The notes under the pieces were generated by a model. The model saw nothing but the letters and a program-made list of their open reading frames with translations, made no database searches and was not told the origin of the DNA. From Escherichia coli (lineage in GTDB: Bacteria > Pseudomonadota > Gammaproteobacteria > Enterobacterales > Enterobacteriaceae): a stretch of DNA of 64,000 nucleotides. The stretch lies in assembly GCF_009931435.1 (NCBI RefSeq), contig NZ_CP043414.1; one strand, given 5' to 3'. Every line of letters starts with the position of its first letter. The stretch's first letter is position 1. This document shows, one piece after another, positions 1 to 64,000 of the stretch. The translations under genes were made by a program, and so were the position numbers.

Positions 1-730
1 GCGCACGCTCTGTTGATGGTGGGTGAGAGTCAAACATGGACTGGGTACGGCCGCCATCCAGGCTGGCCAATTTTTCAAAGCTGCCAACCAGCCCCTGGGT
101 GCTGATGCCACGTTTCTTCAACAGATCAAAGGAGAAATCATCTGCTTCGGACTCTTTATCGCGGGAGTATTTAGCATTGATCGCGCCTTCTGCGATATCA
201 CCTAATTGTGAGCGAGAAAGCTGGGAAGCCACACCGCTGGTAGCGGAAATCGCATCACGTGCGGCAACGATCGCATAAGAAGCTTTCATTTCAGCCAGCG
301 AGTGACCCAACGCGACGTGGCCCAGTTCATGACCCAGAACGCCTTCAATTTCGTTGTCGTTCATCATGTCCATCAGGCCACTGTAGACACGAACACAGCC
401 GTTCGCCATCGCCCATGCGTTGACGTCGCTGGTCATATAAACCTTATAGTTGACCGGCGTGCCATTAATATTGTTACCCAATGCTTTGGCGATTTTTGCC
501 AGACGTTTACCGTACTTGCTGGATTTACTTGCGACTTGATTGCCGCTGTCCATTTCGGCACAGCCCTGATTGGCAATCGCTTTTGCATCAGCATCGCTTA
601 ACGTTGCTGCTTTATAGGCATTTAAACCTGAGCTGATAGCCATATTGGTATCAATACCGTGGGTATTCTGACACCCTGTCAGTAAAGCTGCAGAGGCCGC
701 AATCGCCAGCAGTAATTTAGTATTCTTCAT
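1..730 (-). CDS. ycaL: M48-family Zn metalloprotease lipoprotein YcaL, partial (N-terminal 243 codons; 3' end outside window)
   Basis: Reverse-complement translation from ATG at 728-730 gives MKNTKLLLAIAASAALLTGC... (lipobox LTGC) and an HExxH motif (GHELGH). The frame stays open to the window edge. Position next to aroA matches K-12 synteny. Confidence 0.8.
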   Translation of the reverse strand, partial: MKNTKLLLAIAASAALLTGCQNTHGIDTNMAISSGLNAYKAATLSDADAKAIANQGCAEMDSGNQVASKSSKYGKRLAKIAKALGNNINGTPVNYKVYMTSDVNAWAMANGCVRVYSGLMDMMNDNEIEGVLGHELGHVALGHSLAEMKASYAIVAARDAISATSGVASQLSRSQLGDIAEGAINAKYSRDKESEADDFSFDLLKKRGISTQGLVGSFEKLASLDGGRTQSMFDSHPPSTERA

Positions 731-823
731 GTGAATCATCCGTTGATTAATCATATATAAATATTATGTATCAATAACTTACATCGACAAACGACGCTAC
801 CATTAATCAAAATGACTCACAAG

Positions 824-858
824 GTCCGAAAAAAAACGCCGGCAATGTGCCGACGTTT
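824..858 (-). terminator. Putative intrinsic terminator downstream of aroA
   Basis: Imperfect GC hairpin (gccggca...tgccgac) followed on the minus strand by a U-run (plus-strand ccgaaaaaaaac). Confidence 0.4.
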
Positions 859-898
859 TGATAAAGAAAGATTTGGCTATTTATTGCACGTTGTTCAT

Positions 899-2182
899 TC
901 AGGCTGCCTGGCTAATCCGCGCCAGCTGCTCGAAATAATCCGGAAATGTTTTGGCCGTGCATTTGGGATCAAGAATCGTCACTGGTGTATCTGACAACGC
1001 CACCAGCGAGAAACACATCGCCATCCGGTGATCATTGTATGTTGCGATCTCGGCAAAGTTCAGTTTTTCCGGTGGAGTGATACGAATGTAATCGTGCCCC
1101 TCTTCTACTTCCGCACCAACTTTACGCAGTTCTGTTGCCATCGCAAACAGGCGATCGGTCTCTTTAACACGCCAGTTATAGATATTGCGCAGCGTGGTGG
1201 TGCCTTTTGCAAATAACGCCGACGTGGCAATGGTCATCGCCGCATCAGGAATATGGTTCATATCCATATCAATAGCGTTCAGTTCACCCCGCGTGCAGGA
1301 AATATAATCATCGCCCCAGCAAATGGTCGCGCCCATTTTTTCCAGCACATCAGCAAAGCGAATATCACCCTGCATACTGTTGCGTCCAATGCCGGTCACT
1401 TTTACAGTGCCGCCTTTGATTGCTGCTGCTGCCAGGAAGTAAGAAGCCGAAGATGCATCGCCTTCGACCAAATAAGTACCCGGAGACTGATAAGACTGCC
1501 CGCCTTTTACGACAAATTGTTGATAGTGCTGATTTTCAATTTCAACACCAAACGTCTTCATCAGATTGAGTGTGATGTCAATGTAAGGTTTAGAAACCAG
1601 ATCACCTTTAATACGAATCACCGTATCTTCCGGCGCAAGAGGCGCAGTCATTAACAGTGCGGTGAGAAACTGACTGGAAACGGAGCCATCAACGTCAACG
1701 TTGCCGCCAGTAAAGCCGCCCTGTAAACGCAATGGTGGATAATTTTCTTGTTCCAGGTAAGTGATCTTCGCCCCGCCCAGGCGCAGCGCATCCACCAGAT
1801 GACCAATGGGGCGTTCTTTCATACGCGGTTCACCGGTCAGCACAATATCATTGCTACCCAGACAAAGAGCTGCCGCCAGCGGACGCATTGCCGTTCCGGC
1901 GTTACCGAGGAACAACTCCAGGGCACTTTTTGCGTGTAATGGACCGCCGTTACCGATGATTTCGCAACGCGTACGATCGGCTGAAAGCGTATAGCTTACC
2001 CCTAACGCTGTTAATGCTTTCAGCATATGGCGCACGTCATCGCTATCCAGCAGATTGGTTAATACTGTTTTGCCGTGTGCTAATGCCGCCAGCAATAAAG
2101 CGCGGTTAGAAACGCTCTTGGAACCGGGCAGATTAATGGTGCCATCGACACGAGCGATGGGTTGTAACGTCAGGGATTCCAT
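899..2182 (-). CDS. aroA: 3-phosphoshikimate 1-carboxyvinyltransferase (EPSP synthase)
   Basis: 427-aa [38 protein letters not shown]... recognised as AroA; sits downstream of serC as in the serC-aroA operon. Confidence 0.97.
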
Positions 2183-2203
2183 GAACTCAACTCTCTACAA
2201 CAG

Positions 2204-2233
2204 AAATAAAAACCCCACAGGCTGGCTGTGGGG
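2204..2233 (-). terminator. Hairpin plus U-run in the serC-aroA intergenic region (attenuator or partial terminator)
   Basis: Inverted repeat ccccacaggctggctgtgggg with an adjacent A/T run. A structure between serC and aroA is consistent with known readthrough regulation of this operon. Confidence 0.4.
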
Positions 2234-2252
2234 ATTAAGCAAAATTTCGGCA

Positions 2253-3341
2253 TTAGCCGTGACGGCGTTCGAACTCAATCATGAAGTCTGTCAGCGCTTT
2301 AACGCCTTCCAGAGGCATTGCGTTATAAATTGACGCACGCATACCGCCGACCACACGATGCCCTTTCAGGGCATGCAGCCCCGCAGCAAAAGACTCTTCA
2401 AGGAACAATTTGTCAAGCGCACTGTCCGCCAACTGGAACGGCACGTTCATCCGCGAACGGTTAGCTTTCGCCACGTCATTGCGGTAGAAATCGCTGTTAT
2501 CAATCACCCCATACAGCAGTTCTGCTTTTTGCTGATTGATTTTATCCATTGCAGCTACACCGCCGTTCGCTTTCAGCCATTTAAAGACCAGACCAGACAG
2601 ATACCAGGCAAATGTCGGCGGCGTGTTAAACATTGAGTCGTTATCGTTAAGGATGGAATAATCCAGAATCGACGGACAAGCGATATTCGCTTTACCCAGT
2701 AAGTCTTCACGAACGATGACGATTGTCAGGCCCGCCGGGCCGATATTTTTCTGTGCGCCAGCATAAATCACACCGTAACGACTGACGTCAATTGGACGGG
2801 AAAGAATCGTTGAAGAGAAGTCGGCTGCAACCACCACTTCTTTACCAAAGTCTGGCGTTTCGTCGATGGCGATACCATCGATGGTCTCATTTGGGCAGTA
2901 ATGCATATAAGCGGCATTATCAGAGAGCTGCCATTCACGCATTGGCTTAACCGCACGAAGACCATCAACAGTCACTTTGGCGTCAAAGACATTTGGCTTG
3001 CAGTATTTTTTCGCTTCTTTAATGGCACTTGCCGCCCAGTAACCGGCATCAACATAATCTGCAGTGGTTTTATCACCAAGAATATTCAGCGGAACAGCAG
3101 CAAACTGACCGCGACCACCGCCGTGGCAGAACAATACTTTATAGTTGGAGGGGATATTAAGAAGATCGCGAAAATCCTTCTCGGCTTCCTCTGCAACCTG
3201 AATGAACTCTTTACCACGGTGGCTCACTTCCATCACCGACGTACCAAGACCGTTCCAGTCGCGCAGTTCCTGTTGAGCCTGTTTAAGCACCTCTGCCGGT
3301 AGCATTGCCGGACCAGAACTAAAATTGAAGATTTGAGCCAT
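2253..3341 (-). CDS. serC: Phosphoserine aminotransferase
   Basis: 362-aa [49 protein letters not shown]... recognised as SerC. Confidence 0.97.
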
Positions 3342-3539
3342 TTCCCCTCACCACGTTGCGTTGCCATTAACCCACGGACAATCGATTGCGACCGCGGGTA
3401 ATACATTATTCCTGTGGCTATCGGTTTTATCATTCAGTGGCGCGCATCGCAATGGGTAAAACAGTCGAGGGCAAAAATGCGGCACGCGTCACACAATAGA
3501 ATCTCTCGGATTATTGTCCAAAAACCGATTTTTTTGCTG

Positions 3540-4232
3540 TCAGGTCACCCGTTTAGCCCGACTTGCCTTCGTCCATTCTGGATTTGCACAGCGCGGACAT
3601 AATTGTTTTTCCCCTGCGTTCATATGAATGATCTCACTGCAACGGATGCAAGCATAGTCCGCCGACTCAGGCACCACTTTGTAACGCTGAGTACAGTCAC
3701 TGGGTAAAATAAGTAATCCCGGTTTCACCTTGTCATCTTCAAAGAAATAGACACTGATTTGCCCGTTGGTTTCGAGAATCGCCAGACGTACCTGCCCCAA
3801 CTGCTCCACTCCACGCAGTCGCAGCTCCATAAAGAACTCAAATTCCGTCATGTTGGAGTTATTAAGTTTCGACCAGGCCAGCTCACCATCCTCAATAATG
3901 ACAACCGGCTTGCCTTCCAGAAGATCCTCCAGTTTTTCACTGTGCGCCATCAACCACATTACCAGACGGTATAACAACGCCAGAGTAATAAAGACGATAA
4001 GCACCGGAACCATCGGCACATCATCATAAAACGCCACATCCCCCGCCGCTGACCCCAGCGTCAGAATGATTAACACTTCAAACAGCGACATCTGCCGCAC
4101 ACCGCGTCTGCCGGTCATTTTGAGGAATAAAAAGACCAGTACAAAGGTATAAAGACTACGTAGTGCAACTTCGCCAAGGAAATCAAAAGGCACTTTATCA
4201 AATGCCATACGGTGGAGATCGAATGCCTTCAT
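3540..4232 (-). CDS. ycaP: Inner-membrane protein YcaP (DUF421 family)
   Basis: 230-aa ORF with hydrophobic segments; matches K-12 YcaP length and position upstream of serC. Confidence 0.85.
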   Translation of the reverse strand: MKAFDLHRMAFDKVPFDFLGEVALRSLYTFVLVFLFLKMTGRRGVRQMSLFEVLIILTLGSAAGDVAFYDDVPMVPVLIVFITLALLYRLVMWLMAHSEKLEDLLEGKPVVIIEDGELAWSKLNNSNMTEFEFFMELRLRGVEQLGQVRLAILETNGQISVYFFEDDKVKPGLLILPSDCTQRYKVVPESADYACIRCSEIIHMNAGEKQLCPRCANPEWTKASRAKRVT

Positions 4233-4361
4233 TTTTATGCTCTTATCGTGGTTTATCCGCTAAAAGCATAGTCAACAGTTCATCTGCCTGGCGGCGGTGA
4301 TAGCGCCTTTGAGATAAAACCCGTATTATTGCGCGCTTTCCGTACGACTAAAGTGATTTTC

Positions 4362-6122
4362 ATGACGCAAACATTTATCCCCGGCAAAGATGCCGCTCTG
4401 GAAGATTCCATCGCTCGCTTCCAACAAAAACTTTCAGACCTCGGTTTTCAGATTGAAGAGGCCTCCTGGCTGAATCCCGTGCCTAACGTCTGGTCTGTGC
4501 ATATTCGCGACAAAGAGTGCGCACTGTGTTTTACCAACGGTAAAGGCGCAACCAAAAAAGCGGCGCTGGCTTCTGCACTCGGTGAATATTTCGAGCGTCT
4601 GTCTACCAACTACTTTTTTGCTGACTTCTGGCTGGGCGAAACCATCGCCAACGGTCCATTCGTGCATTATCCCAACGAAAAATGGTTCCCACTGACCGAA
4701 AACGACGATGTACCAGAAGGGCTGCTCGATGACCGTCTGCGCGCATTTTACGATCCGGAGAATGAACTGACCGGCAGCATGCTGATTGACCTACAATCTG
4801 GTAACGAAGATCGTGGTATTTGCGGTCTGCCGTTTACGCGCCAGTCCGACAATCAGATCGTTTATATTCCGATGAATATCATTGGTAACCTGTACGTTTC
4901 TAACGGTATGTCCGCTGGCAATACCCGCAACGAAGCGCGCGTTCAGGGATTATCTGAAGTTTTCGAACGCTACGTGAAAAACCGCATTATTGCTGAAAGC
5001 ATCAGCCTGCCAGAGATCCCGACAGACGTGCTGGCGCGTTATCCAGCGGTGGTTGAAGCGATCGAAACACTGGAAGCGGAAGGTTTCCCGATCTTCGCTT
5101 ATGATGCCTCGCTTGGCGGTCAATATCCGGTGATCTGCGTGGTACTGTTCAATCCAGCTAACGGTACCTGCTTTGCATCCTTCGGTGCACATCCTGATTT
5201 TGGCGTTGCACTGGAACGTACCGTGACCGAGTTGCTGCAAGGCCGCGGTCTGAAAGATTTGGATGTGTTTACTCCGCCAACCTTCGATGATGAAGAAGTC
5301 GCTGAACATACTAACCTCGAAACGCACTTTATCGATTCCAGCGGTTTAATCTCCTGGGACCTATTCAAGCAGGATGCTGATTATCCGTTTGTGGACTGGA
5401 GCTTCTCAGGCACCACGGAAGAAGAGTTTGCTACGCTGATGGCTATCTTCAACAAAGAAGATAAAGAAGTTTATATTGCCGATTACGAGCATCTGGGCGT
5501 TTATGCTTGCCGCATTATCGTGCCTGGCATGTCCGATATTTATCCGGCAGAAGATCTGTGGCTGGCGAATAACAGCATGGGCAGCCATTTACGTGAAACG
5601 ATTCTTTCACTCCCAGGCAGCGAGTGGGAAAAAGAAGATTACCTGAACCTCATCGAGCAACTGGATGAAGAAGGTTTTGATGACTTTACCCGCGTGCGTG
5701 AGCTATTGGGTCTGGCAACCGGGCCGGATAACGGCTGGTACACTCTGCGTATCGGTGAATTAAAGGCTATGTTGGCGCTGGCTGGTGGCGATCTGGAACA
5801 GGCTCTGGTCTGGACTGAATGGACGATGGAATTTAACTCATCAGTGTTCAGTCCGGAACGCGCCAACTATTATCGCTGTCTGCAAACGTTGTTATTACTG
5901 GCACAGGAAGAAGACCGCCAACCACTGCAATATCTGAATGCCTTCGTTCGTATGTATGGCGCAGATGCCGTAGAAGCCGCCAGTGCGGCAATGAGCGGTG
6001 AATCGGCGTTTTATGGCTTGCAACCCGTAGATAGCGATCTGCACGCGTTTGCTGCACATCAGTCGTTGTTGAAGGCCTACGAAAAGCTGCAGCGCGCCAA
6101 AGCAGCATTCTGGGCAAAATAA
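4362..6122 (+). CDS. ycaO: YcaO-domain protein (ribosomal protein S12 methylthiolation accessory factor)
   Basis: ORF track begins at an upstream alternative start (4329). ATG at 4362 (MTQTFIPGKDAALED...) gives the expected 586 aa. Confidence 0.9.
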   Translation: MTQTFIPGKDAALEDSIARFQQKLSDLGFQIEEASWLNPVPNVWSVHIRDKECALCFTNGKGATKKAALASALGEYFERLSTNYFFADFWLGETIANGPFVHYPNEKWFPLTENDDVPEGLLDDRLRAFYDPENELTGSMLIDLQSGNEDRGICGLPFTRQSDNQIVYIPMNIIGNLYVSNGMSAGNTRNEARVQGLSEVFERYVKNRIIAESISLPEIPTDVLARYPAVVEAIETLEAEGFPIFAYDASLGGQYPVICVVLFNPANGTCFASFGAHPDFGVALERTVTELLQGRGLKDLDVFTPPTFDDEEVAEHTNLETHFIDSSGLISWDLFKQDADYPFVDWSFSGTTEEEFATLMAIFNKEDKEVYIADYEHLGVYACRIIVPGMSDIYPAEDLWLANNSMGSHLRETILSLPGSEWEKEDYLNLIEQLDEEGFDDFTRVRELLGLATGPDNGWYTLRIGELKAMLALAGGDLEQALVWTEWTMEFNSSVFSPERANYYRCLQTLLLLAQEEDRQPLQYLNAFVRMYGADAVEAASAAMSGESAFYGLQPVDSDLHAFAAHQSLLKAYEKLQRAKAAFWAK

Positions 6123-6127
6123 AATCA

Positions 6128-6200
6128 AATAGCCTACGCAATGTAGGCTTAATGATTCGTCTGAGTTATATTACGGGGCGTTTTTTTAATGCCCCGCTTT
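6128..6200. other. Two inverted repeats downstream of ycaO (agcctacgcaatgtaggct; cggggcg-T7-aatgccccg); possible terminator or structured element
   Basis: Palindromes read directly from the sequence; no clean downstream U-run, so the terminator call is weak. Confidence 0.3.
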
Positions 6201-6453
6201 ACATATATTTGCATTAATAAAATAATTGTAATTATAAAGTTAAATATCGATAATTTGTATTTAATAAATACGATCGATATTGTTACTTTATTCGCTTGGT
6301 GCTCCCTTTTAATTAACTGTTTTAGCGGAGGATGCGGAAAAAATTCAACTCATTTGTTAATTTTTAAAATTTATTTTTATTTGGATAATCAAATATTTAC
6401 TCCGTATTTGCATAAAAACCATGCGAGTTACGGGCCTATAAGCCAGGCGAGAT

Positions 6454-6467
6454 ATGATCTATATCAA
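6454..6467 (+). promoter_or_regulatory. FNR-like binding site (ATGATctatATCAA) in the focA-pflB anaerobic promoter region
   Basis: 13 of 14 match to TTGAT-N4-ATCAA, about 60-70 bp upstream of the focA GTG start, with -10-like hexamers (tataat 6477-6482; tagtat 6490-6495) downstream. focA-pflB is a known FNR/ArcA-regulated operon. Confidence 0.45.
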
Positions 6468-6527
6468 TTTCTCATCTATAATGCTTTGTTAGTATCTCGT
6501 CGCCGACTTAATAAAGAGAGAGTTAGT

Positions 6528-7385
6528 GTGAAAGCTGACAACCCTTTTGATCTTTTACTTCCTGCAGCAATGGCCAAAGTGGCCGAAGAGGCAGGTGTCT
6601 ATAAAGCAACGAAACATCCGCTTAAGACTTTCTATCTGGCGATTACCGCCGGTGTTTTCATCTCAATCGCATTCGTCTTCTATATCACAGCAACCACTGG
6701 CACAGGAACAATGCCCTTCGGCATGGCAAAACTGGTTGGCGGCATTTGCTTCTCTCTGGGGCTGATTCTTTGTGTTGTCTGCGGAGCCGATCTCTTTACT
6801 TCCACAGTGTTGATTGTTGTTGCTAAGGCGAGTGGGCGCATCACCTGGGGTCAGTTGGCGAAAAACTGGCTAAATGTCTATTTTGGCAACCTGGTCGGCG
6901 CACTGCTGTTTGTACTTTTAATGTGGCTTTCCGGCGAGTATATGACCGCGAATGGTCAATGGGGACTAAACGTCCTACAAACCGCCGACCACAAAGTGCA
7001 CCATACTTTTATTGAGGCCGTCTGCCTTGGTATCCTGGCAAACCTGATGGTATGTCTGGCAGTATGGATGAGTTATTCTGGCCGCAGCCTGATGGATAAA
7101 GCGTTCATTATGGTGCTGCCGGTCGCGATGTTTGTTGCCAGCGGTTTTGAGCACAGTATCGCAAACATGTTTATGATCCCGATGGGTATTGTAATCCGCG
7201 ACTTCGCATCTCCGGAATTCTGGACCGCTGTCGGTTCTGCACCGGAAAATTTTTCTCACCTGACCGTGATGAACTTCATCACTGATAACCTGATTCCGGT
7301 TACGATCGGTAATATTATCGGCGGTGGTTTGTTGGTTGGGTTGACATACTGGGTCATTTACCTGCGTGAAAACGATCACCATTAA
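6528..7385 (+). CDS. focA: Formate channel FocA (formate/nitrite transporter family)
   Basis: GTG start at 6528 (VKADNPFDLLLPAAMAKVAEEAG...) gives 285 aa. The 398-aa ORF in the track is an artefactual upstream extension through AT-rich leader. Confidence 0.93.
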   Translation: MKADNPFDLLLPAAMAKVAEEAGVYKATKHPLKTFYLAITAGVFISIAFVFYITATTGTGTMPFGMAKLVGGICFSLGLILCVVCGADLFTSTVLIVVAKASGRITWGQLAKNWLNVYFGNLVGALLFVLLMWLSGEYMTANGQWGLNVLQTADHKVHHTFIEAVCLGILANLMVCLAVWMSYSGRSLMDKAFIMVLPVAMFVASGFEHSIANMFMIPMGIVIRDFASPEFWTAVGSAPENFSHLTVMNFITDNLIPVTIGNIIGGGLLVGLTYWVIYLRENDHH

Positions 7386-7439
7386 TGGTTGTCGAAGTAC
7401 GCAGTAAATAAAAAATCCACTTAAGAAGGTAGGTGTTAC

Positions 7440-9722
7440 ATGTCCGAGCTTAATGAAAAGTTAGCCACAGCCTGGGAAGGTTTTACCAAAGGTGACTGGC
7501 AGAATGAAGTAAACGTCCGTGACTTCATTCAGAAAAACTACACTCCGTACGAGGGTGACGAGTCCTTCCTGGCTGGCGCTACTGAAGCGACCACCACCCT
7601 GTGGGACAAAGTAATGGAAGGCGTTAAACTGGAAAACCGCACTCACGCGCCAGTTGACTTTGACACCGCTGTTGCTTCCACCATCACCTCTCACGACGCT
7701 GGCTACATCAACAAAGCGTTGGAAAAAGTTGTTGGTCTGCAGACTGAAGCTCCGCTGAAACGTGCTCTTATCCCGTTCGGTGGTATCAAAATGATCGAAG
7801 GTTCCTGCAAAGCGTACAACCGCGAACTGGACCCGATGATCAAAAAAATCTTCACTGAATACCGTAAAACTCACAACCAGGGCGTGTTCGACGTTTACAC
7901 TCCGGACATCCTGCGTTGCCGTAAATCCGGTGTTCTGACCGGTCTGCCAGATGCTTATGGCCGTGGTCGTATCATCGGTGACTACCGTCGCGTTGCGCTG
8001 TACGGTATCGACTACCTGATGAAAGACAAATACGCTCAGTTCACCTCTCTGCAGGCTGATCTGGAAAACGGCGTAAACCTGGAACAGACTATCCGTCTGC
8101 GCGAAGAAATCGCTGAACAGCACCGCGCTCTGGGTCAGATGAAAGAAATGGCTGCGAAATACGGCTACGACATCTCTGGTCCGGCTACCAACGCTCAGGA
8201 AGCTATCCAGTGGACTTACTTCGGCTACCTGGCTGCTGTTAAGTCTCAGAACGGTGCTGCAATGTCCTTCGGTCGTACCTCCACCTTCCTGGATGTGTAC
8301 ATCGAACGTGACCTGAAAGCTGGCAAGATCACCGAACAAGAAGCGCAGGAAATGGTTGACCACCTGGTCATGAAACTGCGTATGGTTCGCTTCCTGCGTA
8401 CTCCGGAATACGATGAACTGTTCTCTGGCGACCCGATCTGGGCAACCGAATCTATCGGTGGTATGGGCCTCGACGGTCGTACCCTGGTTACCAAAAACAG
8501 CTTCCGTTTCCTGAACACCCTGTACACCATGGGTCCGTCTCCGGAACCGAACATGACCATTCTGTGGTCTGAAAAACTGCCGCTGAACTTCAAGAAATTC
8601 GCCGCTAAAGTGTCCATTGACACCTCTTCTCTGCAGTATGAGAACGATGACCTGATGCGTCCGGACTTCAACAACGATGACTACGCTATCGCTTGCTGCG
8701 TAAGCCCGATGATCGTTGGTAAACAAATGCAGTTCTTCGGTGCGCGTGCAAACCTGGCGAAAACCATGCTGTACGCAATCAACGGCGGCGTTGACGAAAA
8801 ACTGAAAATGCAGGTTGGTCCGAAATCTGAACCGATCAAAGGCGACGTCCTGAACTACGATGAAGTGATGGAGCGCATGGATCACTTCATGGACTGGCTG
8901 GCTAAACAGTACATCACCGCACTGAACATCATCCACTACATGCACGACAAGTACAGCTACGAAGCCTCTCTGATGGCGCTGCACGACCGTGACGTTATCC
9001 GCACCATGGCATGTGGTATTGCTGGTCTGTCCGTTGCTGCTGACTCCCTGTCTGCAATCAAATATGCGAAAGTTAAACCGATTCGTGACGAAGACGGTCT
9101 GGCTATCGACTTCGAAATCGAAGGCGAATACCCGCAGTTTGGTAACAACGACCCGCGTGTAGATGACCTGGCGGTTGACCTGGTAGAACGTTTCATGAAG
9201 AAAATTCAGAAACTGCACACCTACCGTGACGCAATCCCGACTCAGTCTGTTCTGACCATCACTTCTAACGTTGTGTATGGTAAGAAAACTGGTAACACCC
9301 CAGACGGTCGTCGTGCTGGCGCGCCGTTCGGACCGGGTGCTAACCCGATGCACGGTCGTGACCAGAAAGGTGCTGTAGCATCTCTGACTTCCGTTGCTAA
9401 ACTGCCGTTTGCTTACGCTAAAGATGGTATCTCCTACACCTTCTCTATCGTTCCGAACGCACTGGGTAAAGACGACGAAGTTCGTAAGACCAACCTGGCT
9501 GGTCTGATGGATGGTTACTTCCACCACGAAGCATCCATCGAAGGTGGTCAGCACCTGAACGTTAACGTGATGAACCGTGAAATGCTGCTCGACGCGATGG
9601 AAAACCCGGAAAAATATCCGCAGCTGACCATCCGTGTATCTGGCTACGCAGTACGTTTCAACTCGCTGACTAAAGAACAGCAGCAGGACGTTATTACTCG
9701 TACCTTCACTCAATCTATGTAA
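7440..9722 (+). CDS. pflB: Pyruvate formate-lyase (formate C-acetyltransferase 1), glycyl-radical enzyme
   Basis: 760-aa [46 protein letters not shown]... with the C-terminal glycyl-radical region (RVSGYAVRF). Confidence 0.98.
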
Positions 9723-9762
9723 TTAGTTTTGACTGAAATCGTACAGTAAAAAGCGTACAATA

Positions 9763-9791
9763 AAGGCTCCACGAAAGTGGGGCCTTTTTTA
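9763..9791 (+). terminator. Intrinsic terminator of pflB
   Basis: Hairpin ggctccac-gaaa-gtggggcc followed by TTTTTT. Confidence 0.6.
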
Positions 9792-9913
9792 GCACGAGAG
9801 CCTTTTTTGTCAGCTATCTATACTTTAAGGTGACTGCCAAAACAGACTCGACGTAGCCTTCGAGCTGCGCACCAACACGGCCTCAGATGGGCCACATCTG
9901 GAGAAACACCGCA

Positions 9914-10654
9914 ATGTCAGTTATTGGTCGCATTCACTCCTTTGAATCCTGTGGAACCGTAGACGGCCCGGGTATTCGCTTTATCACCTTTTTCCAGGGC
10001 TGCCTGATGCGCTGCCTGTATTGTCATAACCGCGACACCTGGGACACGCATGGCGGTAAAGAAGTTACCGTTGAAGATTTGATGAAGGAAGTGGTGACCT
10101 ATCGCCACTTTATGAACGCTTCCGGCGGCGGCGTTACCGCATCCGGCGGTGAAGCAATCCTGCAAGCTGAGTTTGTTCGTGACTGGTTCCGCGCCTGCAA
10201 AAAAGAAGGCATTCATACCTGTCTGGATACCAACGGTTTTGTTCGTCGTTACGATCCGGTGATTGATGAACTGCTGGAAGTAACCGACCTGGTAATGCTC
10301 GATCTCAAACAGATGAACGACGAGATCCACCAAAATCTGGTTGGAGTTTCCAACCACCGCACGCTGGAGTTTGCTAAATATCTGGCGAATAAAAATGTGA
10401 AGGTGTGGATCCGCTACGTTGTTGTCCCAGGCTGGTCTGACGATGACGATTCAGCGCATCGCCTCGGTGAATTTACCCGTGATATGGGCAACGTTGAGAA
10501 AATCGAGCTTCTCCCCTACCACGAGCTGGGCAAACACAAATGGGTGGCGATGGGTGAAGAATACAAACTTGATGGTGTTAAACCACCGAAGAAAGAGACC
10601 ATGGAACGCGTGAAAGGCATTCTTGAGCAGTACGGTCATAAGGTAATGTTCTAA
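9914..10654 (+). CDS. pflA: Pyruvate formate-lyase activating enzyme (radical SAM)
   Basis: ATG at 9914 ([39 protein letters not shown]...) gives 246 aa with the CxxxCxxC radical-SAM motif. Confidence 0.97.
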
Positions 10655-10663
10655 TTTCCCCGT

Positions 10664-10692
10664 AAAGCGGCAACTTTATTGAGTTGCCGCTT
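10664..10692. terminator. Bidirectional hairpin terminator between convergent pflA and ycaK
   Basis: Inverted repeat agcggcaac-tttattg-agttgccgct flanked by T-rich sequence. Confidence 0.5.
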
Positions 10693-10735
10693 TGTTATTC
10701 CGCGCTTCATTCTGCTACAGCGTTTTTAACACATC

Positions 10736-11326
10736 TTATAGTGCATCTACCATATCCCGTACCTGAGATAATAACGACTGATAATAGCTCGCGTGAAGTT
10801 CTTCTCCATCGAATACCACTGTATTACACAAGAAAGTGACATCGGCATCTTCAATACCAAGATAACTGCACATATTTATCAAATAATCGCTTATATTTTT
10901 TTCCCAGCCCATCTGGACAAATGATTCTTTGTCTCCTCCAACCAGCGCCACCCAACGAACTTTATTGAATGGTAATTTGTGCCCATCTCCATAAGCCAGC
11001 CCATTATTCCATACTCTGTCAATATATCCTTTTATCATTGCTGGGAAGTTGTACCACCAGAGAGGAAAAACCACCACTAACGTGTCATGTTCAAGCAGCT
11101 CTGAATAAAGCTGATGAACATCTGGAGAATAACGTTTATCCATATTCTTCCAGTCTGGTTCATCTTCCGGCGTCATCACCGGGTTGAAATTACGCCGATA
11201 TAAATCGAGTTCCGTCACCTGTATTTTCCGCTCCATTGCCCGCTGATGGATCGCATCAGCAATATGTGCGGTCAATGAATCATGACGAGGATGGGCCCAT
11301 ACCAAATAAATACGTTCAGACTGCAT
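10736..11326 (-). CDS. ycaK: Flavodoxin-like-fold NAD(P)H oxidoreductase family protein YcaK
   Basis: 196-aa ORF MQSERIYLVWAHPRHDSLTAHIADAIHQRAMERK...; length and position match K-12 YcaK. Confidence 0.9.
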   Translation of the reverse strand: MQSERIYLVWAHPRHDSLTAHIADAIHQRAMERKIQVTELDLYRRNFNPVMTPEDEPDWKNMDKRYSPDVHQLYSELLEHDTLVVVFPLWWYNFPAMIKGYIDRVWNNGLAYGDGHKLPFNKVRWVALVGGDKESFVQMGWEKNISDYLINMCSYLGIEDADVTFLCNTVVFDGEELHASYYQSLLSQVRDMVDAL

Positions 11327-11425
11327 AATTTTACCTCCACGTTAAGTTCTGGAGCGCACTTTACGCAGGCGGCATCATCCTGTAAACGTGATGATTCAGG
11401 ATGAGTTAATGAAGGATTTTCACTA

Positions 11426-12334
11426 ATGCGGATGAATATGTCTGACTTTGCCACTTTCTTTGCCGTGGCCCGTAATCAAAGCTTTCGTGCAGCAGGCGAT
11501 GAGTTAGGCTTATCTTCGTCCGCCATTAGCCATAGTATTAAAACACTGGAACAACGTCTTAAAATTCGCTTATTCAATCGGACAACCCGAAGCGTATCGT
11601 TAACGGAAGCGGGTTCTAATCTCTATGAACGATTGCGCCCAGCTTTCGACGAAATTCAGATCATGTTAGATGAGATGAATGATTTTCGTCTGACACCGAC
11701 AGGTACGCTCAAAATCAATGCCGCCCGGGTAGCTGCACGTATATTTTTAATACCTTTACTGGTTGGTTTCACACGTGAATATCCTGATATTAAAGTCGAG
11801 CTCACAACTGACGACTCTCTTGTTGATATCGTCCAGCAGGGCTTTGACGCTGGCGTTCGACTTAGTGGCATCGTCGAAAAAGATATGATCAGCGTGGCGA
11901 TCGGCCCGCCAGTGAAATTATGTGTAGCAGCAACGCCAGAGTACTTTGCAAGATATGGCAACCCCCGCCATCCTCATGATCTGCTTAATCATCAATGTGT
12001 TGTTTTTCGTTATCCCAGCGGCAAACCTTTCCACTGGCAATTTGCAAAAGAGCTGGAAATTGCTGTCGCAGGAAATATCATTCTGGATGATGTTGATGCT
12101 GAACTGGATGCCGTTTTGATGGGTGCTGGTATCGGGTATCTGCTTTATGAACAGATCAAGGAGTACCTTGATACCGGTCGTTTAGAATGTGTACTGGAAG
12201 ACTGGATCACAGAGCGTCCAGGCTTCCAGATCTATTACCCAAACCGCCAGTATATGTCCTGCGGCTTGCGCGCATTTCTCGATTATGTAAAAACGGGTCA
12301 GATCTGCCAGAGTCAGCGTCACCGACCACAATAA
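11426..12334 (+). CDS. ycaN: LysR-family transcriptional regulator YcaN
   Basis: 302-aa ORF with an N-terminal HTH typical of LysR regulators (FRAAGDELGLSSSAISHSIKTLEQRL); divergent from ycaK. Confidence 0.9.
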   Translation: MRMNMSDFATFFAVARNQSFRAAGDELGLSSSAISHSIKTLEQRLKIRLFNRTTRSVSLTEAGSNLYERLRPAFDEIQIMLDEMNDFRLTPTGTLKINAARVAARIFLIPLLVGFTREYPDIKVELTTDDSLVDIVQQGFDAGVRLSGIVEKDMISVAIGPPVKLCVAATPEYFARYGNPRHPHDLLNHQCVVFRYPSGKPFHWQFAKELEIAVAGNIILDDVDAELDAVLMGAGIGYLLYEQIKEYLDTGRLECVLEDWITERPGFQIYYPNRQYMSCGLRAFLDYVKTGQICQSQRHRPQ

Positions 12335-13765
12335 TTATTTGCTATTCGCTTTACGCGCCAGCAGCGGGAATATCAGCCCTAATCCCACCAGCACAAACGG
12401 CGTTGCAACATTCAGCGCCAACTGGAATGTCCACTCTGCGGTGAAGGCTTCCATTTTCGGGAAAATACCAGTCAGGCAGGCAAAAGCGGTAAAGGCAAAA
12501 CACCAAATTCCGACGGTCATTGCCAGCGGCTTATTACGAATAAAGACATATTCCGGCTTATATTTCTGCGCCAGGCGAACAACTGCAATAAATGCAACAA
12601 ATACCCATAAATAACGCAGCGGCATCACTACCGAGTTAAGATTCAACAGCCATTTATAGAGATTGTTCATATCACCAATGCCGAGAGTCGGCAGCATTAT
12701 CAGGATCGCCACCAGCACCAGGGTCAGAAAATAGCCATTAACGGGCGTACCAGAAGCGTTGGTACGACATAAACTGGCTGGAATATATTTGCTGTCAGCA
12801 TCGCCTAATAACACTTTAAGCGGCGCATCAATCGAGAATACCAGCGCAGCTACTTGTCCTAGGGTATTCGCAATGGCATAAATCACCATTAAAGTATTAC
12901 CCATGTTGTAATATTCGCCCAGCTTCTGAAAGGCGTAATACTGACCGTTAGTCATTAAGTCATCCGGGATATTACGCGAGTCAAACATCATCCCCATCGC
13001 CAGTGAGCCCAGAATGGCACAAACCGCAACCATCACCGCCAGGCATAACATCCCTTTTGGAAATTCTTTTCCTGGGTTGCGCGTTTGATTAACGTAAGGA
13101 GAAATCTTCTCTGCTCCGCCAACCGCGAAAACCAGCATTGAAATAGTGGTAATGTAGGTAAAGTCGATATGAGGAATGAACGTTTCCCAGGTAATGTTTG
13201 TGGTCGCAATATGCACTTCAGTAATCGCAGGCGCGGTTACCGCCATCGCCACATACAGGAGCGACATAACAAACATCGCAATCCCTGCCACAGAACCGAC
13301 GATTTTCAGCGATTTCATACCGCGTGAAGCAACCCACATAAAGAAGACAAACAGCACCAGCGTTAACCCCTGTAACGCTACGACGGAATATTCTTTGATT
13401 AACGAACCGTCGCCTTTCATCGCCCAACCGAGCGCAATCAGTATTGCCTGGGGTTTTTGTGCCAGATAGGGAATATGCACTACCCAGTAGGTCCACGCGG
13501 CGAGGTAAGCCAGTCCGGGTCCCATCGTGTGTTTAATCCAGGTACTGACCCCGCCCTTCCCATCTTTGAAGGTCGAGCCTAACTGACCAACAATTAGCGC
13601 ATAAGGTGTGAAATAGAGCGCAAATATAAACACCCATGAAAAAACAACCACCAGCCCCTGGTTGGCGTAGTTATTAACAACGTTGCCAAAACCCCAGACA
13701 GTGATAAAAGACATCAGCGCAATGTTGTACCATCGCAGCTGTTTTTCCTGAACATTCCCAGCCAT
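12335..13765 (-). CDS. ycaM: APC-family amino acid/polyamine transporter YcaM
   Basis: ORF track gives 540 aa from an upstream start. ATG at 13763-13765 (MAGNVQEKQLRWYNIALMSF...) gives the expected 476 aa multi-pass membrane protein. Confidence 0.9.
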   Translation of the reverse strand: MAGNVQEKQLRWYNIALMSFITVWGFGNVVNNYANQGLVVVFSWVFIFALYFTPYALIVGQLGSTFKDGKGGVSTWIKHTMGPGLAYLAAWTYWVVHIPYLAQKPQAILIALGWAMKGDGSLIKEYSVVALQGLTLVLFVFFMWVASRGMKSLKIVGSVAGIAMFVMSLLYVAMAVTAPAITEVHIATTNITWETFIPHIDFTYITTISMLVFAVGGAEKISPYVNQTRNPGKEFPKGMLCLAVMVAVCAILGSLAMGMMFDSRNIPDDLMTNGQYYAFQKLGEYYNMGNTLMVIYAIANTLGQVAALVFSIDAPLKVLLGDADSKYIPASLCRTNASGTPVNGYFLTLVLVAILIMLPTLGIGDMNNLYKWLLNLNSVVMPLRYLWVFVAFIAVVRLAQKYKPEYVFIRNKPLAMTVGIWCFAFTAFACLTGIFPKMEAFTAEWTFQLALNVATPFVLVGLGLIFPLLARKANSK

Positions 13766-13923
13766 AGACAAATCCTTCGCCAAAATTAAAGGGGCATCTG
13801 TAAAACGAGGGATTATGCGCGGCAAATAAGAAGTGCGGAAATAGCGAAATGCAAAATTATAACCTGCTGCACATTTTATTTTGAAACGAATAAAATTTTG
13901 AAAAAAGCAAGTCAGAGAGAAGA

Positions 13924-13964
13924 AACAAAAAAGCAGAGTGTGAAACAGTAAGTTCACACTCTGC
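13924..13964 (-). terminator. Intrinsic terminator of ycaD
   Basis: Strong hairpin gcagagtgtgaa-N-ttcacactctgc followed on the minus strand by a U-run (plus-strand aaacaaaaaa). Confidence 0.6.
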
Positions 13965-13974
13965 GTTAATTCAT

Positions 13975-15123
13975 TTACACGTGAGCAACGGGTTTCGGCG
14001 TATGACCGGCGTTGCGAAGCAGCATCAGCAAATAGATAAACGATACGCTGGCGATCATGATAAACAATAAATTATCGGAGAAATTCTGCATTAGCATAGC
14101 GGTAAATGACGGGCCAAGCAGACTTCCTACGGTATAGCTCAACAGTAAGGCCTGGTTCATCGCCACCAGTTGATGATGTTCAACTTTCTCGCAAGCCCAT
14201 GCCATCGCCACCGGATATAGCGTAAAGCCAGCGGCACCGAGGATGAATAACGCTGGGGCCATCGCCGCCTGGCTAAGCATCGCGATACTGCCGAGAATGA
14301 CGACAAAGACCTGAACACGCAACACCAGCAGTCGACCAAACTTATCCGCCAGACGTCCAATCGGCCATTGTCCAAGGATACCCGCACTGACCAGTACCGC
14401 CATCCAGAAACCAATGCTGGCATTGCTCACCCCTTTGTGATTGAGGTACAGCGGCATCAGGCCATATAGAGATCCCAGAACGATTCCTGAGATAATGCAG
14501 CCATTCACGCCAAGCCGCGCCTGACGGAGTTTTAGCATGGACGTAATTAACGTCGAATCATGGTTTTCAGCCTGCTGATTCAGCACACGCGTAAACAACA
14601 GCGGTAAGATCCCTGCCAACGTCAAACCTGTAACCCACGGCAATACGGACATCAGCTCGGTTGAAACTTTGCTGACCAGTAACTGGCCTAAAAACGTTCC
14701 CACGTAATAAACCATCATATACGCAGCAAGCAAACGCCCACGGTTACGTGACGTCCCACTGCACATCAGCGCGCTCTCAACAACCACCCAAATCATGGCA
14801 CAGCCGACGCCGGCGACAAAACGCCAAGCCAACCAGCTCCAGAATCCAATCATCAGGCCAAGGCCGGCACAGCCAGCGGCAAAAATGAAGGAGGCCAGAT
14901 AATAGCTGCGGTTAAAGCCAATGCGCTTAATGACATACCCTGTCAGCAATGTACCGACCAGGTTGCCGGTAAAATAGGATGAGCTGACAACGCCTACCTG
15001 CCATGTGGACATATGTTCCTGGGCGAGCCAAAGCGGCACGAGTGTATTTAACACTGCGATCGCCAAAGTCAACAAAAGCAGGCCAGACAGCAAAAGCATG
15101 ACAGGCCGGGTATACGTGGACAT
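13975..15123 (-). CDS. ycaD: MFS transporter YcaD
   Basis: 382-aa [40 protein letters not shown]..., a 12-TM-type hydrophobic profile. Confidence 0.93.
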
Positions 15124-15437
15124 GAATTAAAACCGTGAGGAAGTTCAAATTTCATGCGCATCATGCCACCGCCAAAAACATTGTCAATGGGTGAAAATAC
15201 GCGCATATCGCAGCTGAGGTATTATCGATTTATATTACTCATTCATAACGCTAATGCTGGAGAGACGATTAATCTCATCTGATTGTTTTTATTGATCTAA
15301 CACAAATTTCATACGCTTCGTTCAGTCGAAAAATTTCATGGTCACAGCAAACTCATATTTCCCGTCTATGCTTTCAGAGCAATGCATCGCGTCTGACCGA
15401 TTTCAGACGTACCGCTGACTCTCGAAAGGAGAAGAGG

Positions 15438-16064
15438 ATGACCAAACCGTATGTTCGTCTTGATAAAAATGATGCTGCCGTTTTGCTTGTTGATCACCAG
15501 GCTGGTTTACTTTCCCTTGTACGGGATATCGAACCCGATAAGTTTAAAAATAACGTGCTGGCGCTGGGCGACCTAGCTAAGTATTTCAACTTACCTACTA
15601 TTCTTACCACCAGTTTTGAAACCGGTCCTAACGGCCCATTAGTTCCAGAACTGAAAGCACAGTTTCCCGATGCACCTTACATTGCTCGCCCGGGAAATAT
15701 TAACGCCTGGGATAACGAAGATTTTGTAAAAGCTGTCAAAGCGACAGGTAAAAAACAGTTAATTATTGCCGGTGTGGTAACCGAAGTTTGCGTGGCATTC
15801 CCGGCGCTTTCAGCCATTGAAGAAGGGTTTGACGTCTTTGTCGTGACTGACGCGTCAGGGACCTTTAATGAAATTACCCGGCATTCGGCATGGGATCGCA
15901 TGTCGCAAGCTGGTGCGCAATTGATGACATGGTTCGGCGTGGCGTGCGAGCTGCATCGCGACTGGCGTAATGATATTGAAGGACTGGCGACGTTGTTCTC
16001 TAACCATATTCCTGATTATCGTAATTTGATGACCAGTTATGACACGTTAACGAAGCAGAAATAA
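15438..16064 (+). CDS. ycaC: Isochorismatase-family hydrolase YcaC
   Basis: 208-aa ORF MTKPYVRLDKNDAAVLLVDHQAGLLSLVRD... recognised as YcaC. Confidence 0.93.
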   Translation: MTKPYVRLDKNDAAVLLVDHQAGLLSLVRDIEPDKFKNNVLALGDLAKYFNLPTILTTSFETGPNGPLVPELKAQFPDAPYIARPGNINAWDNEDFVKAVKATGKKQLIIAGVVTEVCVAFPALSAIEEGFDVFVVTDASGTFNEITRHSAWDRMSQAGAQLMTWFGVACELHRDWRNDIEGLATLFSNHIPDYRNLMTSYDTLTKQK

Positions 16065-16069
16065 AAGAG

Positions 16070-16091
16070 AACCGGGGCCGAAACCCCGGTT
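16070..16091. terminator. Bidirectional hairpin terminator between convergent ycaC and dmsC
   Basis: Inverted repeat aaccggggcc-gaaa-ccccggtt. Confidence 0.5.
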
Positions 16092-16098
16092 GTTATGA

Positions 16099-16962
16099 TT
16101 AGCTTGCGACGGCCATCCCCACGGTCATATGCAAACCATAGAATACGCCACGACCGATTAATTCCCCTGCCAGAAGCAGAATGAATGATACGGAAAGTAG
16201 CGGAACCGCAGGCTGATAACCTTTTAGCTGTGGTGCAATCCACAAGCACAGGGCAACAGCCAAAAGCACGATCCGCCAGGACATCAGCGCACCATAGTCC
16301 GGCACCAGCGCTGCGGCCTGCTGCACAGAGCTATGAATAGTCGCCAGCTCTGCGCCCTGCATCACTGACACCACGCCACTCACTACCAGGGCCAGTACAG
16401 AAATAGCTGGCAGCAGACGCATCGCCCAGCCATCGACGCCAGCCAGACTCAGCAACAGGTAACCCAGTAACGGGCCGCCCATGAACATCGTCAGGAAGAA
16501 GCCCATCGGTGTCCAGATGCTGTACCAGGTGGGTACGGTATCGATGCTGTTATAGACACGCACCATCATCCAGACAAAGACTACGCCAAGAACCATCGTC
16601 ACCACCAGCCACAGCGTACGCAATGCCGGTGACAGCTTTTTCAGCATTGCCAGTAACCAGCCGATGCCACCAACAGCAAAAAAGATCGAACCGCTGGCGA
16701 TTTCGTTACTGAGTGCTGAAGCCCCTACCCGGTTGAGCGAGTTAAAGGCGCGCATCGGTGAACCAAGATGAAGCATAGAGGCGATAAAGCCAATACCCAT
16801 CAGCACCCATAAGCCAAACATGCAGGCAATAACACGCTGCTGGGCTTCTGCTCGCAGGTCGCCTTTGAGCAGCGCCAAAGCCAGAACGATAAAACCACCC
16901 GCTACACATTGCCCGAAGACCGTGAAGATCATCAGCGGCCATTCATGCCATCCACTTCCCAT
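16099..16962 (-). CDS. dmsC: DMSO reductase membrane anchor subunit
   Basis: ATG at 16960-16962 (MGSGWHEWPLMIFTVFGQCVAGG...) gives 287 aa; the track's 308-aa ORF is extended upstream into dmsB. Confidence 0.95.
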   Translation of the reverse strand: MGSGWHEWPLMIFTVFGQCVAGGFIVLALALLKGDLRAEAQQRVIACMFGLWVLMGIGFIASMLHLGSPMRAFNSLNRVGASALSNEIASGSIFFAVGGIGWLLAMLKKLSPALRTLWLVVTMVLGVVFVWMMVRVYNSIDTVPTWYSIWTPMGFFLTMFMGGPLLGYLLLSLAGVDGWAMRLLPAISVLALVVSGVVSVMQGAELATIHSSVQQAAALVPDYGALMSWRIVLLAVALCLWIAPQLKGYQPAVPLLSVSFILLLAGELIGRGVFYGLHMTVGMAVAS

Positions 16963-16963
16963 C

Positions 16964-17581
16964 TCACACCTCCTTCGGGTTTGCCAGGTAGCCAGTGGTA
17001 TCCCCGGTCGGGCGGCTGTTGGCATTGGGTTTGATCACAATATTCGGTTTGGTAAAGTGAGCTCGCGGCAACGGCGCAACAGCCGCCAAATCGCCATGTT
17101 TTTTACGCAGCTCGTCGATAGGGCCGAAATCCAGCGCCCGCAGCGGGCAGGATTCTACGCAGATCGGTTTTTTCCCCTCCGCAACACGGTCATAACAACC
17201 ATCGCATTTGGTCATATGGCCTTTCGTTTCGTTATATTGCGGTGCGCCGTACGGGCAAGCCATATGGCAGTAACGGCAGCCAATGCATACATCTTCATCG
17301 ACCACAACAAAACCATCTTCACGTTTATGCATCGCACCGCTCGGGCAGACTTTAGTACAAGCCGGATCTTCGCAGTGGTTACATGAAATCGACAGATAGT
17401 AGGCAAACACGTTCTGGTGCCAGACACCGTTATCTTCCTGCCAGTCGCCGCCAGCATATTCATAAATGCGGCGGAAACTGACTTCTGGCGTCAAATCTTT
17501 GTAGTCTTTACAAGCCAGCTCGCAGGTTTTGCAACCGGTGCAACGGCTGGAATCAATAAAAAATCCATACTGGGTTGTCAT
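16964..17581 (-). CDS. dmsB: DMSO reductase iron-sulfur subunit (4x[4Fe-4S])
   Basis: 205-aa ORF MTTQYGFFIDSSRCTGCKTCELACKDYKD... with multiple CxxCxxCxxxC ferredoxin motifs. Confidence 0.97.
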   Translation of the reverse strand: MTTQYGFFIDSSRCTGCKTCELACKDYKDLTPEVSFRRIYEYAGGDWQEDNGVWHQNVFAYYLSISCNHCEDPACTKVCPSGAMHKREDGFVVVDEDVCIGCRYCHMACPYGAPQYNETKGHMTKCDGCYDRVAEGKKPICVESCPLRALDFGPIDELRKKHGDLAAVAPLPRAHFTKPNIVIKPNANSRPTGDTTGYLANPKEV

Positions 17582-17591
17582 CGGTTACTCC

Positions 17592-20036
17592 TTACACCTT
17601 TTCAACCTGAACAAGGTTTGTATGTGACGGATTCCCCTTAGCGAGAGGAGACGGACGTTGAGTGGTCAGTACGTTGATACAACCGCCCTTATCGACACGT
17701 TTTGCATCCGGGTCATACCAGGCACCTTCACCCAGTGCGACCACACCCGGCATCATTCGTGGCGTCACTTTCGCCTCAATATGAACCTCACCACGGTCGT
17801 TAAAGATCCTGACCTTATCGCCGTTGTTGATACCGCGTTTTTGTGCATCAAACGGGTTGATCCACATTTCCTGACGGCAAGCTGCTTTCAGCACATCAAC
17901 GTTGCCGTAAGTTGAGTGAACGCGAGATTTGTAGTGGAAACCCGTAAGCTGCAGCGGATATTGTTTGTTCAGCGGATCCTGATAACTTTCAAAGCCCGGC
18001 GTGTAGATCGGCAGTGGATCGATCACGTCGCCTTCTGGCAATTCCCAGGTCGCGGCAATGTCAGCCAGCGCCTGCGAATAAATCTCAATTTTACCCGATG
18101 GCGTGGTCAGCGGATTTGCCTGCGGATCTTCACGGAAAGCTTTATAAGCAACGTGATGCCCTTGTGGGTCGCGCTTTTTAAAGATCCCCTGCTTGCGGAA
18201 CTCTTCAAACGTTGGCAGTTCAGGAATCGCTTCCCGCGACTGGGCATACAGATGCCGCATCCACTCTTCCTGTGTACGGCCTTCAGTAAACTGTTGCTCA
18301 ACGCCAAGACGTTTTGCCAGTTCGCTGGTCATTTCATAGATGGTCTTACATTCAAAGCGCGGTTTAATCACCTGATCGTTGAAAATCACGTAAGACATAT
18401 TCCCGCAGGATGCATCCAGTGCAAAGTCCATCTGTTCGGAAGCGGTGCAGTCAGGCAGCAGGATGTCAGCATATTTCGCCGATGAAGTCATGTGGCAGTC
18501 GATAACCACAATCAGCTCGCACTTCTTATCATCCTGAAGGATTTCATGGGTACGGTTGATTTCAGAATGCTGGTTAATCAGGCAGTTACCGGCATAGTTC
18601 CAGATCATTTTGATCGGCACATCCAGCTTATCTTTCCCGCGCACACCATCACGCAGCGCTGTCATTTCCGGGCCACGTTCAATGGCATCGGTCCACATAA
18701 ACATCGAAATGCTGGTCTGGATCGGGTTTTCGAGGGTCGGCATACGGACAAAAGGTAAGCTGTATGAACCTTCACGCGCGCCGCTGTTGCCCCCGTTAAT
18801 ACCAACGTTACCGGTCAGAATCGCCAGCATCGAGATAGCACGGGTTGCGATTTCACCGTTAGCGTGACGCTGCGGGCCCCATCCCTGGCTGATAAACGCC
18901 GGTTTGGTACTACCGATTTCACGAGCCAATTTGATGATTTTGTCTGCCGGAACACCGGTGATTTGCGAGGCCCATTCCGGCGTTTTAGCCACGCCATCTG
19001 GCCCTTCACCCAGAATATAAGCTTTATAGTGACCATTTTTCGGCGCACTGGCTGGCAGTGTTTTCTCGTCGTAGCCAACGCAATATTTATCGAGGAATGC
19101 CTGATCAACCAGATTTTCGCTGATCATGACGTACGCCAGACCATTAACCAGTGCGGCATCTGTTCCCGGACGAATGGGGATCCACTCATCTTCACGCCCT
19201 GCACCGGTGTCGGTATAGCGCGGATCGATAATGATCATACGAGCGTTGGATTTCTGACGAGCCTGCTCAAGGTAATAAGTCACCCCACCACCGCTCATTC
19301 GCGTTTCGCCAGGGTTATTACCAAACAGTACCACCAGCTTACTGTTTTCAATATCTGACGGGCTGTTACCATCCGCCCAGCCGCCGTAGGTATAGTTCAA
19401 ACCTTCCGCAATTTGCGCGGAAGAGTAGTCACCGTAATGGTTCAGATAACCGCCGCAGCAGTTCATCAGGCGAGCGACCAGGGTATTTCCCGGCGGCCAG
19501 GAGCGGGTCATGGTGCCGCCCAGCGTACCGGTACCATAGTTCAGATAGATAGACTCGTTGCCGTACTCTTTGATCAGGCGCTGCATATTGGTCGCGATGA
19601 TGTCGTAGGCTTCTTCCCAGCTAATGCGCTCGAATTTGCCTTCACCGCGCGCCCCGACTCGTTTCATCGGATATTTCAGGCGGTCCGGATTGTAGACACG
19701 GCGACGCATGGAACGCCCACGCAGACAGGCGCGCACCTGGTGCAGGCCGTCATAGTTGTCATCGCCGGTATTATCCGTTTCAACATATTTAATTTCACCG
19801 TCCACAACGTGCATACGTAGCGGGCAGCGGCTACCACAGTTAACTGTACAGGCGCTCCAGATTACCTTTTCGTCTGACTTTGCCGGAAGGGCACTATCAA
19901 CAGCGTGCGCAATCCGACTAAAAGGTAATGTTAATGCGCTGCTGGCCATTGCCAGGCCGCCGATCGCTGTCGTTTTTACCAAACCACGGCGACTCACCTC
20001 AGCAGCCAATACCGCATCAGGGATTTTCGTTTTCAT
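17592..20036 (-). CDS. dmsA: DMSO reductase catalytic molybdoenzyme subunit with Tat signal peptide
   Basis: 814-aa ORF with a twin-arginine motif (SRRGLVKTTAIGG) and molybdopterin oxidoreductase sequence. Confidence 0.97.
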   Translation of the reverse strand: MKTKIPDAVLAAEVSRRGLVKTTAIGGLAMASSALTLPFSRIAHAVDSALPAKSDEKVIWSACTVNCGSRCPLRMHVVDGEIKYVETDNTGDDNYDGLHQVRACLRGRSMRRRVYNPDRLKYPMKRVGARGEGKFERISWEEAYDIIATNMQRLIKEYGNESIYLNYGTGTLGGTMTRSWPPGNTLVARLMNCCGGYLNHYGDYSSAQIAEGLNYTYGGWADGNSPSDIENSKLVVLFGNNPGETRMSGGGVTYYLEQARQKSNARMIIIDPRYTDTGAGREDEWIPIRPGTDAALVNGLAYVMISENLVDQAFLDKYCVGYDEKTLPASAPKNGHYKAYILGEGPDGVAKTPEWASQITGVPADKIIKLAREIGSTKPAFISQGWGPQRHANGEIATRAISMLAILTGNVGINGGNSGAREGSYSLPFVRMPTLENPIQTSISMFMWTDAIERGPEMTALRDGVRGKDKLDVPIKMIWNYAGNCLINQHSEINRTHEILQDDKKCELIVVIDCHMTSSAKYADILLPDCTASEQMDFALDASCGNMSYVIFNDQVIKPRFECKTIYEMTSELAKRLGVEQQFTEGRTQEEWMRHLYAQSREAIPELPTFEEFRKQGIFKKRDPQGHHVAYKAFREDPQANPLTTPSGKIEIYSQALADIAATWELPEGDVIDPLPIYTPGFESYQDPLNKQYPLQLTGFHYKSRVHSTYGNVDVLKAACRQEMWINPFDAQKRGINNGDKVRIFNDRGEVHIEAKVTPRMMPGVVALGEGAWYDPDAKRVDKGGCINVLTTQRPSPLAKGNPSHTNLVQVEKV

Positions 20037-20227
20037 AATGGCTCACTCAAGCTTGCTCACGATTGATTCCAGTAACAAACCGTATTGTGTAATTATTTCT
20101 ATAGCAGTTCGCTATATAGGTTTGTATATATCGAATAATTTGAAAATCAAAGAGATAGGTAGATTTTCACTCGAAAGTAGTATTACGTGTAAGTGAGGAG
20201 TAATTATTGTTCGGTATCAAAGGGAGA

Positions 20228-20258
20228 CAAAAAAAGCGCCCGCAGGCGCTTTTTAGAT
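20228..20258. terminator. Hairpin terminator downstream of serS (shared with the dmsA upstream region)
   Basis: Inverted repeat agcgcc-cgca-ggcgct flanked by T/A runs on both strands. Confidence 0.5.
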
Positions 20259-20274
20259 TCAGAAAAATTGGGTA

Positions 20275-21588
<1,314 letters not shown>

Positions 21589-21657
21589 TTAAATGGGAGA
21601 TGTGGCCACAGCCTGCGACCACAGGGATACAGTAACAACATTACCGCAACGATAACA

Positions 21658-23001
21658 TTAACGGTAGCGTTTTATGGGGCTATTTTGATCCTGTTCAGCC
21701 AGCCAGGCGAGCTTTTCGCCAATCTTGCCTTCAAGGCCCCTGTTTGTCGGGAAATAATAGCGTGTTTGTGCTATTTCCGGCGGGAAGTAAACCTCACCGG
21801 CAGCATAAGCGTTTGCTTCATCATGAGCATAACGATATTCCTGACCGTAGCCCATTTCCTTCATTAATTTTGTCGGCGCATTACGCAAATGAACCGGCAC
21901 GTCATAATCCGGACGTTCGCGAGCATCGGCCAGCGCGGCTTTAAATGCGGTATAGACAGCGTTACTTTTTGGCGCGCAGGCCAGGTAAACAATCGCCTGA
22001 GCAATGGCACGTTCACCTTCAGCCGGACCAACGCGAGTAAAGCAATCCCAGGCCGCAATAGCCACCTGCATCGCCCGTGGGTCAGCATTACCCACATCTT
22101 CAGACGCAATCGCCAGGCAGCGACGCGCGACATATAACGGATCTCCACCGGCGGTAATAATTCGCGCATACCAGTACAGCGCCGCATCGGGTGCGCTCCC
22201 ACGCACCGATTTATGCAGTGCAGAGATCAGATCGTAAAAGCGATCGCCTTTGTTATCAAAGCGGGCGCTACGCTCACCGGCGATTTCGGTCAGTAATTCA
22301 GGCTTCAGGACTCGCTTACCGCTATCATCGACTTCAGCCATATCCGCCATCATTTCCAGCGTATTTAACGCGCGGCGCGCGTCGCCATTCACCAGTTCAG
22401 CGATGGCGCGTCTTGTTTCACCCGGCAGAACGATATCCTGACCACCATAACCGCGGGTTTTGTCTTCCATCGCCTGAGTCAGTACCTGTTCGATATCCTC
22501 TGTACTCAGGGATTTCAACAGGTAGACACGGGCACGGGAAAGCAGTGCCGAATTAAGCTCAAACGACGGGTTTTCAGTGGTTGCGCCAATAAAAGTGATG
22601 GTGCCGTCTTCAATATGTGGCAGAAATGCATCCTGCTGGCTTTTGTTGAAACGGTGAACTTCGTCAACAAAAAGAATAGTGCGGCGACCAGCATTGCGGT
22701 TTTGCCGAGCGCGCTCGATCGCCTCGCGAATCTCTTTCACGCCAGAGGTGACGGCAGAAATACGTTCCACATCAGCGTTCGCATAACGGGCTATAACTTC
22801 AGCGAGGGTTGTTTTGCCGGTACCCGGTGGCCCCCAGAGGATCATAGAATGCAAATGCCCAGCTTCGATAGCGCGCGGCAATGGCTTCCCGGCAGCCAGC
22901 AAATGTTGCTGGCCGATATACTGTGCTAAATTTTCTGGCCGCATACGCGCGGCCAGAGGTTGAAAAGTATTATCCGAAAAATCGAGCGACAGATTGCTCA
23001 C
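21658..23001 (-). CDS. rarA: Replication-associated recombination protein A (AAA+ ATPase, MgsA)
   Basis: 447-aa ORF with Walker A (GPPGTGKTT) and the characteristic RarA sequence. Confidence 0.95.
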
Positions 23002-23011
23002 TCAGGTGCCT

Positions 23012-23623
23012 CTACTTACGTTGATCATCTACCGTGACGCCTTGCGGCGGGGTGAAGGTAAATTTCGCTGCATCCACAGCCCCATTTTGCTGGGATTTCA
23101 GTTGATAACTGCTGCGCTGATCGTCCTGCTCCACCGCGCTAAACTGATGGATTGTGCCATCACGCCCCACGTTAATGGTGAACTGCTTCAAATTGCCATT
23201 GCTGGCTTTCGGCGTCAGGACAAAGTCATCGCCATTCTGTTTGATATTGTACTGCTGCCAGTCGCTGGACTGGTTGCGGGCAATCAGCATAAACGGCGTA
23301 TTACCGGTAGCATCTTTCAGCCAGGTTGCCGTAGCTTGCTCAACGAATGGGTTATAGAACCACAGTGTTTTACCGTCAGAAACCAGAATGCTTTCATCAG
23401 GTTGAGTCATATGCCAGTTGAATAAGTTTGGACGTTTCACCCACAGATCGCCCTGACCTTCCTGCACCGCCGCGCCGCTACCGTCAGTCACTTTTTGTGT
23501 GAAACTGGCGTGGAAGCTGCTGACTTTATCCAGGCGGCTTTTAAGATCGCTTGCGGCATCAGCCCAAACGCTGCTTGCTACTAAGCTTGAGAGTAATGCA
23601 CAGGTGATGGCAATTTTTTTCAT
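23012..23623 (-). CDS. lolA: Periplasmic lipoprotein chaperone LolA
   Basis: Tandem ATG codons; the second (23621-23623) gives the 203-aa [21 protein letters not shown]... signal-peptide protein. Confidence 0.95.
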
Positions 23624-23735
23624 CATTATTCCTCAAATTACGTCACTCCCGACCGGGAGTTCCCTCTACTCTCTATTCCAGGCTAATAATCAGCTTGAGG
23701 AAAGAAGAAAATACTGAATTTTCAGTTACCAGATT

Positions 23736-23771
23736 GCCGGATGCGATGCTATCGCATCTTATCCGGCCTAC
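23736..23771. repeat. REP (repetitive extragenic palindromic) element
   Basis: gccggatgcgatgctatcgcatcttatccggcctac matches the canonical REP pattern (GCCGGATG...TTATCCGGCCTAC) between lolA and ftsK. Confidence 0.6.
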
Positions 23772-23781
23772 GATACTCTAA

Positions 23782-26700
23782 TTAGTCAAACGGAGGTGGG
23801 GCCAATACTTCACGATTACCATTGTGCCCCTGTTCGCTGACAATCCCCTGCGCTTCCATCTGTTCGATAATCCGCGCCGCACGGTTATAACCAATGCGGA
23901 ACTGACGCTGTACGCCTGAAATTGACGCTTTGCGTTTTTCAGTGACAAACTGCACTGCCTGATCGAACAACGGATCCAATTCTTCAGCGCCATCGAAACC
24001 ACCCGCACCACCTTCGCTTTCGCTGTCGGAGGTGATGCCGTCAACATACTGTGGGCGACCACGCGCTTTCCAGTCCTGCACCACGGCATGAACTTCCTGA
24101 TCGCGAACAAAAGCACCATGAACACGTACCGGCAACGTGGAGTTCGGCCCAGAGTAAAGCATATCCCCCATACCCAGCAGTGATTCCGCGCCAGCCTGAT
24201 CAAGAATGGTACGTGAGTCAATCTTACTGGATACGGTAAAGGCGATACGGGTCGGAATATTCGCTTTAATCAGACCAGTAATAACATCAACCGATGGACG
24301 CTGAGTTGCCAGTACGAGGTGGATACCTGCAGCACGGGCTTTTTGCGCCAGACGTGCTATCAGCTCTTCCACTTTTTTACCTACCGTCATCATCAGGTCG
24401 GCAAATTCGTCCACCAACACCACAATGTACGGTTCCTTTTTCAGCACCGGATGCTGGGCATCCATACTGTCACCCGGCTTCCAGTACGGGTCTGGAATCG
24501 GACGCATCATGCGATCGGCTTCAGCAATTTTTTCGTTATAACCCGCCAGATTACGCACACCCAGTGCAGACATCAGTTTATAACGACGCTCCATCTCGTT
24601 AACACACCAGCGCAGCGCGTTGGCGGCATCTTTCATATCGGTAACGACTTCCGTTAACAGGTGCGGAATGCCTTCATAAACCGAAAGCTCCAGCATTTTC
24701 GGGTCGATCATGATGAAACGCACATCTTCTGGCTGTGCTTTATAAAGCATGCTCAGGATCATCGCGTTCACACCGACAGATTTACCGGAACCGGTAGTCC
24801 CCGCAACCAACAAGTGCGGCATTTTCGCCAGATCGGCAACCACCGGCTCACCGGCGATATCTTTACCCAGCACCACGGTTAATGGCGACGGATTATCGCG
24901 GAATTTGGCGTTATCCAAAACTTCGCGCAGATAAACGGTTTGTCGTTTTTTATTCGGTAACTCCAGACCTACATAAGGTTTGCCAGGAATAACTTCAACG
25001 ACACGCACCGCCACCGTCGAAAGTGAACGGGCAAGGTCACGTGACAAGTTAGAAATACGCGCCGCTTTTACGCCCGGTGCCAGGTTCAATTCAAAGCGAG
25101 TGATAACCGGCCCCGGAGAATAATTGACGACATCGGCTTTAATACGGAAATCAGCCAGACGCGCTTCCACCAGACGCGCCATTTGTTCAAGCGCAAAGGT
25201 ATCTACCGGCTCCACTTCGCTCGGCGGCGGTGTCAGCAAATCCAGAGAAGGCAGCGGCGTCGTAGGTTTATGCAACGGACGGCTGTCGCCATTACGCATT
25301 AACAGCGGATGAAGCAGGGTATCCTGCGGCTGCGGCGCAACTGGCTGTTGCGGCTGCTGATATTGCTGCTGTGGTGCAACCGGCTGTTGTGGCTGCTGAT
25401 ACTGCGGCTGTGGTGCAACCGGCTGTTGCGGCTGCTGATATTGCGGCTGCTGTGCAACCGGTTGTTGCGGCTGCTGATATTGTTGCTGCGGCGCAACTGG
25501 TTGTTGCGGCTGCTGATATTGTTGCTGCGGTGCTACCGGTTGTTGCGGCTGCTGTACAGGTTCAACAATTGGCGTAAACAGCGGTTCGTGTGGACCATCA
25601 TCCAGCAACGCTTTCATTGGCGAAAATTCAAAATCATCCAGCGAGAACGGATTCGCCCCAGCCGGTTGTTCGCCGGAATAACGTTGTTGTTGAGTTTGAG
25701 CAAACTGACGAGCCAGTTCTGCCTCTGCCGCAGCATCTGCATCTTCTGTGTTCACGGGCACATCATGTTGATACTGTTCGCCATAGCGTTGCTGCTGCGT
25801 TTGGGCGAACTGACGTGCCAGTTCATCCTGCTGCATCGCATCGATTTCATCATCGTTGTACTGATCGCCAGAATCGTACTGATTGCGCTGGGCTTCACGG
25901 GCTTTTTCTTCTGCTGCACGCTGTGAGGGCAGCTTAATGCCATATGACGCCAGTTCACGACGAGTTGGCACGCGGATACGTTTCGGTCGTGGCAACTGCG
26001 GGCCAATCCCCTCTTTGACCTGCGGACGCGGTCCACCGCTATTTGCCAGACTGAAGACTGGTGCGGCAACGGTTGCGGCAGCCCCCGTCGCCAGTGTCGC
26101 TTTTTTCACGCCAGATGCCAGAGGGGAAACAGCGGCAGCGGCTTCCACTGGAGGTACTGCTGCAACAGAAGGTGCTTTAAGCGAAGATTTGATCGGTTCT
26201 GGTTCTTTAACCGGTTCAGGAATCGGTTGATACCAGGCCGCAAGTTGTTCACGTTCACGGGCACGCTTCTCTTCCACTTCTTCAAAATAGTAAAGCGGCG
26301 GACGCGCGGGTTTTGTCTCTTCTACAATGGGTTCAGGCTCCACAACAGGCTGCTGTTCAACGGGTTGCGGCTGTTGGTACAACGGCTCCTGAGCGGCTGG
26401 CTGCTGATAAGTTTGCTCCGTCTGGTATGTAGACTGTGGAGCAAAAGTGGATTGCTGCTCTTCGGCTTGCCAGGCGTTACCTGCCACCGGTTGTTCTGGC
26501 GCAGGGGCGTAATACGGCTGTTGCGCAGACTGTTCCGGCGCAGGAGCGTAGTAAGGTTGTTGCACAGGCTGTTCAGCTGCAGGCGCATAATACGGCTGCT
26601 GTGGCTGTACAGGTTGTTGCAGCGGCTCATTATATTGCACTGCAGGCTGCGCATATTGTGACTGCTGTGGGTAACCTTCCGGTGCAGGTGCAATAACCGG

Positions 26701-27810
26701 TTCTCCCGTTTGCGGCCCCGGTACAGGCTGCCAGGCTACTGTAGGTTGCGTAGGTGGAACATCAACAGAGGCAACTGGCGGCGTCTGAGTCACAGGTTCA
26801 ACCGGTGCAGCCCAGCTTTGTGTCGCCGTGGTAGCAGCAGCTGCTACAGCAACAGGTTCGGTAATTGGCGCACCGTTTAATAATGGATCGTATTCGTCAT
26901 ATTCTGGCTGCGTTGCACGATTGCCCGAAAAGAGGACGTCGTCAGGGTCGGCAGCCACACCGCGTGCAGTGTAGGTAATCTCTTCTTCATCATCCATCCG
27001 CTTACCGGAGAACAACGCAGCATCTGTTTGCCGCCCCATCGGATTAATGAATTTTTCCGCCAGACGTTTACGACGTGCTAGCGCGCCGCGAAGAATACGG
27101 GCACGGCGCGATTCATGCTGTTTGCCGTGATTTTCATCTTCATATTCTTCGTCGTCTTCATACTCATCTTCATCGACCCAGGTATCATCGCGACGGGTAC
27201 GATTACTGGCGAAGGTGAGAATGTTTAAAATCCAGCCGCCGAGTTTTTCAGCAATGGTCACCCATGACCAACCGGTGAACAGCGTCAGGCCCGCTGCCCA
27301 AACGCAGAGCAGCGCAATAGTTCCCCCGCTACTGTGTAGCAGTGGTTGTAGCGTAGTGCTTAGTAAGCTGCCGATGACGCCACCGGAGGCAAAATACCAG
27401 ATATCGTCAGCGTTGATTGCCGCCAGACCACAAGAGGTAAGGATTAGCGCCAAAACGCCAATGATGCGTAGCGAAACGGCAAAATAATCAATGTATTCGT
27501 CACTGGACTGATGACGCCAGGCAAACCAACAACCGCCGACGATAATGACGGGAATGGTGTAAGCCATCACGCCAAAAATAAAGAACAGCGTATCTGCCAG
27601 CCACGCACCGGGCATTCCACCTAAATTATGGATAGGCTCATGCCAGGCCGTTTGCGACCAGCTGGGGTCCGAAGGGTTAAAGCTTAGTAAGGCAGCCATC
27701 AACCAGACGGCAAACAGGACAATAAGGATCAGCAACGCCTCCAGAAGTCGGCGGCCGCTACTTAACTTTGTCAATGTGACTTCTTTGTCTTCAGTGTATT
27801 CCTGGCTCAA
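23782..27810 (-). CDS. ftsK: DNA translocase FtsK (with Pro/Gln-rich repeat linker)
   Basis: 1342-aa ORF: N-terminal membrane domain, long PQ-rich linker, C-terminal motor (Walker A GTTGSGKS) and gamma domain. Longer than the 1329 aa I recall for K-12, consistent with linker-repeat polymorphism. Confidence 0.97.
25321..25560 (-). repeat. In-frame tandem repeats of about 39 bp (about 6 copies) encoding [10 protein letters not shown](Q/P)QY units in the FtsK linker
   Basis: Direct reading of the sequence (ctgttgcggctgctgatattgctgctgtggtgcaaccgg... repeated) and the translated protein. Confidence 0.8.
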
Positions 27811-27888
27811 GAAAGGCTCTCCAGGTTACAGGCTTTTCCTGCCCGATGCTAAAACGGACAACAGTACCAGGTTACCCTAGTACTGTTG

Positions 27889-27904
27889 CTGTATGGATTA
27901 ACAG
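27889..27904. promoter_or_regulatory. LexA (SOS) box CTGT-N8-ACAG upstream of ftsK (dinH promoter)
   Basis: ctgtatggattaacag is a perfect CTGT-N8-ACAG palindrome frame about 80-95 bp upstream of the ftsK start; ftsK is known to have an SOS-inducible promoter. Confidence 0.6.
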
Positions 27905-27944
27905 GAGTGTAATCAAAATACGCCGATTTTGCACCTGTTCCGTG

Positions 27945-28439
27945 TTAGCGCGTCTTAATAACCAGACGATTACTCTGCTTGACTTCTTCCATAACAACGT
28001 ATGTCCGCGTGTCATTGACGCCAGGCAGACGCAGCAGGGTTTCCCCTAGCAACTTACGGTAAGCCGACATATCCGGCACGCGTGTTTTCAACAGGTAGTC
28101 GAAATCACCGGATACTAAATGACACTCCTGAATTTCTTCAAGTTTTTGTACAGCGGTATTGAATTGTTCAAACACATCCGGTGCGCCACGATTCAGAGTA
28201 ATCTCAACGAATACCAGAAGTGATGCATCCAGATAATGGGGGTTCAGCAGCGCTGTATAGCCCTGAATAAACCCTTGTCTTTCCAGCCGACGCACACGCT
28301 CAAGGCACGGCGTTGGGGAAAGTCCCACACGTTTAGAAAGCTCGACGTTAGAAATACGCCCATCCTTTTGCAACTCATTAAGAATGTTACGATCGATACG
28401 GTCGAGATCTTTGCCAGGGCGCTTCTTGCTATCTACCAT
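27945..28439 (-). CDS. lrp: Leucine-responsive regulatory protein
   Basis: ATG at 28437-28439 (MVDSKKRPGKDLDRIDRNILNELQKDGRISNVELSKRVGLSPTPCLERVRRLER...) gives 164 aa; the track ORF carries an 18-codon upstream extension. Confidence 0.97.
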   Translation of the reverse strand: MVDSKKRPGKDLDRIDRNILNELQKDGRISNVELSKRVGLSPTPCLERVRRLERQGFIQGYTALLNPHYLDASLLVFVEITLNRGAPDVFEQFNTAVQKLEEIQECHLVSGDFDYLLKTRVPDMSAYRKLLGETLLRLPGVNDTRTYVVMEEVKQSNRLVIKTR

Positions 28440-28866
28440 TATTATTGTCTCTCTGTATTCCTTCCCTACTCCTGTCTGACCCTGAAACATCACTGTTCAG
28501 AGTCGCTACCCGTCACGATAGACCGAAATCATTAAGATTCACGGCGCGCAATGCCTGGTCTACGGTGAGAAGACCGTTGCCTGGTGGCAGCTATCGACAT
28601 CACGAATGGCGTCTGTCCACGCCATACGTAGATTTCACTAGCACGGTAAACATGGTATTTACATGCATGGTTATGCGCATATAAGAATACTGTTTTTTTT
28701 CTTCCTCGAATGTTTTCGCAAAACACCAGGGGATTGTCAAAGCAAAACATCGATTTTTAGTACAACATGCCAGATATTCATTAACAGGGGCGTTTATTCA
28801 TCATTTAATCGGCTTATAACGCGGGAAATTTAAGTAGCAGAGGTGATAATGCCGGAGGGAGTTTGA

Positions 28867-29949
<1,083 letters not shown>

Positions 29950-29976
29950 TTTTACAAATCAGTAACAAAAGTAAAG

Positions 29977-30016
29977 AAGGCGACACCATGCGACTATGGG
30001 TCGCCTTTATTTTTTC
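29977..30016 (+). terminator. Intrinsic terminator of trxB
   Basis: Hairpin aaggcgac...gtcgcctt followed by TTTATTTTTT. Confidence 0.5.
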
Positions 30017-30071
30017 CTCGTTGTAACATTGCTCTGCAAATAATTCTGATAACTCACCTGCTAAGCGTGCA

Positions 30072-31838
30072 ATGAATAAATCCCGTCAAAAAGAGTTAAC
30101 CCGCTGGTTAAAACAGCAAAGCGTCATCTCCCAACGTTGGCTGAATATTTCTCGTCTGCTGGGCTTTGTGAGCGGCATATTGATCATTGCCCAGGCCTGG
30201 TTCATGGCGCGAATTCTGCAACATATGATTATGGAGAATATTCCCCGTGAAGCCCTGCTGCTTCCCTTTACGTTACTGGTTCTGACCTTTGTACTGCGCG
30301 CATGGGTGGTCTGGTTACGAGAACGGGTGGGTTATCACGCCGGGCAGCATATCCGCTTTGCCATCCGACGTCAGGTTCTCGACCGTCTGCAACAAGCAGG
30401 GCCAGCGTGGATTCAGGGTAAACCGGCGGGGAGCTGGGCGACGCTGGTACTCGAGCAAATTGACGATATGCATGATTACTATGCACGCTACCTGCCGCAA
30501 ATGGCGCTGGCAGTGTCGGTGCCGTTGCTGATTGTGGTGGCGATCTTCCCCTCTAACTGGGCTGCGGCGCTCATTCTGCTGGGCACTGCTCCGTTAATTC
30601 CGTTATTTATGGCGCTGGTTGGAATGGGGGCTGCCGATGCTAACCGACGCAACTTTCTCGCTCTTGCTCGCTTAAGTGGACATTTCCTCGATCGCCTGCG
30701 CGGCATGGAAACATTGCGTATTTTTGGTCGTGGTGAAGCTGAAATTGAAAGTATTCGTTCTGCTTCGGAAGATTTCCGCCAACGGACAATGGAAGTGCTA
30801 CGGCTGGCGTTTTTATCCTCCGGCATTCTCGAATTTTTTACCTCGCTGTCAATTGCTCTGGTCGCGGTCTACTTTGGTTTTTCCTATCTCGGTGAGCTGG
30901 ATTTTGGGCACTACGATACTGGCGTGACGCTGGCTGCGGGGTTTCTGGCCCTGATCCTTGCGCCGGAGTTTTTCCAGCCATTGCGCGATCTGGGTACGTT
31001 TTATCATGCTAAAGCCCAGGCTGTTGGCGCGGCAGACAGTCTGAAAACGTTTATGGAAACCCCGCTCGCCCATCCGCAGCGCGGTGAGGCTGAATTAACG
31101 TCGACCGATCCGGTGACCATTGAGGCCGAGGATCTGTTTATTACATCACCAGAAGGTAAAACGCTGGCCGGACCGCTGAACTTTACTTTGCCAGCAGGCC
31201 AACGTGCAGTGTTGGTTGGTCGCAGCGGTTCAGGTAAAAGCTCACTGCTGAACGCGCTTTCTGGTTTTCTCTCATATCAGGGATCGCTACGAATCAACGG
31301 GATAGAATTACGCGATTTATCACCGGAATCATGGCGTAAACATCTCTCCTGGGTTGGGCAAAACCCACAATTACCAGCAGCAACACTACGAGATAACGTA
31401 CTGCTGGCACGACCTGATGCCAGCGAACAAGAGTTACAAACAGCACTGGATAACGCGTGGGTCAGTGAGTTTCTACCGCTCCTGCCACAAGGAGTTGATA
31501 CGCCTGTTGGCGACCAGGCTGCCCGCCTTTCCGTAGGCCAGGCACAACGTGTGGCGGTGGCGCGTGCATTACTGAATCCCTGTTCGCTATTACTGTTGGA
31601 TGAACCCGCAGCAAGCCTTGATGCTCACAGTGAACAGCGCGTAATGGAGGCGCTGAATGCCGCCTCTCTGCGCCAGACAACGTTAATGGTCACCCACCAG
31701 TTAGAAGATCTTGCTGACTGGGATGTCATTTGGGTAATGCAGGATGGTCAGATTATCGAGCAAGGACGTTACGCGGAATTAAGCGTGGCTAACGGTCCTT
31801 TTGCCACATTGCTGGCCCATCGTCAGGAGGAGATTTAA
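30072..31838 (+). CDS. cydD: Cysteine/glutathione ABC exporter subunit CydD (required for cytochrome bd assembly)
   Basis: 588-aa ORF with an N-terminal TMD and C-terminal ABC ATPase (GRSGSGKSS; LSVGQAQR signature region). Confidence 0.97.
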   Translation: MNKSRQKELTRWLKQQSVISQRWLNISRLLGFVSGILIIAQAWFMARILQHMIMENIPREALLLPFTLLVLTFVLRAWVVWLRERVGYHAGQHIRFAIRRQVLDRLQQAGPAWIQGKPAGSWATLVLEQIDDMHDYYARYLPQMALAVSVPLLIVVAIFPSNWAAALILLGTAPLIPLFMALVGMGAADANRRNFLALARLSGHFLDRLRGMETLRIFGRGEAEIESIRSASEDFRQRTMEVLRLAFLSSGILEFFTSLSIALVAVYFGFSYLGELDFGHYDTGVTLAAGFLALILAPEFFQPLRDLGTFYHAKAQAVGAADSLKTFMETPLAHPQRGEAELTSTDPVTIEAEDLFITSPEGKTLAGPLNFTLPAGQRAVLVGRSGSGKSSLLNALSGFLSYQGSLRINGIELRDLSPESWRKHLSWVGQNPQLPAATLRDNVLLARPDASEQELQTALDNAWVSEFLPLLPQGVDTPVGDQAARLSVGQAQRVAVARALLNPCSLLLLDEPAASLDAHSEQRVMEALNAASLRQTTLMVTHQLEDLADWDVIWVMQDGQIIEQGRYAELSVANGPFATLLAHRQEEI

Positions 31839-33560
31839 ATGCGCGCTTTGCTACCCTATCTGGCTCTGTATAAACGTCATAAATGGATGTTAAGCCTTGG
31901 CATTGTGCTAGCAATTGTCACACTGCTCGCCAGTATCGGTCTGTTGACACTTTCCGGCTGGTTCCTCTCCGCCTCAGCGGTGGCGGGCGTTGCAGGACTG
32001 TATAGCTTCAACTATATGCTACCCGCTGCAGGCGTGCGTGGCGCAGCAATCACCCGTACCGCCGGGCGTTATTTTGAACGTCTGGTGAGCCATGACGCGA
32101 CTTTCCGCGTGTTGCAGCATCTGCGCATTTACACCTTCAGCAAATTGCTCCCCCTCTCCCCTGCCGGACTGGCGCGCTATCGTCAGGGCGAATTGCTCAA
32201 CCGCGTGGTGGCGGATGTTGATACGCTCGATCATCTTTACCTGCGCGTTATCTCGCCGCTGGTGGGCGCTTTTGTGGTGATTATGGTGGTGACAATCGGG
32301 TTAAGTTTCCTTGATTTCACCCTCGCCTTTACGCTGGGCGGCATTATGTTACTGACGCTTTTGCTGATGCCACCGCTGTTTTATCGTGCGGGAAAAAGCA
32401 CCGGGCAAAATCTGACTCATCTTCGCGGGCAGTATCGCCAACAACTGACAGCCTGGCTGCAAGGGCAAGCTGAGCTGACCATTTTTGGTGCCAGCGATCG
32501 TTATCGCACGCAATTAGAGAATACTGAAATTCAGTGGCTGGAAGCGCAACGCCGTCAATCTGAACTGACAGCTTTGTCGCAAGCAATAATGCTGTTAATT
32601 GGCGCGTTAGCGGTGATCCTGATGCTGTGGATGGCGTCTGGCGGCGTTGGTGGCAATACTCAACCAGGCGCGTTAATTGCCCTGTTTGTCTTCTGTGCGT
32701 TAGCCGCGTTTGAAGCACTGGCACCAGTAACGGGTGCATTTCAGCATCTGGGGCAAGTCATTGCCTCTGCCGTACGGATCACCGATTTAACGGATCAAAA
32801 ACCTGAAGTCACCTTCCCTGATACCCAAACCCGTGTTGCCGATTGCGTTTCGCTGACGTTACGGGATGTTCAGTTCACTTATCCGGAGCAATCCCAACAA
32901 GCACTGAAAGGGATTTCTCTTCAAGTAAACGCCGGAGAACATATTGCGATTCTCGGGCGAACCGGATGCGGTAAATCAACATTGTTACAACTGCTGACCC
33001 GCGCATGGGACCCGCAACAGGGCGAGATTTTACTTAACGATAGCCCCATAGCCAGCCTGAACGAAGCAACTCTACGACAGACCATCAGCGTTGTGCCACA
33101 GCGAGTGCATCTGTTTAGCGCCACACTGCGTGATAATCTGTTACTCGCCTCGCCTGGCAGTAGTGATGAAGTTTTGGCGGAGATCTTGCGTCGAGTTGGT
33201 CTGGAGAAGCTGCTCGAGGATGCAGGTCTCAACAGTTGGTTAGGTGAAGGCGGACGCCAGCTCTCCGGTGGTGAACTGCGCCGTCTGGCTATCGCCCGTG
33301 CGCTGTTACATGATGCGCCACTGGTATTGCTGGATGAACCTACCGAAGGCTTAGATGCCACAACTGAAAGTCAGATCCTTGAATTACTTGCAGAAATGAT
33401 GCGTGAGAAAACGGTGTTAATGGTCACCCATCGACTTCGCGGGCTCTCTCGTTTCCAGCAAATAATAGTGATGGACAACGGGCAAATTATTGAGCAAGGT
33501 ACTCACGCAGAACTGCTTGCCCGACAGGGGCGTTATTACCAGTTTAAGCAGGGTTTGTAA
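31839..33560 (+). CDS. cydC: Cysteine/glutathione ABC exporter subunit CydC
   Basis: 573-aa ORF; its start overlaps the cydD stop (TAAATG), which suggests translational coupling. ABC motifs present (GRTGCGKST; LSGGELRR). Confidence 0.97.
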   Translation: MRALLPYLALYKRHKWMLSLGIVLAIVTLLASIGLLTLSGWFLSASAVAGVAGLYSFNYMLPAAGVRGAAITRTAGRYFERLVSHDATFRVLQHLRIYTFSKLLPLSPAGLARYRQGELLNRVVADVDTLDHLYLRVISPLVGAFVVIMVVTIGLSFLDFTLAFTLGGIMLLTLLLMPPLFYRAGKSTGQNLTHLRGQYRQQLTAWLQGQAELTIFGASDRYRTQLENTEIQWLEAQRRQSELTALSQAIMLLIGALAVILMLWMASGGVGGNTQPGALIALFVFCALAAFEALAPVTGAFQHLGQVIASAVRITDLTDQKPEVTFPDTQTRVADCVSLTLRDVQFTYPEQSQQALKGISLQVNAGEHIAILGRTGCGKSTLLQLLTRAWDPQQGEILLNDSPIASLNEATLRQTISVVPQRVHLFSATLRDNLLLASPGSSDEVLAEILRRVGLEKLLEDAGLNSWLGEGGRQLSGGELRRLAIARALLHDAPLVLLDEPTEGLDATTESQILELLAEMMREKTVLMVTHRLRGLSRFQQIIVMDNGQIIEQGTHAELLARQGRYYQFKQGL

Positions 33561-33601
33561 GCTATTATTGAACGATCCGACTTGCGTGGAGTTTTGCGGT
33601 C

Positions 33602-34306
33602 ATGCGCCTGGTTCAGCTTTCTCGCCATTCAATAGCCTTCCCCTCCCCGGAAGGCGCATTACGTGAGCCTAACGGCCTGCTGGCACTGGGGGGCGATCTT
33701 AGCCCTGCGCGCCTGTTAATGGCTTATCAGCGTGGTATTTTTCCGTGGTTTTCTCCAGGCGACCCCATCCTCTGGTGGTCGCCCGATCCTCGCGCGGTAC
33801 TATGGCCTGAATCATTGCATATCAGCCGTAGTATGAAACGATTTCATAAACGCTCGCCCTATCGTGTCACGATGAATTACGCCTTTGGTCAGGTCATTGA
33901 AGGCTGTGCCAGCGATCGCGAAGAAGGAACCTGGATCACGCGTGGCGTGGTCGAAGCCTACCATCGCCTTCACGAACTCGGTCATGCCCACTCCATCGAA
34001 GTCTGGTGTGAAGATGAGCTTGTCGGCGGTATGTACGGCGTGGCCCAGGGAACGCTATTTTGTGGCGAGTCTATGTTCAGCCGGATGGAAAACGCGTCCA
34101 AAACAGCGCTACTGGTCTTCTGTGATGAATTTATCCGTCACGGTGGCAAACTTATCGACTGCCAGGTCCTTAACGATCACACAGCTTCGCTTGGTGCCTG
34201 CGAAATTCCCCGCCGGGATTATCTAAATTATCTCAATCAAATGCGCCTCGGACGATTGCCGAATAATTTCTGGGTACCACGGTGCTTGTTTTCACCACAA
34301 GAATGA
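33602..34306 (+). CDS. aat: Leucyl/phenylalanyl-tRNA--protein transferase
   Basis: 234-aa [53 protein letters not shown]... recognised as Aat. Confidence 0.95.
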
Positions 34307-34587
34307 ATGTTTTCGGCACATTTCTCCCCAGAGTGTTATAATTGCGGTCGCAGAGTTGGTTACGCTCATTACCCCGCTGCCGATAAGGAATTTTTCGCGT
34401 CAGGTAACGCCCATCGTTTATCTCACCGCTCCCTTATACGTTGCGCTTTTGGTGCGGCTTAGCCGTGTGTTTTCGGAGTAATGTGCCGAACCTGTTTGTT
34501 GCGATTTAGCGCGCAAATCTTTACTTATTTACAGAACTTCGGCATTATCTTGCCGGTTCAAATTACGGTAGTGATACCCCAGAGGAT

Positions 34588-34809
<222 letters not shown>

Positions 34810-34850
34810 TTGTTTTACCGCCTGATGGGCGAAGAGAAAGAACGAGTAAA

Positions 34851-34878
34851 AGGTCGGTTTAACCGGCCTTTTTATTTT
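34851..34878 (+). terminator. Intrinsic terminator of infA
   Basis: Hairpin aggtcggtt-taa-aaccggcct followed by TTTTTATTTT. Confidence 0.5.
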
Positions 34879-35067
34879 GTGATATGTATGAAGTACTTTG
34901 GAAGTATAAGTCCATAACATAACTTGTCTCGATGTAGATATACTGCACAACTTGTTTACAGTATGAGCAAACAATAATTATCATTAAAATTCTTCTTGAC
35001 CGTTTTACTCCAACTCCCTATAGTAGCGCCCCGTTGCCCCCCATGAGGTCAGGCAGCAAAACAATTT

Positions 35068-35155
35068 GGTGAGGTGTCCGAGTGGCTGAAGGAGCACGCC
35101 TGGAAAGTGTGTATACGGCAACGTATCGGGGGTTCGAATCCCCCCCTCACCGCCA
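35068..35155 (+). tRNA. serW: tRNA-Ser (GGA anticodon; serW/serX type, long variable arm)
   Basis: ggtgaggtgtccgagtggctgaaggagcacgcctGGAaagtgtgtatacggcaacgtatcgggggttcgaatccccccctcaccgcca: class II tRNA with acceptor-stem complementarity, GGA in the anticodon loop, T-loop GGTTCGAATCC and 3' CCA encoded. Confidence 0.95.
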
Positions 35156-35168
35156 TATTTGAAGAAGA

Positions 35169-35199
35169 GCTCGTACGAAAGTACGGGCTTTTTTTTCGC
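35169..35199 (+). terminator. Intrinsic terminator downstream of the tRNA-Ser gene
   Basis: Hairpin ctcgtac-gaaa-gtacggg (GAAA tetraloop) followed by T8. Confidence 0.6.
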
Positions 35200-35206
35200 A
35201 TTTTAT

Positions 35207-35286
35207 CTGCCTGTACGGCAGTGAACGGTATAAAAATCGAGTTTTTCTTTCGGTTGGCTTTCTAAGCTGCCTGTACGGCAGTGAAC
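35207..35286. repeat. Two copies of a 20-bp direct repeat (ctgcctgtacggcagtgaac) spaced 60 bp apart, each with an internal palindrome
   Basis: Exact duplicate at 35207-35226 and 35267-35286, read directly from the sequence. Confidence 0.55.
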
Positions 35287-35498
35287 TCAAATACTACACG
35301 TTTAGCTCGTTGTTAATAAAGAAAAATCATCTCATTTTCCTGCTGCCACCCTTTTTTATTCTTACCTTCCAGCACCATTAATTATCAACAACTTACCTTC
35401 ACCTCCAAAAATAGGGTTTTCACCATTCCACCCTACAAATAAAAAGTCCGTAACCCCTGACGAGATTACGGACTTCACAAACCTACCTAACAATCAGA

Positions 35499-37775
35499 TT
35501 AATGCGCTGCTTCCGCCTTGTGCTTTTGTGCACTCTGGAATCCGTAAGTCAGCTCATTTTTCTCTTTATCCAGCGCAACCGTCACCTGACCGCCGTCCAC
35601 CAGCGAACCAAACAACAGTTCGTTGGCGAGCGGTTTTTTCAGGTTGTCCTGGATGACACGCGCCATCGGACGTGCGCCCATTGCCCGGTCGTAACCTTTC
35701 TCGGCCAGCCAGTTACGCGCTTCCTGGCTCACTTCCAGAGAAACACCTTTCTGATCCAGCTGAACCTGTAACTCGACGATGAACTTATCCACCACCTGAT
35801 GGATCACGTCGGTTGACAGATGATCAAACCAGATAATGTTGTCGAGACGGTTACGGAATTCCGGTGTAAAGATCTTCTTGATCTCTTCCATCGCATCGGT
35901 GCTGTTATCCTGGTGGATAAGACCAATGGATTTACGCTCAGTTTCCCGTACCCCGGCATTAGTGGTCATCACCAGCACCACGTTACGGAAGTCCGCTTTG
36001 CGTCCGTTGTTATCGGTCAGCGTACCGTTGTCCATCACCTGCAACAGAATATTGAACACGTCCGGGTGCGCTTTCTCGATTTCGTCCAGCAGCAGCACCG
36101 CATGAGGATGCTTGATGACCGCATCAGTCAGCAAACCGCCCTGATCAAAACCAACGTATCCCGGAGGCGCACCAATCAGACGGCTGACGGTATGGCGTTC
36201 CATATACTCGGACATATCAAAGCGCAGAAGCTCAATGCCCAAAGCTTTCGAAAGCTGTACCGTCACCTCTGTTTTCCCGACCCCGGTAGGGCCGGCAAAC
36301 AGGAACGAACCGACTGGTTTATGTTCGTGACCTAAACCTGCACGCGCCATCTTAATGGCTTCAGTCAGCGCCTCAATGGCTTTATCCTGACCGAAGACCA
36401 GCATTTTCAGGCGATCGCTGAGGTTTTTCAGGGTATCGCGGTCACTCTGAGAAACACTCTTCTCTGGAATGCGCGCAATACGGGCCACCACGGACTCAAT
36501 ATCCGCCACATTAACGGTTTTCTTGCGTTTGCTTACCGGCATCAGGCGTGCGCGAGCGCCCGCTTCGTCGATAACGTCAATGGCTTTATCCGGCAGATGA
36601 CGATCGTTAATGTATTTCACCGCCAGCTCTACCGCTGCACGCACCGCTTTTGCGGTATAACGCACGTCATGGTGCGCTTCGTACTTCGGTTTCAGGCCGT
36701 TGATGATCTGTACGGTTTCTTCAATCGACGGTTCAGTAATATCAATTTTCTGGAAGCGACGCGCCAGAGCACGGTCTTTCTCGAAAATGTTGCTGAACTC
36801 CTGATAGGTTGTCGAACCAATTACGCGAATTTTACCGCTTGAGAGCAACGGTTTGATCAGGTTAGCCGCATCAACCTGACCACCAGAGGCTGCACCCGCA
36901 CCGATAATGGTGTGGATCTCATCAATAAACAGGATGCTGTTAGTGTCCTGCTCCAGCTGCTTGAGCAACGCTTTAAAACGTTTTTCAAAGTCGCCGCGAT
37001 ATTTTGTGCCCGCTAACAGAGAACCGATATCGAGAGAGTAAATCGTACAGTCAGCCATCACTTCCGGCACATCGCCCTGAACAATTCGCCAGGCAAGACC
37101 TTCCGCAATCGCGGTTTTGCCGACACCGGATTCCCCCACCAGCAGCGGGTTGTTTTTACGGCGACGGCAGAGAACCTGAATAGCACGCTCCAGCTCCTTC
37201 TCACGACCAATCAGTGGGTCGATTCCGCCCACACGCGCAAGCTGATTCAGGTTCGTCGTGAAATTCTCCATACGTTCCTCCCCACCAGCTTGTTCTTCGC
37301 TGTTTGGCTGGCTGCCAGGATCAGAAGACTGTGTCGGCTCGTCTTTACGCGTGCCATGAGAGATAAAGTTCACCACATCGAGACGGCTGACTTCATGTTT
37401 GCGCAACAGATATGCCGCCTGCGACTCCTGTTCGCTAAAGATAGCGACCAGAACGTTTGCACCGGTAACCTCATTGCGACCGGAGGACTGGACATGGAAG
37501 ACCGCACGTTGCAGTACACGCTGAAAACTCAGCGTTGGCTGTGTGTCGCGCTCCTCTTCACTGGCAGGCAGAACGGGTGTGGTTTGTTCAATAAAGGCTT
37601 CCAGTTCCTGACGGAGCGCAACCAAATCCACAGAACACGCTTCCAGCGCCTCCCGGGCAGATGGGTTACTGAGCAGCGCCAGTAACAAGTGCTCGACGGT
37701 CATAAACTCATGACGGTGCTCGCGCGCTCTGGCGAAAGCCATATTTAAACTGAGTTCCAGTTCTTGATTGAGCAT
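35499..37775 (-). CDS. clpA: ATP-dependent Clp protease ATP-binding subunit ClpA
   Basis: ATG at 37773-37775 ([35 protein letters not shown]...) gives 758 aa with two AAA+ modules (GESGVGKT; GPTGVGKT). Confidence 0.97.
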
Positions 37776-37805
37776 AGGCACCTCCCCCAATTTTTATGCC
37801 TGCAT

Positions 37806-38126
37806 TCAGGCTTTTTCTAGCGTACACAGCAATGGATGCTCATTCTCCCTCGCGTACTTGTTCACCATCGCCACTTTGGTTTCTGCAACCTCGGCGGTAA
37901 AGACTCCGCAAATGGCCTTCCCCTGGTAGTGAACAGCGAGCATCAATTGCGTTGCACGTTCTACATCATAAGAAAAGAATTTTTGTAACACGTCAATAAC
38001 AAACTCCATCGGAGTGTAATCATCATTGACTAATATCACTTTATACATAGATGGCGGTTTTAGCGCGTCGCGAACTTTTTCTTCCGCCAGTTGATCAAAG
38101 TCCAGCCAGTCGTTCGTTTTACCCAT
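37806..38126 (-). CDS. clpS: ClpAP adaptor protein ClpS (N-end rule recognition)
   Basis: 106-aa [50 protein letters not shown]... immediately upstream of clpA. Confidence 0.97.
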
Positions 38127-38448
38127 TGTCAGTTATCATCTTCGGTTACGGTTATCGGCAGAACGCCCTGCCGCTGACAAGAGCTTATTTGCCTGACCAA
38201 TCTACTCCACATGATAGATAACTATCATCTATCGTTGGCATCAGCGACATCTGTCACATTCCTGTCAATAGCGTTAACTGCTTCAAATTTTTGATTCATA
38301 CCTGCCCCCTGGCCCCTGTCAAATGCTTGACGGCTCGCCCTAATTCTCTAAATTGTATTTCTAGAGTTGGCGAGGTTTTGAACAGCCCCCTCTCTGACCC
38401 CGGTTTATTCCATCTTACTTGTATAAGATTTGCGAAGGATGTCGAAGC

Positions 38449-38673
38449 ATGGAAAAGGGTACTGTTAAGTGGTTCAACAATGCCAAAGGGTTTGGTTTCA
38501 TCTGCCCTGAAGGCGGCGGCGAAGATATTTTCGCTCATTATTCCACCATTCAGATGGATGGTTACAGAACGCTAAAAGCTGGACAATCCGTTCAGTTTGA
38601 TGTCCACCAGGGGCCAAAAGGCAATCACGCCAGTGTTATTGTGCCCGTCGAAGTAGAAGCGGCAGTCGCATAG
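38449..38673 (+). CDS. cspD: Cold-shock-domain protein CspD (stationary-phase replication inhibitor)
   Basis: ATG at 38449 (MEKGTVKWFNNAKGFGFICPEGGGEDIFAHYSTIQMDGYRTLKAGQSVQFDVHQGPKGNHASVIVPVEVEAAVA) gives 74 aa with RNP-like motifs. Confidence 0.95.
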   Translation: MEKGTVKWFNNAKGFGFICPEGGGEDIFAHYSTIQMDGYRTLKAGQSVQFDVHQGPKGNHASVIVPVEVEAAVA

Positions 38674-38706
38674 CTCTTCTGTCTCATTGTGTACATCCTA
38701 CAGGCA

Positions 38707-38736
38707 AAATGCCAGCCCGATCGGCTGGCATTTTTA
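38707..38736. terminator. Bidirectional hairpin terminator between convergent cspD and macB
   Basis: Inverted repeat gccagcc-gatc-ggctggc flanked by A- and T-runs. Confidence 0.5.
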
Positions 38737-38745
38737 TCTCAAAAA

Positions 38746-40692
38746 TTACTCTCGTGCCAAAGCATCTACTGGATCCAGTCGTGCCGCATTTCGTGCGGGT
38801 AACCAGCCAAATAAAATCCCGGTGACCGTCGAGCAGAGAAACGCCAGCAGCAGTGCCAACGGTGAAAAACCGATCTCCCAACCGGGTAAGAAAAGCTGCA
38901 AGGTGAAAGCAATTAACAGTGACAGTGTTATTCCCAACGCACCGCCGACCAGACAAACCAGCACGGCTTCGATCAGAAACTGTTGCAAAACATCGCTTGC
39001 TCGCGCACCTACAGCCATGCGAATGCCAATTTCCCGCGTCCGCTCGGTCACTGACACCAGCATAATATTCATTACACCAATACCGCCCACCACCAGCGAA
39101 ATCACCGCCACCAGCGTCAGAAACAGTTGTAAAGTACGTGTGGTCTTTTCAACGGTTTTCAAGACGCCGTCCATGTTCCAGGTAAAGAAATCCTTCTTAC
39201 CGTGGCGCAGTGAAAGTAAACGCGTGAGTTGCTGTTCCGCCTCGGCGCTGTCAAAGCCCTCTTTCACCCTGACAGTAATAGAGTTCAGCCACGACTGGCC
39301 CATAACTCTCCCGGACATCGTGCTGTAAGGTAACCACACGCGCAGCACTTTACTACTGCCAAACATCGACTGTTTTTCCTCTGCCACGCCGATGACTCTC
39401 GCTGGCATATTACCAACCAAGATAACCTCGCCAACCACATTTGCTTTATGGGGGAAAAGCTGACGGCGAGTATTACTGTCGAGAACCACGACTTGCGCAC
39501 GGCCATTCAGCTGTTCCTGATTAAAGGTGTTCCCTTCACTGAAGGTCATGCCATAGACATTAAAATAATCGCCGCTCACGCCATTGGCACTGGCAGCCAC
39601 ATCGACATTGTTATAACGCAGGCGCAGGTTTTGCGAGACGGCAGGTGTGGCTGAGGCGACCCACGGTTGTTTTTGGATGGCGATTAAGTCGTCGTACTTC
39701 AGCGCCTGCTGATATTGCGGATCGTCATCGCCAAAATCTTTCCCGGGATAGACATCAATAGTATTCGTACCAATAGAACGAATATCCGCCAGCACCATTT
39801 GTTTGGCGGCGTCGCCGACCACGACAATGGAAACCACCGACGCAATACCGATAATAATCCCCAGCATGGTCAGTAAAGTACGCATTTTATTCGCTGCCAG
39901 CGCCCGCCACGCCATCGTCAGCGCCTCGTTAAAACCGCTGACAAACTGCCGCCAGCCAGACGCCGTGTTGATAACAGGCTCCGTCCCGCCAGCAACATTC
40001 ACTTTTTCAATGGCGGGAGGATTGCGCACAATTTCGCCGTCGCGAATTTCGATCACCCGCTCGGCCTGAGCAGCGACCTGCGGATCGTGGGTAACGATAA
40101 TCACCGTATGCCCGCGATCGCGCAGCTGATGCAGGATCGCCATTACCTCCTCACCGGAATGGCTGTCCAGTGCGCCTGTCGGTTCATCGGCAAGAATTAC
40201 CTGACCGCCGTTCATCAATGCCCGCGCGATGCTGACGCGCTGTTGCTGACCACCCGAAAGCTGTGCCGGATAATACTCTGTACGGTCTTCAAGCCCCAGT
40301 CGTTGCAATAACTTCTGGGCACGAAGCAGTCGCTGTTTCCGCTCAAGACCCGCATAGACGGCGGGTACTTCAACATTCTGCTCGGCGGTTAAATGTGAAA
40401 GCAAATGGTAACGCTGGAAAATAAAGCCGAAGTGTTCGCGACGCAGTTGCGCCAGCGCATCGGCGTCCAGCATGGCAACATCCTGACCGGCGACGCGATA
40501 GGTGCCGCTGGTGGCCTTATCCAGGCAGCCGAGAATATTCATCAGGGTCGATTTACCGGAACCCGAAGCGCCGACAATCGCCACCATCTCACCAGCATAA
40601 ATATCGAGGGTGATGCCCTTCAGCACCTCAACCTGCTCATCACCGGCAGGATAGCTGCGACGAATATCCTTTAATTCGAGCAAGGGCGTCAT
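38746..40692 (-). CDS. macB: Macrolide ABC exporter ATPase/permease fusion protein MacB
   Basis: 648-aa ORF with an N-terminal ABC ATPase (GASGSGKST; [15 protein letters not shown]) and C-terminal FtsX-like permease. Confidence 0.97.
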
Positions 40693-41804
40693 TGTGCAGC
40701 TCCTGGTTTGGCCTCACCAATCACCACTTCATCGCCCGCTTCCAGCCCTTTGACAATCTCAACATCGGTGTCGTTACGTGCACCAATCGTCACTTCACGC
40801 TCGCGTGTTTCACCATTACGCAACAATTTGACTTTATAACGATTATCGCCAACCGGATCGCCTAACGCCGACAGAGGGATCGTCAGCACATTTTTCACAT
40901 CGGTGAGCTGAATATGCACTTGCGCGGTCATATCCAGCCGCAGCAAACCATTGGGGTTGGGTACTTCAAAACGGGCGTAATAGAAAATAGCGTCGTTAAC
41001 CTTTTCCGGCGTCGGTAGCACATCCTTGATTTGCCCCTCATAGCGCGTCAGCGGATCGCCAAGCACCGTAAACCAGGCTTTTTGCCCCGGCTTCAGGTGG
41101 ATTACATCCGCTTCAGAAACCTGCGCTTTTACCAGCATGGTGCTCATATCTGCCAGCGTCAGAATGTTCGGTGCTTGTTGTGCGGCAATCACCGTCTGGC
41201 CTTGCAGAGTGGTGATTTGCGTGACTTCCCCGGCCATCGGGGCAACGATGCGGGTGTAATCGAGATTGGTTTTAGCCGTATCGAGTGAGGCCTGATTACG
41301 CTTGATTTGCGCGTCAATGGTGCCAATTTGCGCCTGTTTCACAGCCATCTCCGTCGCGGCGGTATCGAGATCCTGCTGTGAAACCGCCTGCGTTTGTGCA
41401 AGACGTTGCTGACGGGAATACGTCACCCGCGCCAGTTTCAGCTCCGCTTCCGCCTGCTGCCGCTGCGCGCGTAGCTCCATCAGCGTTGCTTCCACCTCCT
41501 TGATCTGGTTTTCAGCTTGTTCAGGATCAATAACCCCTAAAAGCTGGTCTTTTTTTACTTTATCGCCAATCGCCACCGACAGCGTTTTCAACTGACCGCT
41601 GACCTGCGCGCCCACATCAACCTTACGCAGCGCGTCCAGCTTTCCGGTCGCCAGCACGCTTTGCTGTAAATCACCGGGGCGCACAATCAGCGTCTGATAA
41701 GTCGGCACGGGTGCGTTAAGAATTCTCCATAACGTAATCAGCCCGGCAATGACTATCACCAGCGCAATAACGTAACGCTTCTTCACGGTTTTCCGCTTTT
41801 TCAT
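40689..41804 (-). CDS. macA: Macrolide efflux periplasmic adaptor (membrane fusion protein) MacA
   Basis: ATG at 41802-41804 ([21 protein letters not shown]...) gives 371 aa; the stop overlaps the macB start by 4 nt. Confidence 0.95.
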
Positions 41805-41918
41805 AAATATTCTGAATACTCCATATGCCAATCCGGGTCATTAACTTCAACGAAATATCAACAAAACCCTAAAATTTACGTTAGTAATCACACTATTGAT
41901 GTTTGGTTAAGATACGCC

Positions 41919-42911
41919 ATGGTGAAATCGACGTTATGTACAACCATTGATTTCATGAATATGTCGCAGCTAACTGAACGGACCTTTACGCCATCTGAAT
42001 CTCTCAGCAGCCTGTCACTTTTTCTTAGTCTGGCACGTGGACAGTGTCGGCCGGGTAAATTTTGGCATCGCCGTAGTTTTCGCCAGAAATTTTTGCTGCG
42101 CTCGTTGATTATGCCGCGTTTAAGCGTTGAGTGGATGAACGAACTTTCCCACTGGCCGAATCTCCATGTGTTGTTAACGCGCCAGCCGCGACTGCCTGTG
42201 CGTCTGCATCGCCCTTACCTTGCGGCGAATCTTAGCCGCAAGCAATTGCTGGAGGCGTTACGTTACCATTATGCATTGCTTCGTGCCTGCATGTCGGCAG
42301 AAGAATTCAGCTTATATTTGAATACTCCCGGGCTGCAACTGGCGAAGCTGGAAGGCAAAAACGGCGAGCAGTTCACACTTGAGCTGACCATGATGATCTC
42401 AATGGATAAAGAAGGTGACAGCACAATCCTGTTCCGCAACAGCGAAGGTATTCCTCTGGCAGAGATCACCTTTACTCTGTGTGAATACCAGGGGAAAAGA
42501 ACAATGTTTATTGGCGGGCTGCAAGGTGCGAAATGGGAAATTCCACATCAGGAAATCCAGAATGCGACGAAAGCCTGCCACGGGCTATTTCCCAAACGTC
42601 TCGTGATGGAAGCGGCCTGTCTGTTTGCCCAACGTTTGCAGGTAGAGCAGATCATTGCCGTCAGCAATGAAACACATATTTACCGCAGCCTGCGTTATCG
42701 CGATAAAGAAGGCAAGATCCATGCTGATTACAACGCGTTCTGGGAGTCGGTTGGCGGCGTATGTGATGCTGAACGCCATTACCGCCTTCCGGCACAGATA
42801 GCACGAAAAGAGATTGCCGAAATCGCCAGTAAAAAACGGGCTGAATACCGTCGGCGCTATGAGATGCTCGACGCTATTCAGCCACAAATGGCCACGATGT
42901 TTCGCGGTTAA
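41919..42911 (+). CDS. ybjX: VirK/DUF535-family protein YbjX
   Basis: 330-aa ORF; position and length match K-12 YbjX. Confidence 0.85.
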   Translation: MVKSTLCTTIDFMNMSQLTERTFTPSESLSSLSLFLSLARGQCRPGKFWHRRSFRQKFLLRSLIMPRLSVEWMNELSHWPNLHVLLTRQPRLPVRLHRPYLAANLSRKQLLEALRYHYALLRACMSAEEFSLYLNTPGLQLAKLEGKNGEQFTLELTMMISMDKEGDSTILFRNSEGIPLAEITFTLCEYQGKRTMFIGGLQGAKWEIPHQEIQNATKACHGLFPKRLVMEAACLFAQRLQVEQIIAVSNETHIYRSLRYRDKEGKIHADYNAFWESVGGVCDAERHYRLPAQIARKEIAEIASKKRAEYRRRYEMLDAIQPQMATMFRG

Positions 42912-44566
42912 TCCGCGCGACCGCGCGCCAGCCACAGCACGCGTGAGAACATTTTTTTCAGCAGCGTCGGTACGGAGTCCACACCACGACGGCCGGCCTC
43001 CATTGCCACTTCAATGGCAAGATCGGGTTTGGAAGAGCGATGGATCGCTTTCGAGATAATTTTACGCAGATTCATCGGCACATTTTCCGGGATCTGCGCC
43101 ACGCGGTGGAACACATCGGAAAATCCCTGGCGATACATAAAATGTTCCATATCCAGCGCCGGTAACGCCGTTAAATGTTCTCGTTCGGCTTCCCGATCGT
43201 TATTCAACAGGCTGCGTACCGTAGCGGCATACTTCTTCCCGGCTTCATCGCCATCGACCAGCACATGCCATTCAATCCCCATTCGACGGGCGAATTTAAC
43301 CAGTGGCTTTAGCCCGGACTGGGCAAACTCAATGACCTTGATCCCTTCGGCATCAAAATGATGTCCACACTGACGCGCCAGTTCATTGATAACCCAGGTT
43401 TCCGTTTCGCCTTCCACCAGCAGCCAGCAGCGAGCAAACAGCGATGACGGACGGTTAAAACGAATGTGGAAAGAGATACGTCGGCTATCTTCGGTACTCA
43501 AGCCACTCGGCCCCAGACGCCAGGCGGCAACGCGAGAGGACTCACGTACCAGTCGGCAAACATGCTCTACCGGCGTTAACGAAAGCAGCTCGCCAGAGTT
43601 GGTGGTGGCAATGCGCTGCAATGGCAGAAGATTCAACAGATGCCAGGCAACTGAAAGCATAATGGGGTGTAAACGCGTTTCTGGATCTTCAATCAGCAAT
43701 AATGGACGTGCGTCTTTATCCAGCCGCAATGTGCCTTTTGCCTGCAATAAAGTAGCAAACAGGCCGAGCAAAATAACCCGATACGAGCGCCCTCCAGGCC
43801 GGTCAATCATCCGGTTGATGATATCCAGATAGCGCCAGCTTCGTTGCTCATTACTGGCCCGCCGCCGCATTAAACGATATCGCGCTTGTCCGGCCCCCTG
43901 CTCAGAGAAATAATGCTCAAGCAGCTGCACCATTGCGGAAAGTCCCTGACGAATCTGTCCATCAGAGAGATTTTGCGGATGTGAGGATAATTCACGGGCG
44001 AGGAAATCGAGTTGGCGCGCGGTGACTTCCACATTAGGGACATTTGGCACCGTGCCGTTACGAATACGGCGCATAAAACGGGCATCACGCAAGCGCAGCA
44101 CCGGCATTAAACGCACCAGATGGCGTGCCTGATCGTTAATATCCTCGACATCAATCGGATGTCCGTCTTTATCGAGAAAACTGCGGAGTGTCATCACACT
44201 GCCATCTTCCGCACTCTCCCCTTCCAGGCGATAAAAAATTCGATGATAACCATCGGTGCATGGCGTCCAGCATGCTTCCAACGGTCGATAGCGGCGTACC
44301 CGATGACGGCCTGGCAGCGATTCGCGGAAGGTCAAAATAATATGCAGATGATGTTCCCGCCCGTTGATATCTCCCGGCGGAAACCAGAAATCGTCGCGCT
44401 CAAAATGGTAGAGATCTGATTCTGGCGATAGCAGCAGGGTTAAGGCGTCCAGCAAGCTGGATTTACCCCACGCGTTCTCCCCAATCAGGACGTTGTTTTG
44501 TTCCAGCATCAACGATAAACGGTTGATACCGCGAAAACCCACAATTTCAACGCGCTCAAGAATCAT
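42908..44566 (-). CDS. ybjD: OLD-family ATPase/Toprim nuclease YbjD
   Basis: 552-aa ORF with an N-terminal P-loop (GENAWGKSSLLDAL) and C-terminal Toprim-like region; the 3' end overlaps the ybjX stop by 4 nt (convergent). Confidence 0.9.
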   Translation of the reverse strand: MILERVEIVGFRGINRLSLMLEQNNVLIGENAWGKSSLLDALTLLLSPESDLYHFERDDFWFPPGDINGREHHLHIILTFRESLPGRHRVRRYRPLEACWTPCTDGYHRIFYRLEGESAEDGSVMTLRSFLDKDGHPIDVEDINDQARHLVRLMPVLRLRDARFMRRIRNGTVPNVPNVEVTARQLDFLARELSSHPQNLSDGQIRQGLSAMVQLLEHYFSEQGAGQARYRLMRRRASNEQRSWRYLDIINRMIDRPGGRSYRVILLGLFATLLQAKGTLRLDKDARPLLLIEDPETRLHPIMLSVAWHLLNLLPLQRIATTNSGELLSLTPVEHVCRLVRESSRVAAWRLGPSGLSTEDSRRISFHIRFNRPSSLFARCWLLVEGETETWVINELARQCGHHFDAEGIKVIEFAQSGLKPLVKFARRMGIEWHVLVDGDEAGKKYAATVRSLLNNDREAEREHLTALPALDMEHFMYRQGFSDVFHRVAQIPENVPMNLRKIISKAIHRSSKPDLAIEVAMEAGRRGVDSVPTLLKKMFSRVLWLARGRAD

Positions 44567-44991
44567 ATCCCCTCCAGAAATATGTGACTTATCCTTTACG
44601 CTGGCAGTATAACGGGAAAGGCCGTGCTAATACGTGATGACATCACATTTAAGCATGGCAAATGTCTGAAAAATGAGCGAATAATCGCGTTATACTCCCT
44701 CTTGCTGATAAGTCTGCAAAAACAACAAAATCAAATAATTAGCATGATAAATTATTTTTTATTACGCCTAAAGGATTAAATCTTTTGCTTGCACTACACT
44801 GTCAATCAGACAAATGACTATATGGGGCAACCCGCTGTTGCCCTAAATCAAATTTACTGGATTTATTTATCTGGTGAATGACTCGCCTTCGTTTTTAAAA
44901 TAGCCGCGCATTATTTCCGTCGTCACTTTTTTACGACGACCCTATAAAACGACCATATTTTTCACAGGGTCAATTTTTAATTGAGGTGGAT

Positions 44992-45687
44992 ATGTTCAGA
45001 AAATTAGCAGCTGAATGTTTTGGTACTTTCTGGCTTGTTTTTGGTGGCTGTGGTAGTGCCGTACTGGCCGCAGGCTTCCCGGAATTAGGCATTGGTTTTG
45101 CCGGCGTGGCGCTGGCATTCGGTTTAACCGTTCTGACGATGGCCTTCGCTGTTGGTCATATTTCTGGTGGTCATTTTAACCCGGCGGTCACTATTGGCTT
45201 ATGGGCTGGCGGACGTTTTCCGGCAAAAGAAGTCGTTGGCTACGTAATTGCCCAGGTTGTCGGCGGTATTGTTGCAGCGGCGCTGCTGTATTTAATTGCC
45301 AGTGGTAAAACGGGATTTGACGCGGCAGCCAGCGGTTTTGCTTCTAACGGTTATGGCGAGCATTCACCAGGCGGTTATTCCATGCTTTCCGCGCTGGTAG
45401 TTGAACTGGTATTGAGTGCAGGTTTCTTGCTGGTGATCCACGGCGCAACCGACAAATTCGCTCCGGCGGGTTTTGCGCCAATTGCCATTGGTCTGGCATT
45501 AACGCTGATTCACTTAATCAGTATTCCGGTGACTAACACTTCCGTTAACCCGGCGCGCAGTACTGCGGTTGCCATCTTCCAGGGCGGCTGGGCGTTAGAA
45601 CAACTGTGGTTCTTCTGGGTGGTGCCAATTGTCGGCGGCATTATCGGTGGTCTGATTTACCGGACTCTGCTGGAAAAGCGTAATTAA
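44992..45687 (+). CDS. aqpZ: Aquaporin Z
   Basis: ATG at 44992 ([29 protein letters not shown]...) gives 231 aa with two NPA motifs (HFNPAVT; SVNPARS). Confidence 0.97.
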
Positions 45688-45696
45688 TTAACGCAG

Positions 45697-45726
45697 AAGG
45701 CCTGGCGCAATGTCAGGCCTTTTTTA
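45697..45726 (+). terminator. Intrinsic terminator of aqpZ
   Basis: Hairpin aggcctg-gcgcaatgtc-aggcct followed by TTTTTT. Confidence 0.6.
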
Positions 45727-45784
45727 AATATATTGATTCATCTTCCTGTTGCGCTCCTTGATGTGTTAAGCCACATATAGTCAC

Positions 45785-46005
45785 TGGCGCAGGGGGCGGC
45801 CAATCGCCGCCGCCCCCTGCACCCCCGGGCTCTGGCGAACAAAATCGCCGCTGCGCGGTGCCCTCGACTTATCCCTTGCGGCTACCGGGTCGGGCGCGAG
45901 GTAACATCCCGGTAAAACGCGCCCTCAGCCCACATCCATGTGGGCTGCCCCGGCCTTCAGGGAACACCTCGGCGATTTTGACGCCACCAACACCGGTGCG
46001 GTTTG
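45785..46005. repeat. GC-rich intergenic element with two near-perfect palindromes (gcagggggcggc-caatc-gccgccccctgc; gcccacat-cc-atgtgggc); unclassified
   Basis: About 220 bp of GC-rich sequence with no ORF of 60 aa or more in the track, embedded in AT-rich intergenic DNA between aqpZ and ybjE. Confidence 0.4.
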
Positions 46006-46160
46006 TAATTAAAGCGCAAGAATATCTTTAAATGAAAATGAATACCCTACCGATCCTTATGCATAACATTTCCTTTTAATTGCAACTTTACTCGTCCTTC
46101 CGCTTTCAGTAGTGTGTCATCGCGCATTTCGACTTCTTTCTTTGCAAGGACTGGTTTTTC

Positions 46161-47060
46161 ATGTTTTCTGGGCTGTTAATCATTCTGGTTCCCCTGATTG
46201 TGGGTTACCTCATTCCGCTTCGCCAAAAAGCTGCATTAAAAGTTATTAATCAGCTATTAAGTTGGATGGTTTACCTCATTCTCTTTTTTATGGGTATCAG
46301 TCTGGCGTTTCTCGATAACCTCGCCAGTAACCTGTTGGCGATTCTGCATTATTCCGCCGTCAGTATTACCGTTATTTTACTGTGTAATATTGCCGCCCTG
46401 ATGTGGCTGGAGCGAGGCCTACCGTGGCGCAACCACCATCAGCAAGAAAAACTCCCGTCACGTATTGCGATGGCGCTGGAGTCCCTCAAGCTCTGCGGTG
46501 TGGTGGTGATTGGCTTTGCTATTGGCCTTAGCGGATTAGGTTTCTTACAACACGCTACGGAAGCCAGCGAATACACGTTAATTCTGCTACTTTTCCTCGT
46601 CGGTATTCAGTTGCGCAATAATGGCATGACCTTAAAGCAGATTGTCCTTAATCGCCGGGGAATGATTGTCGCTGTGGTGGTGGTGGCCAGTTCTTTAATT
46701 GGTGGTTTAATTAACGCCTTTATTCTTGATCTTCCCATCAATACCGCGCTGGCAATGGCTTCCGGTTTCGGCTGGTATTCTCTTTCCGGTATTTTATTGA
46801 CCGAATCTTTTGGTCCGGTAATCGGGAGCGCGGCGTTTTTTAATGATCTGGCCCGTGAGCTGCTTGCTATTATGTTGATCCCTGGGCTGATTCGCCGTAG
46901 CCGCTCTACTGCACTGGGCTTATGCGGTGCGACGTCGATGGATTTCACACTGCCCGTTCTTCAACGTACTGGCGGACTGGATATGGTCCCGGCGGCGATT
47001 GTTCACGGTTTTATTCTTAGCCTGTTAGTGCCGATCCTCATCGCCTTTTTCTCTGCATAA
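46161..47060 (+). CDS. lysO: Lysine exporter LysO (YbjE)
   Basis: 299-aa multi-pass membrane ORF MFSGLLIILVPLIVGYLIPLRQKAALKVINQLLSW... Confidence 0.93.
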   Translation: MFSGLLIILVPLIVGYLIPLRQKAALKVINQLLSWMVYLILFFMGISLAFLDNLASNLLAILHYSAVSITVILLCNIAALMWLERGLPWRNHHQQEKLPSRIAMALESLKLCGVVVIGFAIGLSGLGFLQHATEASEYTLILLLFLVGIQLRNNGMTLKQIVLNRRGMIVAVVVVASSLIGGLINAFILDLPINTALAMASGFGWYSLSGILLTESFGPVIGSAAFFNDLARELLAIMLIPGLIRRSRSTALGLCGATSMDFTLPVLQRTGGLDMVPAAIVHGFILSLLVPILIAFFSA

Positions 47061-47093
47061 TACCTCTCTGGCGGTAGATCCCTGCCGCCAAAA

Positions 47094-47107
47094 TTGCGCT
47101 AAATCAA
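47094..47107 (+). promoter_or_regulatory. FNR-like site (TTGCGctaaATCAA) upstream of hcp
   Basis: Matches TTGAT-N4-ATCAA at 12 of 14 positions, about 100 bp upstream of the hcp start; hcp is a known anaerobically induced gene. Confidence 0.4.
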
Positions 47108-47165
47108 TCTCCCTTAAAGTTGCATGAAAAATCCCTTTTATCCCCGCGTTAAGCGTCTTAACCTT

Positions 47166-64000: not shown

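Follow-up and report, generated by a model that had tools for sequence, protein, structure and literature searches.

The ycaO locus and its surroundings

The window, which is the whole stretch of 64,000 nucleotides of Escherichia coli DNA that was analysed, carries the gene ycaO between ycaP/serC/aroA and focA-pflB-pflA. The features of the locus are the following.

4233..4361, no strand assigned: divergent ycaP-ycaO intergenic region of 129 nt, with the presumed ycaO promoter and ribosome-binding site
4362..6122, + strand: ycaO coding sequence, a translated ORF of 586 codons plus TAA, with equal coordinates in RefSeq
4536..5534, + strand: YcaO ATP/Mg2+-binding catalytic domain, aa 59-391 (Pfam PF02624, E=1.3e-75)
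4965..4967, + strand: codon GAA of the ATP-site residue Glu202 (codon checked)
5580..6104, + strand: YcaO_C, TPR-like C-terminal domain, aa 407-581 (Pfam PF18381, E=2.7e-65)
6123..6527, + strand: ycaO-focA spacer of 405 nt, the AT-rich focA-pflB regulatory region, listed as context and outside ycaO function
6131..6196, + strand: three hairpins just 3' of the ycaO stop (6131-6149, 6152-6169 and 6174-6196)
6528-7385, + strand: focA, downstream of ycaO
7440-9722, + strand: pflB, downstream of ycaO
9914-10654, + strand: pflA, downstream of ycaO

According to the ORF and its translation, the gene starts at ATG 4362, stops at TAA 6120-6122 and encodes a product of 586 aa, and RefSeq maps ycaO to the identical positions, 4362-6122 on the + strand. 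The mechanical ORF at the gene starts further upstream, at TTG 4329; this longer N-terminus was rejected because ATG 4362 corresponds to aligned residue 1 in 81/81 orthologues and is the start used both by RefSeq and by the crystallised protein. An in-frame stop within the 11 codons upstream of the ATG is found in only 19 of the 81 loci, and is thus a weak check on the start. At the DNA level, the gene shares 98-99% identity with E. coli chromosomes and occurs in 5425 of 5426 complete genomes; a deposited E. coli protein exactly equals the YcaO of the window. The YcaO-domain gene that an earlier note on this DNA had placed at 4362-6122 is therefore confirmed by the RefSeq coordinates and by the Pfam, NCBIfam and PDB matches, and this copy of ycaO is an ordinary, intact core gene of E. 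coli.

The genes within 6 kb of ycaO are aroA (EPSP synthase), serC (aminotransferase), ycaP (DUF421/YetF), focA (formate channel), pflB (PFL), pflA (radical-SAM activase), ycaK (a reductase with a flavodoxin-like fold) and ycaN (LysR regulator). This gene content agrees with the description of ycaO in the earlier note as a stand-alone gene next to the pfl locus, with focA, pflB and pflA downstream on the same strand. ycaP was rejected as a partner of YcaO, since it is found in only 45 of 80 loci.

Upstream of the gene, the ORF list holds no free-standing ORF in 4233..4361, and a simple consensus scan of this spacer, whose median length across species is 136 nt, gave no sigma-70 match. Downstream, the region 6131..6196 has an RNA folding energy of -30.4 kcal/mol (z=-4.5 relative to shuffles, with 0/200 shuffles as stable). 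The third of its hairpins is G+C-rich and is followed by a U-rich stretch, which makes it a likely candidate for the ycaO terminator. Promoter-like sequences occur at 6198-6226 and at 6226-6254, but solely as matches to a consensus, and the Rfam search of window positions 3000-8000 returned no match at E<=1.

These data bear on the reading that the function of ycaO is linked to the neighbouring focA-pflB-pflA genes, which serve anaerobic formate metabolism. focA follows ycaO in 71 of the 80 Enterobacterales loci, and the ycaO-pfl synteny has been noted before (PMC7550191). However, the strong hairpins directly after the ycaO stop agree with the finding, cited in the same paper, that ycaO and focA-pfl are transcribed separately (PMC7550191), ycaO is kept without adjacent focA-pfl in loci L046, L048, L064, L065 and L078, and the OsmC-fused YcaO relative described below lies in an unrelated gene neighbourhood. 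The ribosomal modification attributed to YcaO, a thioamide in protein uL16, was moreover seen on ribosomes from aerobic cultures (PMC7550191). We therefore consider a functional link to the pfl genes very improbable and rejected it, because ycaO persists where no adjacent pfl is present and has terminator-like hairpins of its own.

Domain composition and conservation of the protein

The protein covers the complete YcaO domain model PF02624 (model positions 1-325 of 325; 255 bits, cut-off 25.7) and scores well above the cut-off of the YcaO superfamily model TIGR00702 (571.5 bits, cut-off 75.65). It also matches NF040716, the NCBIfam YcaO equivalog model named "YcaO_for_S12", with 915.9 bits for a cut-off of 700 and over model positions 1-570 of 571. 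The scores for the models of other YcaO types fall under their cut-offs: 46.8 bits for the SagD-type TOMM model TIGR03604 (cut-off 219.25), 40.1 bits for the McrA-type model TIGR03266 (cut-off 365), and 681.3 bits for the OsmC/YcaO model TIGR03549 (cut-off 900), in which the alignment is confined to model positions 148-722.

The isoelectric point of the protein is 4.38, with 92 Asp+Glu residues for 42 Lys+Arg, and it ranges from 4.34 to 4.61 among the 81 orthologues. The alignment of these orthologues has 329 invariant columns of 586 across Enterobacterales, and the mean identity of YcaO in this order, 87.9%, is similar to that of the housekeeping proteins AroA and SerC. E202 is invariant in 81/81 orthologues. 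S71, E75, E78, S184, N187, E199, R203, R286 and E290 are likewise invariant across the 81; the structural work on 4Q84-86 reportedly places these residues in the ATP site.

The structures PDB 4Q84/4Q85/4Q86 align to the protein of the window over 586/586 residues, of which 580 are identical. The six differences from the E. coli K-12 protein (T166I, A221T, G249A, N347S, S455P and A548S) all sit in columns that are variable in the 81-orthologue alignment. All 12 of the interface residues probed in PMC13063428 are present, and 10 of them are invariant among the 81 orthologues. Proteins of the EcYcaO group bear a C-terminal TPR-like YcaO_C domain of ~150-170 residues, which is also present here, and have a low pI (~4.4), complementary to the basic uL16 (PMC13063428). 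YcaO_C is responsible for dimerisation and might help to bind uL16 (PMC13063428). On sequence grounds, the protein can thus be assigned to the YcaO superfamily and, within it, to the EcYcaO group.

Search for a RiPP cluster

Membership in the YcaO superfamily, together with the mechanical small ORFs that do exist in the flanks of ycaO, would be compatible with a RiPP cyclodehydratase, or another peptide modifier, whose small precursor ORF lies nearby and is unannotated. The earlier note had excluded a RiPP cluster on the grounds that genes for a precursor peptide, an E1-like partner and a dehydrogenase are all missing around ycaO, and had proposed a scan of the flanks for small ORFs of 30-80 aa or genes with partner domains. 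We surveyed every flanking ORF of 20 aa or more within the window, and grouped 869 ORFs, each 15 aa or longer, from 81 loci into families. No conserved free-standing small-ORF family was found among them, and the scan over 80 species gave no such ORF next to ycaO.

The largest family runs antisense across the start of ycaO; it was rejected, since its members end at 36 different stop positions, vary from 16 to 111 aa, and are 26% identical in their intergenic part. The second family, an antisense ORF of 33 aa across the start of focA, ~350 nt from ycaO, was rejected because its conservation tracks that of the N-terminal part of FocA and of the focA leader. The remaining small ORFs were rejected as AT-rich low-complexity sequence or as the focA leader read in frame; those in 6123..6527 are antisense, of low complexity, or in-frame leader sequence.

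Within 6 kb of ycaO there are no E1/ThiF-like, SagB-type or TfuA genes. ycaK was considered as an azoline dehydrogenase and rejected, as its product has a flavodoxin-like fold and not that of a nitroreductase/SagB. Along with the score of the SagD-type TOMM model, below its cut-off, and the report that short uL16 peptides are no substrate in vitro and that YcaO needs the folded protein (PMC13063428), these results leave a peptide-modifying YcaO with a nearby precursor as an almost negligible possibility, and the exclusion of a RiPP cluster stands.

Thioamidation of uL16 and the S12 accessory-factor label

The function of E. coli YcaO (EcYcaO) has been addressed directly by Rice et al. 2026 (PMC13063428), who reported that it installs a backbone thioamide at Met82 of uL16 with ATP, Mg2+ and sulfide. 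The modification, first seen by cryo-EM (PMC7550191), is lost when ycaO is deleted, is complete when uL16 and YcaO are co-expressed, and is impaired by ATP-site variants such as E202A (PMC13063428). The reaction also proceeded in vitro when full-length uL16 was supplied together with Na2S, MgCl2 and ATP; a Kd of 9.8 nM was determined, and the orthologues from Klebsiella and Pseudomonas were validated as uL16 thioamidases (PMC13063428). The direct uL16 assignment comes from this one 2026 paper, in which the sulfide used in vitro is non-physiological and deletion of ycaO alone causes no growth defect (PMC13063428).

The gene of the window is intact, 99% identical to the characterised enzyme, keeps all the diagnostic features and has no RiPP partners nearby. 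In our judgement, it very probably encodes a stand-alone YcaO of the E. coli type, an enzyme that depends on ATP and Mg2+ to activate amides and whose physiological substrate is folded uL16, and we infer that the same thioamidation takes place in this strain. From the evidence of Rice et al. 2026, it follows that YcaO does have a gene-encoded substrate, namely a ribosomal protein in its folded state and not a neighbouring peptide; the gene for this protein, rplP, lies elsewhere and is absent from the window.

In the mechanism given in the literature, the acidic YcaO (pI ~4.4) and the strongly basic uL16 (pI ~11) bind through an extended electrostatic interface, and the 70-93 loop of uL16 enters the YcaO active site. 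A sulfide equivalent then attacks the backbone carbonyl of Met82, the resulting oxyanion is phosphorylated by ATP, and the departure of phosphate leaves sulfur in place of the carbonyl oxygen. Within the ribosome, the modified residue is found close to the peptidyl-transferase centre, beside beta-hydroxy-Arg81.

RefSeq and NCBIfam name the product "S12 methylthiotransferase accessory factor", and the earlier note took this accessory role in S12 beta-methylthiolation as the known function in E. coli. This part of the note is not supported: it repeats a database product name, and the activity demonstrated is uL16 thioamidation (PMC13063428). The idea that YcaO primarily assists RimO in the methylthiolation of Asp88 of ribosomal protein S12 goes back to Strader et al. 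2011, who found that YcaO co-purified with tagged S12 and that deleting ycaO lowered S12 modification from 99% to 84% (cited via PMC13063428 and PMC7550191). This small drop might reflect a secondary effect on the ribosome. In vitro, RimO by itself can modify a peptide analogue of S12, and the S12 mark disappears completely when rimO is deleted (PMC13063428); the AlphaFold3 interface scores of EcYcaO are not confident for either uS12 (0.31) or RimO (0.16) (PMC13063428). We would also see no obvious role for an ATP-dependent amide-activating site in radical-SAM methylthiolation. A primary function as accessory to RimO is accordingly very unlikely, and the link to S12 and RimO is weak and probably indirect. 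The product name in RefSeq and NCBIfam is outdated, since it lags behind the 2026 demonstration on uL16.

OsmC-fused relatives and a possible route of sulfur delivery

Proteins with fused OsmC and YcaO domains (TIGR03549) are 53-54% identical to the YcaO of the window in their YcaO + YcaO_C part and are also acidic (pI 4.7). What sets them apart is an OsmC-like domain of ~145 aa at the N-terminus, in which three cysteines are invariant; the protein of the window lacks this domain. Consistent with this, a tblastn search with a fusion protein (P0018) matched the window only over P0018 residues 148-727. When the OsmC domain of the fused proteins was compared with the PDB, only distant OsmC-family matches were obtained.

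The validated Pseudomonas YcaO probably carries this extra N-terminal OsmC domain, as judged from its cloning primer, which encodes MVEVKVNFL. This peptide fits the fused-family N-terminus in 97 of 120 fused proteins and in 0 of 75 unfused ones. The published primer gave no exact match in metagenome contigs, so that the P. aeruginosa ycaO itself was not found there.

It is conceivable, though unlikely, that sulfur delivery in uL16 thioamidation involves a cysteine module of the OsmC family. If so, the OsmC fusion could point to a missing sulfur or redox relay, and YcaO of the E. coli type would rely on an in-trans partner or on free sulfide. The published AlphaFold3 scores against EcYcaO that were covered here, 0.15 (E. 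coli OsmC), 0.16 (TusA) and 0.17 (MoaD), lend no support to direct binding (PMC13063428). This idea concerns the protein family, and nothing in the window itself is unusual in this respect.

Significance and comparison with known systems

For the reading of the genome, there is nothing out of the ordinary in the ycaO locus, which consists of a core gene of E. coli without a natural-product cluster. The useful outcome is the corrected interpretation of the gene product, from an S12 accessory factor to a uL16 thioamidase acting near the peptidyl-transferase centre. In the mining of genomes for YcaO proteins, those that are acidic, stand-alone and bear YcaO_C should be treated as ribosome modifiers and not as orphan RiPP enzymes.

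The TOMM/azoline cyclodehydratases (SagD, BalhD, McbD and LynD type; TIGR03604) share the YcaO ATP-binding fold and the O-phosphorylation of an amide (PMC13063428). They depend on a precursor peptide encoded next to them and on an E1-like or RRE partner, and in many cases on a SagB dehydrogenase as well; the locus of the window has none of these.

The YcaO of methanogens (TIGR03266; for example MJ1094, PDB 6PE3/6PEU), which thioamidates a glycine in methyl-coenzyme M reductase McrA, has the same chemistry as EcYcaO, an ATP-dependent swap of backbone oxygen for sulfur on a protein and not on a RiPP (PMC13063428). It is distant in sequence, with a PDB match of E=3.8e-4 over ~120 residues. Furthermore, it is often paired with TfuA and accepts short peptides, whereas EcYcaO works without TfuA, which E. 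coli is stated not to have, and needs folded uL16 (PMC13063428).

YcaO from Klebsiella pneumoniae (A6T6Z8) and from Pseudomonas aeruginosa (Q9I2H8) belong to the same similarity group of acidic YcaO proteins as EcYcaO, and carry out the same reaction, each on its own uL16 (PMC13063428). The nearest known system is YcaO of E. coli K-12 (UniProt P75838; PDB 4Q84, 4Q85, 4Q86), which shares its length (586 aa), both of its domains and its genomic position with that of the window. The reported pI of the K-12 protein, 4.4, compares with 4.38 here, and E202 and the probed interface residues are common to both. The two differ by the six substitutions given above, which are conservative.

Identity and integrity of the ycaO gene

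The YcaO gene that the earlier note places at 4362-6122 was confirmed, and is intact, by its open reading frame, RefSeq coordinates, Pfam domains, NF040716 match and alignment to PDB structures. At positions 4000-6500, the DNA shares 98-99% identity with E. coli chromosomes and is present in 5425 of 5426 complete genomes, and the coordinates of the open frame, once mapped onto the best match, coincide exactly with those of RefSeq ycaO. In Pfam, the YcaO domain is complete at residues 59-391 (E=1.3e-75) and YcaO_C lies at residues 407-581 (E=2.7e-65); with the NCBIfam equivalog NF040716, whose cut-off is 700, the protein reaches 916 bits. In an alignment over its full length, six substitutions (T166I, A221T, G249A, N347S, S455P and A548S) separate the protein from the E. 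coli K-12 YcaO of the crystal structures (PDB 4Q84, 4Q85 and 4Q86), and an E. coli deposit identical to the 586-aa sequence exists. The GC content of the gene is 50.4%, compared to 50.1% for the window. A TTG start of the mechanical ORF, 11 codons upstream, was rejected in favor of the ATG, which is residue 1 in all 81 aligned orthologues.

Features of the ycaO neighborhood
899-2182: aroA, upstream of ycaO and divergent from it
2253-3341: serC, upstream and divergent
3540-4232, minus strand: ycaP (DUF421/YetF), upstream and divergent
4362-6122, plus strand: ycaO, open frame of 586 codons from the ATG at 4362 to the TAA at 6120-6122
6131-6149: first hairpin after the ycaO stop
6152-6169: second hairpin
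6174-6196: third hairpin
6476-6577, minus strand: 33-aa TTG-initiated ORF, antisense across the focA start
6528-7385, plus strand: focA, downstream of ycaO
7440-9722, plus strand: pflB, downstream
9914-10654, plus strand: pflA, downstream
Beyond pflA: ycaK (flavodoxin-like fold), then ycaN (LysR)

The stability of the hairpins (-30.4 kcal/mol) far exceeds that of shuffled sequence (z=-4.5), consistent with PMC7550191, which cites ycaO and focA-pfl as separately transcribed. No Rfam family matches positions 3000-8000, even at E<=1, and rplP (which encodes uL16), rpsL and a second YcaO gene are all absent from the window. Among 80 Enterobacterales loci, ycaO is preceded by serC in 79 and by aroA in 77, and is followed by focA in 71, pflB in 69 and pflA in 66. 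Only 45 carry ycaP; where it is missing, serC abuts ycaO across a spacer of about 310 nt. In loci L046, L048, L064, L065 and L078, focA-pfl is not adjacent, and ycaO is kept beside serC.

Other observations in the window

The window is collinear with the aroA...rlmC core region. Compared in 25-kb blocks with 5426 complete genomes of E. coli, it reaches a best identity of only about 98-99.1%, and the strain's lineage is without a close representative among them. An island of low GC, about 2.5 kb long (56450-59050; 31-34% GC versus about 50%), lies between ybjQ and ybjP and carries the following gene:

56636-58477, minus strand: 613-aa ORF with weak pentapeptide-repeat matches

PADLOC gave no match for this ORF. 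The island is present in 1128 of the 5426 genomes; the window's allele (at least 99% identity) occurs in only 17 of them, and a second one, of 80-90% identity, in 1109. The gene is probably strain-variable and of horizontal origin.

Small open reading frames around ycaO

The locus had been described as lying outside any RiPP cluster, and this reading holds: no conserved short ORF was found beside ycaO in the 81 loci compared, and no E1/ThiF-like protein, SagB-type nitroreductase-fold dehydrogenase or TfuA is found among its neighbors from aroA to ycaN. Free-standing ORFs of 30-80 aa are absent from both intergenic flanks in the window, the candidates being antisense or overlapping known genes. 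For conservation, the window was compared with 80 orthologous loci of other species of Enterobacterales (81-98% protein identity), and clustering of the 869 ORFs of 15 aa or more from both flanks of the 81 loci yielded two large families. The first is antisense over the ycaO start codon, with 36 different stop positions, lengths from 16 to 111 aa and an intergenic part only 26% identical. The second, the 33-aa ORF antisense over the focA start and about 350 nt from ycaO, recurs in 58 loci, straddling the focA start in 47, of which 35 share one stop position; its conservation mirrors that of the FocA N-terminus (90% identity) and of the focA leader (68%). Both families look like shadows of sequence conserved on the sense strand. 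The other families were rejected as precursors, being AT-rich low complexity or the focA leader in one frame.

Upstream of the annotated GTG at 6528, a further 113 codons of the focA frame itself are free of stops, through the AT-rich promoter region, giving a mechanical ORF (6189-7385, plus strand) of 398 aa versus the annotated 285 aa. This extension looks incidental, since in 19 other loci the equivalent stretch forms an ORF of its own, about 40 aa long and ending at the focA start; in L007, its frame differs from that of focA.

Thioamidation of uL16

The E. coli ribosome structure at 2.0 Å showed a thioamide in the uL16 backbone at Met82 and named YcaO as a candidate enzyme (PMC7550191). 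Building on it, Rice et al. (Biochemistry 2026; PMC13063428) ran a proteome-wide AlphaFold3 screen, in which no partner but uL16 was posed in the YcaO active site. They reported that the thioamide is lost upon ycaO deletion, that co-expression of YcaO and uL16 gives complete modification, and that ATP-site variants such as E202A impair it. In vitro, full-length uL16 was modified in a reconstituted reaction with Na2S, MgCl2 and ATP; 11- and 21-residue peptides stayed unmodified. The reported Kd was 9.8 nM, and the Klebsiella and Pseudomonas orthologues were validated as uL16 thioamidases. Judged by its sequence, the window gene is this already characterised E. coli uL16 Met82 thioamidase.

The role as an S12 beta-methylthiolation accessory, given in the earlier note and also in the product name used by RefSeq and NF040716, is outdated. 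The effect that PMC13063428 notes from Strader et al. is no more than a drop in S12 methylthiolation from 99% to 84%; RimO alone is active in vitro, and the AlphaFold3 interface scores of E. coli YcaO with uS12 (0.31) and RimO (0.16) are not confident (PMC13063428).

The pI of the window protein, 4.38, agrees with the value of 4.4 used as a hallmark in PMC13063428, and it keeps E202 as well as every one of the twelve interface positions that were mutated there. Across the 81 orthologues, E202 and 10 of the 12 interface residues are invariant (T317 and L329 vary), as are 329 of the 586 columns; pI ranges from 4.34 to 4.61, and all six K-12 differences fall in variable columns. The residues that, from structural work, we take to form the ATP site are likewise invariant. 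Mean identity across loci is 87.9% for YcaO, comparable to focA (88.2%), aroA (86.6%) and serC (85.4%), with ycaP well below at 78.5%. This level agrees with the slow divergence described for enzymes bound to a static substrate (PMC13063428).

OsmC fusions and the sulfur donor

In PMC13063428, the sulfur donor in cells is given as not established, and TfuA as missing both from E. coli and from the surroundings of every uL16-type ycaO. A search of 1.84 billion representative proteins returned 2693 relatives. The third-best cluster, P0018, is a 729-aa protein, 53-54% identical, with OsmC, YcaO and YcaO_C domains and a pI of 4.72, encoded at 5001-7190 of its locus L083. All 120 top matches in its own homologue search share this architecture, many of them from Halobacteriovorax and Bacteriovoracaceae. 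Such fusions (P0018 and the homologues P0166-P0284) are abundant, have 719-759 aa and share about 54% identity with E. coli YcaO. In the OsmC part, three cysteines are invariant in the 120 matches, which is weak evidence because these form a narrow clade.

OsmC is never mentioned in the main text of PMC13063428. According to its primer table, the cloned Pseudomonas enzyme begins MVEVKVNFL, which fits the N-terminal pattern of 97 of 120 fused and 0 of 75 unfused proteins; the validated Pseudomonas thioamidase is therefore probably an OsmC fusion, as far as this primer peptide indicates. A primer-based scan of metagenome contigs for the Pseudomonas ycaO gave zero matches. ThiS and TfuA are absent from the one fusion genomic context examined. 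The interface scores of E. coli YcaO with E. coli OsmC (0.15), TusA (0.16) and MoaD (0.17) in the PMC13063428 dataset count against a simple transfer of the OsmC idea to E. coli, and we consider it improbable that an OsmC-family cysteine module takes part in the sulfur-delivery step.

Other multi-domain relatives of E. coli-type YcaO (P0099 and P0156) include a protein of 1472 aa that has a methyltransferase domain at its N-terminus and a 1105-aa YcaO-PDZ-peptidase S41-peptidoglycan-binding fusion; these may have substrates other than uL16.

Comparison with known YcaO families

By its profile matches, the window protein is assigned to the YcaO superfamily and, within it, to the E. coli-type group. 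It falls below the curated cut-offs of the TOMM SagD family (46.8 bits versus 219), the McrA-type thioamidase family (40.1 versus 365) and the OsmC/YcaO fusion family (681 versus 900, aligned only to model positions 148-722). The chemistry follows the general YcaO mechanism, in which attack of a nucleophile on a backbone carbonyl is followed by phosphorylation of the oxyanion by ATP and elimination of the phosphate. The enzyme would resemble the methanogen protein thioamidases in its working, and the cut-offs place it outside their family.

Follow-up and report, generated by a model that had tools for sequence, protein, structure and literature searches.

The DNA in front of focA raises a simple question: how much of this long and very AT-rich stretch controls focA-pflB, and through which elements? 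By the window we mean the whole stretch of Escherichia coli DNA that was analysed (64,000 nucleotides, one strand, GCF_009931435.1 NZ_CP043414.1), in which a preliminary description had seen, at 6123-6527, an extended control region. The region governs the entry to mixed-acid fermentation (pyruvate to formate and acetyl-CoA) and the export of formate, and it is a textbook case of the integration of FNR, ArcA and IHF over about 400 bp. We will argue, with a probability of about 0.93, that 6123-6527 is the native focA-pflB (pfl) promoter-regulatory region of a chromosome of the E. coli lineage, with the ycaO 3' UTR and its terminator in front of it. This control region is already known, and the features that are specific to the window are minor (the SNPs at 6299 and 6250).

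The spacer between ycaO and focA

Since the TAA of ycaO occupies 6120-6122 and the GTG of focA 6528-6530, positions 6123-6527 are the entire ycaO-focA spacer, of 405 bp. According to the ORFs and to annotation transfer, the genes around it are serC and ycaP on the minus strand, then ycaO, focA, pflB and pflA on the plus strand, which is the K-12 order on the opposite strand. The K-12 spacer also measures 405 bp (NC_000913.3 954,467-954,871, minus strand), 400 of the 405 positions match the window, and the proximal 228 bp (6300-6527) are without any difference. Published K-12 data were placed on the window by subtracting the U00096.2 coordinate from 960,217. The spacer was found in 5,423 of 5,426 complete E. 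coli genomes. As to the strain itself, no complete E. coli genome exceeds 99.1% identity to the first 24 kb of the window, and most lie at 95-99%; the source therefore belongs to a poorly represented Escherichia/Shigella lineage.

The earlier statement that about 400 bp of AT-rich DNA precede a GTG-initiated focA was exact as regards composition: the GC content is 30.6% in the spacer and 23.6% in 6196-6420, against 50.1% in the 64-kb window. Ranked by GC, the spacer falls among the bottom 1.25% of 405-bp segments, and the 64 kb contain two other AT-rich zones of this kind. That the whole of it is focA-pflB control DNA, as had also been proposed, holds for most of its length but not for its beginning: the first 75-90 bp, from 6123 to about 6200, form the ycaO 3' UTR with its terminator and not focA control DNA proper. 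The features discussed below are collected in Table 1.

At its 5' end, the mechanical frame of ycaO (4329-6122, 597 aa, TTG) exceeds the annotated protein (586 aa) by 11 codons, and that of pflA (9887-10654, 255 aa) begins 9 codons before the K-12 start (246 aa). Supplementary expression ratios of 3.78 for ycaO, 0.15 for focA and 0.21 for pflB have been published (PMC3688515). If these are read as aerobic over anaerobic wild type, which is our assumption about the column, then the two genes that flank the spacer respond oppositely to oxygen, the ratio being 3.78 on the ycaO side and 0.15 on the focA side.

Table 1. Features of the ycaO-focA spacer and its borders (window coordinates; identity to the window among 77 sequences of Enterobacteriaceae)
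Feature	Coordinates	Strand	Identity	Basis and remarks
ycaO stop codon TAA	6120-6122	+		ORF 4329-6122 plus K-12 and AR_0013 annotation; left edge of the spacer
ycaO 3' UTR hairpin 1, AGCCTAC-GCAAT-GTAGGCT	6131-6149	+		fold
Near-invariant TATATTAC	6167-6174	+	about 96-100%	directly 5' of the terminator stem
ycaO intrinsic terminator hairpin, CGGGGCGTT-TTTTT-AATGCCCCG	6174-6196	+		9-bp stem; fold and covariation
Candidate distal promoter (P7 candidate), TTTACA-17-AATAAT	6198-6226	+		predicted start about 6233
ArcA direct-repeat array	6215-6268	+		K-12 four-repeat site 953,949-954,002; core TTGTAATTATAAAGTTAA at 6226-6243
Strain-private G-to-A	6250	+		within the ArcA array; GGTAAT to GATAAT; G in K-12 and AR_0013
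Conserved islands of the distal/central spacer	6280-6381			TTGTTACTTTA 6280-6290; CCCTTTTAATTAAC 6304-6317; AAAAAATTCAACTC 6338-6351; A/T tract 6358-6381
TGG codon in the spurious frame (TGA in K-12)	6297-6299	+		SNP comparison
Candidate IHF core AATCAAATATTTA (consensus WATCAANNNNTTR)	6387-6399	+		exact consensus match; candidate by sequence
Distal spacer			61%
Proximal spacer (112 bp)	6416-6527		91.5%
GC-richer conserved island 5' of the FNR site	6420-6453			holds the near-palindrome GGCCTATAAGCC; conservation
FNR site ATGATCTATATCAA	6454-6467		96%, variation only in the N4 spacer	centre 6460.5; consensus, matrix, K-12 ChIP-seq, conservation
-10 of the upstream overlapping promoter, perfect TATAAT	6477-6482	+	99.8%	mapped K-12 5' end at 6491, 37-nt leader
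Putative P6 -10, TAGTAT (FNR-dependent class II promoter)	6490-6495	+	100%	start about 6501-6502; hexamer placed by spacing
focA leader (26-37 nt) to GTG			98%
Purine-rich weak Shine-Dalgarno AAAGAGAGAG (6513-6522), 5-nt gap, GTG (6528-6530)	6513-6530	+		sequence; RefSeq start
focA CDS (285 aa)	6528-7385	+	83%, third positions 60%	pflB 5' ends internal at 7086 and 7184

FNR and the proximal promoters

The FNR-like site reported at 6454-6467 fits TTGAT-N4-ATCAA at 9 of 10 consensus positions. With at most one mismatch, six such sites occur in 64 kb, so the site is not rare by plain consensus; because this kind of matching discriminates poorly, we derived a matrix from 12 K-12 FNR sites bound in ChIP, that of focA being left out. 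With this matrix, 6454-6467 ranks first among 63,987 14-mer positions, at 16.4 bits, and the runner-up in the spacer scores 5.1 bits. In K-12, FNR ChIP-seq peak centres at 953,741-953,746 correspond to 6471-6476, 10-15 bp from the site; the bound site predicted there, TTGATATAGATCAT at 953,750, is the reverse complement of window 6454-6467, and no nucleoid-protein masking is recorded for it (PMC3688515). Consensus, matrix rank and in vivo binding of the K-12 counterpart thus all uphold the site. A second FNR site, by matrix (above 5.1 bits) or by consensus (above 7/10), was not found in the spacer, though two are counted in the same publication (PMC3688515).

The K-12 site is listed at -40.5 from the transcription start, and the operon as FNR-activated (PMC3688515); the P6 start therefore falls at about 6501 in the window. 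The comparison with the mapped P6 promoter is in agreement, with the FNR site at -40.5, a suitably spaced TAGTAT and a sequence equal to that of K-12. The sequence has the consensus match, the start spacing near -41.5 and the properly placed -10 of a class II FNR promoter. In practice, a 0.35-kb fragment with the FNR box and pflBp6 drives foreign operons anaerobically, so that this pair serves as a portable promoter for anaerobic expression cassettes (PMC4833968). The perfect TATAAT that overlaps P6 has its own mapped start: a K-12 5' end at 953,726 is window 6491, 8 nt past TATAAT, and the upstream sequence is identical (PMC3415461). The pflB 5' ends within focA (Table 1) come from the same K-12 data (PMC3415461).

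The preliminary description had also pointed to several -10-like hexamers. Nine are indeed present in the spacer (at least 5/6 matches), but they do not significantly exceed composition-matched shuffles (5.9 +/- 2.3, p about 0.14): their number is the one expected from AT-richness alone, and as a class they are uninformative. Among them, only TATAAT at 6477-6482 and TAGTAT at 6490-6495 have independent support.

Conservation across Enterobacteriaceae

A collection of FocA relatives gave 80 species loci across Enterobacteriaceae, 77 of them usable, in which identity to the window was calculated per column. The spacer measures 382-407 bp in the 47 loci with a recognised YcaO C-terminus. Its proximal 112 bp are more conserved than the focA coding sequence itself (91.5% vs 83%), and conservation peaks exactly at the FNR half-sites and at the -10 elements (Table 1). 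On the 5' side of the FNR site, 6416-6453 is 84% conserved and, from 6431 on, mostly above 90% (77 sequences). The near-palindrome found there is centred at 6438.5, 22 bp or two helical turns upstream of the FNR centre and at about -62.5 from P6.

ArcA, IHF and a candidate distal promoter

K-12 ArcA ChIP peaks at 953,962-953,967 correspond to 6250-6255, within the predicted four-repeat site of Table 1 (PMC3798270). A matrix made from 16 other ArcA sites gives 15.4 bits to the core at 6226-6243, so that the matrix scans place the FNR site first and the ArcA core fifth in the window. Per-column identity over 6226-6245 is 79% among the 77 sequences.

The distal part also contains the best sigma70 consensus match of 5900-7600, TTTACA-17-AATAAT (10/12). 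Genomic SELEX with the RpoD holoenzyme found binding in the focA/ycaO spacer, and the same two hexamers were predicted there (PMC3946193); outside Escherichia they are weakly conserved (TTTACA 58%, AATAAT 46%). Two K-12 sigma70 ChIP-seq peaks are assigned to focA, at about 6522 and about 6185, and both are about 6-7-fold higher anaerobically (PMC3688515). A distal 5' end is absent from the aerobic K-12 5'-end data set (PMC3415461), and no NarL heptamer (TACYYMT) occurs in 6100-6560.

IHF control of pfl is cited in the literature (PMC3798270, PMC2636881), and the candidate IHF core is an exact match of a kind that occurs 11 times in the window against 2.7 expected; it is 80% conserved in the 77 species, with a conserved A/T tract upstream. 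Between it and the ArcA array, the islands within 6280-6381 reach 77-90% column identity vs 61% for the distal spacer overall, and the one at 6280-6290 contains a further TGTTAC. These islands are presumably protein-binding DNA, perhaps further ArcA sites and an IHF A-tract, an assignment to proteins suggested by their sequence. With K-12 ChIP data, 5' ends, sigma70 peaks and an IHF core match all falling on near-identical sequence, the multi-promoter FNR/ArcA/IHF architecture that had been ascribed to this region is supported, with the IHF site and the distal promoter as candidates.

The ycaO 3' end and possible RNA-level constraints

The beginning of the spacer is of another nature. The segment 6118-6215 folds at -30.4 kcal/mol (z = -5.1) and forms two hairpins of unequal conservation. 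Across genera, only GTAGGC of hairpin 1 is kept, and the hairpin is missing in Klebsiella and Raoultella. The GGGG/CCCC pairs of the second one are retained in 13-15 of 15 genera and its inner pairs covary (7 sequences changed on both sides); this GC-rich covarying hairpin, with its U-tract, makes an intrinsic terminator for ycaO, although the tract is interrupted here. Indeed, the T-tract is weak in this lineage (CTTTACATATATTT), whereas other genera have a strong and clean T-run, and in Escherichia the interrupted run reads TTTACA, the -35 of the SELEX-predicted distal promoter. Directly before the stem, TATATTAC surpasses the last part of the ycaO coding sequence in conservation. It could belong to the ycaO 3' end as an AU-rich element; alternatively, with the distal sigma70 peak (about 6185) only some 15 bp off, it could be the -10 of a distal promoter whose transcripts would start inside the terminator stem.

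Part of the conservation might thus act at the level of RNA, either through an sRNA made from the ycaO 3' UTR and ending at 6174-6196, or through structure of the focA leader or its pairing with an sRNA. The good fold of the ycaO 3' UTR speaks for the first, as does the invariant AU-rich TATATTAC beside a covarying terminator, an arrangement seen at many 3' ends bound by Hfq. The weak T-tract of this lineage speaks against it; Rfam returned no family match, the sole sub-threshold hit (LSU_trypano_mito, E = 0.33) being spurious and due to AT-richness, and in the literature on ycaO or focA with Hfq or sRNAs we found no report of a ycaO 3'-UTR RNA. The second is favoured by the 98% conservation of the leader and by the focA mRNA being a strong pull-down target of the sRNA RprA, with a focA translational fusion repressed by 35-50% (PMC5861431). 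The computed RprA-leader duplex energy is no better than that of random 100-nt windows, a result of a crude and uninformative method. As promoter elements and the ArcA, IHF and FNR sites already explain most of the conserved blocks, we consider a contribution of RNA improbable. On a smaller scale, RprA repression might contribute to the near-invariance of the focA leader (6491-6560).

Chance, foreign DNA and the focA start

AT-rich DNA generally attracts H-NS and similar proteins, and one could see in the spacer merely odd or foreign DNA coated by nucleoid proteins, with an FNR match due to chance. The six one-mismatch consensus sites of the window and a number of -10-like hexamers not beyond composition would suit such a reading, but the spacer is syntenic and of conserved length in 77 species, its FNR site is the top matrix match of 64 kb and is bound in vivo in K-12 with no nucleoid-protein masking recorded, and conservation is highest precisely at the FNR half-sites and -10 elements. 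We hold this reading to be very improbable. Horizontal-transfer origin and chance motif are both rejected, being contradicted by the synteny, ChIP and conservation data.

The remaining reading is that of the annotation track, in which the spacer would be mostly coding. Its mechanical ORF of 398 aa, open in the window from ATG 6189 to 7385, would give FocA an N-terminal extension of 113 residues, and it owes its openness to a single SNP: at 6297-6299 this strain reads TGG, K-12 TGA. None of the 76 other species loci has an open upstream extension, and codon periodicity is absent from it (conservation by codon position 0.73/0.71/0.71 vs 0.92/0.97/0.60 in focA). The 113 residues have no Pfam match, the formate/nitrite transporter domain starting after residue 127, and the solved FocA (PDB 3KCU, 285 aa) aligns from residue 114 of the ORF, which is the GTG codon. 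As the region also holds mapped 5' ends and promoter elements, a coding extension is effectively refuted, the 398-aa ORF must count as an artefact of the SNP at 6299, and the frame had rightly been set aside as non-coding. The GTG start given earlier to focA is equally secure: it is found in all 77 usable species loci, it is the RefSeq start and it is where the 3KCU alignment begins. Suppmann and Sawers are said to have shown the GUG start experimentally in 1994.

Proposed functioning of the focA-pflB control region

Nothing was found that contradicts the reading as the native focA-pflB control region, and this reading allows one to propose how its elements may work together. IHF-mediated looping and an interplay of the two proximal promoters belong to the picture of pfl that came from the Sawers laboratory. 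Transcripts of ycaO would end at the hairpin 6174-6196. Without oxygen, dimeric [4Fe-4S] FNR would bind ATGATCTATATCAA, centred some 40.5-41.5 bp before the start of P6 (about 6501), and act as a class II activator recruiting sigma70 RNA polymerase at the TAGTAT -10 (6490-6495). Ten bases upstream, TATAAT (6477-6482) would provide an overlapping, FNR-independent start at 6491 for basal (aerobic) expression, with a -35 region that the FNR site would cover. Some 230-290 bp upstream, ArcA-P would occupy the direct-repeat array at 6215-6268, and probably further TGTTA-type elements, and an anaerobically induced distal sigma70 promoter may lie near 6165-6235. Bending of the AT-rich DNA by IHF at 6387-6399 would let the distal module (ArcA and promoter) and the proximal one (FNR and P6) act jointly. 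The mRNA leaders would then be 26-37 nt long, or about 300 nt from the distal promoter; the GUG start and the weak Shine-Dalgarno would make FocA translation inefficient and keep FocA low relative to PflB, which the 5' ends inside focA would additionally feed. What we infer from published K-12 work and general knowledge is the order of events, the looping by IHF and the part played by each proximal promoter.

The K-12 focA-pflB region is the closest relative of this system: it shares the locus, the FNR site, the IHF core, the ArcA repeats, both -10 hexamers, the leader and the GTG, and it differs by five SNPs, of which 6299 removes the in-frame TGA and 6238 and 6250 fall in the ArcA array. The class II FNR promoters (dmsA, narG, yfiD/grcA, nikA) have in common with it a TTGAT-N4-ATCAA site about 40.5-41.5 bp upstream, sigma70 dependence and anaerobic induction (PMC3688515). 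Unlike them, focA overlaps a second, perfect-TATAAT promoter whose start lies 10 bp upstream (6491), and it is coupled to a distant ArcA/IHF module and to another sigma70 peak, which lies about 340 bp off. Among other long, AT-rich anaerobic control regions to which both ArcA and FNR bind, that of cydAB likewise carries several ArcA direct-repeat sites, a site for FNR and more than one transcription start, and cydA and focA have for these reasons been treated together as exceptions (PMC3798270). There is nevertheless a difference of sign: at cydAB, FNR is a repressor and ArcA works against H-NS, whereas both activate at focA-pflB, where according to the same study it is not known how ArcA does so (PMC3798270).

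Variation in this strain and elsewhere in the window

The five SNPs that distinguish the spacer from that of K-12 are at 6158, 6238, 6250, 6296 and 6299. As two of them (6238 and 6250) lie within the ArcA array, ArcA control could differ quantitatively here. At 6238, the A of the window (G in K-12) occurs commonly in other genera, and with it the ArcA matrix gives a slightly higher score (15.4 vs 14.7 bits). The A at 6250 is present in none of the 5,426 complete E. coli genomes, and the other 14 aligned genera have G; it falls in a GGTAA element resembling a repeat of the array, right below the K-12 ArcA ChIP peak, and it completes a TTGTAA-17-GATAAT (6226-6254) that matches the promoter consensus at 9/12. 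This private change may be a regulatory variant that weakens the dependence on ArcA or adds a constitutive distal focA-pflB promoter, an idea that we regard as improbable. An analogy exists with experimental evolution in the mouse gut, where IS insertions into the control DNA of focA are selected again and again (PMC3945185), and one natural complete genome, that of E. coli TUM14668, carries an IS1 (locus 2252-2949) in the spacer at the equivalent of about 6245, so that the ArcA array is cut off from the proximal promoters. In view of these gut-selected and natural insertions, the 6250 SNP could conceivably affect regulation.

Elsewhere in the window, other high FNR-matrix scores are found at 20207-20220, which we take to be the dmsA site, and at 44838-44851, 47094-47107, 15292-15305, 41517-41530 and 41661-41674. 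Those at 44838 and 47094 correspond, on the other strand, to the listed aqpZ/ybjD and hcp sites (PMC3688515) and were hence in the training set of the matrix. The largest AT-rich zone of the window is 56475-58685 (down to 28% GC), with the gene of a pentapeptide-repeat protein beside ybjP/ybjQ/amiD; 56000-59500 is covered to at least 80% in only 1,123 of the 5,426 complete E. coli genomes, which makes it a variable island.

Follow-up and report, generated by a model that had tools for sequence, protein, structure and literature searches.

Closest Described Systems

The closest characterised analogue of the ycaK–ycaN gene pair is the CrgA–MdaB system of Neisseria meningitidis, in which the regulator CrgA represses its own gene and activates the divergent mdaB gene (PMC2724274). 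This system is induced by the electrophile alpha-methylene-gamma-butyrolactone, apparently in an indirect manner (PMC2724274). The recognition site of LysR regulators is canonically located near position -65 of the target (PMC11495319, PMC2724274), and the classical divergent promoters of this family, such as those controlled by BenM/CatM and CbnR, combine a recognition site near -65 with activation sites near -35. YcaN is a LysR regulator of Escherichia coli that is still catalogued with function and effector unknown, and the targets assigned to it in the literature are ycaC and ycaD.

The ycaK–ycaN pair studied here lies within a 64-kb stretch of E. coli DNA, referred to below as the window. 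It resembles CrgA–MdaB in that the two regulators come from the same LysR clade, that the target is a divergent flavoprotein quinone reductase (for YcaK by prediction), and that T-N11-A sites are present in the common spacer. The two systems differ in the enzyme, as YcaK falls into a different NCBIfam equivalog (NF007280), with 4r81, NQO1, and NQO2 as its nearest structures. MdaB was absent from the NCBIfam and PDB sequence matches of YcaK, and an assignment of YcaK as MdaB orthologue was rejected, as the protein passes the NF007280 model and no MdaB model. Moreover, CrgA is octameric and its footprint covers two adjacent 30-bp sites, whereas ycaK–ycaN shows one clear predicted dyad. The likeness to the BenM/CatM and CbnR type extends to the T-N11-A spacing with 3-bp arms and an N7 spacer (compare ATAC-N7-GTAT), to the predicted centre at approximately -65, and to a divergent regulator gene whose 5' region overlaps the site. 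In contrast to these promoters, the predicted YcaN operator keeps a fixed 3-nt distance to the ATG that follows it and contains the Shine-Dalgarno sequence, and would therefore lie in the transcribed leader.

Gene Content and Organization of the Locus

The gene names were taken from the RefSeq annotation of an E. coli chromosome that is 99.7% identical to the window. According to the list of open reading frames and the sequence itself, ycaK and ycaN are divergently oriented and separated, start to start, by exactly 99 bp (Table 1), in agreement with the gap of about 100 bp given in the initial annotation. On one side of the pair RefSeq has pflA; the opposite side has ycaM (APC permease), ycaD (MFS), ycaC (isochorismatase-like hydrolase), and dmsCBA. 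The earlier description of the pair as flanked by transporters thus holds on the ycaM/ycaD side only, because the other neighbour is pflA. The divergent layout is not a product of chance, since 13 other loci in unrelated contexts have the same divergent pair, spaced about 100 bp apart. The pair is the known E. coli ycaK/ycaN and constitutes an ordinary two-gene cassette of sensor and enzyme.

Table 1. Features of the ycaK–ycaN locus and their positions in the window.
Feature	Position	Strand	Basis
ycaK	10736..11326	-	196-aa ORF; conserved divergent partner of ycaN
ycaN	11426..12334	+	302-aa ORF; LysR-type transcriptional regulator
Divergent control region common to ycaK and ycaN (99 bp)	11327..11425		Sequence
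Predicted ycaK -10, TAAAGT	11358..11363	-	Promoter scan; T1, A2, and T6 invariant in 14/14 aligned regions
Predicted ycaK -35, TTTACA (17-nt spacer)	11381..11386	-	Promoter scan; TT..CA (near-)invariant in 14/14
Candidate ycaN -10, CATCAT (GATAAT in most orthologues)	11373..11378	+	Low confidence
Predicted YcaN operator, palindrome TTAATGAA-N5-TTCACTAA	11406..11426		Inverted-repeat/palindrome analysis
Variable E. coli island ycaK-ycaN-ycaM	10694..13928		Megablast counts, representative-strain annotation, junction mapping

The Regulator and the Enzyme

YcaN carries an N-terminal winged helix-turn-helix domain (Pfam HTH_1, PF00126; 74 bits, residues 7–63) and a C-terminal substrate-binding domain (LysR_substrate, PF03466; 112 bits, residues 91–290), which together with a length of approximately 300 amino acids identify it as a LysR-type regulator. 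Its relatives in the PDB are 3mz1, 3hhg (CrgA), and 3t1b; CrgA is the second-best solved relative, with an E value of 2.5e-30 over YcaN residues 1–289. YcaN reached the cut-off of none of the NCBIfam equivalogs. On the basis of its sequence, it is assigned to the CrgA/AphB-like clade of LysR regulators.

YcaK matches Pfam family PF02525 (Flavodoxin_2) with 131.9 bits (cut-off 27) and the NCBIfam equivalog NF007280 (PRK09739) with 347.3 bits (cut-off 162). Its AlphaFold model has a pLDDT of 89.1 and a pTM of 0.88, and Foldseek matches this model best in the PDB to 4r81, a prokaryotic NAD(P)H:quinone oxidoreductase (TM 0.86, rmsd 2.1), followed by NQO1 and NQO2 (TM 0.74–0.82). Residues 2–117 are homologous in sequence to enzymes of the NQO1/NQO2/4r81 type (E values from 1e-14 to 1e-9), with which YcaK has the fold in common at a sequence identity of only about 20%; the C-terminal extension of NQO1 is missing from YcaK. 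The motifs HPR..S.T and FP.WW...PA..KG..DR are kept across 28 homologues, among which P13, R14, S17, T19, P88, W90, W91, P95, A96, K99, G100, and R104, all in the active-site region, are invariant. On homology and the modelled structure, YcaK is soundly assigned to the NQO1-like enzymes, as a putative flavoprotein that adopts a flavodoxin-like fold and would serve as an NAD(P)H oxidoreductase, with flavin-dependent quinone reduction as its predicted reaction. In the literature found, mentions of YcaK are confined to large-scale screens and to libraries for nitroreductase/oxidoreductase screening, and none of these papers reports a specific activity for it. KefF and KefG, the ancillary subunits of the KefC and KefB potassium efflux systems, share the Pfam family of YcaK and show weak NCBIfam similarity to it. 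An identity of YcaK with either subunit was rejected at scores of 56.5 bits (cut-off 210) and 47.4 bits (cut-off 240), and a kefC- or kefB-like gene adjoins the pair at none of 14 loci.

Conservation Across Genera and Loss Within E. coli

All 11 sampled YcaN homologues from outside E. coli with an identity of at least 62% are accompanied by a divergent YcaK homologue (tblastn). More distant YcaN homologues are paired as well, in Pseudomonas (56%) and at two Janthinobacterium loci (52 and 45%). ORF calling puts the spacer at 78–104 bp across these loci and at 99–102 bp in the 11 closest. Neighbouring genes change from genus to genus; only in Pseudocitrobacter is the locus syntenic.

Within E. 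coli, megablast searches against 5,426 complete genomes revealed that ycaK and ycaN are jointly absent from about 2,100 of 5,424 genomes (~39%), with ycaD and ycaC always kept. About half of the genomes without ycaN keep ycaM: ycaM-ycaD-ycaC is retained without ycaK-ycaN in ~19% of the complete genomes, and another ~19% have ycaD-ycaC without ycaK-ycaN-ycaM. One haplotype carries 44 bp in place of positions 10707–12221, so that only the final 111 bp of ycaN remain, annotated as a partial gene; another has 11 bp in place of 10694–13928. Both reading frames are intact in the window and in ~3,300 genomes at 95–99% identity. An IS2 element interrupts ycaK in one strain, and the records for E. coli and Shigella include many YcaN and YcaK proteins that are truncated.

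The initial annotation had suggested that ycaM, ycaD, and ycaC could form a detoxification or catabolic module around the pair. This grouping was not borne out, as the co-occurrence fails outside E. coli, and ycaD and ycaC survive loss of the pair. By tblastn, homologues of ycaM and ycaC were found within 4–5 kb of the pair at none of the 13 loci outside E. coli, and ycaD lay near only one of these 13 pairs, at the syntenic Pseudocitrobacter locus. The three genes are neighbours of the pair in E. coli only and stand outside the ycaK–ycaN unit.

The Divergent Control Region

The intergenic region of the window was aligned with 13 orthologous regions from Enterobacterales, Pseudomonas, and Janthinobacterium. 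The 14 sequences align free of gaps over 87 columns, from window position 11354 to the ycaN ATG, and their invariant elements comprise, on the ycaK strand, TAnnnT and TTnnCA 17 nt apart, as well as TGA-N7-TCA and the ATG. A promoter scan independent of the alignment placed upstream of ycaK a sigma-70 promoter that matches the consensus at 9 of 12 positions and has 17 nt between its hexamers (Table 1), and the start of transcription, positioned from the predicted -10 element, would be at approximately 11351. Among the matches listed, 36 paralogous loci also have TAnnnT at a corresponding distance. The candidate -10 element of ycaN has invariant A2 and T3 and a nearly invariant T6 in the orthologue alignment. 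In the paralogous loci TGnGATAAT is strongly conserved on the regulator strand, but lies 8 nt nearer the dyad. A published prediction with NNPP returned no promoter for ycaN, and PePPER only a possible one on the negative strand (PMC9308461).

The predicted YcaN operator has the core TGA-N7-TCA, a T-N11-A box at 11410–11422. The arms of the palindrome match symmetrically at 7 of 8 positions; in 99 bp, 0.07 sites of this kind would be expected. All 14 orthologous regions carry the TGA and the TCA unchanged, and the spacer between them varies; the ycaN Shine-Dalgarno sequence (AGGA) sits inside this spacer and can account for part of its conservation. The core ends 3 nt before the ycaN ATG and the palindrome on the A of this codon. 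The centre of the dyad (11416) is approximately 65 bp upstream of the predicted, unmapped ycaK start. The dyad is the sole strong match (31.6 bits) to the position weight matrix in the window. A scan with this matrix found no operator-like site upstream of ycaC, ycaD, or focA; the highest score was 5.0 bits between ycaD and ycaC and 5.9 bits ahead of focA. A T-N11-A box between the two genes had been proposed as a check on the pairing; a conserved, symmetric box is indeed present, but the bare pattern is uninformative alone because it occurs six times in the 99-bp spacer. Several other occurrences, at 11389–11408, are without symmetry or clear conservation. The 15-nt form ATGA-N7-TCAY, with one extra flanking base on each side, occurs in the window at chance frequency (5 found, 4.8 expected) and was discarded. 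The inverted repeat TCATCCTG/CAGGATGA (11375–11382 and 11397–11404) is perfect in E. coli; it is not put forward as the main operator because it is not conserved among the orthologous regions. Only one strong dyad could be recognised in the spacer, and a second (activation) site was not found there.

The same dyad is located directly 5' of the start codon in 50 of 89 YcaN-like regulator loci among the matches listed, whatever the partner gene. These matches, obtained by a contig scan, are mostly paralogues of 40–56% identity and not further orthologues. The loci with a dyad before the ATG span the Alpha-, Beta-, and Gammaproteobacteria and a myxobacterium, and the partners encode SDRs, zinc-ADH-type reductases, or Flavodoxin_2 enzymes. 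As judged from this comparison, the predicted dyad travels with the regulator and not with the target. A YcaK-like/LysR pair of Burkholderia gladioli has no TGA-N7-TCA dyad, and the rule is thus not universal.

The ycaN and ycaK genes are read here as regulator and target because they are co-conserved across genera and co-lost in E. coli, and because their gap-free spacer contains a promoter and a T-N11-A dyad. The corresponding claim of the initial annotation thereby gains support of a purely comparative kind.

Published in vivo Data on YcaN

ChIP-exo with tagged YcaN in glucose M9 without added effector yielded six weak peaks (signal/noise 1.06–4.45), none of them at ycaK–ycaN (PMC8464067 supplement). 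Two of the six coincide with, or lie within ~120 bp of, peaks given for YneJ, which suggests that these two are background. Baseline RNA-seq reads were low for both ycaN (~65) and ycaK (~74; PMC8464067). Transcriptomics of a ycaN mutant, a check proposed in the initial annotation, has in part already been published: among 702 changed genes, RNA-seq of a ycaN knockout names the neighbours ycaC (down) and ycaD and focA (both up), and not ycaK (PMC9068703). No EMSA or footprint data for YcaN were found in the literature.

Proposed Mechanism and Alternatives

The gene identities and the fold, the co-conservation and co-loss, and the gap-free promoter and dyad with their geometry form the basis of the reading that we favour and regard as reasonably probable, namely that the pair is a self-contained sensor-and-enzyme cassette of the CrgA–MdaB type, in which YcaN would bind the dyad, repress itself, and switch on ycaK upon encountering its effector. 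We infer that YcaN most likely occupies TGA-N7-TCA, where it would cover its own ribosome-binding site and start codon and limit its own transcription. It would sense a small molecule, probably quinone-like or another electrophile, and effector-bound YcaN would shift its contacts towards the -35 region, turning ycaK on by activation rather than by simple relief of repression. YcaK would then use NAD(P)H to reduce quinones or electrophiles related to them.

Regulation by repression only, with YcaN released from ycaK by the effector or repressing both divergent promoters via their common region, appears rather unlikely. The predicted ycaK promoter would be fairly good unaided, given its consensus matches and spacer length, ycaK is poorly expressed in unstressed cells, and the conserved stretch between the dyad and the -35 element could act as a second site and so keep RNA polymerase out. 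However, a site centred at -65 does not itself block RNA polymerase, the related CrgA activates mdaB, and derepression of ycaK was not reported for the ycaN knockout (PMC9068703). It is very unlikely that the pair is, in E. coli, a decaying accessory remnant of an ancestral cassette that no longer forms a working circuit. Such decay could be read from its absence from more than a third of the complete genomes, the IS2 insertion and the truncated proteins, the CATCAT in place of GATAAT in the candidate ycaN promoter, and the very low expression and weak ChIP signal; but the reading frames are intact in the window and thousands of other genomes, and the window has kept every promoter and operator position as well as the residues that are invariant in the two proteins.

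We also consider it unlikely that YcaN acts as local regulator of a wider block comprising ycaC, ycaD, focA, and perhaps ycaM as a detoxification or catabolic module. The expression changes of ycaC, ycaD, and focA and a formate-utilisation phenotype in the ycaN knockout (PMC9068703) point in this direction, as does a review that gives PycaC and PycaD as targets of YcaN (PMC11495319). These genes are, however, only 3 of the 702 differentially expressed ones in a late-exponential culture, YcaN ChIP-exo peaks are lacking at all three, and their operator-like scores compare poorly with that of the ycaK–ycaN dyad. Furthermore, none of the E. coli haplotypes without ycaN has lost ycaD or ycaC, and ycaM and ycaC are missing near all 13 pairs outside E. 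coli. An indirect or weak link of YcaN to ycaC, ycaD, and focA is possible, since their expression changes in the knockout. The comparative evidence points to ycaK, and not to ycaC or ycaD, as the probable target of YcaN.

Wider Implications

If the proposed cassette is confirmed, the predicted operator and promoter at ycaK would correct the regulon assignment of YcaN. The rule of a TGA-N7-TCA before the ATG could then aid the annotation of many uncharacterised LysR/oxidoreductase pairs and could supply parts for electrophile biosensors. Apart from this, the locus is an ordinary accessory cassette for a stress enzyme. A more far-reaching view, which we hold to be distinctly improbable, combines an operator of the YcaN-like regulators that is phase-locked to the regulator's ATG and serves as both DNA and RNA with strain differences in tolerance that follow from presence or absence of the cassette. 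The recurrent order of TGA-N7-TCA, 2–3 nt, and ATG, with the Shine-Dalgarno sequence in the spacer (the 50 of 89 loci above), may represent such a phase-lock. Since transcription would include the palindrome, two levels of action are conceivable: as DNA, it could be the binding site of the regulator, and as RNA, it could fold into a small hairpin over the ribosome-binding site and so hold the regulator at a low level. As a separate matter, the presence of the cassette in ~61% of E. coli genomes and its absence from the other 39% could explain why strains differ in how well they tolerate quinones or nitroaromatic drugs.

Flanking Sequence

An Rfam search of 9800–16200 returned a sub-threshold eukaryotic snoRNA as its sole match, which is attributed to chance. 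The possibility that the retained 111-bp remnant of ycaN contains a terminator of ycaM was dismissed, as the folding of this remnant is no better than that of shuffled sequence (z = -0.54). A terminator scan of 10600–12500, with a loop limit below 9 nt, returned no terminator; a hairpin with a 9-nt loop, above this limit, is located 3' of pflA.

Organization of the ycaK-ycaN Gene Pair and Its Control Region

The window is chromosomal DNA of E. coli. Its segment 10600-12500 was matched in 5,424 of 5,426 complete E. coli genomes and shared 99.7% identity with E. coli strain 2020CK-00188 in the genome comparison. The gene order in RefSeq is pflB, pflA, ycaK, ycaN, ycaM, ycaD, ycaC, dmsCBA. The initial annotation described ycaN and ycaK as a divergent pair with a gap of about 100 bp, which is correct to the base: the genes lie start to start, separated by 99 bp. 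The transporters said to flank them were located on one side only. At 12332-12337 the convergent stop codons of ycaN (TAA) and ycaM (TAA, minus strand) abut with zero bases between them, and no terminator-like hairpin was found at these stops. In a published RNA-seq survey, ycaM-ycaN is found among the convergent overlapping-transcript pairs ("excludons"). In Pseudocitrobacter and a Budviciaceae genome the 3' end of ycaN overlaps another, different convergent gene.

Table. Features of the ycaK-ycaN region (window coordinates)
Feature	Position	Strand	Remarks
ycaK	10736-11326	-	196 aa; ORF list and sequence; RefSeq name
Predicted ycaK -10, TAAAGT	11358-11363	-	(Nearly) invariant A11358, T11362, A11363 (T1, A2, T6 on the ycaK strand)
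Candidate ycaN -10	11373-11378	+	CATCAT in E. coli, GATAAT in ycaK-type loci; least certain element
Predicted ycaK -35, TTTACA	11381-11386	-	(Nearly) invariant T11381, G11382, A11385, A11386 (TT..CA on the ycaK strand)
Palindrome TTAATGAA-N5-TTCACTAA	11406-11426		Arms symmetric at 7/8 positions
Dyad TGA-N7-TCA	T11410-G-A and T11420-C-A		(Nearly) invariant in alignment
ycaN ATG	11426	+	(Nearly) invariant in alignment
ycaN	11426-12334	+	302 aa; ORF list and sequence; RefSeq name

Orthologous intergenic regions, initially seven and then fourteen, were aligned, and the fourteen yielded 87 gapless columns, running from the block ahead of ycaK as far as the ATG of ycaN, even with Pseudomonas and Janthinobacterium included. 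The minus-strand promoter (TTTACA, 17 nt, TAAAGT) was called independently by a consensus scan. The dyad TGA-N7-TCA is a LysR-type T-N11-A box, and its centre (11416) is located approximately 65 bp upstream of the ycaK start predicted from the -10 hexamer (~11351). LysR recognition sites classically lie at this distance (architecture summarised in PMC11495319 and PMC2724274). Sites as symmetric as the palindrome 11406-11426 occur 44 times in the 64 kb, corresponding to 0.07 per 99 bp. The dyad arms are invariant and the spacer varies among genera, as would be expected for a dimer-binding site; the enterobacterial spacer contains the ycaN Shine-Dalgarno sequence AGGA. Between the ycaK -35 and the dyad, a perfect 8-bp inverted repeat (TCATCCTG / CAGGATGA, 11375-11404) is common to E. 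coli and Pseudocitrobacter and is missing from the remaining orthologues of the region; it could serve as a second site restricted to that lineage.

A position weight matrix of the predicted operator, built from ten distinct ycaK-type sites, scored 31.6 bits at 11406. The second-best match (18.3 bits; TTCATGAAGAAAATTCAGAAA, 9192-9212) lies within the pflB coding sequence and is probably due to chance; no further TGA-N7-TCA in the window has similar flanks. No operator-like site was detected by the matrix near ycaC, ycaD, or focA, where the best scores were 5.0 bits in the ycaD-ycaC intergenic region and 5.9 bits upstream of focA.

Conservation of the Pair and of the Predicted Operator

YcaN homologues were taken from a protein search and their genomic context was fetched. 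A Flavodoxin_2 gene divergent from the regulator, with a spacer of 99-101 bp, was present in Pseudocitrobacter (79% identity), a Budviciaceae genome (76%), Hafnia (68%), Serratia (64%), and two enterobacterial-type contigs (62-63%); the other neighbours differ from locus to locus except at the syntenic Pseudocitrobacter locus. The suggested co-occurrence of ycaN with ycaK was borne out by tblastn with YcaK, which placed a divergent homologue beside all 11 of the 11 non-E. coli YcaN homologues of at least 62% identity among the matches listed, with further cases in Pseudomonas (one locus, 56%) and Janthinobacterium (two loci, 52% and 45%). When YcaK was the starting point, a divergent LysR gene was seen beside a homologue in Burkholderia gladioli (44%) and not beside the homologues in Edwardsiella (42%) and Streptomyces (41%).

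In Cedecea and Pseudomonas gingeri, where the regulator has 53-54% identity, another gene of ~325 codons takes the partner's place; in P. gingeri it encodes an NAD(P)-binding protein of the saccharopine-dehydrogenase-like type, and for the Cedecea product no Pfam hit is recorded. At least 80 further YcaN-like loci came from a scan covering one genome per species. The Pfam scan of divergent neighbours, comprising 83 YcaN-like regulator loci among the matches listed and the ycaK of the window (84 proteins), revealed 42 short-chain dehydrogenases, 16 zinc-ADH-type reductases, 14 Flavodoxin_2 enzymes, and a few aldo-keto reductases and aldehyde dehydrogenases. One adjacent NAD(P)H-dependent oxidoreductase would thus be the typical target in the YcaN-like LysR subfamily.

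The dyad, followed by 2-3 nt and the start codon, was found at 50 of 89 loci among the matches listed (loci L009-L092 from other genomes; e.g., L033:3985-4003), 36 of which have a non-Flavodoxin_2 partner. Dyad-bearing YcaN-like genes occur in Alpha-, Beta-, and Gammaproteobacteria and in a myxobacterium. When these 36 listed loci were anchored on the dyad, two further elements proved conserved: an extended -10-like TGnGATAAT located 24 nt upstream of the dyad on the regulator strand, and TAnnnT on the target strand at the position corresponding to the ycaK -10. The occurrence of the dyad and both promoter features at these loci thus indicates a subfamily-wide architecture, in which a target promoter encloses the regulator promoter and a predicted operator at about -65 covers the regulator translation start; judged from sequence comparison, the dyad goes with the regulator and not with the partner gene. 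For ycaN itself, a published survey found no promoter with NNPP, and with PePPER the only possible one was on the negative strand (PMC9308461). The Stenotrophomonas/Luteibacter group carries another conserved block ahead of the start codon, most often with CTGCACAATCATG.

YcaK, YcaN, and a Characterised Analogue

YcaK matched Pfam Flavodoxin_2 and FMN_red and scored 347 bits, above the cut-off of 162, with NF007280, the NCBIfam equivalog model for "NAD(P)H oxidoreductase"; it failed the models of KefF and KefG, ancillary proteins of Kef efflux systems. Solved structures of NQO1, NQO2, and quinone reductases from prokaryotes are among its sequence relatives, and the motifs HPR..S.T and FP.WW...PA..KG..DR are invariant in 28 homologues. 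The AlphaFold model (pLDDT 89, pTM 0.88) superposed best on the NAD(P)H:quinone oxidoreductase 4r81 (TM 0.86), followed by NQO1/NQO2 (TM 0.74-0.82). In the papers found, YcaK figures solely in libraries for nitroreductase/oxidoreductase screening or in large-scale screens, with no specific activity described.

YcaN contains the Pfam domains HTH_1 and LysR_substrate and reached no NCBIfam equivalog threshold (best YafC, 158 bits vs 470). Its closest solved relatives are 3mz1, CrgA (3hhg, E 2.5e-30), and AphB. CrgA of Neisseria meningitidis, which belongs to the same LysR clade, represses itself and activates the divergent NADPH quinone oxidoreductase gene mdaB via T-N11-A sites in the shared intergenic region, and CrgA-MdaB is induced by an electrophile (PMC2724274). 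On every count that can be checked in silico, ycaK-ycaN appears to work like this best-characterised analogue, with two differences. MdaB has no orthologue in YcaK, and the two-site, octamer arrangement is described for CrgA, only one strong dyad being recognisable at ycaK-ycaN.

Relation to Published YcaN Data

Both the pair and a portion of the check proposed in the initial annotation have already been published. Gao et al. (2021; PMC8464067) obtained six weak ChIP-exo peaks for tagged YcaN in glucose M9 (signal/noise 1.06-4.45), near cspE, ynjB, yobF, ung, rho, and yihQ and none at ycaK-ycaN; baseline RNA-seq reads were low (ycaM ~18, ycaN ~65, ycaK ~74). According to the supplement of that study, the peaks at ung/grcA and yihQ/yihP (K-12 2714505 and 4066578) coincide with, or lie within ~120 bp of, peaks of YneJ, an unrelated LysR protein, and so suggest background common to both instead of specific binding. 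Rodionova et al. (2022; PMC9068703) noted the ycaN-ycaK-ycaM cluster, reported 702 changed genes in a ycaN knockout, including ycaC (down) and ycaD and focA (up), and concluded that YcaN "regulates adjacent y-genes" with function unknown; no YcaN motif is described there. A 2024 review gives PycaC and PycaD as targets and the effector as unknown (PMC11495319).

The claim that ycaN and ycaK form a LysR regulator-target pair is favoured by the comparative evidence and opposed by the negative ChIP-exo result at the locus; on sequence grounds, control of ycaK by YcaN is a well-supported prediction. These are known, annotated genes, and the system is of a known type. A ycaK-directed operator model was not found in the literature searched, and the added value is modest: an operator and promoter model open to test, and a corrected likely primary target of YcaN.

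Wider Module and Variation among E. coli Genomes

A module joining ycaN with ycaM, ycaD, and ycaC, also suggested in the initial annotation, is not supported. In tblastn searches of all loci with YcaM, YcaD, YcaC, and PflA, ycaM and ycaC were near none of the 13 non-E. coli ycaK-ycaN pairs, and ycaD and pflA were found only at the syntenic Pseudocitrobacter locus. The whole ycaK-ycaN query was present in 3,320 complete E. coli genomes vs 4,356 with ycaM, leaving ~1,040 genomes with ycaM and without the pair. O157:H7 is an example; there, 44 unrelated bp replace 10707-12221 and what is left of ycaN, its final 111 bp, carries a partial-gene annotation. In ~1,050 genomes ycaK, ycaN, and ycaM are all missing, 11 bp replace 10694-13928, and the terminators of pflA and ycaD are nearly back to back. 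As ycaD and ycaC are kept in all three haplotypes, gain or loss of ycaK and ycaN affects the two together and is independent of ycaD/ycaC and in part of ycaM.

Across complete genomes, the presence/absence polymorphism of the block 10694-13928 (compared loci L002, L003, and L004) amounts to ~61% with all three genes, ~19% without ycaK-ycaN, and ~19% without all three, and the junctions carry short unrelated filler (44 bp, 11 bp) and are not clean deletions. An IS2 element interrupts ycaK in one strain (NZ_CP169399.1), and truncated YcaK and YcaN proteins of E. coli and Shigella are numerous in the protein database, both being signs that decay is continuing in some lineages. P2-like prophage genes (integrase, Cox, and others) lie directly upstream of pflA, annotated 19 codons longer, in strain DETEC-S792 (L004:1-3607) and just past dmsA in strain S5 (L003:14513-16097); with prophage genes on both sides in different strains, the pflA-dmsA neighbourhood thus appears to hold phage integration sites.

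What the first reader, a model, noticed from the sequence alone, without database searches (positions are those of the whole stretch)
25321..25560. ftsK linker: 39-bp in-frame tandem repeats giving a length variant
The FtsK linker contains about six tandem 39-bp units encoding 13-aa [10 protein letters not shown](Q/P)QY repeats with small synonymous and Q/P differences between copies. The ORF is 1342 aa, against the 1329 aa I recall for K-12 FtsK, which suggests one extra repeat unit. Such repeats are slippage- and recombination-prone and can serve as strain markers.
Basis: partly seen in the sequence, partly recalled or inferred. Interest (0 to 1): 0.35.

Follow-up and report, generated by a model that had tools for sequence, protein, structure and literature searches.

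The report
Known ftsK linker VNTR (CVN001/ms07)
The six 39-bp in-frame repeats are real, but they are the well-known E. coli typing locus CVN001/ms07 in the FtsK linker, and the 13 extra residues relative to K-12 come from a second, separate 39-bp repeat (ms06) about 1 kb upstream in the same gene.

Summary
Observation confirmed. Window 25321..25554 (minus strand) holds six in-frame 39-bp units (TRF: 5.9 copies, 89% match, score 334) encoding [10 protein letters not shown](Q/P)QY inside ftsK (23782..27810, 1342 aa, TTG start).

The flagged array has six units in both the window and K-12. The single 13-aa gap lies in a second 39-bp array (QPYYAPAxEQxxQ, 26482..26598), with three units in the window and two in K-12.

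Both arrays are established MLVA markers. Published CVN001 and ms07 primers flank the flagged array (445-bp and 587-bp amplicons). Published ms06 primers flank the second array (340 bp).

In systematic samples of 5,426 complete E. coli genomes the flagged array has 2–9 units (6 units 36%, 7 units 41%) and the second has 1–4. The nearest relative differs from the window by one unit at each array, with in-register fusion units at the junctions. This indicates slippage or unequal exchange.

The array sits at the end of the domain-free PQ-rich linker, directly before the crystallised motor domain. It is conserved in position and peptide in Salmonella and Citrobacter.

Verdict: real, ordinary, already known.

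The parts
23782..27810 (-). ftsK coding sequence (1342 aa + stop, TTG start)
   Evidence: ORF list. 99% protein identity to K-12 FtsK. Pfam domains FtsK_4TM, FtsK_alpha, FtsK_SpoIIIE and FtsK_gamma. TTG start shared with K-12 and the nearest relative.
25321..25554 (-). Array A, the flagged array: six in-frame 39-bp units (aa 753-830), [10 protein letters not shown](Q/P)QY. Equals MLVA locus CVN001 = ms07. Unit starts on the minus strand: 25554, 25515, 25476, 25437, 25398, 25359.
   Evidence: TRF. Unit table. Same unit number as K-12.
26482..26598 (-). Array B: three in-frame 39-bp units (aa 405-443), QPYYAPA(A/P)EQ(P/S)(V/A)(Q/A). Equals MLVA locus ms06. This is the true site of the +13 aa relative to K-12.
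   Evidence: TRF 26492..26598, 2.7 copies against 1.9 in K-12. Alignment gap at aa 416-428. Unit table.
25255..27237 (-). FtsK linker (aa 192-852): the domain-free, P/Q/A-rich region between the 4TM domain and the alpha domain
   Evidence: No Pfam domain between residues 191 and 853. Composition over aa 180-830: P 13.8%, Q 15.7%, A 13.1%. Solved structures begin at residue 831.
25223..25242 (+). CVN001 reverse primer site (exact match)
   Evidence: Primer from PMC8143711 Table 1. Match.
25649..25667 (-). CVN001 forward primer site (exact match). Amplicon 25223..25667 = 445 bp, giving (445-250)/39 = allele 5.
25228..25247 (+). ms07 reverse primer site (exact match)
   Evidence: Primer from PMC8215070 Table 1. 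Match.
25795..25814 (-). ms07 forward primer site (2 mismatches). Amplicon 25228..25814 = 587 bp.
26372..26391 (+). ms06 reverse primer site (exact match)
26692..26711 (-). ms06 forward primer site (1 mismatch). Amplicon 26372..26711 = 340 bp = allele 3.
27238..27753 (-). FtsK_4TM membrane domain (aa 20-191)
   Evidence: Pfam PF13491, E = 5e-42.
24952..25254 (-). FtsK alpha domain (aa 853-953), beginning 23 residues after array A
   Evidence: Pfam PF17854, E = 1e-29. 2IUS aligns from residue 831.
24289..24930 (-). FtsK/SpoIIIE ATPase (beta) domain (aa 961-1174)
   Evidence: Pfam PF01580, E = 9e-88.
23800..23982 (-). FtsK gamma (KOPS/XerD-interacting) domain (aa 1277-1337)
   Evidence: Pfam PF09397, E = 2.5e-28.

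Best explanation
The flagged feature is the C-terminal 39-bp (13-codon) minisatellite of the FtsK linker, known in E. coli/Shigella typing as CVN001 or ms07. It encodes six copies of [10 protein letters not shown](Q/P)QY. These form the last about 78 residues of the long PQ-rich tether that joins the membrane/divisome domain of FtsK to its hexameric DNA-pumping motor. Because the unit is a whole number of codons, unit gain or loss by replication slippage or unequal homologous exchange between units keeps the reading frame. It only lengthens or shortens the tether, so many length alleles coexist in the species. The window carries one of the two commonest alleles (six units, the same number as K-12). 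Its 13-aa excess over K-12 comes from a second, independent 39-bp minisatellite in the same linker (ms06; three units against two). Shown here: the anatomy, the identity with the published loci, the population polymorphism, the in-register fusion units, and conservation of the peptide. Inferred, not tested: the mutational mechanism (slippage versus RecA-dependent exchange) and the near-neutrality of length changes.
For: 1. Anatomy: TRF and unit tables.
2. Location in the domain-free linker, ending directly before the crystallised motor domain.
3. Identity with published VNTR loci. CVN001 primers match exactly and give a 445-bp amplicon that fits the published formula as an integer allele. ms07 and ms06 primers flank arrays A and B and give 587 bp and 340 bp, inside the published size ranges with a 39-bp unit.
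4. K-12 comparison: six units in both strains in A; the only gap is in B.
5. Polymorphism, from systematic samples of 5,426 complete E. coli genomes. Array A: 2, 3, 5, 6, 7, 8 and 9 units = 1, 1, 2, 21, 24, 4 and 3 of 59, plus three alleles with sub-unit additions. Array B: 1, 2, 3 and 4 units = 1, 18, 22 and 19 of 60. These agree with published CVN001 frequencies (5: 40%, 6: 40%, 7: 13%, 8: 5%, 4: 1%, where their number is our units minus 1) and with published ms06 alleles 2, 3 and 4.
6. Mechanism: against the nearest relative, window A4 and A5 are identical and A6 is an exact in-register A6/A7 fusion. Window B2 is a B2/B3 fusion with 1 difference, against 6 for the best single parent. All indels among four full-length alleles fall inside the two arrays. 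All alleles examined stay in frame through the array region.
7. Conservation: the same array at the same FtsK position in Salmonella arizonae, Citrobacter spp. and E. whittamii. The Salmonella array is MLVA locus SENTR2 = STTR7.
8. Linker biology from the literature: unstructured, PQ-rich, variable in length between species, dispensable for growth, contacts divisome proteins.
Against: Nothing contradicts this reading. Limits:
- Copy-number frequencies come from systematic samples of 59-60 rows from a clinically biased genome collection, not a full census, and are not corrected for phylogeny.
- The direction of each event (gain or loss) and the mechanism (slippage or recombination) cannot be told from sequence alone.
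- Synonymous variants dominate (11 of 20 distinct variants; p = 0.0005 against a uniform mutation model, p = 0.04 against a transitions-only model). So the peptide is under some constraint and is not a purely neutral spacer.
Confidence: 0.95

Rival explanations
1. One reading: the window's FtsK is 13 aa longer than K-12's because the flagged [13 protein letters not shown] array has one more unit.
For: The ORF lengths differ by exactly one 13-aa unit, 1342 against 1329. The array does vary by whole units in other strains.
Against: The alignment shows six units in both strains. The single 13-aa gap is at residues 416-428 in array B. TRF gives 5.9 against 5.7 copies for A and 2.7 against 1.9 for B. 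The flank-to-flank span around array A is 830 bp in both the window and MG1655 (row H77).
Confidence: 0.01
2. The unit number in the window is an assembly artefact (collapsed or expanded repeat), so the 'allele' is not real.
For: Tandem repeats can be mis-assembled from short reads. One related RefSeq ftsK (RM14723) is annotated as frameshifted, which shows that errors occur in this gene.
Against: All six units differ from one another at the DNA level by 3-8 nt, so the 234-bp array is unambiguous to assemble. The reading frame is intact. The six-unit/three-unit configuration (4029-bp gene) recurs as single-piece, full-length matches in unrelated complete genomes, for example E. coli C (rows H1, H4, H5, H11, H13, H14).
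Confidence: 0.03
3. The 13-aa units are functional modules (for example repeated binding motifs or a polyproline-II rod of set length), and unit number is selected to tune how FtsK couples septum closure to DNA clearance. On this view it is not near-neutral length variation.
For: The peptide is conserved while the DNA drifts: 39 distinct DNA units but only 12 distinct peptides among 53 units; residues 1-5 and 10 are invariant; there is an excess of synonymous variants. The same unit is kept at the same position in Escherichia, Salmonella and Citrobacter. The literature reports linker-divisome contacts and a need for the linker for normal FtsK activity.
Against: Natural alleles span 2-9 units in viable isolates. 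The two modal alleles are about equally common. Swapping an 84-bp ftsK linker indel between Salmonella Enteritidis strains gave no phenotype in the one assay tried. Homogenisation by unequal exchange or gene conversion can also keep units alike without selection on function.
Confidence: 0.1
4. The plus-strand ORF 25309..25926 (205 aa), antisense to the array, is a real gene and the repeat belongs to it.
For: An ATG-started 205-aa ORF exists there.
Against: Its product is a Leu/Arg/Cys-rich low-complexity string. That is the mechanical complement of CAG/CAA/CCG codons, whose reverse complements are never stop codons. RefSeq annotations of eleven related loci list only ftsK there. Variation among units is concentrated at ftsK third codon positions, which shows selection on the ftsK frame.
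Confidence: 0.01

Closest known systems
CVN001, locus 1 of the generic E. coli MLVA scheme (Lindstedt et al. 2007; GECM-7/GECM-10)
   Same: Both published primers match the window exactly and flank the flagged array. The repeat size is 39 bp. The 445-bp amplicon fits the published offset formula as allele 5. Allele frequencies in our genome sample match the published ones.
   Different: None; it is the same locus. The published allele number is one less than the count of units including the terminal ...QPQD unit.
ms07 and ms06 of the Shigella/E. coli MLVA panel (Gorgé et al. 2008; primers as reprinted in PMC8215070)
   Same: ms07 primers flank array A (587 bp; published range 392-821 bp; TR 39 bp). 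ms06 primers flank array B (340 bp; published range 301-379 bp; alleles 2, 3, 4).
   Different: The window has 2 mismatches to ms07-F and 1 to ms06-F, reflecting its somewhat divergent lineage.
Salmonella ftsK VNTR STTR7 = SENTR2 (39 bp, 9.3 copies in S. Enteritidis)
   Same: Orthologous position in FtsK, between ...GPHEPLFTP... and ...[15 protein letters not shown]. Same 39-bp period and the same [13 protein letters not shown] unit.
   Different: Different genus and different typical copy number. The Salmonella primers were not tested here.
FtsK linker (FtsK_L) of gamma-proteobacteria
   Same: A long (about 650 aa), proline/glutamine-rich, unstructured tether between FtsK_N and FtsK_C whose length varies between species. 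The window's linker is aa 192-852.
   Different: The literature read here treats the linker as a whole. It does not assign a specific role to the terminal 13-aa repeat block.

Membership tests
FtsK DNA translocase (gene identity) | N-terminal 4TM domain, alpha/beta ATPase motor and gamma winged-helix domain in one polypeptide | tested here: met
   Pfam hits to PF13491, PF17854, PF01580 and PF09397, all far above their cut-offs. 99% identity to K-12 FtsK. PDB hits 2IUS and 2J5P.
FtsK DNA translocase (gene identity) | Conserved enterobacterial synteny lrp-ftsK-lolA-rarA | tested here: met
   Annotated order in K-12 and in the nearest relative, aligned in the window's orientation. ORFs of matching size flank ftsK in the window.
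CVN001 VNTR (generic E. coli MLVA) | Both published primers flank the array in convergent orientation | tested here: met
   Exact matches at 25223..25242 (+) and 25649..25667 (-); none expected by chance.
CVN001 VNTR (generic E. coli MLVA) | 39-bp repeat; amplicon = 250 + 39n | tested here: met
   445 bp gives n = 5.0. TRF period 39.
CVN001 VNTR (generic E. coli MLVA) | Copy number polymorphic among E. coli isolates | tested here: met
   2-9 units in 59 sampled complete genomes, Simpson D = 0.71. Unit structures read directly in eight alleles.
ms07 / ms06 VNTRs (Shigella/E. coli MLVA panel) | Published primer pairs flank a 39-bp-unit array, with amplicon size inside the published range | tested here: met
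   ms07: 25228..25814, 587 bp (0 and 2 mismatches). ms06: 26372..26711, 340 bp (0 and 1 mismatches).
Salmonella STTR7/SENTR2 ftsK VNTR (orthologous locus) | Same position in FtsK, same period and same unit | tested here: met
   S. enterica arizonae L018 has [13 protein letters not shown] units at 39-bp spacing between the same flanking motifs. The locus is described as 39 bp in ftsK.
Salmonella STTR7/SENTR2 ftsK VNTR (orthologous locus) | Published STTR7/SENTR2 primers flank it | not tested
   The primer sequences were not retrieved.
Phase-variable contingency locus (repeat-mediated on/off switching) | Unit gain or loss shifts the reading frame or promoter spacing, so expression switches | tested here: not met
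   The unit is 39 bp = 13 codons. All eleven alleles examined remain in frame across the arrays, and even the sub-unit variants are +15 and +18 bp. This is length polymorphism, not switching.
Intrinsically disordered PQ-rich linker | Low-complexity P/Q composition, no recognised domain, absent from solved structures | tested here: met
   Array A is 52% Q and 26% P. No Pfam domain between residues 192 and 852. Solved FtsK structures start at residue 831.
Intrinsically disordered PQ-rich linker | Experimentally or computationally demonstrated disorder of this segment | not tested
   No structure prediction or disorder predictor was run. The literature calls FtsK_L unstructured.

The most novel reading that the evidence does not exclude
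The 13-aa units are not mere spacer. They would be conserved functional modules (a repeated short linear motif or a polyproline-II rod) whose number sets the reach or valency of the FtsK motor at the closing septum. On this reading the common 6- and 7-unit alleles and the rare 2-3- and 8-9-unit alleles differ measurably in how division is coupled to chromosome clearance. The hint is that the peptide is held almost constant across units, strains and three genera while synonymous sites vary.
Probability: 0.08. Interest if true: 0.4.

Novelty: already known. Interest (0 to 1): 0.07.

Why it matters
It matters little beyond bookkeeping. The array is a long-used typing marker (CVN001/ms07), and the PQ-rich FtsK linker is textbook.

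Three practical points follow:
- FtsK length differences between E. coli strains cannot be assigned to one array by arithmetic, because two independent 39-bp minisatellites (ms07/CVN001 and ms06) sit in the same linker and both vary by 13 aa.
- Gene length alone is homoplasious. The same 4029-bp form recurs in unrelated strains, while the closest relative differs at both arrays.
- This lineage has mismatches to the ms06-F and ms07-F primers.

The mild biological point is that the unit peptide looks constrained, which leaves open a functional role for the repeat block.

Tried and rejected
- A full-length ftsK megablast showed length classes, but its pieces broke at the arrays and could not be read as copy numbers. 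I replaced it with array-deleted flank queries.
- The first literature search on linker function returned only unrelated proline/glutamine papers.
- The primary linker-dissection paper (Dubarry et al. 2010) is not held, so finer mapping of linker sub-regions rests on a review.
- In the genome-contig scan for the 10-aa core, 8 of 17 hits were single matches in unrelated PQ-rich proteins of Streptomyces, Bifidobacterium, Demequina, Phycisphaeraceae and gut MAGs. I rejected these as chance.
- Modelling K-12 unit B1 as a B1/B2 fusion was inconclusive (2 differences against 3), so the direction of the K-12 event is left open.
- I suspected a third variable region from the 4074-bp CDS of Z1323HEC0462. 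It turned out to be a partial unit inside array B.
- Two scripts needed repeating, once for a file-layout error and once for a wrong record key.
- Structure prediction of the linker was considered but not run. A single-sequence or shallow-alignment model would be low-confidence whether or not the segment is disordered, so it could not discriminate.

Full report

Yes. Tandem Repeats Finder reports a 39-bp period array at window 25325..25554: 5.9 copies, 89% matches, no indels, score 334. Apart from a sister array in the same gene and a weak 21-bp pair at 56293, it is the only tandem repeat in the 64-kb window.

The array lies on the minus strand inside a 1342-codon ORF, 23782..27810, which starts with TTG. 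In frame it is six 39-bp units occupying 25554 down to 25321 (residues 753-830). The units encode [13 protein letters not shown] (three times), [26 protein letters not shown] and a terminal [13 protein letters not shown]. The six units differ pairwise by 3-8 nt. Eleven nucleotide columns vary, eight of them at third codon positions.

**2. What is the gene?**

The ORF is ftsK.
- It is 99% identical in protein to K-12 MG1655 FtsK.
- It carries FtsK_4TM (aa 20-191), FtsK_alpha (853-953), FtsK_SpoIIIE (961-1174) and FtsK_gamma (1277-1337).
- It sits in the usual lrp-ftsK-lolA-rarA neighbourhood.

No Pfam domain covers residues 192-852. Array A is 52% Gln and 26% Pro. The E. coli FtsK crystal construct 2IUS aligns from residue 831, the residue immediately after the array. 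The array is therefore the last block of the PQ-rich linker, abutting the motor domain.

**3. Where is the 13-aa difference?**

It is not in the flagged array. The pairwise alignment has a single gap of 13 residues at window positions 416-428. The flagged array aligns unit for unit with K-12 and shows four substitutions.

The gap falls in a second 39-bp in-frame array, QPYYAPA(A/P)EQxxQ, at window 26482..26598. TRF gives 2.7 copies here against 1.9 in K-12, which is three units against two. The flank-to-flank span around the flagged array is 830 bp in both the window and MG1655 (row H77).

The broader idea, a repeat-unit length variant in the linker, survives.

**4. Both arrays are named typing loci.**

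*CVN001.* The generic E. coli MLVA scheme uses a locus called CVN001 with a 39-bp repeat. Its allele formula is (amplicon - 250)/39, and its primers are printed in PMC8143711. Both primers match the window exactly, at 25223..25242 (+) and 25649..25667 (-), with none expected by chance. The amplicon is 445 bp, giving allele 5.0.

*ms07 and ms06.* The Shigella/E. coli MLVA panel has two 39-bp loci, ms06 and ms07 (PMC8215070).
- ms07 primers sit at 25228..25247 and 25795..25814 (0 and 2 mismatches). They give 587 bp around the flagged array, within the published range of 392-821 bp.
- ms06 primers sit at 26372..26391 and 26692..26711 (0 and 1 mismatches). They give 340 bp around the second array, within the published range of 301-379 bp for alleles 2, 3 and 4.

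So array A = CVN001 = ms07 and array B = ms06. The window differs from K-12 at ms06 (3 against 2), not at CVN001/ms07.

*Salmonella.* The orthologous Salmonella array is also an MLVA locus: SENTR2 = STTR7, 39 bp, in ftsK (PMC2430564).

**5. Population variation.**

I queried the 5,426 complete E. coli genomes with the two 300-bp flanks of each array joined together, and read the array length from the span of each hit. Each search listed 60 rows taken at even steps down the ranking.

| Array A units | 2 | 3 | 5 | 6 | 6 + 15 bp | 6 + 18 bp | 7 | 8 | 9 |
|---|---|---|---|---|---|---|---|---|---|
| Genomes (n = 59) | 1 | 1 | 2 | 21 | 2 | 1 | 24 | 4 | 3 |

Simpson D for array A is 0.71.

| Array B units | 1 | 2 | 3 | 4 |
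|---|---|---|---|---|
| Genomes (n = 60) | 1 | 18 | 22 | 19 |

Simpson D for array B is 0.69.

These figures agree with published data. CVN001 frequencies in Swedish ESBL isolates were 4: 1%, 5: 40%, 6: 40%, 7: 13% and 8: 5%, where the published number is our unit count minus one. The published ms06 alleles are 2, 3 and 4 with D = 0.63.

Reading eight representative alleles directly confirmed whole-unit variation from 2 to 9 units. It also showed two sub-unit variants: an extra QQPQY, and an internal QQPVAP duplication. Annotated ftsK lengths in these strains run from 3873 to 4185 bp.

Caveats: these are systematic samples, not a census. The collection is clinically biased, and there is no phylogenetic correction.

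**6. Mechanism of change.**

The window belongs to a slightly divergent E. coli lineage. Twelve kb next to ftsK is 99.2% identical to one genome (strain 2020CK-00188) and at most 98.6% identical to all others. That nearest relative has a 1368-aa FtsK with seven A units and four B units.

At the unit level:
- Window A4 and A5 are identical to its A4 and A5.
- Window A6 is an exact in-register fusion of its A6 and A7.
- Window B2 is a fusion of its B2 and B3, with 1 difference against 6 for the best single parent.

Such in-register hybrid units are the footprint expected of replication slippage or unequal homologous exchange between neighbouring units. The sequence alone cannot tell which of the two occurred, or in which direction.

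In an alignment of four full-length alleles, every indel lies inside array A or array B. Because the unit is 13 codons, all alleles stay in frame. This is length polymorphism, not phase variation.

**7. Constraint and evolutionary depth.**

Among 53 units from nine E. coli alleles there are 39 distinct DNA sequences but only 12 distinct peptides. Residues 1-5 and 10 are invariant. The common variants are synonymous, except for the P/Q alternation at residue 11 and the Y-to-D change that ends each array. Eleven of 20 distinct variants are synonymous, against 20% expected under uniform mutation (p = 0.0005) or 33% under transitions only (p = 0.04).

A scan of one genome per species for the 10-residue core found it at 39-bp spacing, and at the same FtsK position, in E. 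coli, Escherichia sp. MOD1-EC7003, E. whittamii, Salmonella enterica arizonae and several Citrobacter species. Species-specific unit variants were spread across copies: QPPQQ... in MOD1-EC7003 and ...QQHY in C. sedlakii. This is consistent with concerted evolution. The eight hits outside Enterobacteriaceae are single chance matches in other PQ-rich proteins.

**8. Function.**

According to the literature read here, FtsK_L is an unstructured, proline/glutamine-rich linker of about 650 aa. Its length varies between species. It is dispensable for growth, contacts FtsZ, FtsQ, FtsL and FtsI, and is needed for normal FtsK activity. In Salmonella Enteritidis, exchanging an 84-bp linker repeat indel between strains had no effect in the one phenotype assayed.

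The best-supported reading is that the array is part of a flexible tether whose exact length is tolerated over a wide range, with some constraint on the peptide. A specific role for the 13-aa module remains possible but untested.

**9. Other strand.**

The 205-aa plus-strand ORF 25309..25926 is a Leu/Arg/Cys-rich translation of the complement of CAG/CAA/CCG codons. Nothing supports it as a gene. The codon-position pattern of variation follows the ftsK frame.

**10. Verdict.**

The feature is already known (CVN001/ms07, with ms06 as its neighbour) and is ordinary. Interest is low.

Noticed in passing
window 26482..26598 (-): A second in-frame 39-bp minisatellite in the FtsK linker (QPYYAPAxEQxxQ; 3 units here, 2 in K-12; 1-4 in sampled E. 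coli). It is MLVA locus ms06 and the real source of the 13-aa difference from K-12.
   Followed up: yes
window 30000..42000 and 23782..27810: The window's lineage is poorly represented among 5,426 complete E. coli genomes. The 12 kb beside ftsK is 99.2% identical to one strain (2020CK-00188) and at most 98.6% to all others. ftsK itself is at best 97.6% identical at the DNA level, although 99% at the protein level to K-12.
   Followed up: partly
window 25795..25814 and 26692..26711: The published ms07-F and ms06-F primers have 2 mismatches and 1 mismatch to this lineage, while both CVN001 primers match perfectly. This could affect PCR-based typing of such strains.
   Followed up: partly
window 25309..25926 (+): A 205-aa antisense ORF runs across the array, with a Leu/Arg/Cys-rich low-complexity product. 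It is a mechanical by-product of stop-free complements of CAG/CAA/CCG codons, and no annotation in related genomes supports it.
   Followed up: partly
window 27133..27174 (-): A small hexanucleotide repeat (TTCATC x7, TRF score 42) encodes the acidic [14 protein letters not shown] stretch just after the membrane domain. It is invariant in the four full-length alleles aligned.
   Followed up: partly
L008 (EC21GDE043) and L009/L028 (Z1323HEC0462): Sub-unit length variants also occur: an extra QQPQY (15 bp) and a QQPVAP duplication (18 bp) in array A, and a unit in array B that is 4 aa short. Slippage therefore also acts on the internal QQP sub-repeat, always in frame.
   Followed up: partly
L010 2705..6811 (strain 2020CK-00188): The nearest relative differs from the window by one unit at both arrays (7 and 4 units against 6 and 3). 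The window's junction units are in-register fusions of its neighbouring units. Even close relatives are therefore not matched at these loci.
   Followed up: yes
L004 (RM14723, NZ_CP027103.1): ftsK is annotated 'frameshifted' (pseudogene) in RefSeq although the array region is in frame. This may be an assembly error elsewhere in the gene.
   Followed up: no
L019 (Escherichia sp. MOD1-EC7003) and L022 (Citrobacter sedlakii): Species-specific unit variants ([13 protein letters not shown]; [13 protein letters not shown]) are present in most units of the array, a pattern of concerted evolution within the array.
   Followed up: partly
window 35068..35155 (+) and 56293..56332: One tRNA-Ser(GGA) gene lies in the usual infA-clpA interval. 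A weak 21-bp x1.9 tandem repeat (TRF score 52) lies elsewhere in the window. Both appear ordinary.
   Followed up: no

Follow-up and report, generated by a model that had tools for sequence, protein, structure and literature searches.

The repeats of the Escherichia coli FtsK linker: probably an Escherichia-only minisatellite and an ancient conserved pair of predicted helices

We find that two sets of repeats in the linker of the Escherichia coli DNA translocase FtsK, previously described together, are in all probability two things of different nature: a minisatellite found only in Escherichia (the PYYAPA array) and an ancient, conserved pair of predicted helices (the ELARQ pair). Because the two differ in this way, the earlier interpretation of a low-complexity linker evolving by duplication was only partly right. 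It suits the PYYAPA array, which is lineage-restricted, polymorphic in copy number and subject to local tandem duplication and deletion, and it fails for the ELARQ pair, which has diverged only synonymously, is conserved across many species and keeps a fixed length. That the FtsK linker is PQ-rich, bears repeats and varies in length is textbook knowledge.

The ftsK gene, its linker and its repeat families

Within the window, by which we mean the whole 64,000-nucleotide stretch of E. coli DNA analysed (contig NZ_CP043414.1 of assembly GCF_009931435.1), ftsK runs along the minus strand at positions 23782..27810 and encodes, from a TTG start, a protein of 1342 aa; the identical frame and start are annotated in E. 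coli RefSeq genomes. The product matches NCBIfam model NF007615 (PRK10263, 'DNA translocase FtsK') over its full length (residues 1-1342, 3074 bits against an equivalog cut-off of 1566), and its Pfam domains follow the order FtsK_4TM (PF13491, 20-191), FtsK_alpha (PF17854, 853-953), FtsK_SpoIIIE (PF01580, 961-1174) and FtsK_gamma (PF09397, 1277-1337), the 4TM-linker-alpha-beta-gamma arrangement of the gammaproteobacterial long-linker type. The lrp-ftsK-lolA neighbourhood is present, judged by the ORFs of the window and matching E. coli RefSeq loci, and this order is also kept around distant homologues. The linker, approximately aa 192-852, carries no Pfam domain, its only NCBIfam match being the whole-protein FtsK model, and a PDB sequence search returned nothing for these residues and only the FtsK motor 2IUS. 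Overlapping ORFs (for example, 26227-26661 on the plus strand, 144 aa, and 26322-26693 on the minus strand, 123 aa) were rejected as unsupported Leu/Arg-rich read-throughs of the CAG/CCG-rich repeat.

Published summaries describe the E. coli linker (FtsKL) as about 650 aa long, unstructured and PQ-rich, with length and composition that vary among species (PMC5357621 and PMC2800217, summarising Bigot et al. 2004 and Dubarry et al. 2010). It is reported to be dispensable for growth (PMC3140498), and reviews state, at the level of regions and from two-hybrid assays, that parts of it contact FtsZ, FtsQ, FtsL and FtsI (PMC5357621, PMC3140498). The repeats considered here lie in this same region of the same protein; whereas that literature treats the linker in bulk, we resolve them as a separate array and helix pair. 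In secondary accounts of the primary linker papers we found neither the PYYAPA array singled out as a polymorphic minisatellite in its own right nor the two paired LARQFAxxQQxRY helices recognized as a conserved motif, and the primary papers may describe either. A Caulobacter FzlA-FtsK paper and a divisome cryo-EM paper, consulted for linker motifs, both deal with other parts of FtsK.

The linker is strongly P/Q-rich, and self-comparison of the protein returned many weak cross-matches between PQ segments. The preliminary description had claimed at least three independent repeat families here. We recovered three, namely the PYYAPA array, the ELARQ pair and a major array of six 13-residue units (25321..25554, minus strand, aa 753-830; Tandem Repeats Finder period 39, 5.9 copies, 89% matches), together with a fourth, small repeat at the start of the linker, in which seven (GAAGAT)-like hexanucleotides (27133..27174, minus strand; Tandem Repeats Finder period 6, 7 copies) encode a 14-residue acidic stretch that appears at offset 6 in protein self-comparison. 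The independence of the families is not contradicted, because the PYYAPA unit and the major unit are no more alike than composition predicts: a common origin of these units, which share a 13-aa period, was considered and rejected (best cyclic alignment P = 0.18-0.84 against codon or residue shuffles, or 0.2-0.8 in round figures).

The major array is the repeat measured by the MLVA typing locus CVN001, the primers of which (sequences from PMC8143711) flank it with exact single matches at 25223-25242 and 25649-25667 and delimit an amplicon of 445 bp (25223..25667). The PYYAPA array lies ~0.8-0.9 kb outside this amplicon, and the ELARQ pair is also outside it.

The PYYAPA array and its length alleles

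The PYYAPA array consists of three in-frame units of 39 nt (13 aa) on the minus strand at 26485..26601 (aa 404-442), placed head to tail, constant in length and similar beyond chance. They are unit A (26563-26601), a B/C hybrid unit (26524-26562) and unit D (26485-26523), which begin at aa 404, 417 and 430 with the three exact occurrences of QQPYYAPA in FtsK. The three peptides (a stretch of 26 residues and a further 13) share the consensus QQPYYAPA(A/P)EQ(P/S)(V/A), just as first noticed, and the interval originally given for them, 26470-26640, encloses the array with margins of 15-40 nt. Tandem Repeats Finder reports it at 26492-26598 (period 39, 2.7 copies, 77% matches, score 130, no indels), and a DNA repeat search likewise returned a family of three copies spaced 39 nt apart.

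The preliminary description called this family degenerate. That is apt for the DNA, where units are 69-82% identical and those of the window differ from one another at 8-11 of 39 positions, and it is inapt for the peptide, which is constrained (pooled pS 0.77, pN 0.06 and pN/pS ~0.08 between units, from ~9 synonymous sites per comparison). The peptide is under purifying selection despite the divergence of the DNA.

Arrays of this kind were found only in Escherichia, with 2-5 units in five Escherichia species. Citrobacter has a single QYYAP or SYYAP proto-unit, the array is absent in all other Enterobacteriaceae examined, including Salmonella arizonae and Enterobacter, and Leclercia carries an unrelated array at the same position. 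Being limited to Escherichia, variable in copy number and rich in P, Q and A, the PYYAPA array belongs with low-complexity, lineage-restricted repeats, subject to the caveat that its units are old (pS ~0.77) and its peptide constrained.

Copy number varies among E. coli strains. We estimated frequencies from 40 evenly spaced rows of the 5426 complete genomes, which form a biased collection, using positions 26350-26750 as a query. A 401-nt span, equivalent to three units, was present in 13 of the 40 rows, a 362-nt span (two units) in another 13, and a span of 438-440 nt (four units) in 7; the remaining 7 rows gave split matches, two of which were checked and proved to carry four units. E. coli carries two, three or four units in roughly equal shares. 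Annotated E. coli ftsK genes are 3990, 4029, 4068, 4107 or 4146 nt long, all in steps of 39 nt; indels measure either 39 or 78 nt without exception, and the reading frame is intact in every allele seen.

Unit barcodes give some indication of how these alleles arose. The window has the allele A-[B/C hybrid]-D, in which the middle unit is identical to B over positions 1-24 and, over positions 25-39, to the C type known from strains KTa008 and MS1685. This three-unit allele is best explained by a single 39-nt deletion, through unequal recombination, from a four-unit A-B-C-D array. Strain M15 has A-B-[C/D], FDAARGOS_1268 has A-[B/D] and the 1329-aa allele is A-D; these different hybrids imply that array length has changed at least four times. 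We infer the direction of change, deletion versus duplication, from the hybrid units and the outgroups and not from a strain phylogeny. One-to-one orthology of units between E. coli and E. albertii or E. whittamii was rejected (distances of 5-13 of 39 positions, no clear pairing), and this lack of pairing suggests that the arrays turned over between species.

VNTRs in ftsK with a 39-bp unit serve as neutral typing markers in both E. coli (CVN001, Lindstedt 2007 scheme, PMC8143711) and Salmonella Enteritidis (SENTR2, PMC2430564). The PYYAPA array resembles these in gene, in its in-frame 39-nt unit and in copy-number polymorphism among strains, but differs from CVN001 in having more diverged units (69-82% versus ~89% identity) and in being restricted to Escherichia. 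A looser likeness may be drawn, by analogy only, to minisatellites within other disordered envelope or division proteins of bacteria, such as the tolA repeat SENTR1, with a 45-bp unit (PMC2430564): there too the units are in frame (a multiple of 3 nt), the spacer is of low complexity and whole-unit length variation is tolerated, although gene and unit are different.

Conservation and predicted structure of the ELARQ pair

The duplicated segment, correctly located in the preliminary description at about 25680-25860, comprises two copies of a LARQFAxxQQxRY motif on the minus strand. The first motif (25783..25854) has a 14-residue core at aa 663-676 (25783-25824) within a predicted helix spanning aa 653-676, with an acidic lead-in; the second (25678..25746) has its core at aa 698-711 (25678-25719) within a predicted helix spanning aa 689-711. 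The cores are identical at 14 of 14 residues and lie 35 aa (105 nt) apart, and the DNA repeat search recovered the pair over 47 nt at 81% identity. Their DNA differs at 7 of 42 nt, and every difference is synonymous (7 of ~9 synonymous sites, a saturated level, and 0 of ~33 non-synonymous sites), which points to constraint on the protein rather than on the nucleotide sequence.

Across 59 species of Enterobacteriaceae, drawn from more than 20 genera, both copies retain the pattern L-A-(R)-Q-F-A-x-x-Q-(Q)-x-R-Y. Residues L, A, Q, F, A, Q, R and Y are invariant in copy 1, and the same residues plus the second Q in copy 2. The majority residue accounts for a fraction of 0.87 and 0.93 in the two copies versus 0.43 in the spacer, which varies in both length and sequence. 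Loci were collected with six peptide patterns, five outside the motif and one (QFAQTQQQ) inside it, so some ascertainment bias attaches to this conservation. Within E. coli, a 301-nt query over the pair matched once, and along all 301 nt, in 29 of 30 sampled genomes, the region is covered to at least 80% in 5424 of 5426 genomes, and it is invariant in length. When 1.84 billion representative proteins were searched with a profile, only 76 matches came back, the longer of which are FtsK proteins with one, two or three copies of L-x3-F-x2-QQ-x2-RY. With 8-9 invariant positions, fixed length and divergence that is synonymous only, the pair does not belong with recent, low-complexity duplications.

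AlphaFold2, run with the species alignment, predicts two helices (segment residues 59-82 and 95-117, pLDDT ~83-85) joined by a disordered spacer, and the pTM of 0.23 indicates that the segment has no globular fold. Helices predicted by AlphaFold2 in disordered regions can be over-predicted. When placed on a helix, the invariant residues cluster on one face (R = 0.51), as tightly as only 0.8% of equal-sized subsets. A conserved island in a disordered context, with predicted helicity and one-sided conservation, is what characterizes short helical linear motifs. Division proteins carry such motifs within their disordered linkers or tails, the conserved peptide at the C-terminus of FtsZ being one example (bioRxiv 10.1101/632075), and the ELARQ motif would resemble them in being a short, conserved, predicted-helical island with variable disordered flanks and its conserved residues on one face. 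The ELARQ motif and the FtsZ peptide are unrelated in sequence, and the ELARQ motif differs in being internal and duplicated, and in being known here from sequence and prediction.

Alternative readings and proposed roles

Chance matches arising from the extreme Pro/Gln/Ala composition of the linker could be suspected, given its P/Q-richness, the weak PQ cross-matches and a similarity between PYYAPA and major units no better than composition, but this by-product reading is hardly credible and is refuted by shuffle controls and by the orthologous units that other genomes carry. In 300 codon-shuffled linkers the best 78-nt window at lag 39 reached 39.1 +/- 1.7 matches (maximum 45), and the real linker reaches 58 (z ~11); for the best 47-nt window at lag 105 the shuffled linkers gave 26.8 +/- 1.1 (maximum 31) and the real one 38, and protein window scores of 54-70 (BLOSUM62 12-mer scores of 54-62 between PYYAPA units) exceed a shuffled-linker maximum of 46; PYYAPA units are, moreover, recognizable in other strains and species. 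It is also very improbable that the three-unit array is a collapsed or expanded repeat produced by sequencing or assembly. Many draft assemblies do break within ftsK linker arrays, leaving contig ends there, but a complete genome, that of E. coli O84:H7 Trh52, matches positions 26350-26750 at 100% identity, the 401-nt span recurs in about one third of the sampled complete genomes, and the differences between units are numerous enough for short reads to place them unambiguously. Comparably improbable is the notion that the ELARQ pair owes its conservation to a cis-acting element in the DNA or RNA of ftsK and not to its peptide. Any conserved stretch of DNA that occurs twice might conceivably be such a site, and nothing more specific favours it, but the copies differ in DNA while remaining identical in peptide, and across genera the codons vary where the amino acids are invariant.

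The role of the PYYAPA array invites two further readings. Its units could form a multivalent Pro/Tyr-rich docking array in which copy number tunes avidity, adaptively across E. coli lineages. The peptide is kept despite saturated synonymous divergence, the E. coli core QQPYYA is constant except for a third-position P-to-S change (QQSYY) in three units, with the next P being T in C units, and the array is kept in every Escherichia species examined, each copy-number class being common. We nonetheless consider this unlikely: none of the other Enterobacteriaceae examined has the array, and their FtsK must perform the same task, while the unrelated Leclercia array at the same position argues for a compositional or spacer role. 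Two, three and four units also coexist at similar frequencies, the units have no known partner, and in Salmonella Enteritidis swapping an 84-bp ftsK linker-array indel between two strains left egg-white survival, the only phenotype assayed, unchanged (PMC6137255). Far less probable still is a phase-variable contingency locus that switches FtsK on and off. Intragenic tandem repeats are a classic substrate of phase variation, but the 39-nt unit is a multiple of 3, no frame-shifting repeat change occurs among the alleles seen (CDS 3990-4146 nt), units of 69-82% identity are a poor substrate for rapid slippage, and alleles look lineage-stable, both O157:H7 rows in the sample, for example, having the 362-nt span.

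We retain the reading of the PYYAPA array as a minisatellite. It probably arose within the lineage of Escherichia from one (Q)YYAP proto-unit, of which Citrobacter still has a single copy. Its units later diverged synonymously while the 13-residue peptide was kept, and copy number probably shifts by 13 codons at a time, through slippage or unequal recombination involving adjacent units of only ~75-80% identity, leaving hybrids behind. The array is likely part of the flexible spacer, with composition and peptide nonetheless constrained. Its exact length is probably nearly neutral, as one unit is ~2% of a ~650-aa linker, although a peptide constrained to a pN/pS of 0.08 fits poorly with a purely inert spacer.

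The ELARQ pair probably stems from an ancient duplication of a ~35-aa module, composed of an acidic lead-in and an amphipathic helix ending in RY, both copies of which have probably been kept by purifying selection across Enterobacteriaceae, with weaker forms in one to three copies in more distant FtsK linkers. It looks like an uncharacterized functional motif, most likely a short helical interaction motif in a disordered linker, present twice for bivalent binding; any such binding function is suggested by conservation and predicted structure. Tentatively, and with rather less than even confidence, we propose that the pair (aa 653-676 and 689-711) may act in the FtsK linker of Enterobacterales as a conserved but so far unrecognized module for bivalent docking, whose candidate partner would be a divisome or chromosome-segregation protein, or FtsK itself through self-association.

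As originally written, the observation of repeats in this linker matters little, since FtsK linker repeats are in the textbooks and a 39-bp ftsK VNTR is already a typing marker. What is gained is a second, independent 39-nt length polymorphism in ftsK, with alleles of two, three and four units that are each common and invisible to CVN001 typing, and hybrid units that record separate unequal-recombination events. Knowledge of this polymorphism helps in calling alleles and in explaining assembly breaks, and it lets ftsK lengths of 1329-1381 aa be read as benign. The conserved, duplicated and predicted-helical ELARQ motif is now separated from the low-complexity background, and with 8-9 invariant residues in each of two copies it offers a concrete, mutable target for asking what the non-essential yet conserved part of the linker does. 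If the docking proposal is true, this module could explain in molecular terms how the linker contributes to cell division, a contribution noted long ago but not mapped.

Two repeat families in the FtsK linker

A single long open reading frame (23782-27810, minus strand) encloses the flagged interval and encodes a 1342-aa FtsK, with lrp and lolA as neighbours. From end to end the protein matched the NCBIfam equivalog NF007615, scoring 3074 bits where the cut-off is 1566. The TTG start codon of the gene (27808-27810) falls at the same position as the RefSeq start of orthologous genes. Four Pfam FtsK domains were detected (aa 20-191, 853-953, 961-1174 and 1277-1337), and the Pfam scan found none at aa 192-852, in the linker between membrane domain and motor, for which a PDB sequence search returned no solved structure. 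A PQ-rich FtsK linker of variable length is well known (PMC5357621, PMC2800217). Repeat searches placed its major array, six 13-aa units, at 25321-25554 (minus strand). Additionally, the acidic stretch at the linker start is encoded by a hexanucleotide repeat (period 6, 7 copies, 27133-27174), a fourth small internal repeat.

We show that two further repeats, the PYYAPA array and the ELARQ pair, are both far above chance. By peptide match, the PYYAPA array comprises three 13-aa units, QQPYYAPA(A/P)EQ(P/S)(V/A), at 26485-26601 (minus strand), with QQPYYAPA occurring exactly three times (aa 404, 417 and 430). Tandem Repeats Finder reported 26492-26598 (period 39, 2.7 copies, 77% matches, zero indels), and a DNA repeat search recovered three copies spaced 39 nt, two of them 82% and 69% identical to the one taken as reference. 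The ELARQ pair consists of two identical 14-aa segments on the minus strand, likewise placed by peptide match (copy 1, aa 663-676, 25783-25824; copy 2, aa 698-711, 25678-25719), and appears in DNA as a 47-nt repeat with 81% identity and 105-nt spacing. Against 300 codon-shuffled linkers, we observed 58/78 matches at lag 39 (shuffled 39.1 +/- 1.7, maximum 45) and 38/47 at lag 105 (26.8 +/- 1.1, maximum 31), and protein window scores were 54-70, compared with a maximum of 46 in shuffled linkers. Thus, the preliminary description, which had reported three PYYAPA units and a duplicated 14-residue segment, was correct in content and coordinates.

39-bp VNTRs of ftsK already serve for strain typing, as SENTR2 in Salmonella Enteritidis (PMC2430564) and as the generic MLVA locus CVN001 in E. 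coli, whose primers are published (PMC8143711). These primers match the window exactly at 25649-25667 (minus) and 25223-25242 (plus), delimiting a 445-bp amplicon (25223-25667) that contains only the major array and scores 5 repeats under the published formula, (445-250)/39. In contrast, the PYYAPA array and the ELARQ pair both lie outside the amplicon. Thus, ftsK contains, apart from the major array, a second coding minisatellite of known kind, the PYYAPA array.

Length variation and hybrid units of the PYYAPA array

The PYYAPA minisatellite varies among strains: when a 401-nt query spanning the array was run against 5426 complete E. coli genomes, ftsK was matched in 5425, over differing spans. 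In an evenly spaced sample of 40 match records, 13 spanned 399-401 nt (three units), 13 spanned 362 nt (two units) and seven spanned 438-440 nt (four units); the remaining seven were split matches, two of which were inspected and proved to be four-unit alleles carrying QQSYY or other changes. These frequencies are sample estimates from a collection skewed towards clinical lineages, and not a census. Annotated ftsK lengths among fetched loci were 3990, 4029, 4068, 4107 and 4146 nt, every step being 39, and the major array, read directly in inspected alleles, varies independently between 5, 6 and 7 units. Plasmid records, not chromosomes, carry 8-11 of the E. coli matches to ftsK linker segments.

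Draft Enterobacteriaceae assemblies often terminate within the ftsK linker, adjoining PQ arrays. Among ftsK loci from other genomes, contig right ends fell there in L013, L016, L021, L048 and L076, and left ends in L018, L019, L040, L050, L054-L056, L061, L065, L072 and L081; short-read assemblies are commonly broken by these coding repeats.

PYYAPA units can be distinguished by synonymous 'barcodes', and four-unit alleles read A-B-C-D. The middle unit of the window is identical to B at positions 1-24, including all three B-specific bases, and at positions 25-39 it has exactly the sequence of the C unit in strains KTa008 and MS1685. Thus, the window allele is A-[B/C]-D. Strain M15 carries another three-unit allele, A-B-[C/D], FDAARGOS_1268 carries A-[B/D], and a 1329-aa FtsK allele is A-D, the published length of K-12 FtsK (PMC2800217). 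Such hybrids, joining the 5' part of one unit to the 3' part of the next, are the expected product of in-register unequal recombination or slippage. To account for the nine alleles examined, length must have changed at least four separate times. The window allele probably arose by deletion from four units, given that B and C differ at 9/39 sites and that the hybrid matches B exactly on one side and C exactly on the other; this direction is drawn from the comparison of units.

Across ftsK, the window and E. coli O84:H7 Trh52 (locus L001) differ at 94 positions (2.3%) and by one 39-nt major-array unit, yet over 26350-26750 they are 100% identical. Over 25600-25900 the best complete E. coli genome reaches at most 99.3% identity. 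Together these comparisons hint at a mosaic (recombinant) gene.

Age and constraint of the PYYAPA units

Among the genera compared, the array is confined to Escherichia, with 2-5 units in five species. Citrobacter species have one (Q/S)YYAP at the homologous place, and the unit was not found in Salmonella arizonae, Enterobacter, Yokenella, Trabulsiella or Kosakonia. Where Escherichia has PYYAPA (homologous to 26485-26601), Leclercia sp. 29361 (locus L073) has an unrelated tandem array, QPQ(Y/H)(E/V) (QPQYEQPQHVQPQHVQPQYEQPQYEQPHYEQPQ), which suggests that repeats expanded independently at one linker site in the two genera. Despite their common 13-aa period, PYYAPA and major units were no more similar than composition predicts (P = 0.18-0.84).

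Between PYYAPA units, pooled pS was 0.77, near saturation, and pN 0.06, a ratio of about 0.08 from only about 9 synonymous sites per comparison. Thus, the units are old and their peptide is constrained; the family, initially called degenerate, is more so in its DNA but less so in its protein. The array probably forms part of the flexible PQ-rich tether joining the membrane domain to the motor. A single unit makes up about 2% of the linker (roughly 650 aa), two-, three- and four-unit alleles are all common, and swapping an 84-bp linker-array indel between two Salmonella Enteritidis strains left egg-white survival, the sole phenotype assayed, unchanged (PMC6137255). We therefore infer that copy number is nearly neutral, with composition and peptide constrained.

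The conserved ELARQ pair

Seven nucleotides distinguish the two 14-codon ELARQ cores of the window, none altering an amino acid: of about 9 synonymous sites 7 have changed, and of about 33 non-synonymous sites none has. Scanning one genome per species recovered 80 Enterobacteriaceae ftsK loci, with some ascertainment bias, as one of the six search patterns lay inside the ELARQ motif and five outside; 59 of these, from more than 20 genera, were aligned. Across the 59 species, neither copy varies at L, A, Q, F, A, Q, R and Y; copy 2 has an invariant second Q as well, and the R following L-A is conserved to at least 90% in each copy. Majority-residue fractions were 0.87 and 0.93 for the motifs, 0.43 for the spacer, which also varies in length among species, and 0.32 upstream. 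The region does not vary in length within E. coli: of 30 sampled genomes, 29 gave one full-length match to a 301-nt query, which was covered to at least 80% in 5424/5426 genomes. Two further strongly conserved islands lie within aa 595-745 (25576-26028), one of 37 aa (fraction 0.93, 59 species) and one a 12-aa block (0.88) followed by DDGPxEPLF; neither is covered by an annotated domain.

AlphaFold2 on the 59-sequence alignment predicted two helices (aa 653-676 and 689-711, pLDDT about 83-85), each terminating at the motif RY, with a low-confidence spacer; the pTM of 0.23 indicates no globular fold. A helical wheel groups the invariant residues on one side (R = 0.51, reached by 0.8% of equal-sized subsets), with the variable positions opposite.

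Searching 1.84 billion representative proteins with an ELARQ profile yielded only 76 matches at E-value <=0.001. Those that are longer and more divergent belong to FtsK, with lrp-ftsK-lolA synteny in both contigs checked, and they carry one, two or three L-x3-F-x2-QQ-x2-RY copies spaced about 30-80 aa. Of two distant fragments, P0011 has three modules and P0012 one, so module number has changed in other lineages; in sequence, the lone P0012 module resembles the beginning of copy 1 fused to the tail that follows copy 2.

The papers searched, an incomplete coverage of the literature, yielded no description of a paired helical motif. Reviews describe contacts of several FtsK linker regions with FtsZ, FtsQ, FtsL and FtsI, as well as filamentation of linker mutants (PMC5357621, PMC3140498). 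In their behaviour the ELARQ motifs resemble short helical interaction motifs of disordered regions, and their duplication would provide two binding sites. The view of a low-complexity linker evolving by duplication fits the lineage-specific PYYAPA array, shaped by duplication and deletion, but not the ELARQ pair, which is ancient, selected and not low-complexity. This conserved helix pair is the sole element that could repay experimental follow-up.

Follow-up and report, generated by a model that had tools for sequence, protein, structure and literature searches.

The closest described counterparts of the site studied here are the LexA operators of Escherichia coli, among them those of sulA, recN, uvrD and lexA, which are likewise 20-bp CTG-N10-CAG palindromes placed over the transcription start site or the -10 element, and which likewise act by occupying the core promoter or start until RecA-stimulated cleavage of LexA relieves the repression. 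Cleavage and derepression are established knowledge of the SOS response (summarised in PMC6590174). The gene ftsK is listed among the UV-induced genes with an upstream SOS box (PMC3009722) and appears in a review's list of genes with a known SOS box (PMC6590174). Two promoters have been described for it, a dispensable one inside lrp and an essential one, dinH, which had been characterised earlier as an SOS promoter, and ftsK is expressed more strongly during the SOS response (PMC4080785, for the latter citing Wang & Lutkenhaus 1998). The dinH/ftsK box itself goes back to Lewis et al. 1992/1994, Wang & Lutkenhaus 1998 and Dorazi & Dewar 2000, as cited in PMC4080785 and PMC7567609; our statements on dinH are based on reviews and on Reg-Seq annotations. 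For Vibrio we found nothing firm in the V. cholerae SOS regulon paper, where ftsK occurs only in the reference list, and the mentions of ftsK and LexA in PMC9621596 concern prophage endolysins, not the ftsK promoter.

We analyzed a stretch of 64,000 nt of an E. coli genome (contig NZ_CP043414.1), referred to as the window, in which lrp and ftsK are separated by an intergenic gap of 134 bp. The features discussed below are the following, all on the minus strand:

23782..27810, minus: ftsK gene, coding for 1342 aa; its TTG start codon (27810) is conserved across Enterobacterales
27819..27822, minus: ftsK Shine-Dalgarno sequence GGAG, located 8 nt upstream of the start codon, with CCTGGAGAGCC almost unchanged throughout the alignment
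27858..27889, minus: conserved RNA hairpin with a 14-bp stem and a GUAA loop, followed by UCCGUUUU
27889..27904, minus: LexA operator (SOS box) of the ftsK dinH promoter, assigned by K-12 identity, top matrix score and conservation
27896 (K-12 933138) and 27900 (K-12 933134), minus: published ftsK transcription start sites, both inside the box
27906..27911, minus: candidate -10 element TACACT, matching TATAAT in 4 of 6 positions and abutting the 20-bp box
27929..27934, minus: candidate -35 element GTGCAA, with a 17-bp spacer to the -10, in the conserved block GGTGCAAAA
27945..28439, minus: lrp coding sequence, 164 aa, with 100% identity to Lrp of many Enterobacteriaceae

Identity with the K-12 dinH/ftsK box

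The initial annotation had described a match to CTGT-N8-ACAG at 27889-27904, about 80-95 bp upstream of the ftsK start, and had attributed it to the known SOS-inducible dinH promoter of ftsK, as a case of conserved regulation rather than anything new. The exact match, CTGTATGGATTAACAG (also ctgtatggattaacag), does lie at precisely 27889..27904 of the window. On the gene strand, the ftsK side being the minus strand, the 16-mer reads CTGTTAATCCATACAG, and the 20-mer TCCTGTTAATCCATACAGCA, spanning 27887..27906, is an imperfect palindrome that fits the LexA operator consensus TACTGTATATATATACAGTA with CTG and CAG 10 bp apart. The 16-mer occupies positions -94 to -79 relative to the ftsK start codon (79-94 nt upstream), in agreement with the distance given in the annotation, and begins 40 nt after the lrp stop codon. 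Both the TTG start of ftsK and the lrp gene are the same as in the RefSeq annotation of the matching K-12 region.

A stretch of 25 nt around the palindrome, ACTCCTGTTAATCCATACAGCAACA, is identical in 25 of 25 positions to the published ftsK SOS box of E. coli K-12 (PMC3009722 Table 4). Compared with MG1655, the whole lrp-ftsK gap differs in one base, a G to A change at window position 27878, which is located outside the box and in the hairpin downstream of it, where an A-U pair thereby replaces a G-U pair. The 52-nt segment comprising promoter and operator is 100% identical in 5417 of the 5426 complete E. coli records. With the same 25 nt, the same distances to lrp and ftsK and the same promoter elements, we see no substantive difference from the K-12 locus: the box is the dinH/ftsK operator itself and not merely a relative of it. 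It is thus already known and adds nothing new, as the annotation had anticipated; it represents a textbook case within the LexA regulon of E. coli and connects DNA damage with the segregation and division protein FtsK. What our analysis adds to the known box is a species-level map of the operator, including its loss in one lineage, and the nesting of the promoter before a hairpin at the 3' end of lrp. We consider it almost certain that the site acts as LexA operator of the SOS-inducible dinH promoter of ftsK, a reading in line with PMC4080785, PMC6590174 and PMC7567609. For this assignment, the sequence, the score, the position of the start sites and the conservation were established here; LexA dependence and induction by damage are taken from the K-12 literature.

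Motif statistics

The bare CTGT-N8-ACAG pattern occurs twice in the 64-kb window, compared with 0.54 expected copies, and two or more copies were reached in 10 of 100 shuffles; thus the pattern is not significant on its own. For the matrix scan that the initial annotation had proposed as a check we used a symmetrised 20-bp weight matrix based on the 17 published E. coli LexA boxes that Table 4 of PMC3009722 lists besides that of ftsK. The ftsK box scores 15.98 bits and is the best match in the window. Sites scoring that high are expected 0.067 times per 64 kb (300 dinucleotide-preserving shuffles), and 6% of the shuffled windows contained any such site, counted anywhere and not just in the 134-bp gap. 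Among the known boxes, which range from 4.4 to 28 bits in a leave-one-out scoring, the ftsK box is located at the low end; it is a weaker match than other LexA operators (16 bits vs. 18-28 bits for most). A score in the style of the heterology index, which is our own approximation from the same 17 sites and not the published matrix, gave 10-11.4 for ftsK vs. 0.3-9.3 for the 17 others. This makes it the weakest of the 18 and would mark it as a real but weak operator.

The second exact copy of CTGT-N8-ACAG is found at 63400..63415, inside artJ, and further matrix matches are present in pflB (14.1 bits; 8892..8911) and ycaD (13.0 bits; 14128..14147). In total, the window contains three sites of at least 13 bits (0.25 expected). 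The matches in pflB, ycaD and artJ are intragenic and hence probably due to chance.

Promoter geometry and transcription start sites

K-12 coordinates were transferred by the relation window position = 27810 + (933224 - K-12 coordinate). A comparison with mapped ftsK promoters, also suggested in the initial annotation, places both published start sites within the box: 933134 is the b0890 start site determined by SMRT-Cappable-seq (PMC6131387 supplement 4), and 933138 is the experimentally validated LexA-regulated ftsK start used by Reg-Seq, citing Lewis et al. 1992 (PMC7567609 supplements 1 and 11). In Reg-Seq, ftsK/LexA serves as a gold-standard repressor site, with a repressor footprint from -8 to +4 of 933138 that is assigned to LexA; negative, repressor-like values extend from -8 to +5, with little signal in the right half-site of the box, and positive, RNA polymerase-like signals are seen at about -38 to -35 and about -16 to -11 (PMC7567609). 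A later Reg-Seq study reports that LexA footprints, including that of ftsK, vanish upon addition of H2O2, as they do at sulA, recN and tisB (PMC12133099).

Start sites and footprints come from published work, whereas the assignment of TACACT as -10 and GTGCAA as -35 element is inferred by us. TACACT ends 6 nt upstream of start site 933134, and among 73 distinct intergenic sequences the surrounding TACACTCCTG shows little or no variation. The polymerase-like Reg-Seq signals fall at the places proposed for these two elements. At position -39, Reg-Seq found a strongly expression-increasing effect (PMC7567609), which fits a G-to-T change that creates TTGCAA. An alternative -10 element, TACAGC (27893..27888), combined with TTGATT as -35, was rejected, as both published starts lie upstream of the start it predicts; TTGATT is moreover not conserved, whereas TACACT and GTGCAA are. 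Neither the dinH promoter nor the hairpin was picked up by a generic promoter and terminator scan (27600..28600), which we attribute to thresholds too strict for a -35 hexamer with three of six matches and for a stem that lacks a U-run next to it.

Conservation across Enterobacterales

A single scan anchored on Lrp provided a set of 80 Enterobacterales species. In 76 of them the orthologous box is the best matrix match within the lrp-ftsK gap, at a distance of 36-53 nt from the lrp stop codon and of 52-143 nt from ftsK, with scores from 11.9 to 21.0 bits. The box is present from Escherichia to Serratia, Pectobacterium, Photorhabdus and Proteus, and the boxes of Serratia, Edwardsiella, Hafnia, Proteus, Photorhabdus and Xenorhabdus score better (19-21 bits) than that of Escherichia. 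We found 20 variants, all of which contain TCCTG...[A/G]TACAG with CTG and CAG 10 bp apart (CTG-N10-CAG). Substitutions are concentrated in the spacer and leave CTG and CAG invariant; a CTGG variant is tolerated among the species, as it is in the ruvA and cho boxes.

Alignment of the 73 distinct gaps revealed four conserved blocks, i.e. GGTGCAAAA, TACACTCCTG…ATACAG, the hairpin, and CCTGGAGAGCC…TTG, the last of which corresponds to the Shine-Dalgarno sequence and the TTG start. The flanking TCC and the -10 element are as invariant as the box itself, so that the conservation is in part due to the promoter and not to LexA.

The box is gone in three Providencia species (L055, L057 and L059) and in Moellerella (L056). 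In these genomes the segment carrying promoter and box is deleted, leaving …CGCACTGCAG… instead of …TACACTCCTGTTTATGCATACAG…, and the lrp-ftsK gap is AT-rich and 401-919 bp long; no comparable LexA box was detected in this gap nearer to ftsK. Judging from these sequences, SOS control of ftsK seems to have been lost in the Providencia/Moellerella lineage of the Morganellaceae.

The start codon of ftsK is TTG in nearly all of the 80 species, with ATG in Morganella only. Conservation of such a weak start suggests that there may be selection for low translation initiation of ftsK.

A conserved hairpin at the 3' end of lrp

The hairpin begins where the LexA box ends, with base 27889 shared by both, and is part of both the 3' end of lrp transcripts and the 5' UTR of ftsK transcripts. 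The 86-nt leader RNA folds with an energy of -33.2 kcal/mol (z of -3.6 relative to shuffles), and compensatory double changes occur in all 8 consensus pairs among 65 sequences. A search of Rfam returned no credible family over the lrp-ftsK region. Published transcript ends coincide with the foot of the stem: Term-seq mapped a 3' end to 933176, which precedes the ftsK ORF by 48 nt and corresponds to the last paired base (window 27858; PMC7815308), and the full-length lrp transcript determined by SMRT-Cappable-seq runs from 932327 to 933177, i.e. to window 27857 (PMC6131387). The end at 933176 does not depend on Rho and has an intrinsic-terminator score of 1.70, compared with the authors' cut-off of 3.0, and read coverage across the hairpin is nearly flat, with 475 reads upstream and 419 downstream (PMC7815308).

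With intrinsic terminators the hairpin thus shares a stable, conserved stem-loop after the stop codon, a 3' end at its foot and independence of Rho. Unlike them it has no U-run directly after the stem, where UCCGUUUU is found instead, its score remains below 3.0, and coverage hardly drops. The hairpin is kept in Providencia and Moellerella despite the loss of the box, which ties it to lrp rather than to ftsK. We read it as an lrp 3'-end element, either a weak terminator or a protective stem.

The dinH promoter is nested in the lrp 3' UTR, about 43 nt upstream of the lrp transcript end. As it is located between the lrp stop codon and the hairpin, transcripts of ftsK must read through the hairpin. 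Every dinH transcript would then carry the stem at about +12 to +43, and one may speculate that it acts as a leaky attenuator capping ftsK induction, or that an SOS-inducible RNA of about 43 nt is released, so that LexA and hairpin would form one composite control module across Enterobacterales; we put this forward only tentatively and consider it rather doubtful. Promoter, operator and hairpin lie within about 80 nt and are conserved as a unit, an arrangement that could matter for the balance between basal and induced ftsK expression.

Model of repression and alternative explanations

In the mechanism that we propose, RNA polymerase would use a weak sigma-70 promoter in the 134-bp gap (-35 GTGCAA, 17-bp spacer, -10 TACACT) and would initiate within the palindrome. 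When bound to CTGT-N8-ACAG, a LexA dimer would cover about -5 to +12 of start site 933134 (-8 to +8 of 933138) and hinder initiation; upon DNA damage, RecA-stimulated self-cleavage of LexA would free the promoter and ftsK expression would increase. The left half-site deviates from the consensus (TCCTGTTA vs. TACTGTAT), and for this reason repression of ftsK is probably partial. Partial repression would probably suit an essential gene that needs basal expression from dinH in normal division. In contrast to the operators of sulA, recN, uvrD and lexA, the ftsK box controls an essential division and segregation gene from the very promoter that provides its basal expression, and it lies within the 3' UTR of the gene preceding ftsK.

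The palindrome might instead be a chance match without function. As mentioned above, CTGT-N8-ACAG is not enriched in the window (2 vs. 0.54 expected copies, with 10% of the shuffles reaching 2), and the other fair matrix matches, in pflB, ycaD and artJ, are intragenic and probably random. However, the ftsK box has the top matrix score and lies within a 134-bp intergenic region, its conservation reaches from Escherichia to Photorhabdus and Serratia, with the identical sequence in essentially all E. coli, and published functional data exist for it; conservation and published footprints effectively refute this reading, to which we assign a negligible probability. It would also be conceivable that the palindrome is conserved as initially transcribed region or as the site of another regulator, with LexA having no real role. 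The equal invariance of the -10 element and the TCC flank would agree with this, as would the weak right half-site in the Reg-Seq footprint and the low score of the ftsK box among the known boxes. Nevertheless, the variation between species obeys the rule for LexA, with CTG and CAG fixed, CTGG tolerated and the spacer free, the repressor footprint in Reg-Seq is lost under H2O2 as at sulA, recN and tisB, and the literature assigns the site to LexA; hence we regard a site independent of LexA as highly improbable.

The ftsK operator could furthermore have a second role, in which the bound repressor blocks read-through from lrp and from the promoter inside lrp, and thereby shifts lrp 3' ends and the supply of ftsK. 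The box does lie inside the lrp 3' UTR, lrp transcripts (932327 to 933177) pass over it, and the dispensable ftsK promoter is located inside lrp. Yet LexA is not known as an efficient roadblock, and the Term-seq coverage is nearly flat (475 vs. 419 reads), which makes such an additional role unlikely. Repression of dinH by LexA at the start site remains the reading that we adopt.

Other observations in the window

FtsK comprises 1342 aa in the window and 1329 aa in K-12; the difference is located in self-similar linker repeats (25324..25557), which give multiple offset BLAST matches to K-12. Between ybjQ and ybjP we found an island of about 2.5 kb (56486..59046) with about 30% G+C that is absent from MG1655. 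It contains one ORF of 613 aa with pentapeptide repeats (56636..58477, minus strand), annotated as 'pentapeptide repeat-containing protein' or 'hypothetical protein'. Of 5426 complete E. coli genomes, 1128 carry the island, in most cases with no more than 80-90% identity. Identity to K-12 (MG1655) is about 97% in the vicinity of ftsK and declines to 92-94% in the art/ybj region, towards the high-coordinate end of the window, a divergence greater than usual within E. coli. For the lrp-ftsK segment, the nearest complete genome is that of strain 2013C-4282 (99.5%).

Follow-up and report, generated by a model that had tools for sequence, protein, structure and literature searches.

Apart from K-12 YbjD itself, the best fold and defence-HMM matches of YbjD are to GajA of the Gabija system (Bacillus cereus structures 8sm3, 8x5i, 8u7i). 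GajA and the YbjD model share the same layout of ATPase, Toprim and C-terminal helices, but the two proteins are only 13–15% identical and GajA is encoded by an island gene whereas ybjD is a chromosomal core gene. A second relative is the Class 1 OLD protein from Thermus scotoductus (PDB 6p74), which like ybjD is encoded by a stand-alone gene and shares with YbjD a Toprim domain and an ABC ATPase that carries a helical insertion (PMC7049728). Class 2 OLDs possess a C-terminal helical domain, which the Thermus protein does not have; the latter supplies an arginine from a loop (PMC7049728). The two-metal site has been described as E404, T506, E508 and K562 in the Burkholderia protein (Bp OLD, 6nk8) and as D381, S478, E480 and R487 in Thermus OLD (PMC6755086, PMC7049728). 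P2 Old, which cleaves tRNA, and YbjD belong to the same family, show the same domain order and are both encoded by single genes, but P2 Old is phage-borne and very distant, sitting on a long outgroup branch in a neighbour-joining tree, with similarity detected over residues 252–440 of YbjD (27.8% identity, E 6e-6). YbjD itself seeded the 2019 OLD classification (PMC6755086), and in 2026 the name 'oldB'/OldB was put forward for its gene (PMC13261556). Class 1 OLDs are cited as being present in 0.45% of genomes, a figure that evidently omits YbjD.

The copy of ybjD (b0876 in K-12) analyzed here is located at 42908..44566 on the minus strand of the window, meaning the whole stretch of 64,000 nucleotides of E. 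coli DNA that was studied, and all coordinates given below for ybjD refer to the minus strand. According to the open reading frame list, its translation, the E. coli annotation and Pfam, the coding sequence starts with ATG and comprises 552 amino acids and a TAA stop, and encodes an OLD-family protein. The gene forms a transcription unit of its own. We consider it highly probable (about 0.93) that ybjD is a stand-alone core OLD gene, whose product combines an ABC ATPase with a helical insertion, a Toprim domain and a helical tail and is probably an ATP-gated two-metal nuclease. Since the OLD nature of YbjD has been in the literature from the time the family was defined, and since the phage-challenge test proposed in the initial annotation was published in 2026, this assignment is correct but ordinary and matters little as a finding.

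Architecture and family membership of YbjD

Using Pfam, residues 1–375 were assigned to DUF2813 (E 2e-160, 534.6 bits) and residues 376–440 to OLD-like_TOPRIM (PF20469; E 3.8e-16, 59.8 bits, cut-off 23.2), accompanied by matches to AAA_15 (45.9 bits, cut-off 32.1) and AAA_21 (38.6 bits, cut-off 27), all of the reported matches exceeding the curated cut-offs. Among the defence models of PADLOC those for GajA matched best (PDLC00094, 7e-80; others 7.9e-41, 7.3e-38 and weaker; Old 2e-24). The AF2 model of YbjD (pLDDT 88.5, pTM 0.87) found GajA (3e-19), Thermus OLD 6p74 (8e-17) and the retron Eco8 OLD (2e-14) as top full-length matches in Foldseek, and the DUF2813 profile aligned across the ATPase domain to both 6p74 (4e-21) and GajA (7e-20). 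YbjD thus shows an ABC/AAA_15 ATPase (GENAWGKS, LLLIEDPE), the Toprim glutamate and DxD motifs and a full-length fold similarity to OLD proteins. The initial annotation had placed it in the OLD family as a protein with ATPase and Toprim regions and had proposed an HMM search (AAA_21/OLD, Toprim) as a check; HMMs, motif conservation and folds all agree with this placement, and neither the ATPase nor the Toprim motifs, whose absence would speak against it, are missing.

Residue conservation was scored over 56 diverse YbjD homologues with 28–54% identity. The ABC-type ATPase domain (residues 1–375, DUF2813/AAA_15/AAA_21; 43442..44566) is modelled with a pLDDT mostly above 90. Its Walker A motif or P-loop, G29-E-N-A-W-G34-K35-S36 (44459..44482), has invariant G29 and E30, a G34 conserved in 55/56 homologues and a K35 conserved in 50/56, with Arg in five sequences and Ser in one. 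In the segment from Walker B to the D-loop, L289-L-L-I-E293-D294-P-E296-T-R-L-H300 (43667..43702; conservation and profile alignment), E293 is found in 51, E296 in 52 and H300 in 55 of the 56 sequences. The profile alignment matches K35, E293 and H300 with K34, E276 (Walker B) and H283 (D-loop) of Thermus OLD, and N323 is located at the site where some Class 1 proteins carry Asn in place of the H-loop His. AF2 secondary structure shows a four-helix insertion in the ATPase fold (residues 177–277; 43736..44038), within which the loop 223–241 is modelled with low confidence; by its likeness to Thermus OLD (PMC7049728) this insertion is predicted to be the dimerisation domain.

The OLD-type Toprim domain (residues 376–440, PF20469; 43247..43441) carries the glutamate motif E385-G-E387-T-E389 (43400..43414), which is invariant in all 56 homologues and in which E385 and E389 align to E377 and D381 of Thermus OLD, the ligands of metal A and metal B. 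It also carries the DxD motif D438-G-D440 (43247..43255; D438 in 55/56, D440 in 56/56), aligning to Thermus D431/D433. After the Toprim core follows the acidic pair D472-M-E474 (43145..43153), which is invariant (56/56) and presumably provides second-metal ligands, and the presumed catalytic lysine K513 (43028..43030) is the first residue of one of the C-terminal helices (AF2, 513–527), with K513-P514 likewise invariant (56/56). By position, D472/E474 may be the equivalents of T506/E508 in Bp OLD and S478/E480 in Thermus OLD, and K513 that of K562 in Bp OLD; these proposed equivalences follow from spacing and invariance and not from structural superposition. Thus E389, D472, E474 and K513 are all invariant (56/56), and among these E389 is the only one placed by alignment (to Thermus D381). 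Together with E385, D438 and D440 they would make up a complete candidate set of two-metal nuclease residues. Across the 56 homologues these Toprim metal-site residues are invariant, except for the one sequence differing at D438, whereas the ATPase motifs are substituted in 14/56, including natural K35R/S and Walker-B variants.

The end of the Toprim region and the C-terminal helical domain (residues 441–552; 42911..43246) are modelled with a pLDDT of 96–98 and contain helices at 473–490, 500–510, 513–527 and 534–547. This has consequences for the classification. By gene context ybjD is a Class 1 OLD, as no UvrD/PcrA/Rep-like helicase, retron or PARIS-type partner accompanies it, but its AF2 model departs from the structural description of Class 1 based on Thermus OLD, which has no such confident helices after the Toprim core, so that only its gene context makes YbjD a Class 1 protein. 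Four C-terminal helices with an invariant lysine appear nearer to the Class 2 arrangement, a likeness judged from the predicted helices and not from superposition. By sequence and predicted architecture YbjD belongs to the DUF2813 branch, which is also home to the helicase-coupled, Gabija-type GajA. DUF2813-positive relatives with 31–32% identity to YbjD have an overlapping UvrD-like helicase gene directly 3' (two loci, L015 and L016, each with a DUF2813 OLD followed by an overlapping UvrD-helicase ORF), and the family thus includes genuine helicase-coupled, Gabija-type members. As regards Gabija, a GajA-type OLD protein is present in ybjD but an adjacent co-directional GajB is not.

Locus, distribution and selection

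A megablast search found ybjD, annotated as 'ATP-dependent endonuclease', at full length in 5424/5426 complete E. coli genomes with 95–99% identity, the nearest complete genome being that of strain RMDEC465 (99.0%). The locus order lysO, ybjD, ybjX-macAB is kept in Salmonella and Yersinia. The description of ybjD as a conserved core gene with no obvious partner, also part of the initial annotation, stands on both counts, and the gene's identification lies well outside what chance would produce. Neither of its neighbours, the divergent aqpZ and the convergent ybjX, is a known OLD partner, and no helicase was found within 8 kb on either side. PADLOC detected no defence protein among eight neighbours, only generic ABC matches on MacB, and Rfam found no retron RNA nearby. 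Also in Escherichia, Salmonella, Yersinia, Vibrio and six other stand-alone contexts no GajB helicase was found beside the gene. Thus ybjD is not located in a defence island, and its neighbours are housekeeping genes.

Protein identity to YbjD falls from 90% in Salmonella and Citrobacter to 86% in Klebsiella, 65% in Yersinia, 56% in Proteus, 45% in Aeromonas and 43% in Vibrio. This drop with phylogenetic distance, together with the synteny and a GC content like that of the neighbouring genes, argues for vertical inheritance. No conserved operon partner of the homologues was found, and as the genes beside them are not the same in Enterobacterales, in Vibrio and in metagenomic contexts, they offer no guilt-by-association lead.

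Phage-borne and plasmid-borne copies were considered and set aside. No full-length YbjD homologue was found by tblastn in the 50,697 phage genomes of INPHARED, where the matches were confined to P2 Old, one record of a fragment and a single weak match (about 26% identity). A scan of IMG/VR brought up two loci, one being flanking host DNA from E. coli in the same gene order as the window and the other a Gabija-type island, and a strong PHROG match (phrog_4747, 2.9e-116) was not traceable to a real phage genome. Most of the 'plasmid' matches are records of 0.5–5 Mb or short fragments with the chromosomal ybjD-ybjX pair; one Serratia conjugative plasmid carries a truncated ybjD copy.

The K-12 ybjD studied in the literature (PMC13261556, PMC6755086) is the same gene, agreeing with the window copy in length, neighbours and a TTAA overlap with ybjX and differing from it by lineage-level synonymous divergence. 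From the 57 nucleotide differences between the two, 56 are synonymous and one is non-synonymous (residue 489, M in K-12 and V in the window). The 3.4% divergence of ybjD compares with 2–7% in flanking genes. Purifying selection on ybjD is very strong: dN/dS is 0.005 against K-12, as low as for the nearby metabolic enzyme Hcp, and 0.04 against Salmonella. Within the protein, constraint is highest in the Toprim segment (dN/dS 0.011 against Salmonella), with 84 of the 85 residues from 376 to 460 identical between both species. Six E. coli records even encode a 100% identical YbjD at 95.7–96.9% DNA identity. A recoded or synthetic genome was ruled out for these records, because their 54–57 differences affect every codon family and consist for the most part of transitions at third positions, so that the divergence is natural under strong constraint.

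Possible roles of YbjD

From the analogy to Thermus OLD, Burkholderia OLD and GajA we propose that YbjD probably oligomerises through the insertion in its ATPase domain, that two-metal catalysis at its Toprim site probably leads to cutting or nicking of nucleic acid, and that the nuclease is probably gated, and not powered, by the nucleotide bound in the ATPase domain. This mechanism is borrowed from the relatives and does not explain the phenotypes described for YbjD, since these need neither the Toprim domain nor K35. In the phage challenge reported in a 2026 micropublication a ybjD deletion strain was as sensitive as its parent across 68 BASEL phages (PMC13261556). Overexpression from a plasmid at a non-toxic inducer level led to fewer plaques of Bas18 and Bas20 and to smaller plaques of Bas64-68, a modest protection that needs the ATPase domain but neither the Toprim domain nor the Walker A lysine (PMC13261556). 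The gene is expressed at native level and non-essential, and the K35A protein is more toxic than the wild type (PMC13261556). P2 Old differs in two respects, as it kills recBC cells, which YbjD, having a RecBC-independent toxicity, does not (PMC13261556), and as it needs ATPase and nuclease in vivo (PMC7049728). The caution expressed in the initial annotation, which had called a defence role speculative, is therefore well justified.

The strong purifying selection, the invariant Toprim site next to substituted ATPase motifs and the existence of helicase-coupled DUF2813 members suggest that the selected native function of YbjD depends on the nuclease and may be something other than defence against phages. 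Such a function might be housekeeping processing of nucleic acids (RNA, or intermediates of repair, replication or recombination) by a domesticated, helicase-less offshoot of a Gabija-type OLD lineage, with the anti-phage effects arising from a toxic ATPase domain; we hold this tentatively, at somewhat under even odds. It would agree with a core, syntenic gene that is vertically inherited across Enterobacterales and beyond, absent from the 50,697 phage genomes searched, not part of a defence island and constrained as strongly as Hcp, in particular in its Toprim part, as well as with a deletion that has no phage phenotype and an overexpression effect that is independent of this part. A cell-cycle function is also reported for an archaeal OLD protein, Cran1, as cited in PMC13261556. 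On the other hand, neither a growth nor a repair nor any other phenotype has been reported for the non-essential gene's deletion (PMC13261556), the gene lacks conserved neighbours whose function would indicate a pathway, and no LexA-box-like site (CTGT-N8-ACAG, at most one mismatch) was found within 2.7 kb of ybjD. Strong constraint would also fit a conserved immune sensor.

A more specific form of this idea, which we regard as conceivable but a little less probable still, is that YbjD-type proteins are a vertically inherited, helicase-less branch of DUF2813 domesticated for a nuclease-dependent cellular job, the anti-phage effects being by-products of overexpression. The Toprim site would then be kept by selection, as it is invariant in all homologues examined and lies in the most constrained segment, and ATP hydrolysis would be repeatedly dispensable, as natural K35R/S and Walker-B variants occur.

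Rather unlikely in our judgement, though not by far, is that YbjD is a true single-gene anti-phage system of the core genome, expressed at a low level, activated by specific phages and acting through toxicity of the ATPase domain or abortive infection. The plaque phenotypes upon overexpression would fit, and the greater toxicity of K35A suggests an activity restrained by ATP, resembling that of GajA (PMC13261556). GajA models are also its closest HMMs, its helicase-coupled relatives occur in a defence-island context, and a defence function is established for other members of Class 1 (P2 Old, Vibrio cholerae OLD). The unchanged phage sensitivity of the deletion strain, however, speaks against it, the usual marks of a defence gene (patchiness, island, mobile-element location, fast evolution) are absent, and it leaves unexplained why a nuclease site that is dispensable for the defence phenotype is strictly invariant. 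That YbjD is a decaying, functionless remnant, a GajA orphaned by loss of its helicase, could be imagined from its stand-alone position next to relatives retaining an overlapping UvrD-like helicase and from the knockout without phenotype (PMC13261556), but this very improbable reading is effectively refuted by the selection signal (56 synonymous against one non-synonymous change, dN/dS 0.005–0.04), the full-length gene in nearly all E. coli genomes, the invariant active-site residues and the native expression (PMC13261556).

YbjD is a rare example of a 'defence-type' protein with the behaviour of a housekeeping one. A nuclease site that is never lost, ATPase motifs that sometimes are and a near absence of amino-acid change within Escherichia make the search for a native function that depends on Toprim a concrete and testable undertaking, and advise caution in counting core OLD genes such as ybjD as immune systems in genome surveys.

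Gene ends and candidate expression signals

Upstream of ybjD the sequence reads a Shine-Dalgarno GGAGGGG (44569..44575), conserved in Salmonella, with its GGAGG 6–7 nt 5' of the start codon. TATACT (44606..44611) may serve as the -10 element, as Escherichia and Salmonella share its surrounding block CCGTTATACTGC without a difference; a convincing -35 hexamer was not found upstream, and a scan of this region for consensus promoters did not call a canonical sigma-70 promoter. Further upstream lies the block CATTTTTCAGACATTTGCC (44657..44675), of which Salmonella shares 18/19 bases with the window, the intergenic region having otherwise diverged. The palindrome GTGATGTCATCAC (44634-44646), showing no conservation in Salmonella, was set aside, and so was an SOS regulation of ybjD, LexA-box-like sites being no more numerous in the window than by chance.

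At the other end ybjD (minus strand) converges with the PhoP-regulated gene ybjX (plus strand), and their stop codons overlap in the sequence TTAA (42908..42911). This 4-bp overlap is also found in K-12 and Salmonella, while in Yersinia both genes are 137 bp apart. An inverted repeat within the 3' end of ybjX (42831..42883) is a candidate intrinsic terminator of ybjD, with 15-nt arms (42869-42883 and 42839-42853) that are 93% complementary, a T-run at 42831-42836 and a predicted RNA fold of -37.2 kcal/mol (z = -2.8). K-12 has exactly the same sequence here and Salmonella retains the T-run, and the ybjD-ybjX pair has been listed as a convergent transcript overlap (PMC12288877).

Locus, inheritance and selection

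The ybjD open reading frame starts with ATG and occupies 42908–44566 on the minus strand (552 codons by ORF list and translation), exactly where the initial annotation had placed and named it, with a GGAGG ribosome-binding site 6–7 nt 5' of the start codon. Of 5426 complete E. coli genomes searched by megablast, 5424 have the gene (95–99% identity), annotated as 'ybjD: ATP-dependent endonuclease', which bears out its description as a conserved core gene. Its gene order is poxB-hcr-hcp-lysO-aqpZ / ybjD / ybjX-macA-macB-cspD-clpS-clpA; the lysO / ybjD / ybjX-macAB locus is kept in Salmonella and Yersinia, and Vibrio has a conserved arrangement of its own (terC-ushA / ybjD-like). The claim that no partner gene is present also held, as neither a helicase nor a reverse transcriptase nor any other defence protein was found within 8 kb of ybjD, and PADLOC on eight neighbours returned nothing beyond a generic ABC similarity in MacB.

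The Shine-Dalgarno sequence is common to Escherichia and Salmonella, as are a TATACT element (44606–44611) and a 19-nt block (44657–44675), in a spacer that has otherwise diverged; a consensus promoter scan 5' of ybjD called none. About 70 bp 5' of the start codon lies a perfect 13-bp palindrome (GTGATG-T-CATCAC; 44634–44646, minus strand), which is whole in E. coli and has only its right half in Salmonella. At the other end ybjD and the convergent ybjX (41919–42911) share the TTAA of their stop codons (42908–42911), a 4-bp overlap also found in Salmonella. The two genes evolve very differently, with 57% protein identity and a dN/dS of 0.14 for ybjX against Salmonella compared to 90% and 0.04 for ybjD, the latter ratio being approximate as dS is saturated. 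The pair has been reported by ExcludonFinder as a convergent transcript overlap (PMC12288877), and a hairpin with a 15-bp stem followed by T6 on the ybjD strand, inside the ybjX 3' end (42831–42883), is from its sequence a plausible candidate both for the ybjD terminator and for the physical basis of this overlap.

Protein identity drops with phylogenetic distance, from about 90% in Salmonella and Citrobacter through Klebsiella (86%), Yersinia (65%), Serratia (64%), Proteus (56%) and Aeromonas (45%) to Vibrio (43%), and named family members reach Tatumella, Motilimonas and the betaproteobacterium Chitinilyticum. GC and GC3 content of ybjD are like those of its neighbours. Compared to K-12 the gene shows 57 nucleotide differences, 56 of them synonymous, giving a dN/dS of 0.005 at a dS of 0.154, which is as low as for the neighbouring metabolic gene hcp (0.003) and below aqpZ, macA, lysO, hcr and ybjX (0.013–0.049). 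In the Toprim segment (residues 376–460) 84 of 85 positions are identical to Salmonella (dN/dS 0.011). A recoded genome, raised by the identical protein at 3–4% DNA divergence, was ruled out by the natural spectrum of changes. At the DNA level ybjD and its flanking genes have diverged by 2–7% from MG1655, showing that the window is not K-12 (identity 92.9% for hcr, 95.2% for hcp and lysO, 96.6% for ybjD), and among the 5424 matching genomes only that of strain RMDEC465 has more than 99% identity in ybjD; both points suggest a divergent Escherichia lineage.

Fold, catalytic residues and class

That YbjD belongs to the OLD family is already known, as it served as the query defining OLD Classes 1 and 2, with E. 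coli in Class 1 (Schiltz et al. 2019, PMC6755086). The HMM search proposed in the initial annotation was run here and recovered both domains, namely DUF2813 (residues 1–375, E = 2e-160) and OLD-like_TOPRIM (376–440, E = 3.8e-16), with AAA_15 and AAA_21 also above their Pfam gathering scores. The similarity detected by NCBIfam was confined to the N-terminal P-loop (RecF, PtuA, the Eco8 effector, MAD3), and the best PADLOC models were those of the Gabija OLD protein GajA (7e-80 and weaker), the 'Old' model reaching 2e-24. From an alignment of 56 diverse homologues AlphaFold2 gave a confident model (pLDDT 88.5, pTM 0.87) with an ABC-ATPase core, a four-helix insertion (177–277), an alpha/beta unit for Toprim and, at the C terminus, four helices. 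Its top Foldseek matches in the PDB are all OLD-family proteins (GajA 3e-19, Thermus scotoductus OLD 8e-17, retron Eco8 OLD 2e-14), followed by PtuA and SMC/Rad50 heads, and the family profile matches the Thermus structure 6p74 at 4e-21 and GajA at 7e-20. The family assignment with ATPase and Toprim parts is thus secure.

For the motif counts, 56 full-length homologues of 28–54% identity were aligned and residues tallied per position. E385, G386, E387, E389, D440, D472, E474 and K513 are invariant and D438 is kept in 55 of 56. In the profile alignment E385/E389/D438/D440 fall on the Thermus OLD metal ligands E377/D381/D431/D433, and K35/E293/H300 on its P-loop Lys, Walker B Glu and D-loop His. 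From spacing and invariance, D472-x-E474 would supply the metal-B ligands still missing and K513 the catalytic Lys/Arg, which would complete the candidate two-metal site. The ATPase motifs are less strict than the Toprim-side residues: in place of K35 five homologues have Arg and one has Ser, four have Gly for E296, and five have Asp, Lys or Ser for E293. Altogether 14 of the 56 deviate somewhere in these motifs, and all 14 keep the full Toprim set.

YbjD is Class 1 by the neighbourhood definition. Yet its predicted architecture ends in a helical domain that carries an invariant lysine; Class 2 proteins have such a domain and the Class 1 Thermus OLD has none. Moreover, its best defence-model matches are to GajA, and some members of its Pfam family are helicase-coupled. 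'Class 1' therefore describes the context of YbjD and not its lineage. The DefenseFinder figure of Class 1 OLDs in 0.45% of genomes cannot include the core enterobacterial ybjD.

Native role of YbjD

By analogy with the Thermus and Burkholderia OLD proteins and GajA, YbjD would oligomerise through its ATPase insertion and perform metal-dependent cleavage at its Toprim site, with nucleotide binding as a regulatory input and not as an energy source. The phage challenge proposed earlier has been published: Atahualpa et al. (2026) reported that ybjD is expressed, that sensitivity of the Keio deletion to 68 BASEL phages is unchanged, and that pBAD expression has modest effects, with fewer Bas18 and Bas20 plaques and smaller Bas64–68 plaques (PMC13261556). 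This phenotype depends on the ATPase domain but not on Toprim or the acidic residues there; the K35A variant retains it with higher toxicity, and recBC(ts) cells are not killed by YbjD, which differs in this from phage P2 Old (PMC13261556). The higher toxicity on loss of ATP binding is consistent with an ATP-restrained activity as in GajA.

YbjD combines single-gene organisation with strong constraint. A nuclease-dependent cellular role is the reading we tentatively favour, at a probability of roughly 40%. A dedicated defence role, for which the overexpression phenotypes speak, appears somewhat less likely, and the data fit a pure defence reading only awkwardly because the region dispensable for the overexpression phenotype is the one that evolution never alters, and because ybjD lacks the population-genetic and genomic hallmarks of defence genes. 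The initial annotation is thus confirmed in its observation and supported in its interpretation, including that of defence as speculative; what is added here is only the selection and conservation argument, which makes the question of native function specific and testable. In minor mentions elsewhere, a cathelicidin-type peptide mildly induces ybjD in UPEC, and in Edwardsiella one of the top EnrR ChIP peaks lies upstream of the homologue.

Mobile elements, relatives and other features of the window

No YbjD-type protein was found in real phage genomes (INPHARED, IMG/VR), and P2 Old shares 27.8% identity over 190 residues. The sole close 'viral' match is an E. coli host flank: positions 1–5000 of IMGVR_UViG_2534681697_000018 are colinear with the window over macA-ybjX-ybjD-aqpZ and diverge past aqpZ (compared with 45690–46160), suggesting that in that strain a prophage or island has inserted between aqpZ and lysO. 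YbjD has a match at 2.9e-116 to phrog_4747, a PHROGs family of unknown function; no such protein was found in INPHARED sequenced phages or genuine IMG/VR phage contigs, and prophage flanks or islands may be the source of the family. Most 'plasmid' matches listed are large records (0.5–5 Mb) or short fragments with the chromosomal ybjD-ybjX pair. The conjugative MOBP/MPF_I plasmid NZ_MT039179.1 of Serratia proteamaculans carries at 4001–7784, adjoining type IVb pilus genes, an unannotated ybjD without its first 51 codons followed by ybjX and macA, apparently a segment captured from a chromosome.

Ten YbjD-type genes across taxa and metagenomes stand alone, and the DUF2813 family is not uniformly so. 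On an IMG/VR contig (L015) a DUF2813-positive OLD gene (31% protein identity to YbjD) is followed with a 4-bp overlap by a UvrD-type helicase (PF00580, 4e-70), and downstream of a second relative (P0264) an overlapping ORF is 65% identical to this helicase. The L015 pair is flanked by a 1120-aa HEPN_Swt1/DUF499 protein and a 1058-aa MmeI/Eco57I-like methyltransferase protein, the compact cluster (135–11066) resembling a defence island. In a neighbour-joining tree, unbootstrapped and given little weight, enterobacterial and Vibrio proteins form one clade with stand-alone contexts throughout the sample, both architectures occur in the other DUF2813 branch, and P2 Old is a very distant outgroup. 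Giant DUF2813/OLD proteins of 1046–1867 aa (P0149, P0162, P0163, P0165, P0170, P0175) carry several-hundred-residue insertions in the ATPase domain, and their long C-terminal tails match no Pfam family.

Elsewhere in the window, a minimal CRISPR-like array (35207–35286) adjoins a tRNA (35068–35152) and has two identical repeat cores at a distance of 60 nt, one of which scores as Rfam CRISPR-DR4 (50.1 bits). In E. coli strains without type I-F cas genes a vestigial array persists between clpA and infA, and the array in the window resembles that remnant. Unrelated to ybjD, the sRNA families STnc130 (20127–20261), naRNA4 (CssrE; 62694–62774) and ES036 (CssrF; 63731–63773) match above their Rfam gathering scores.
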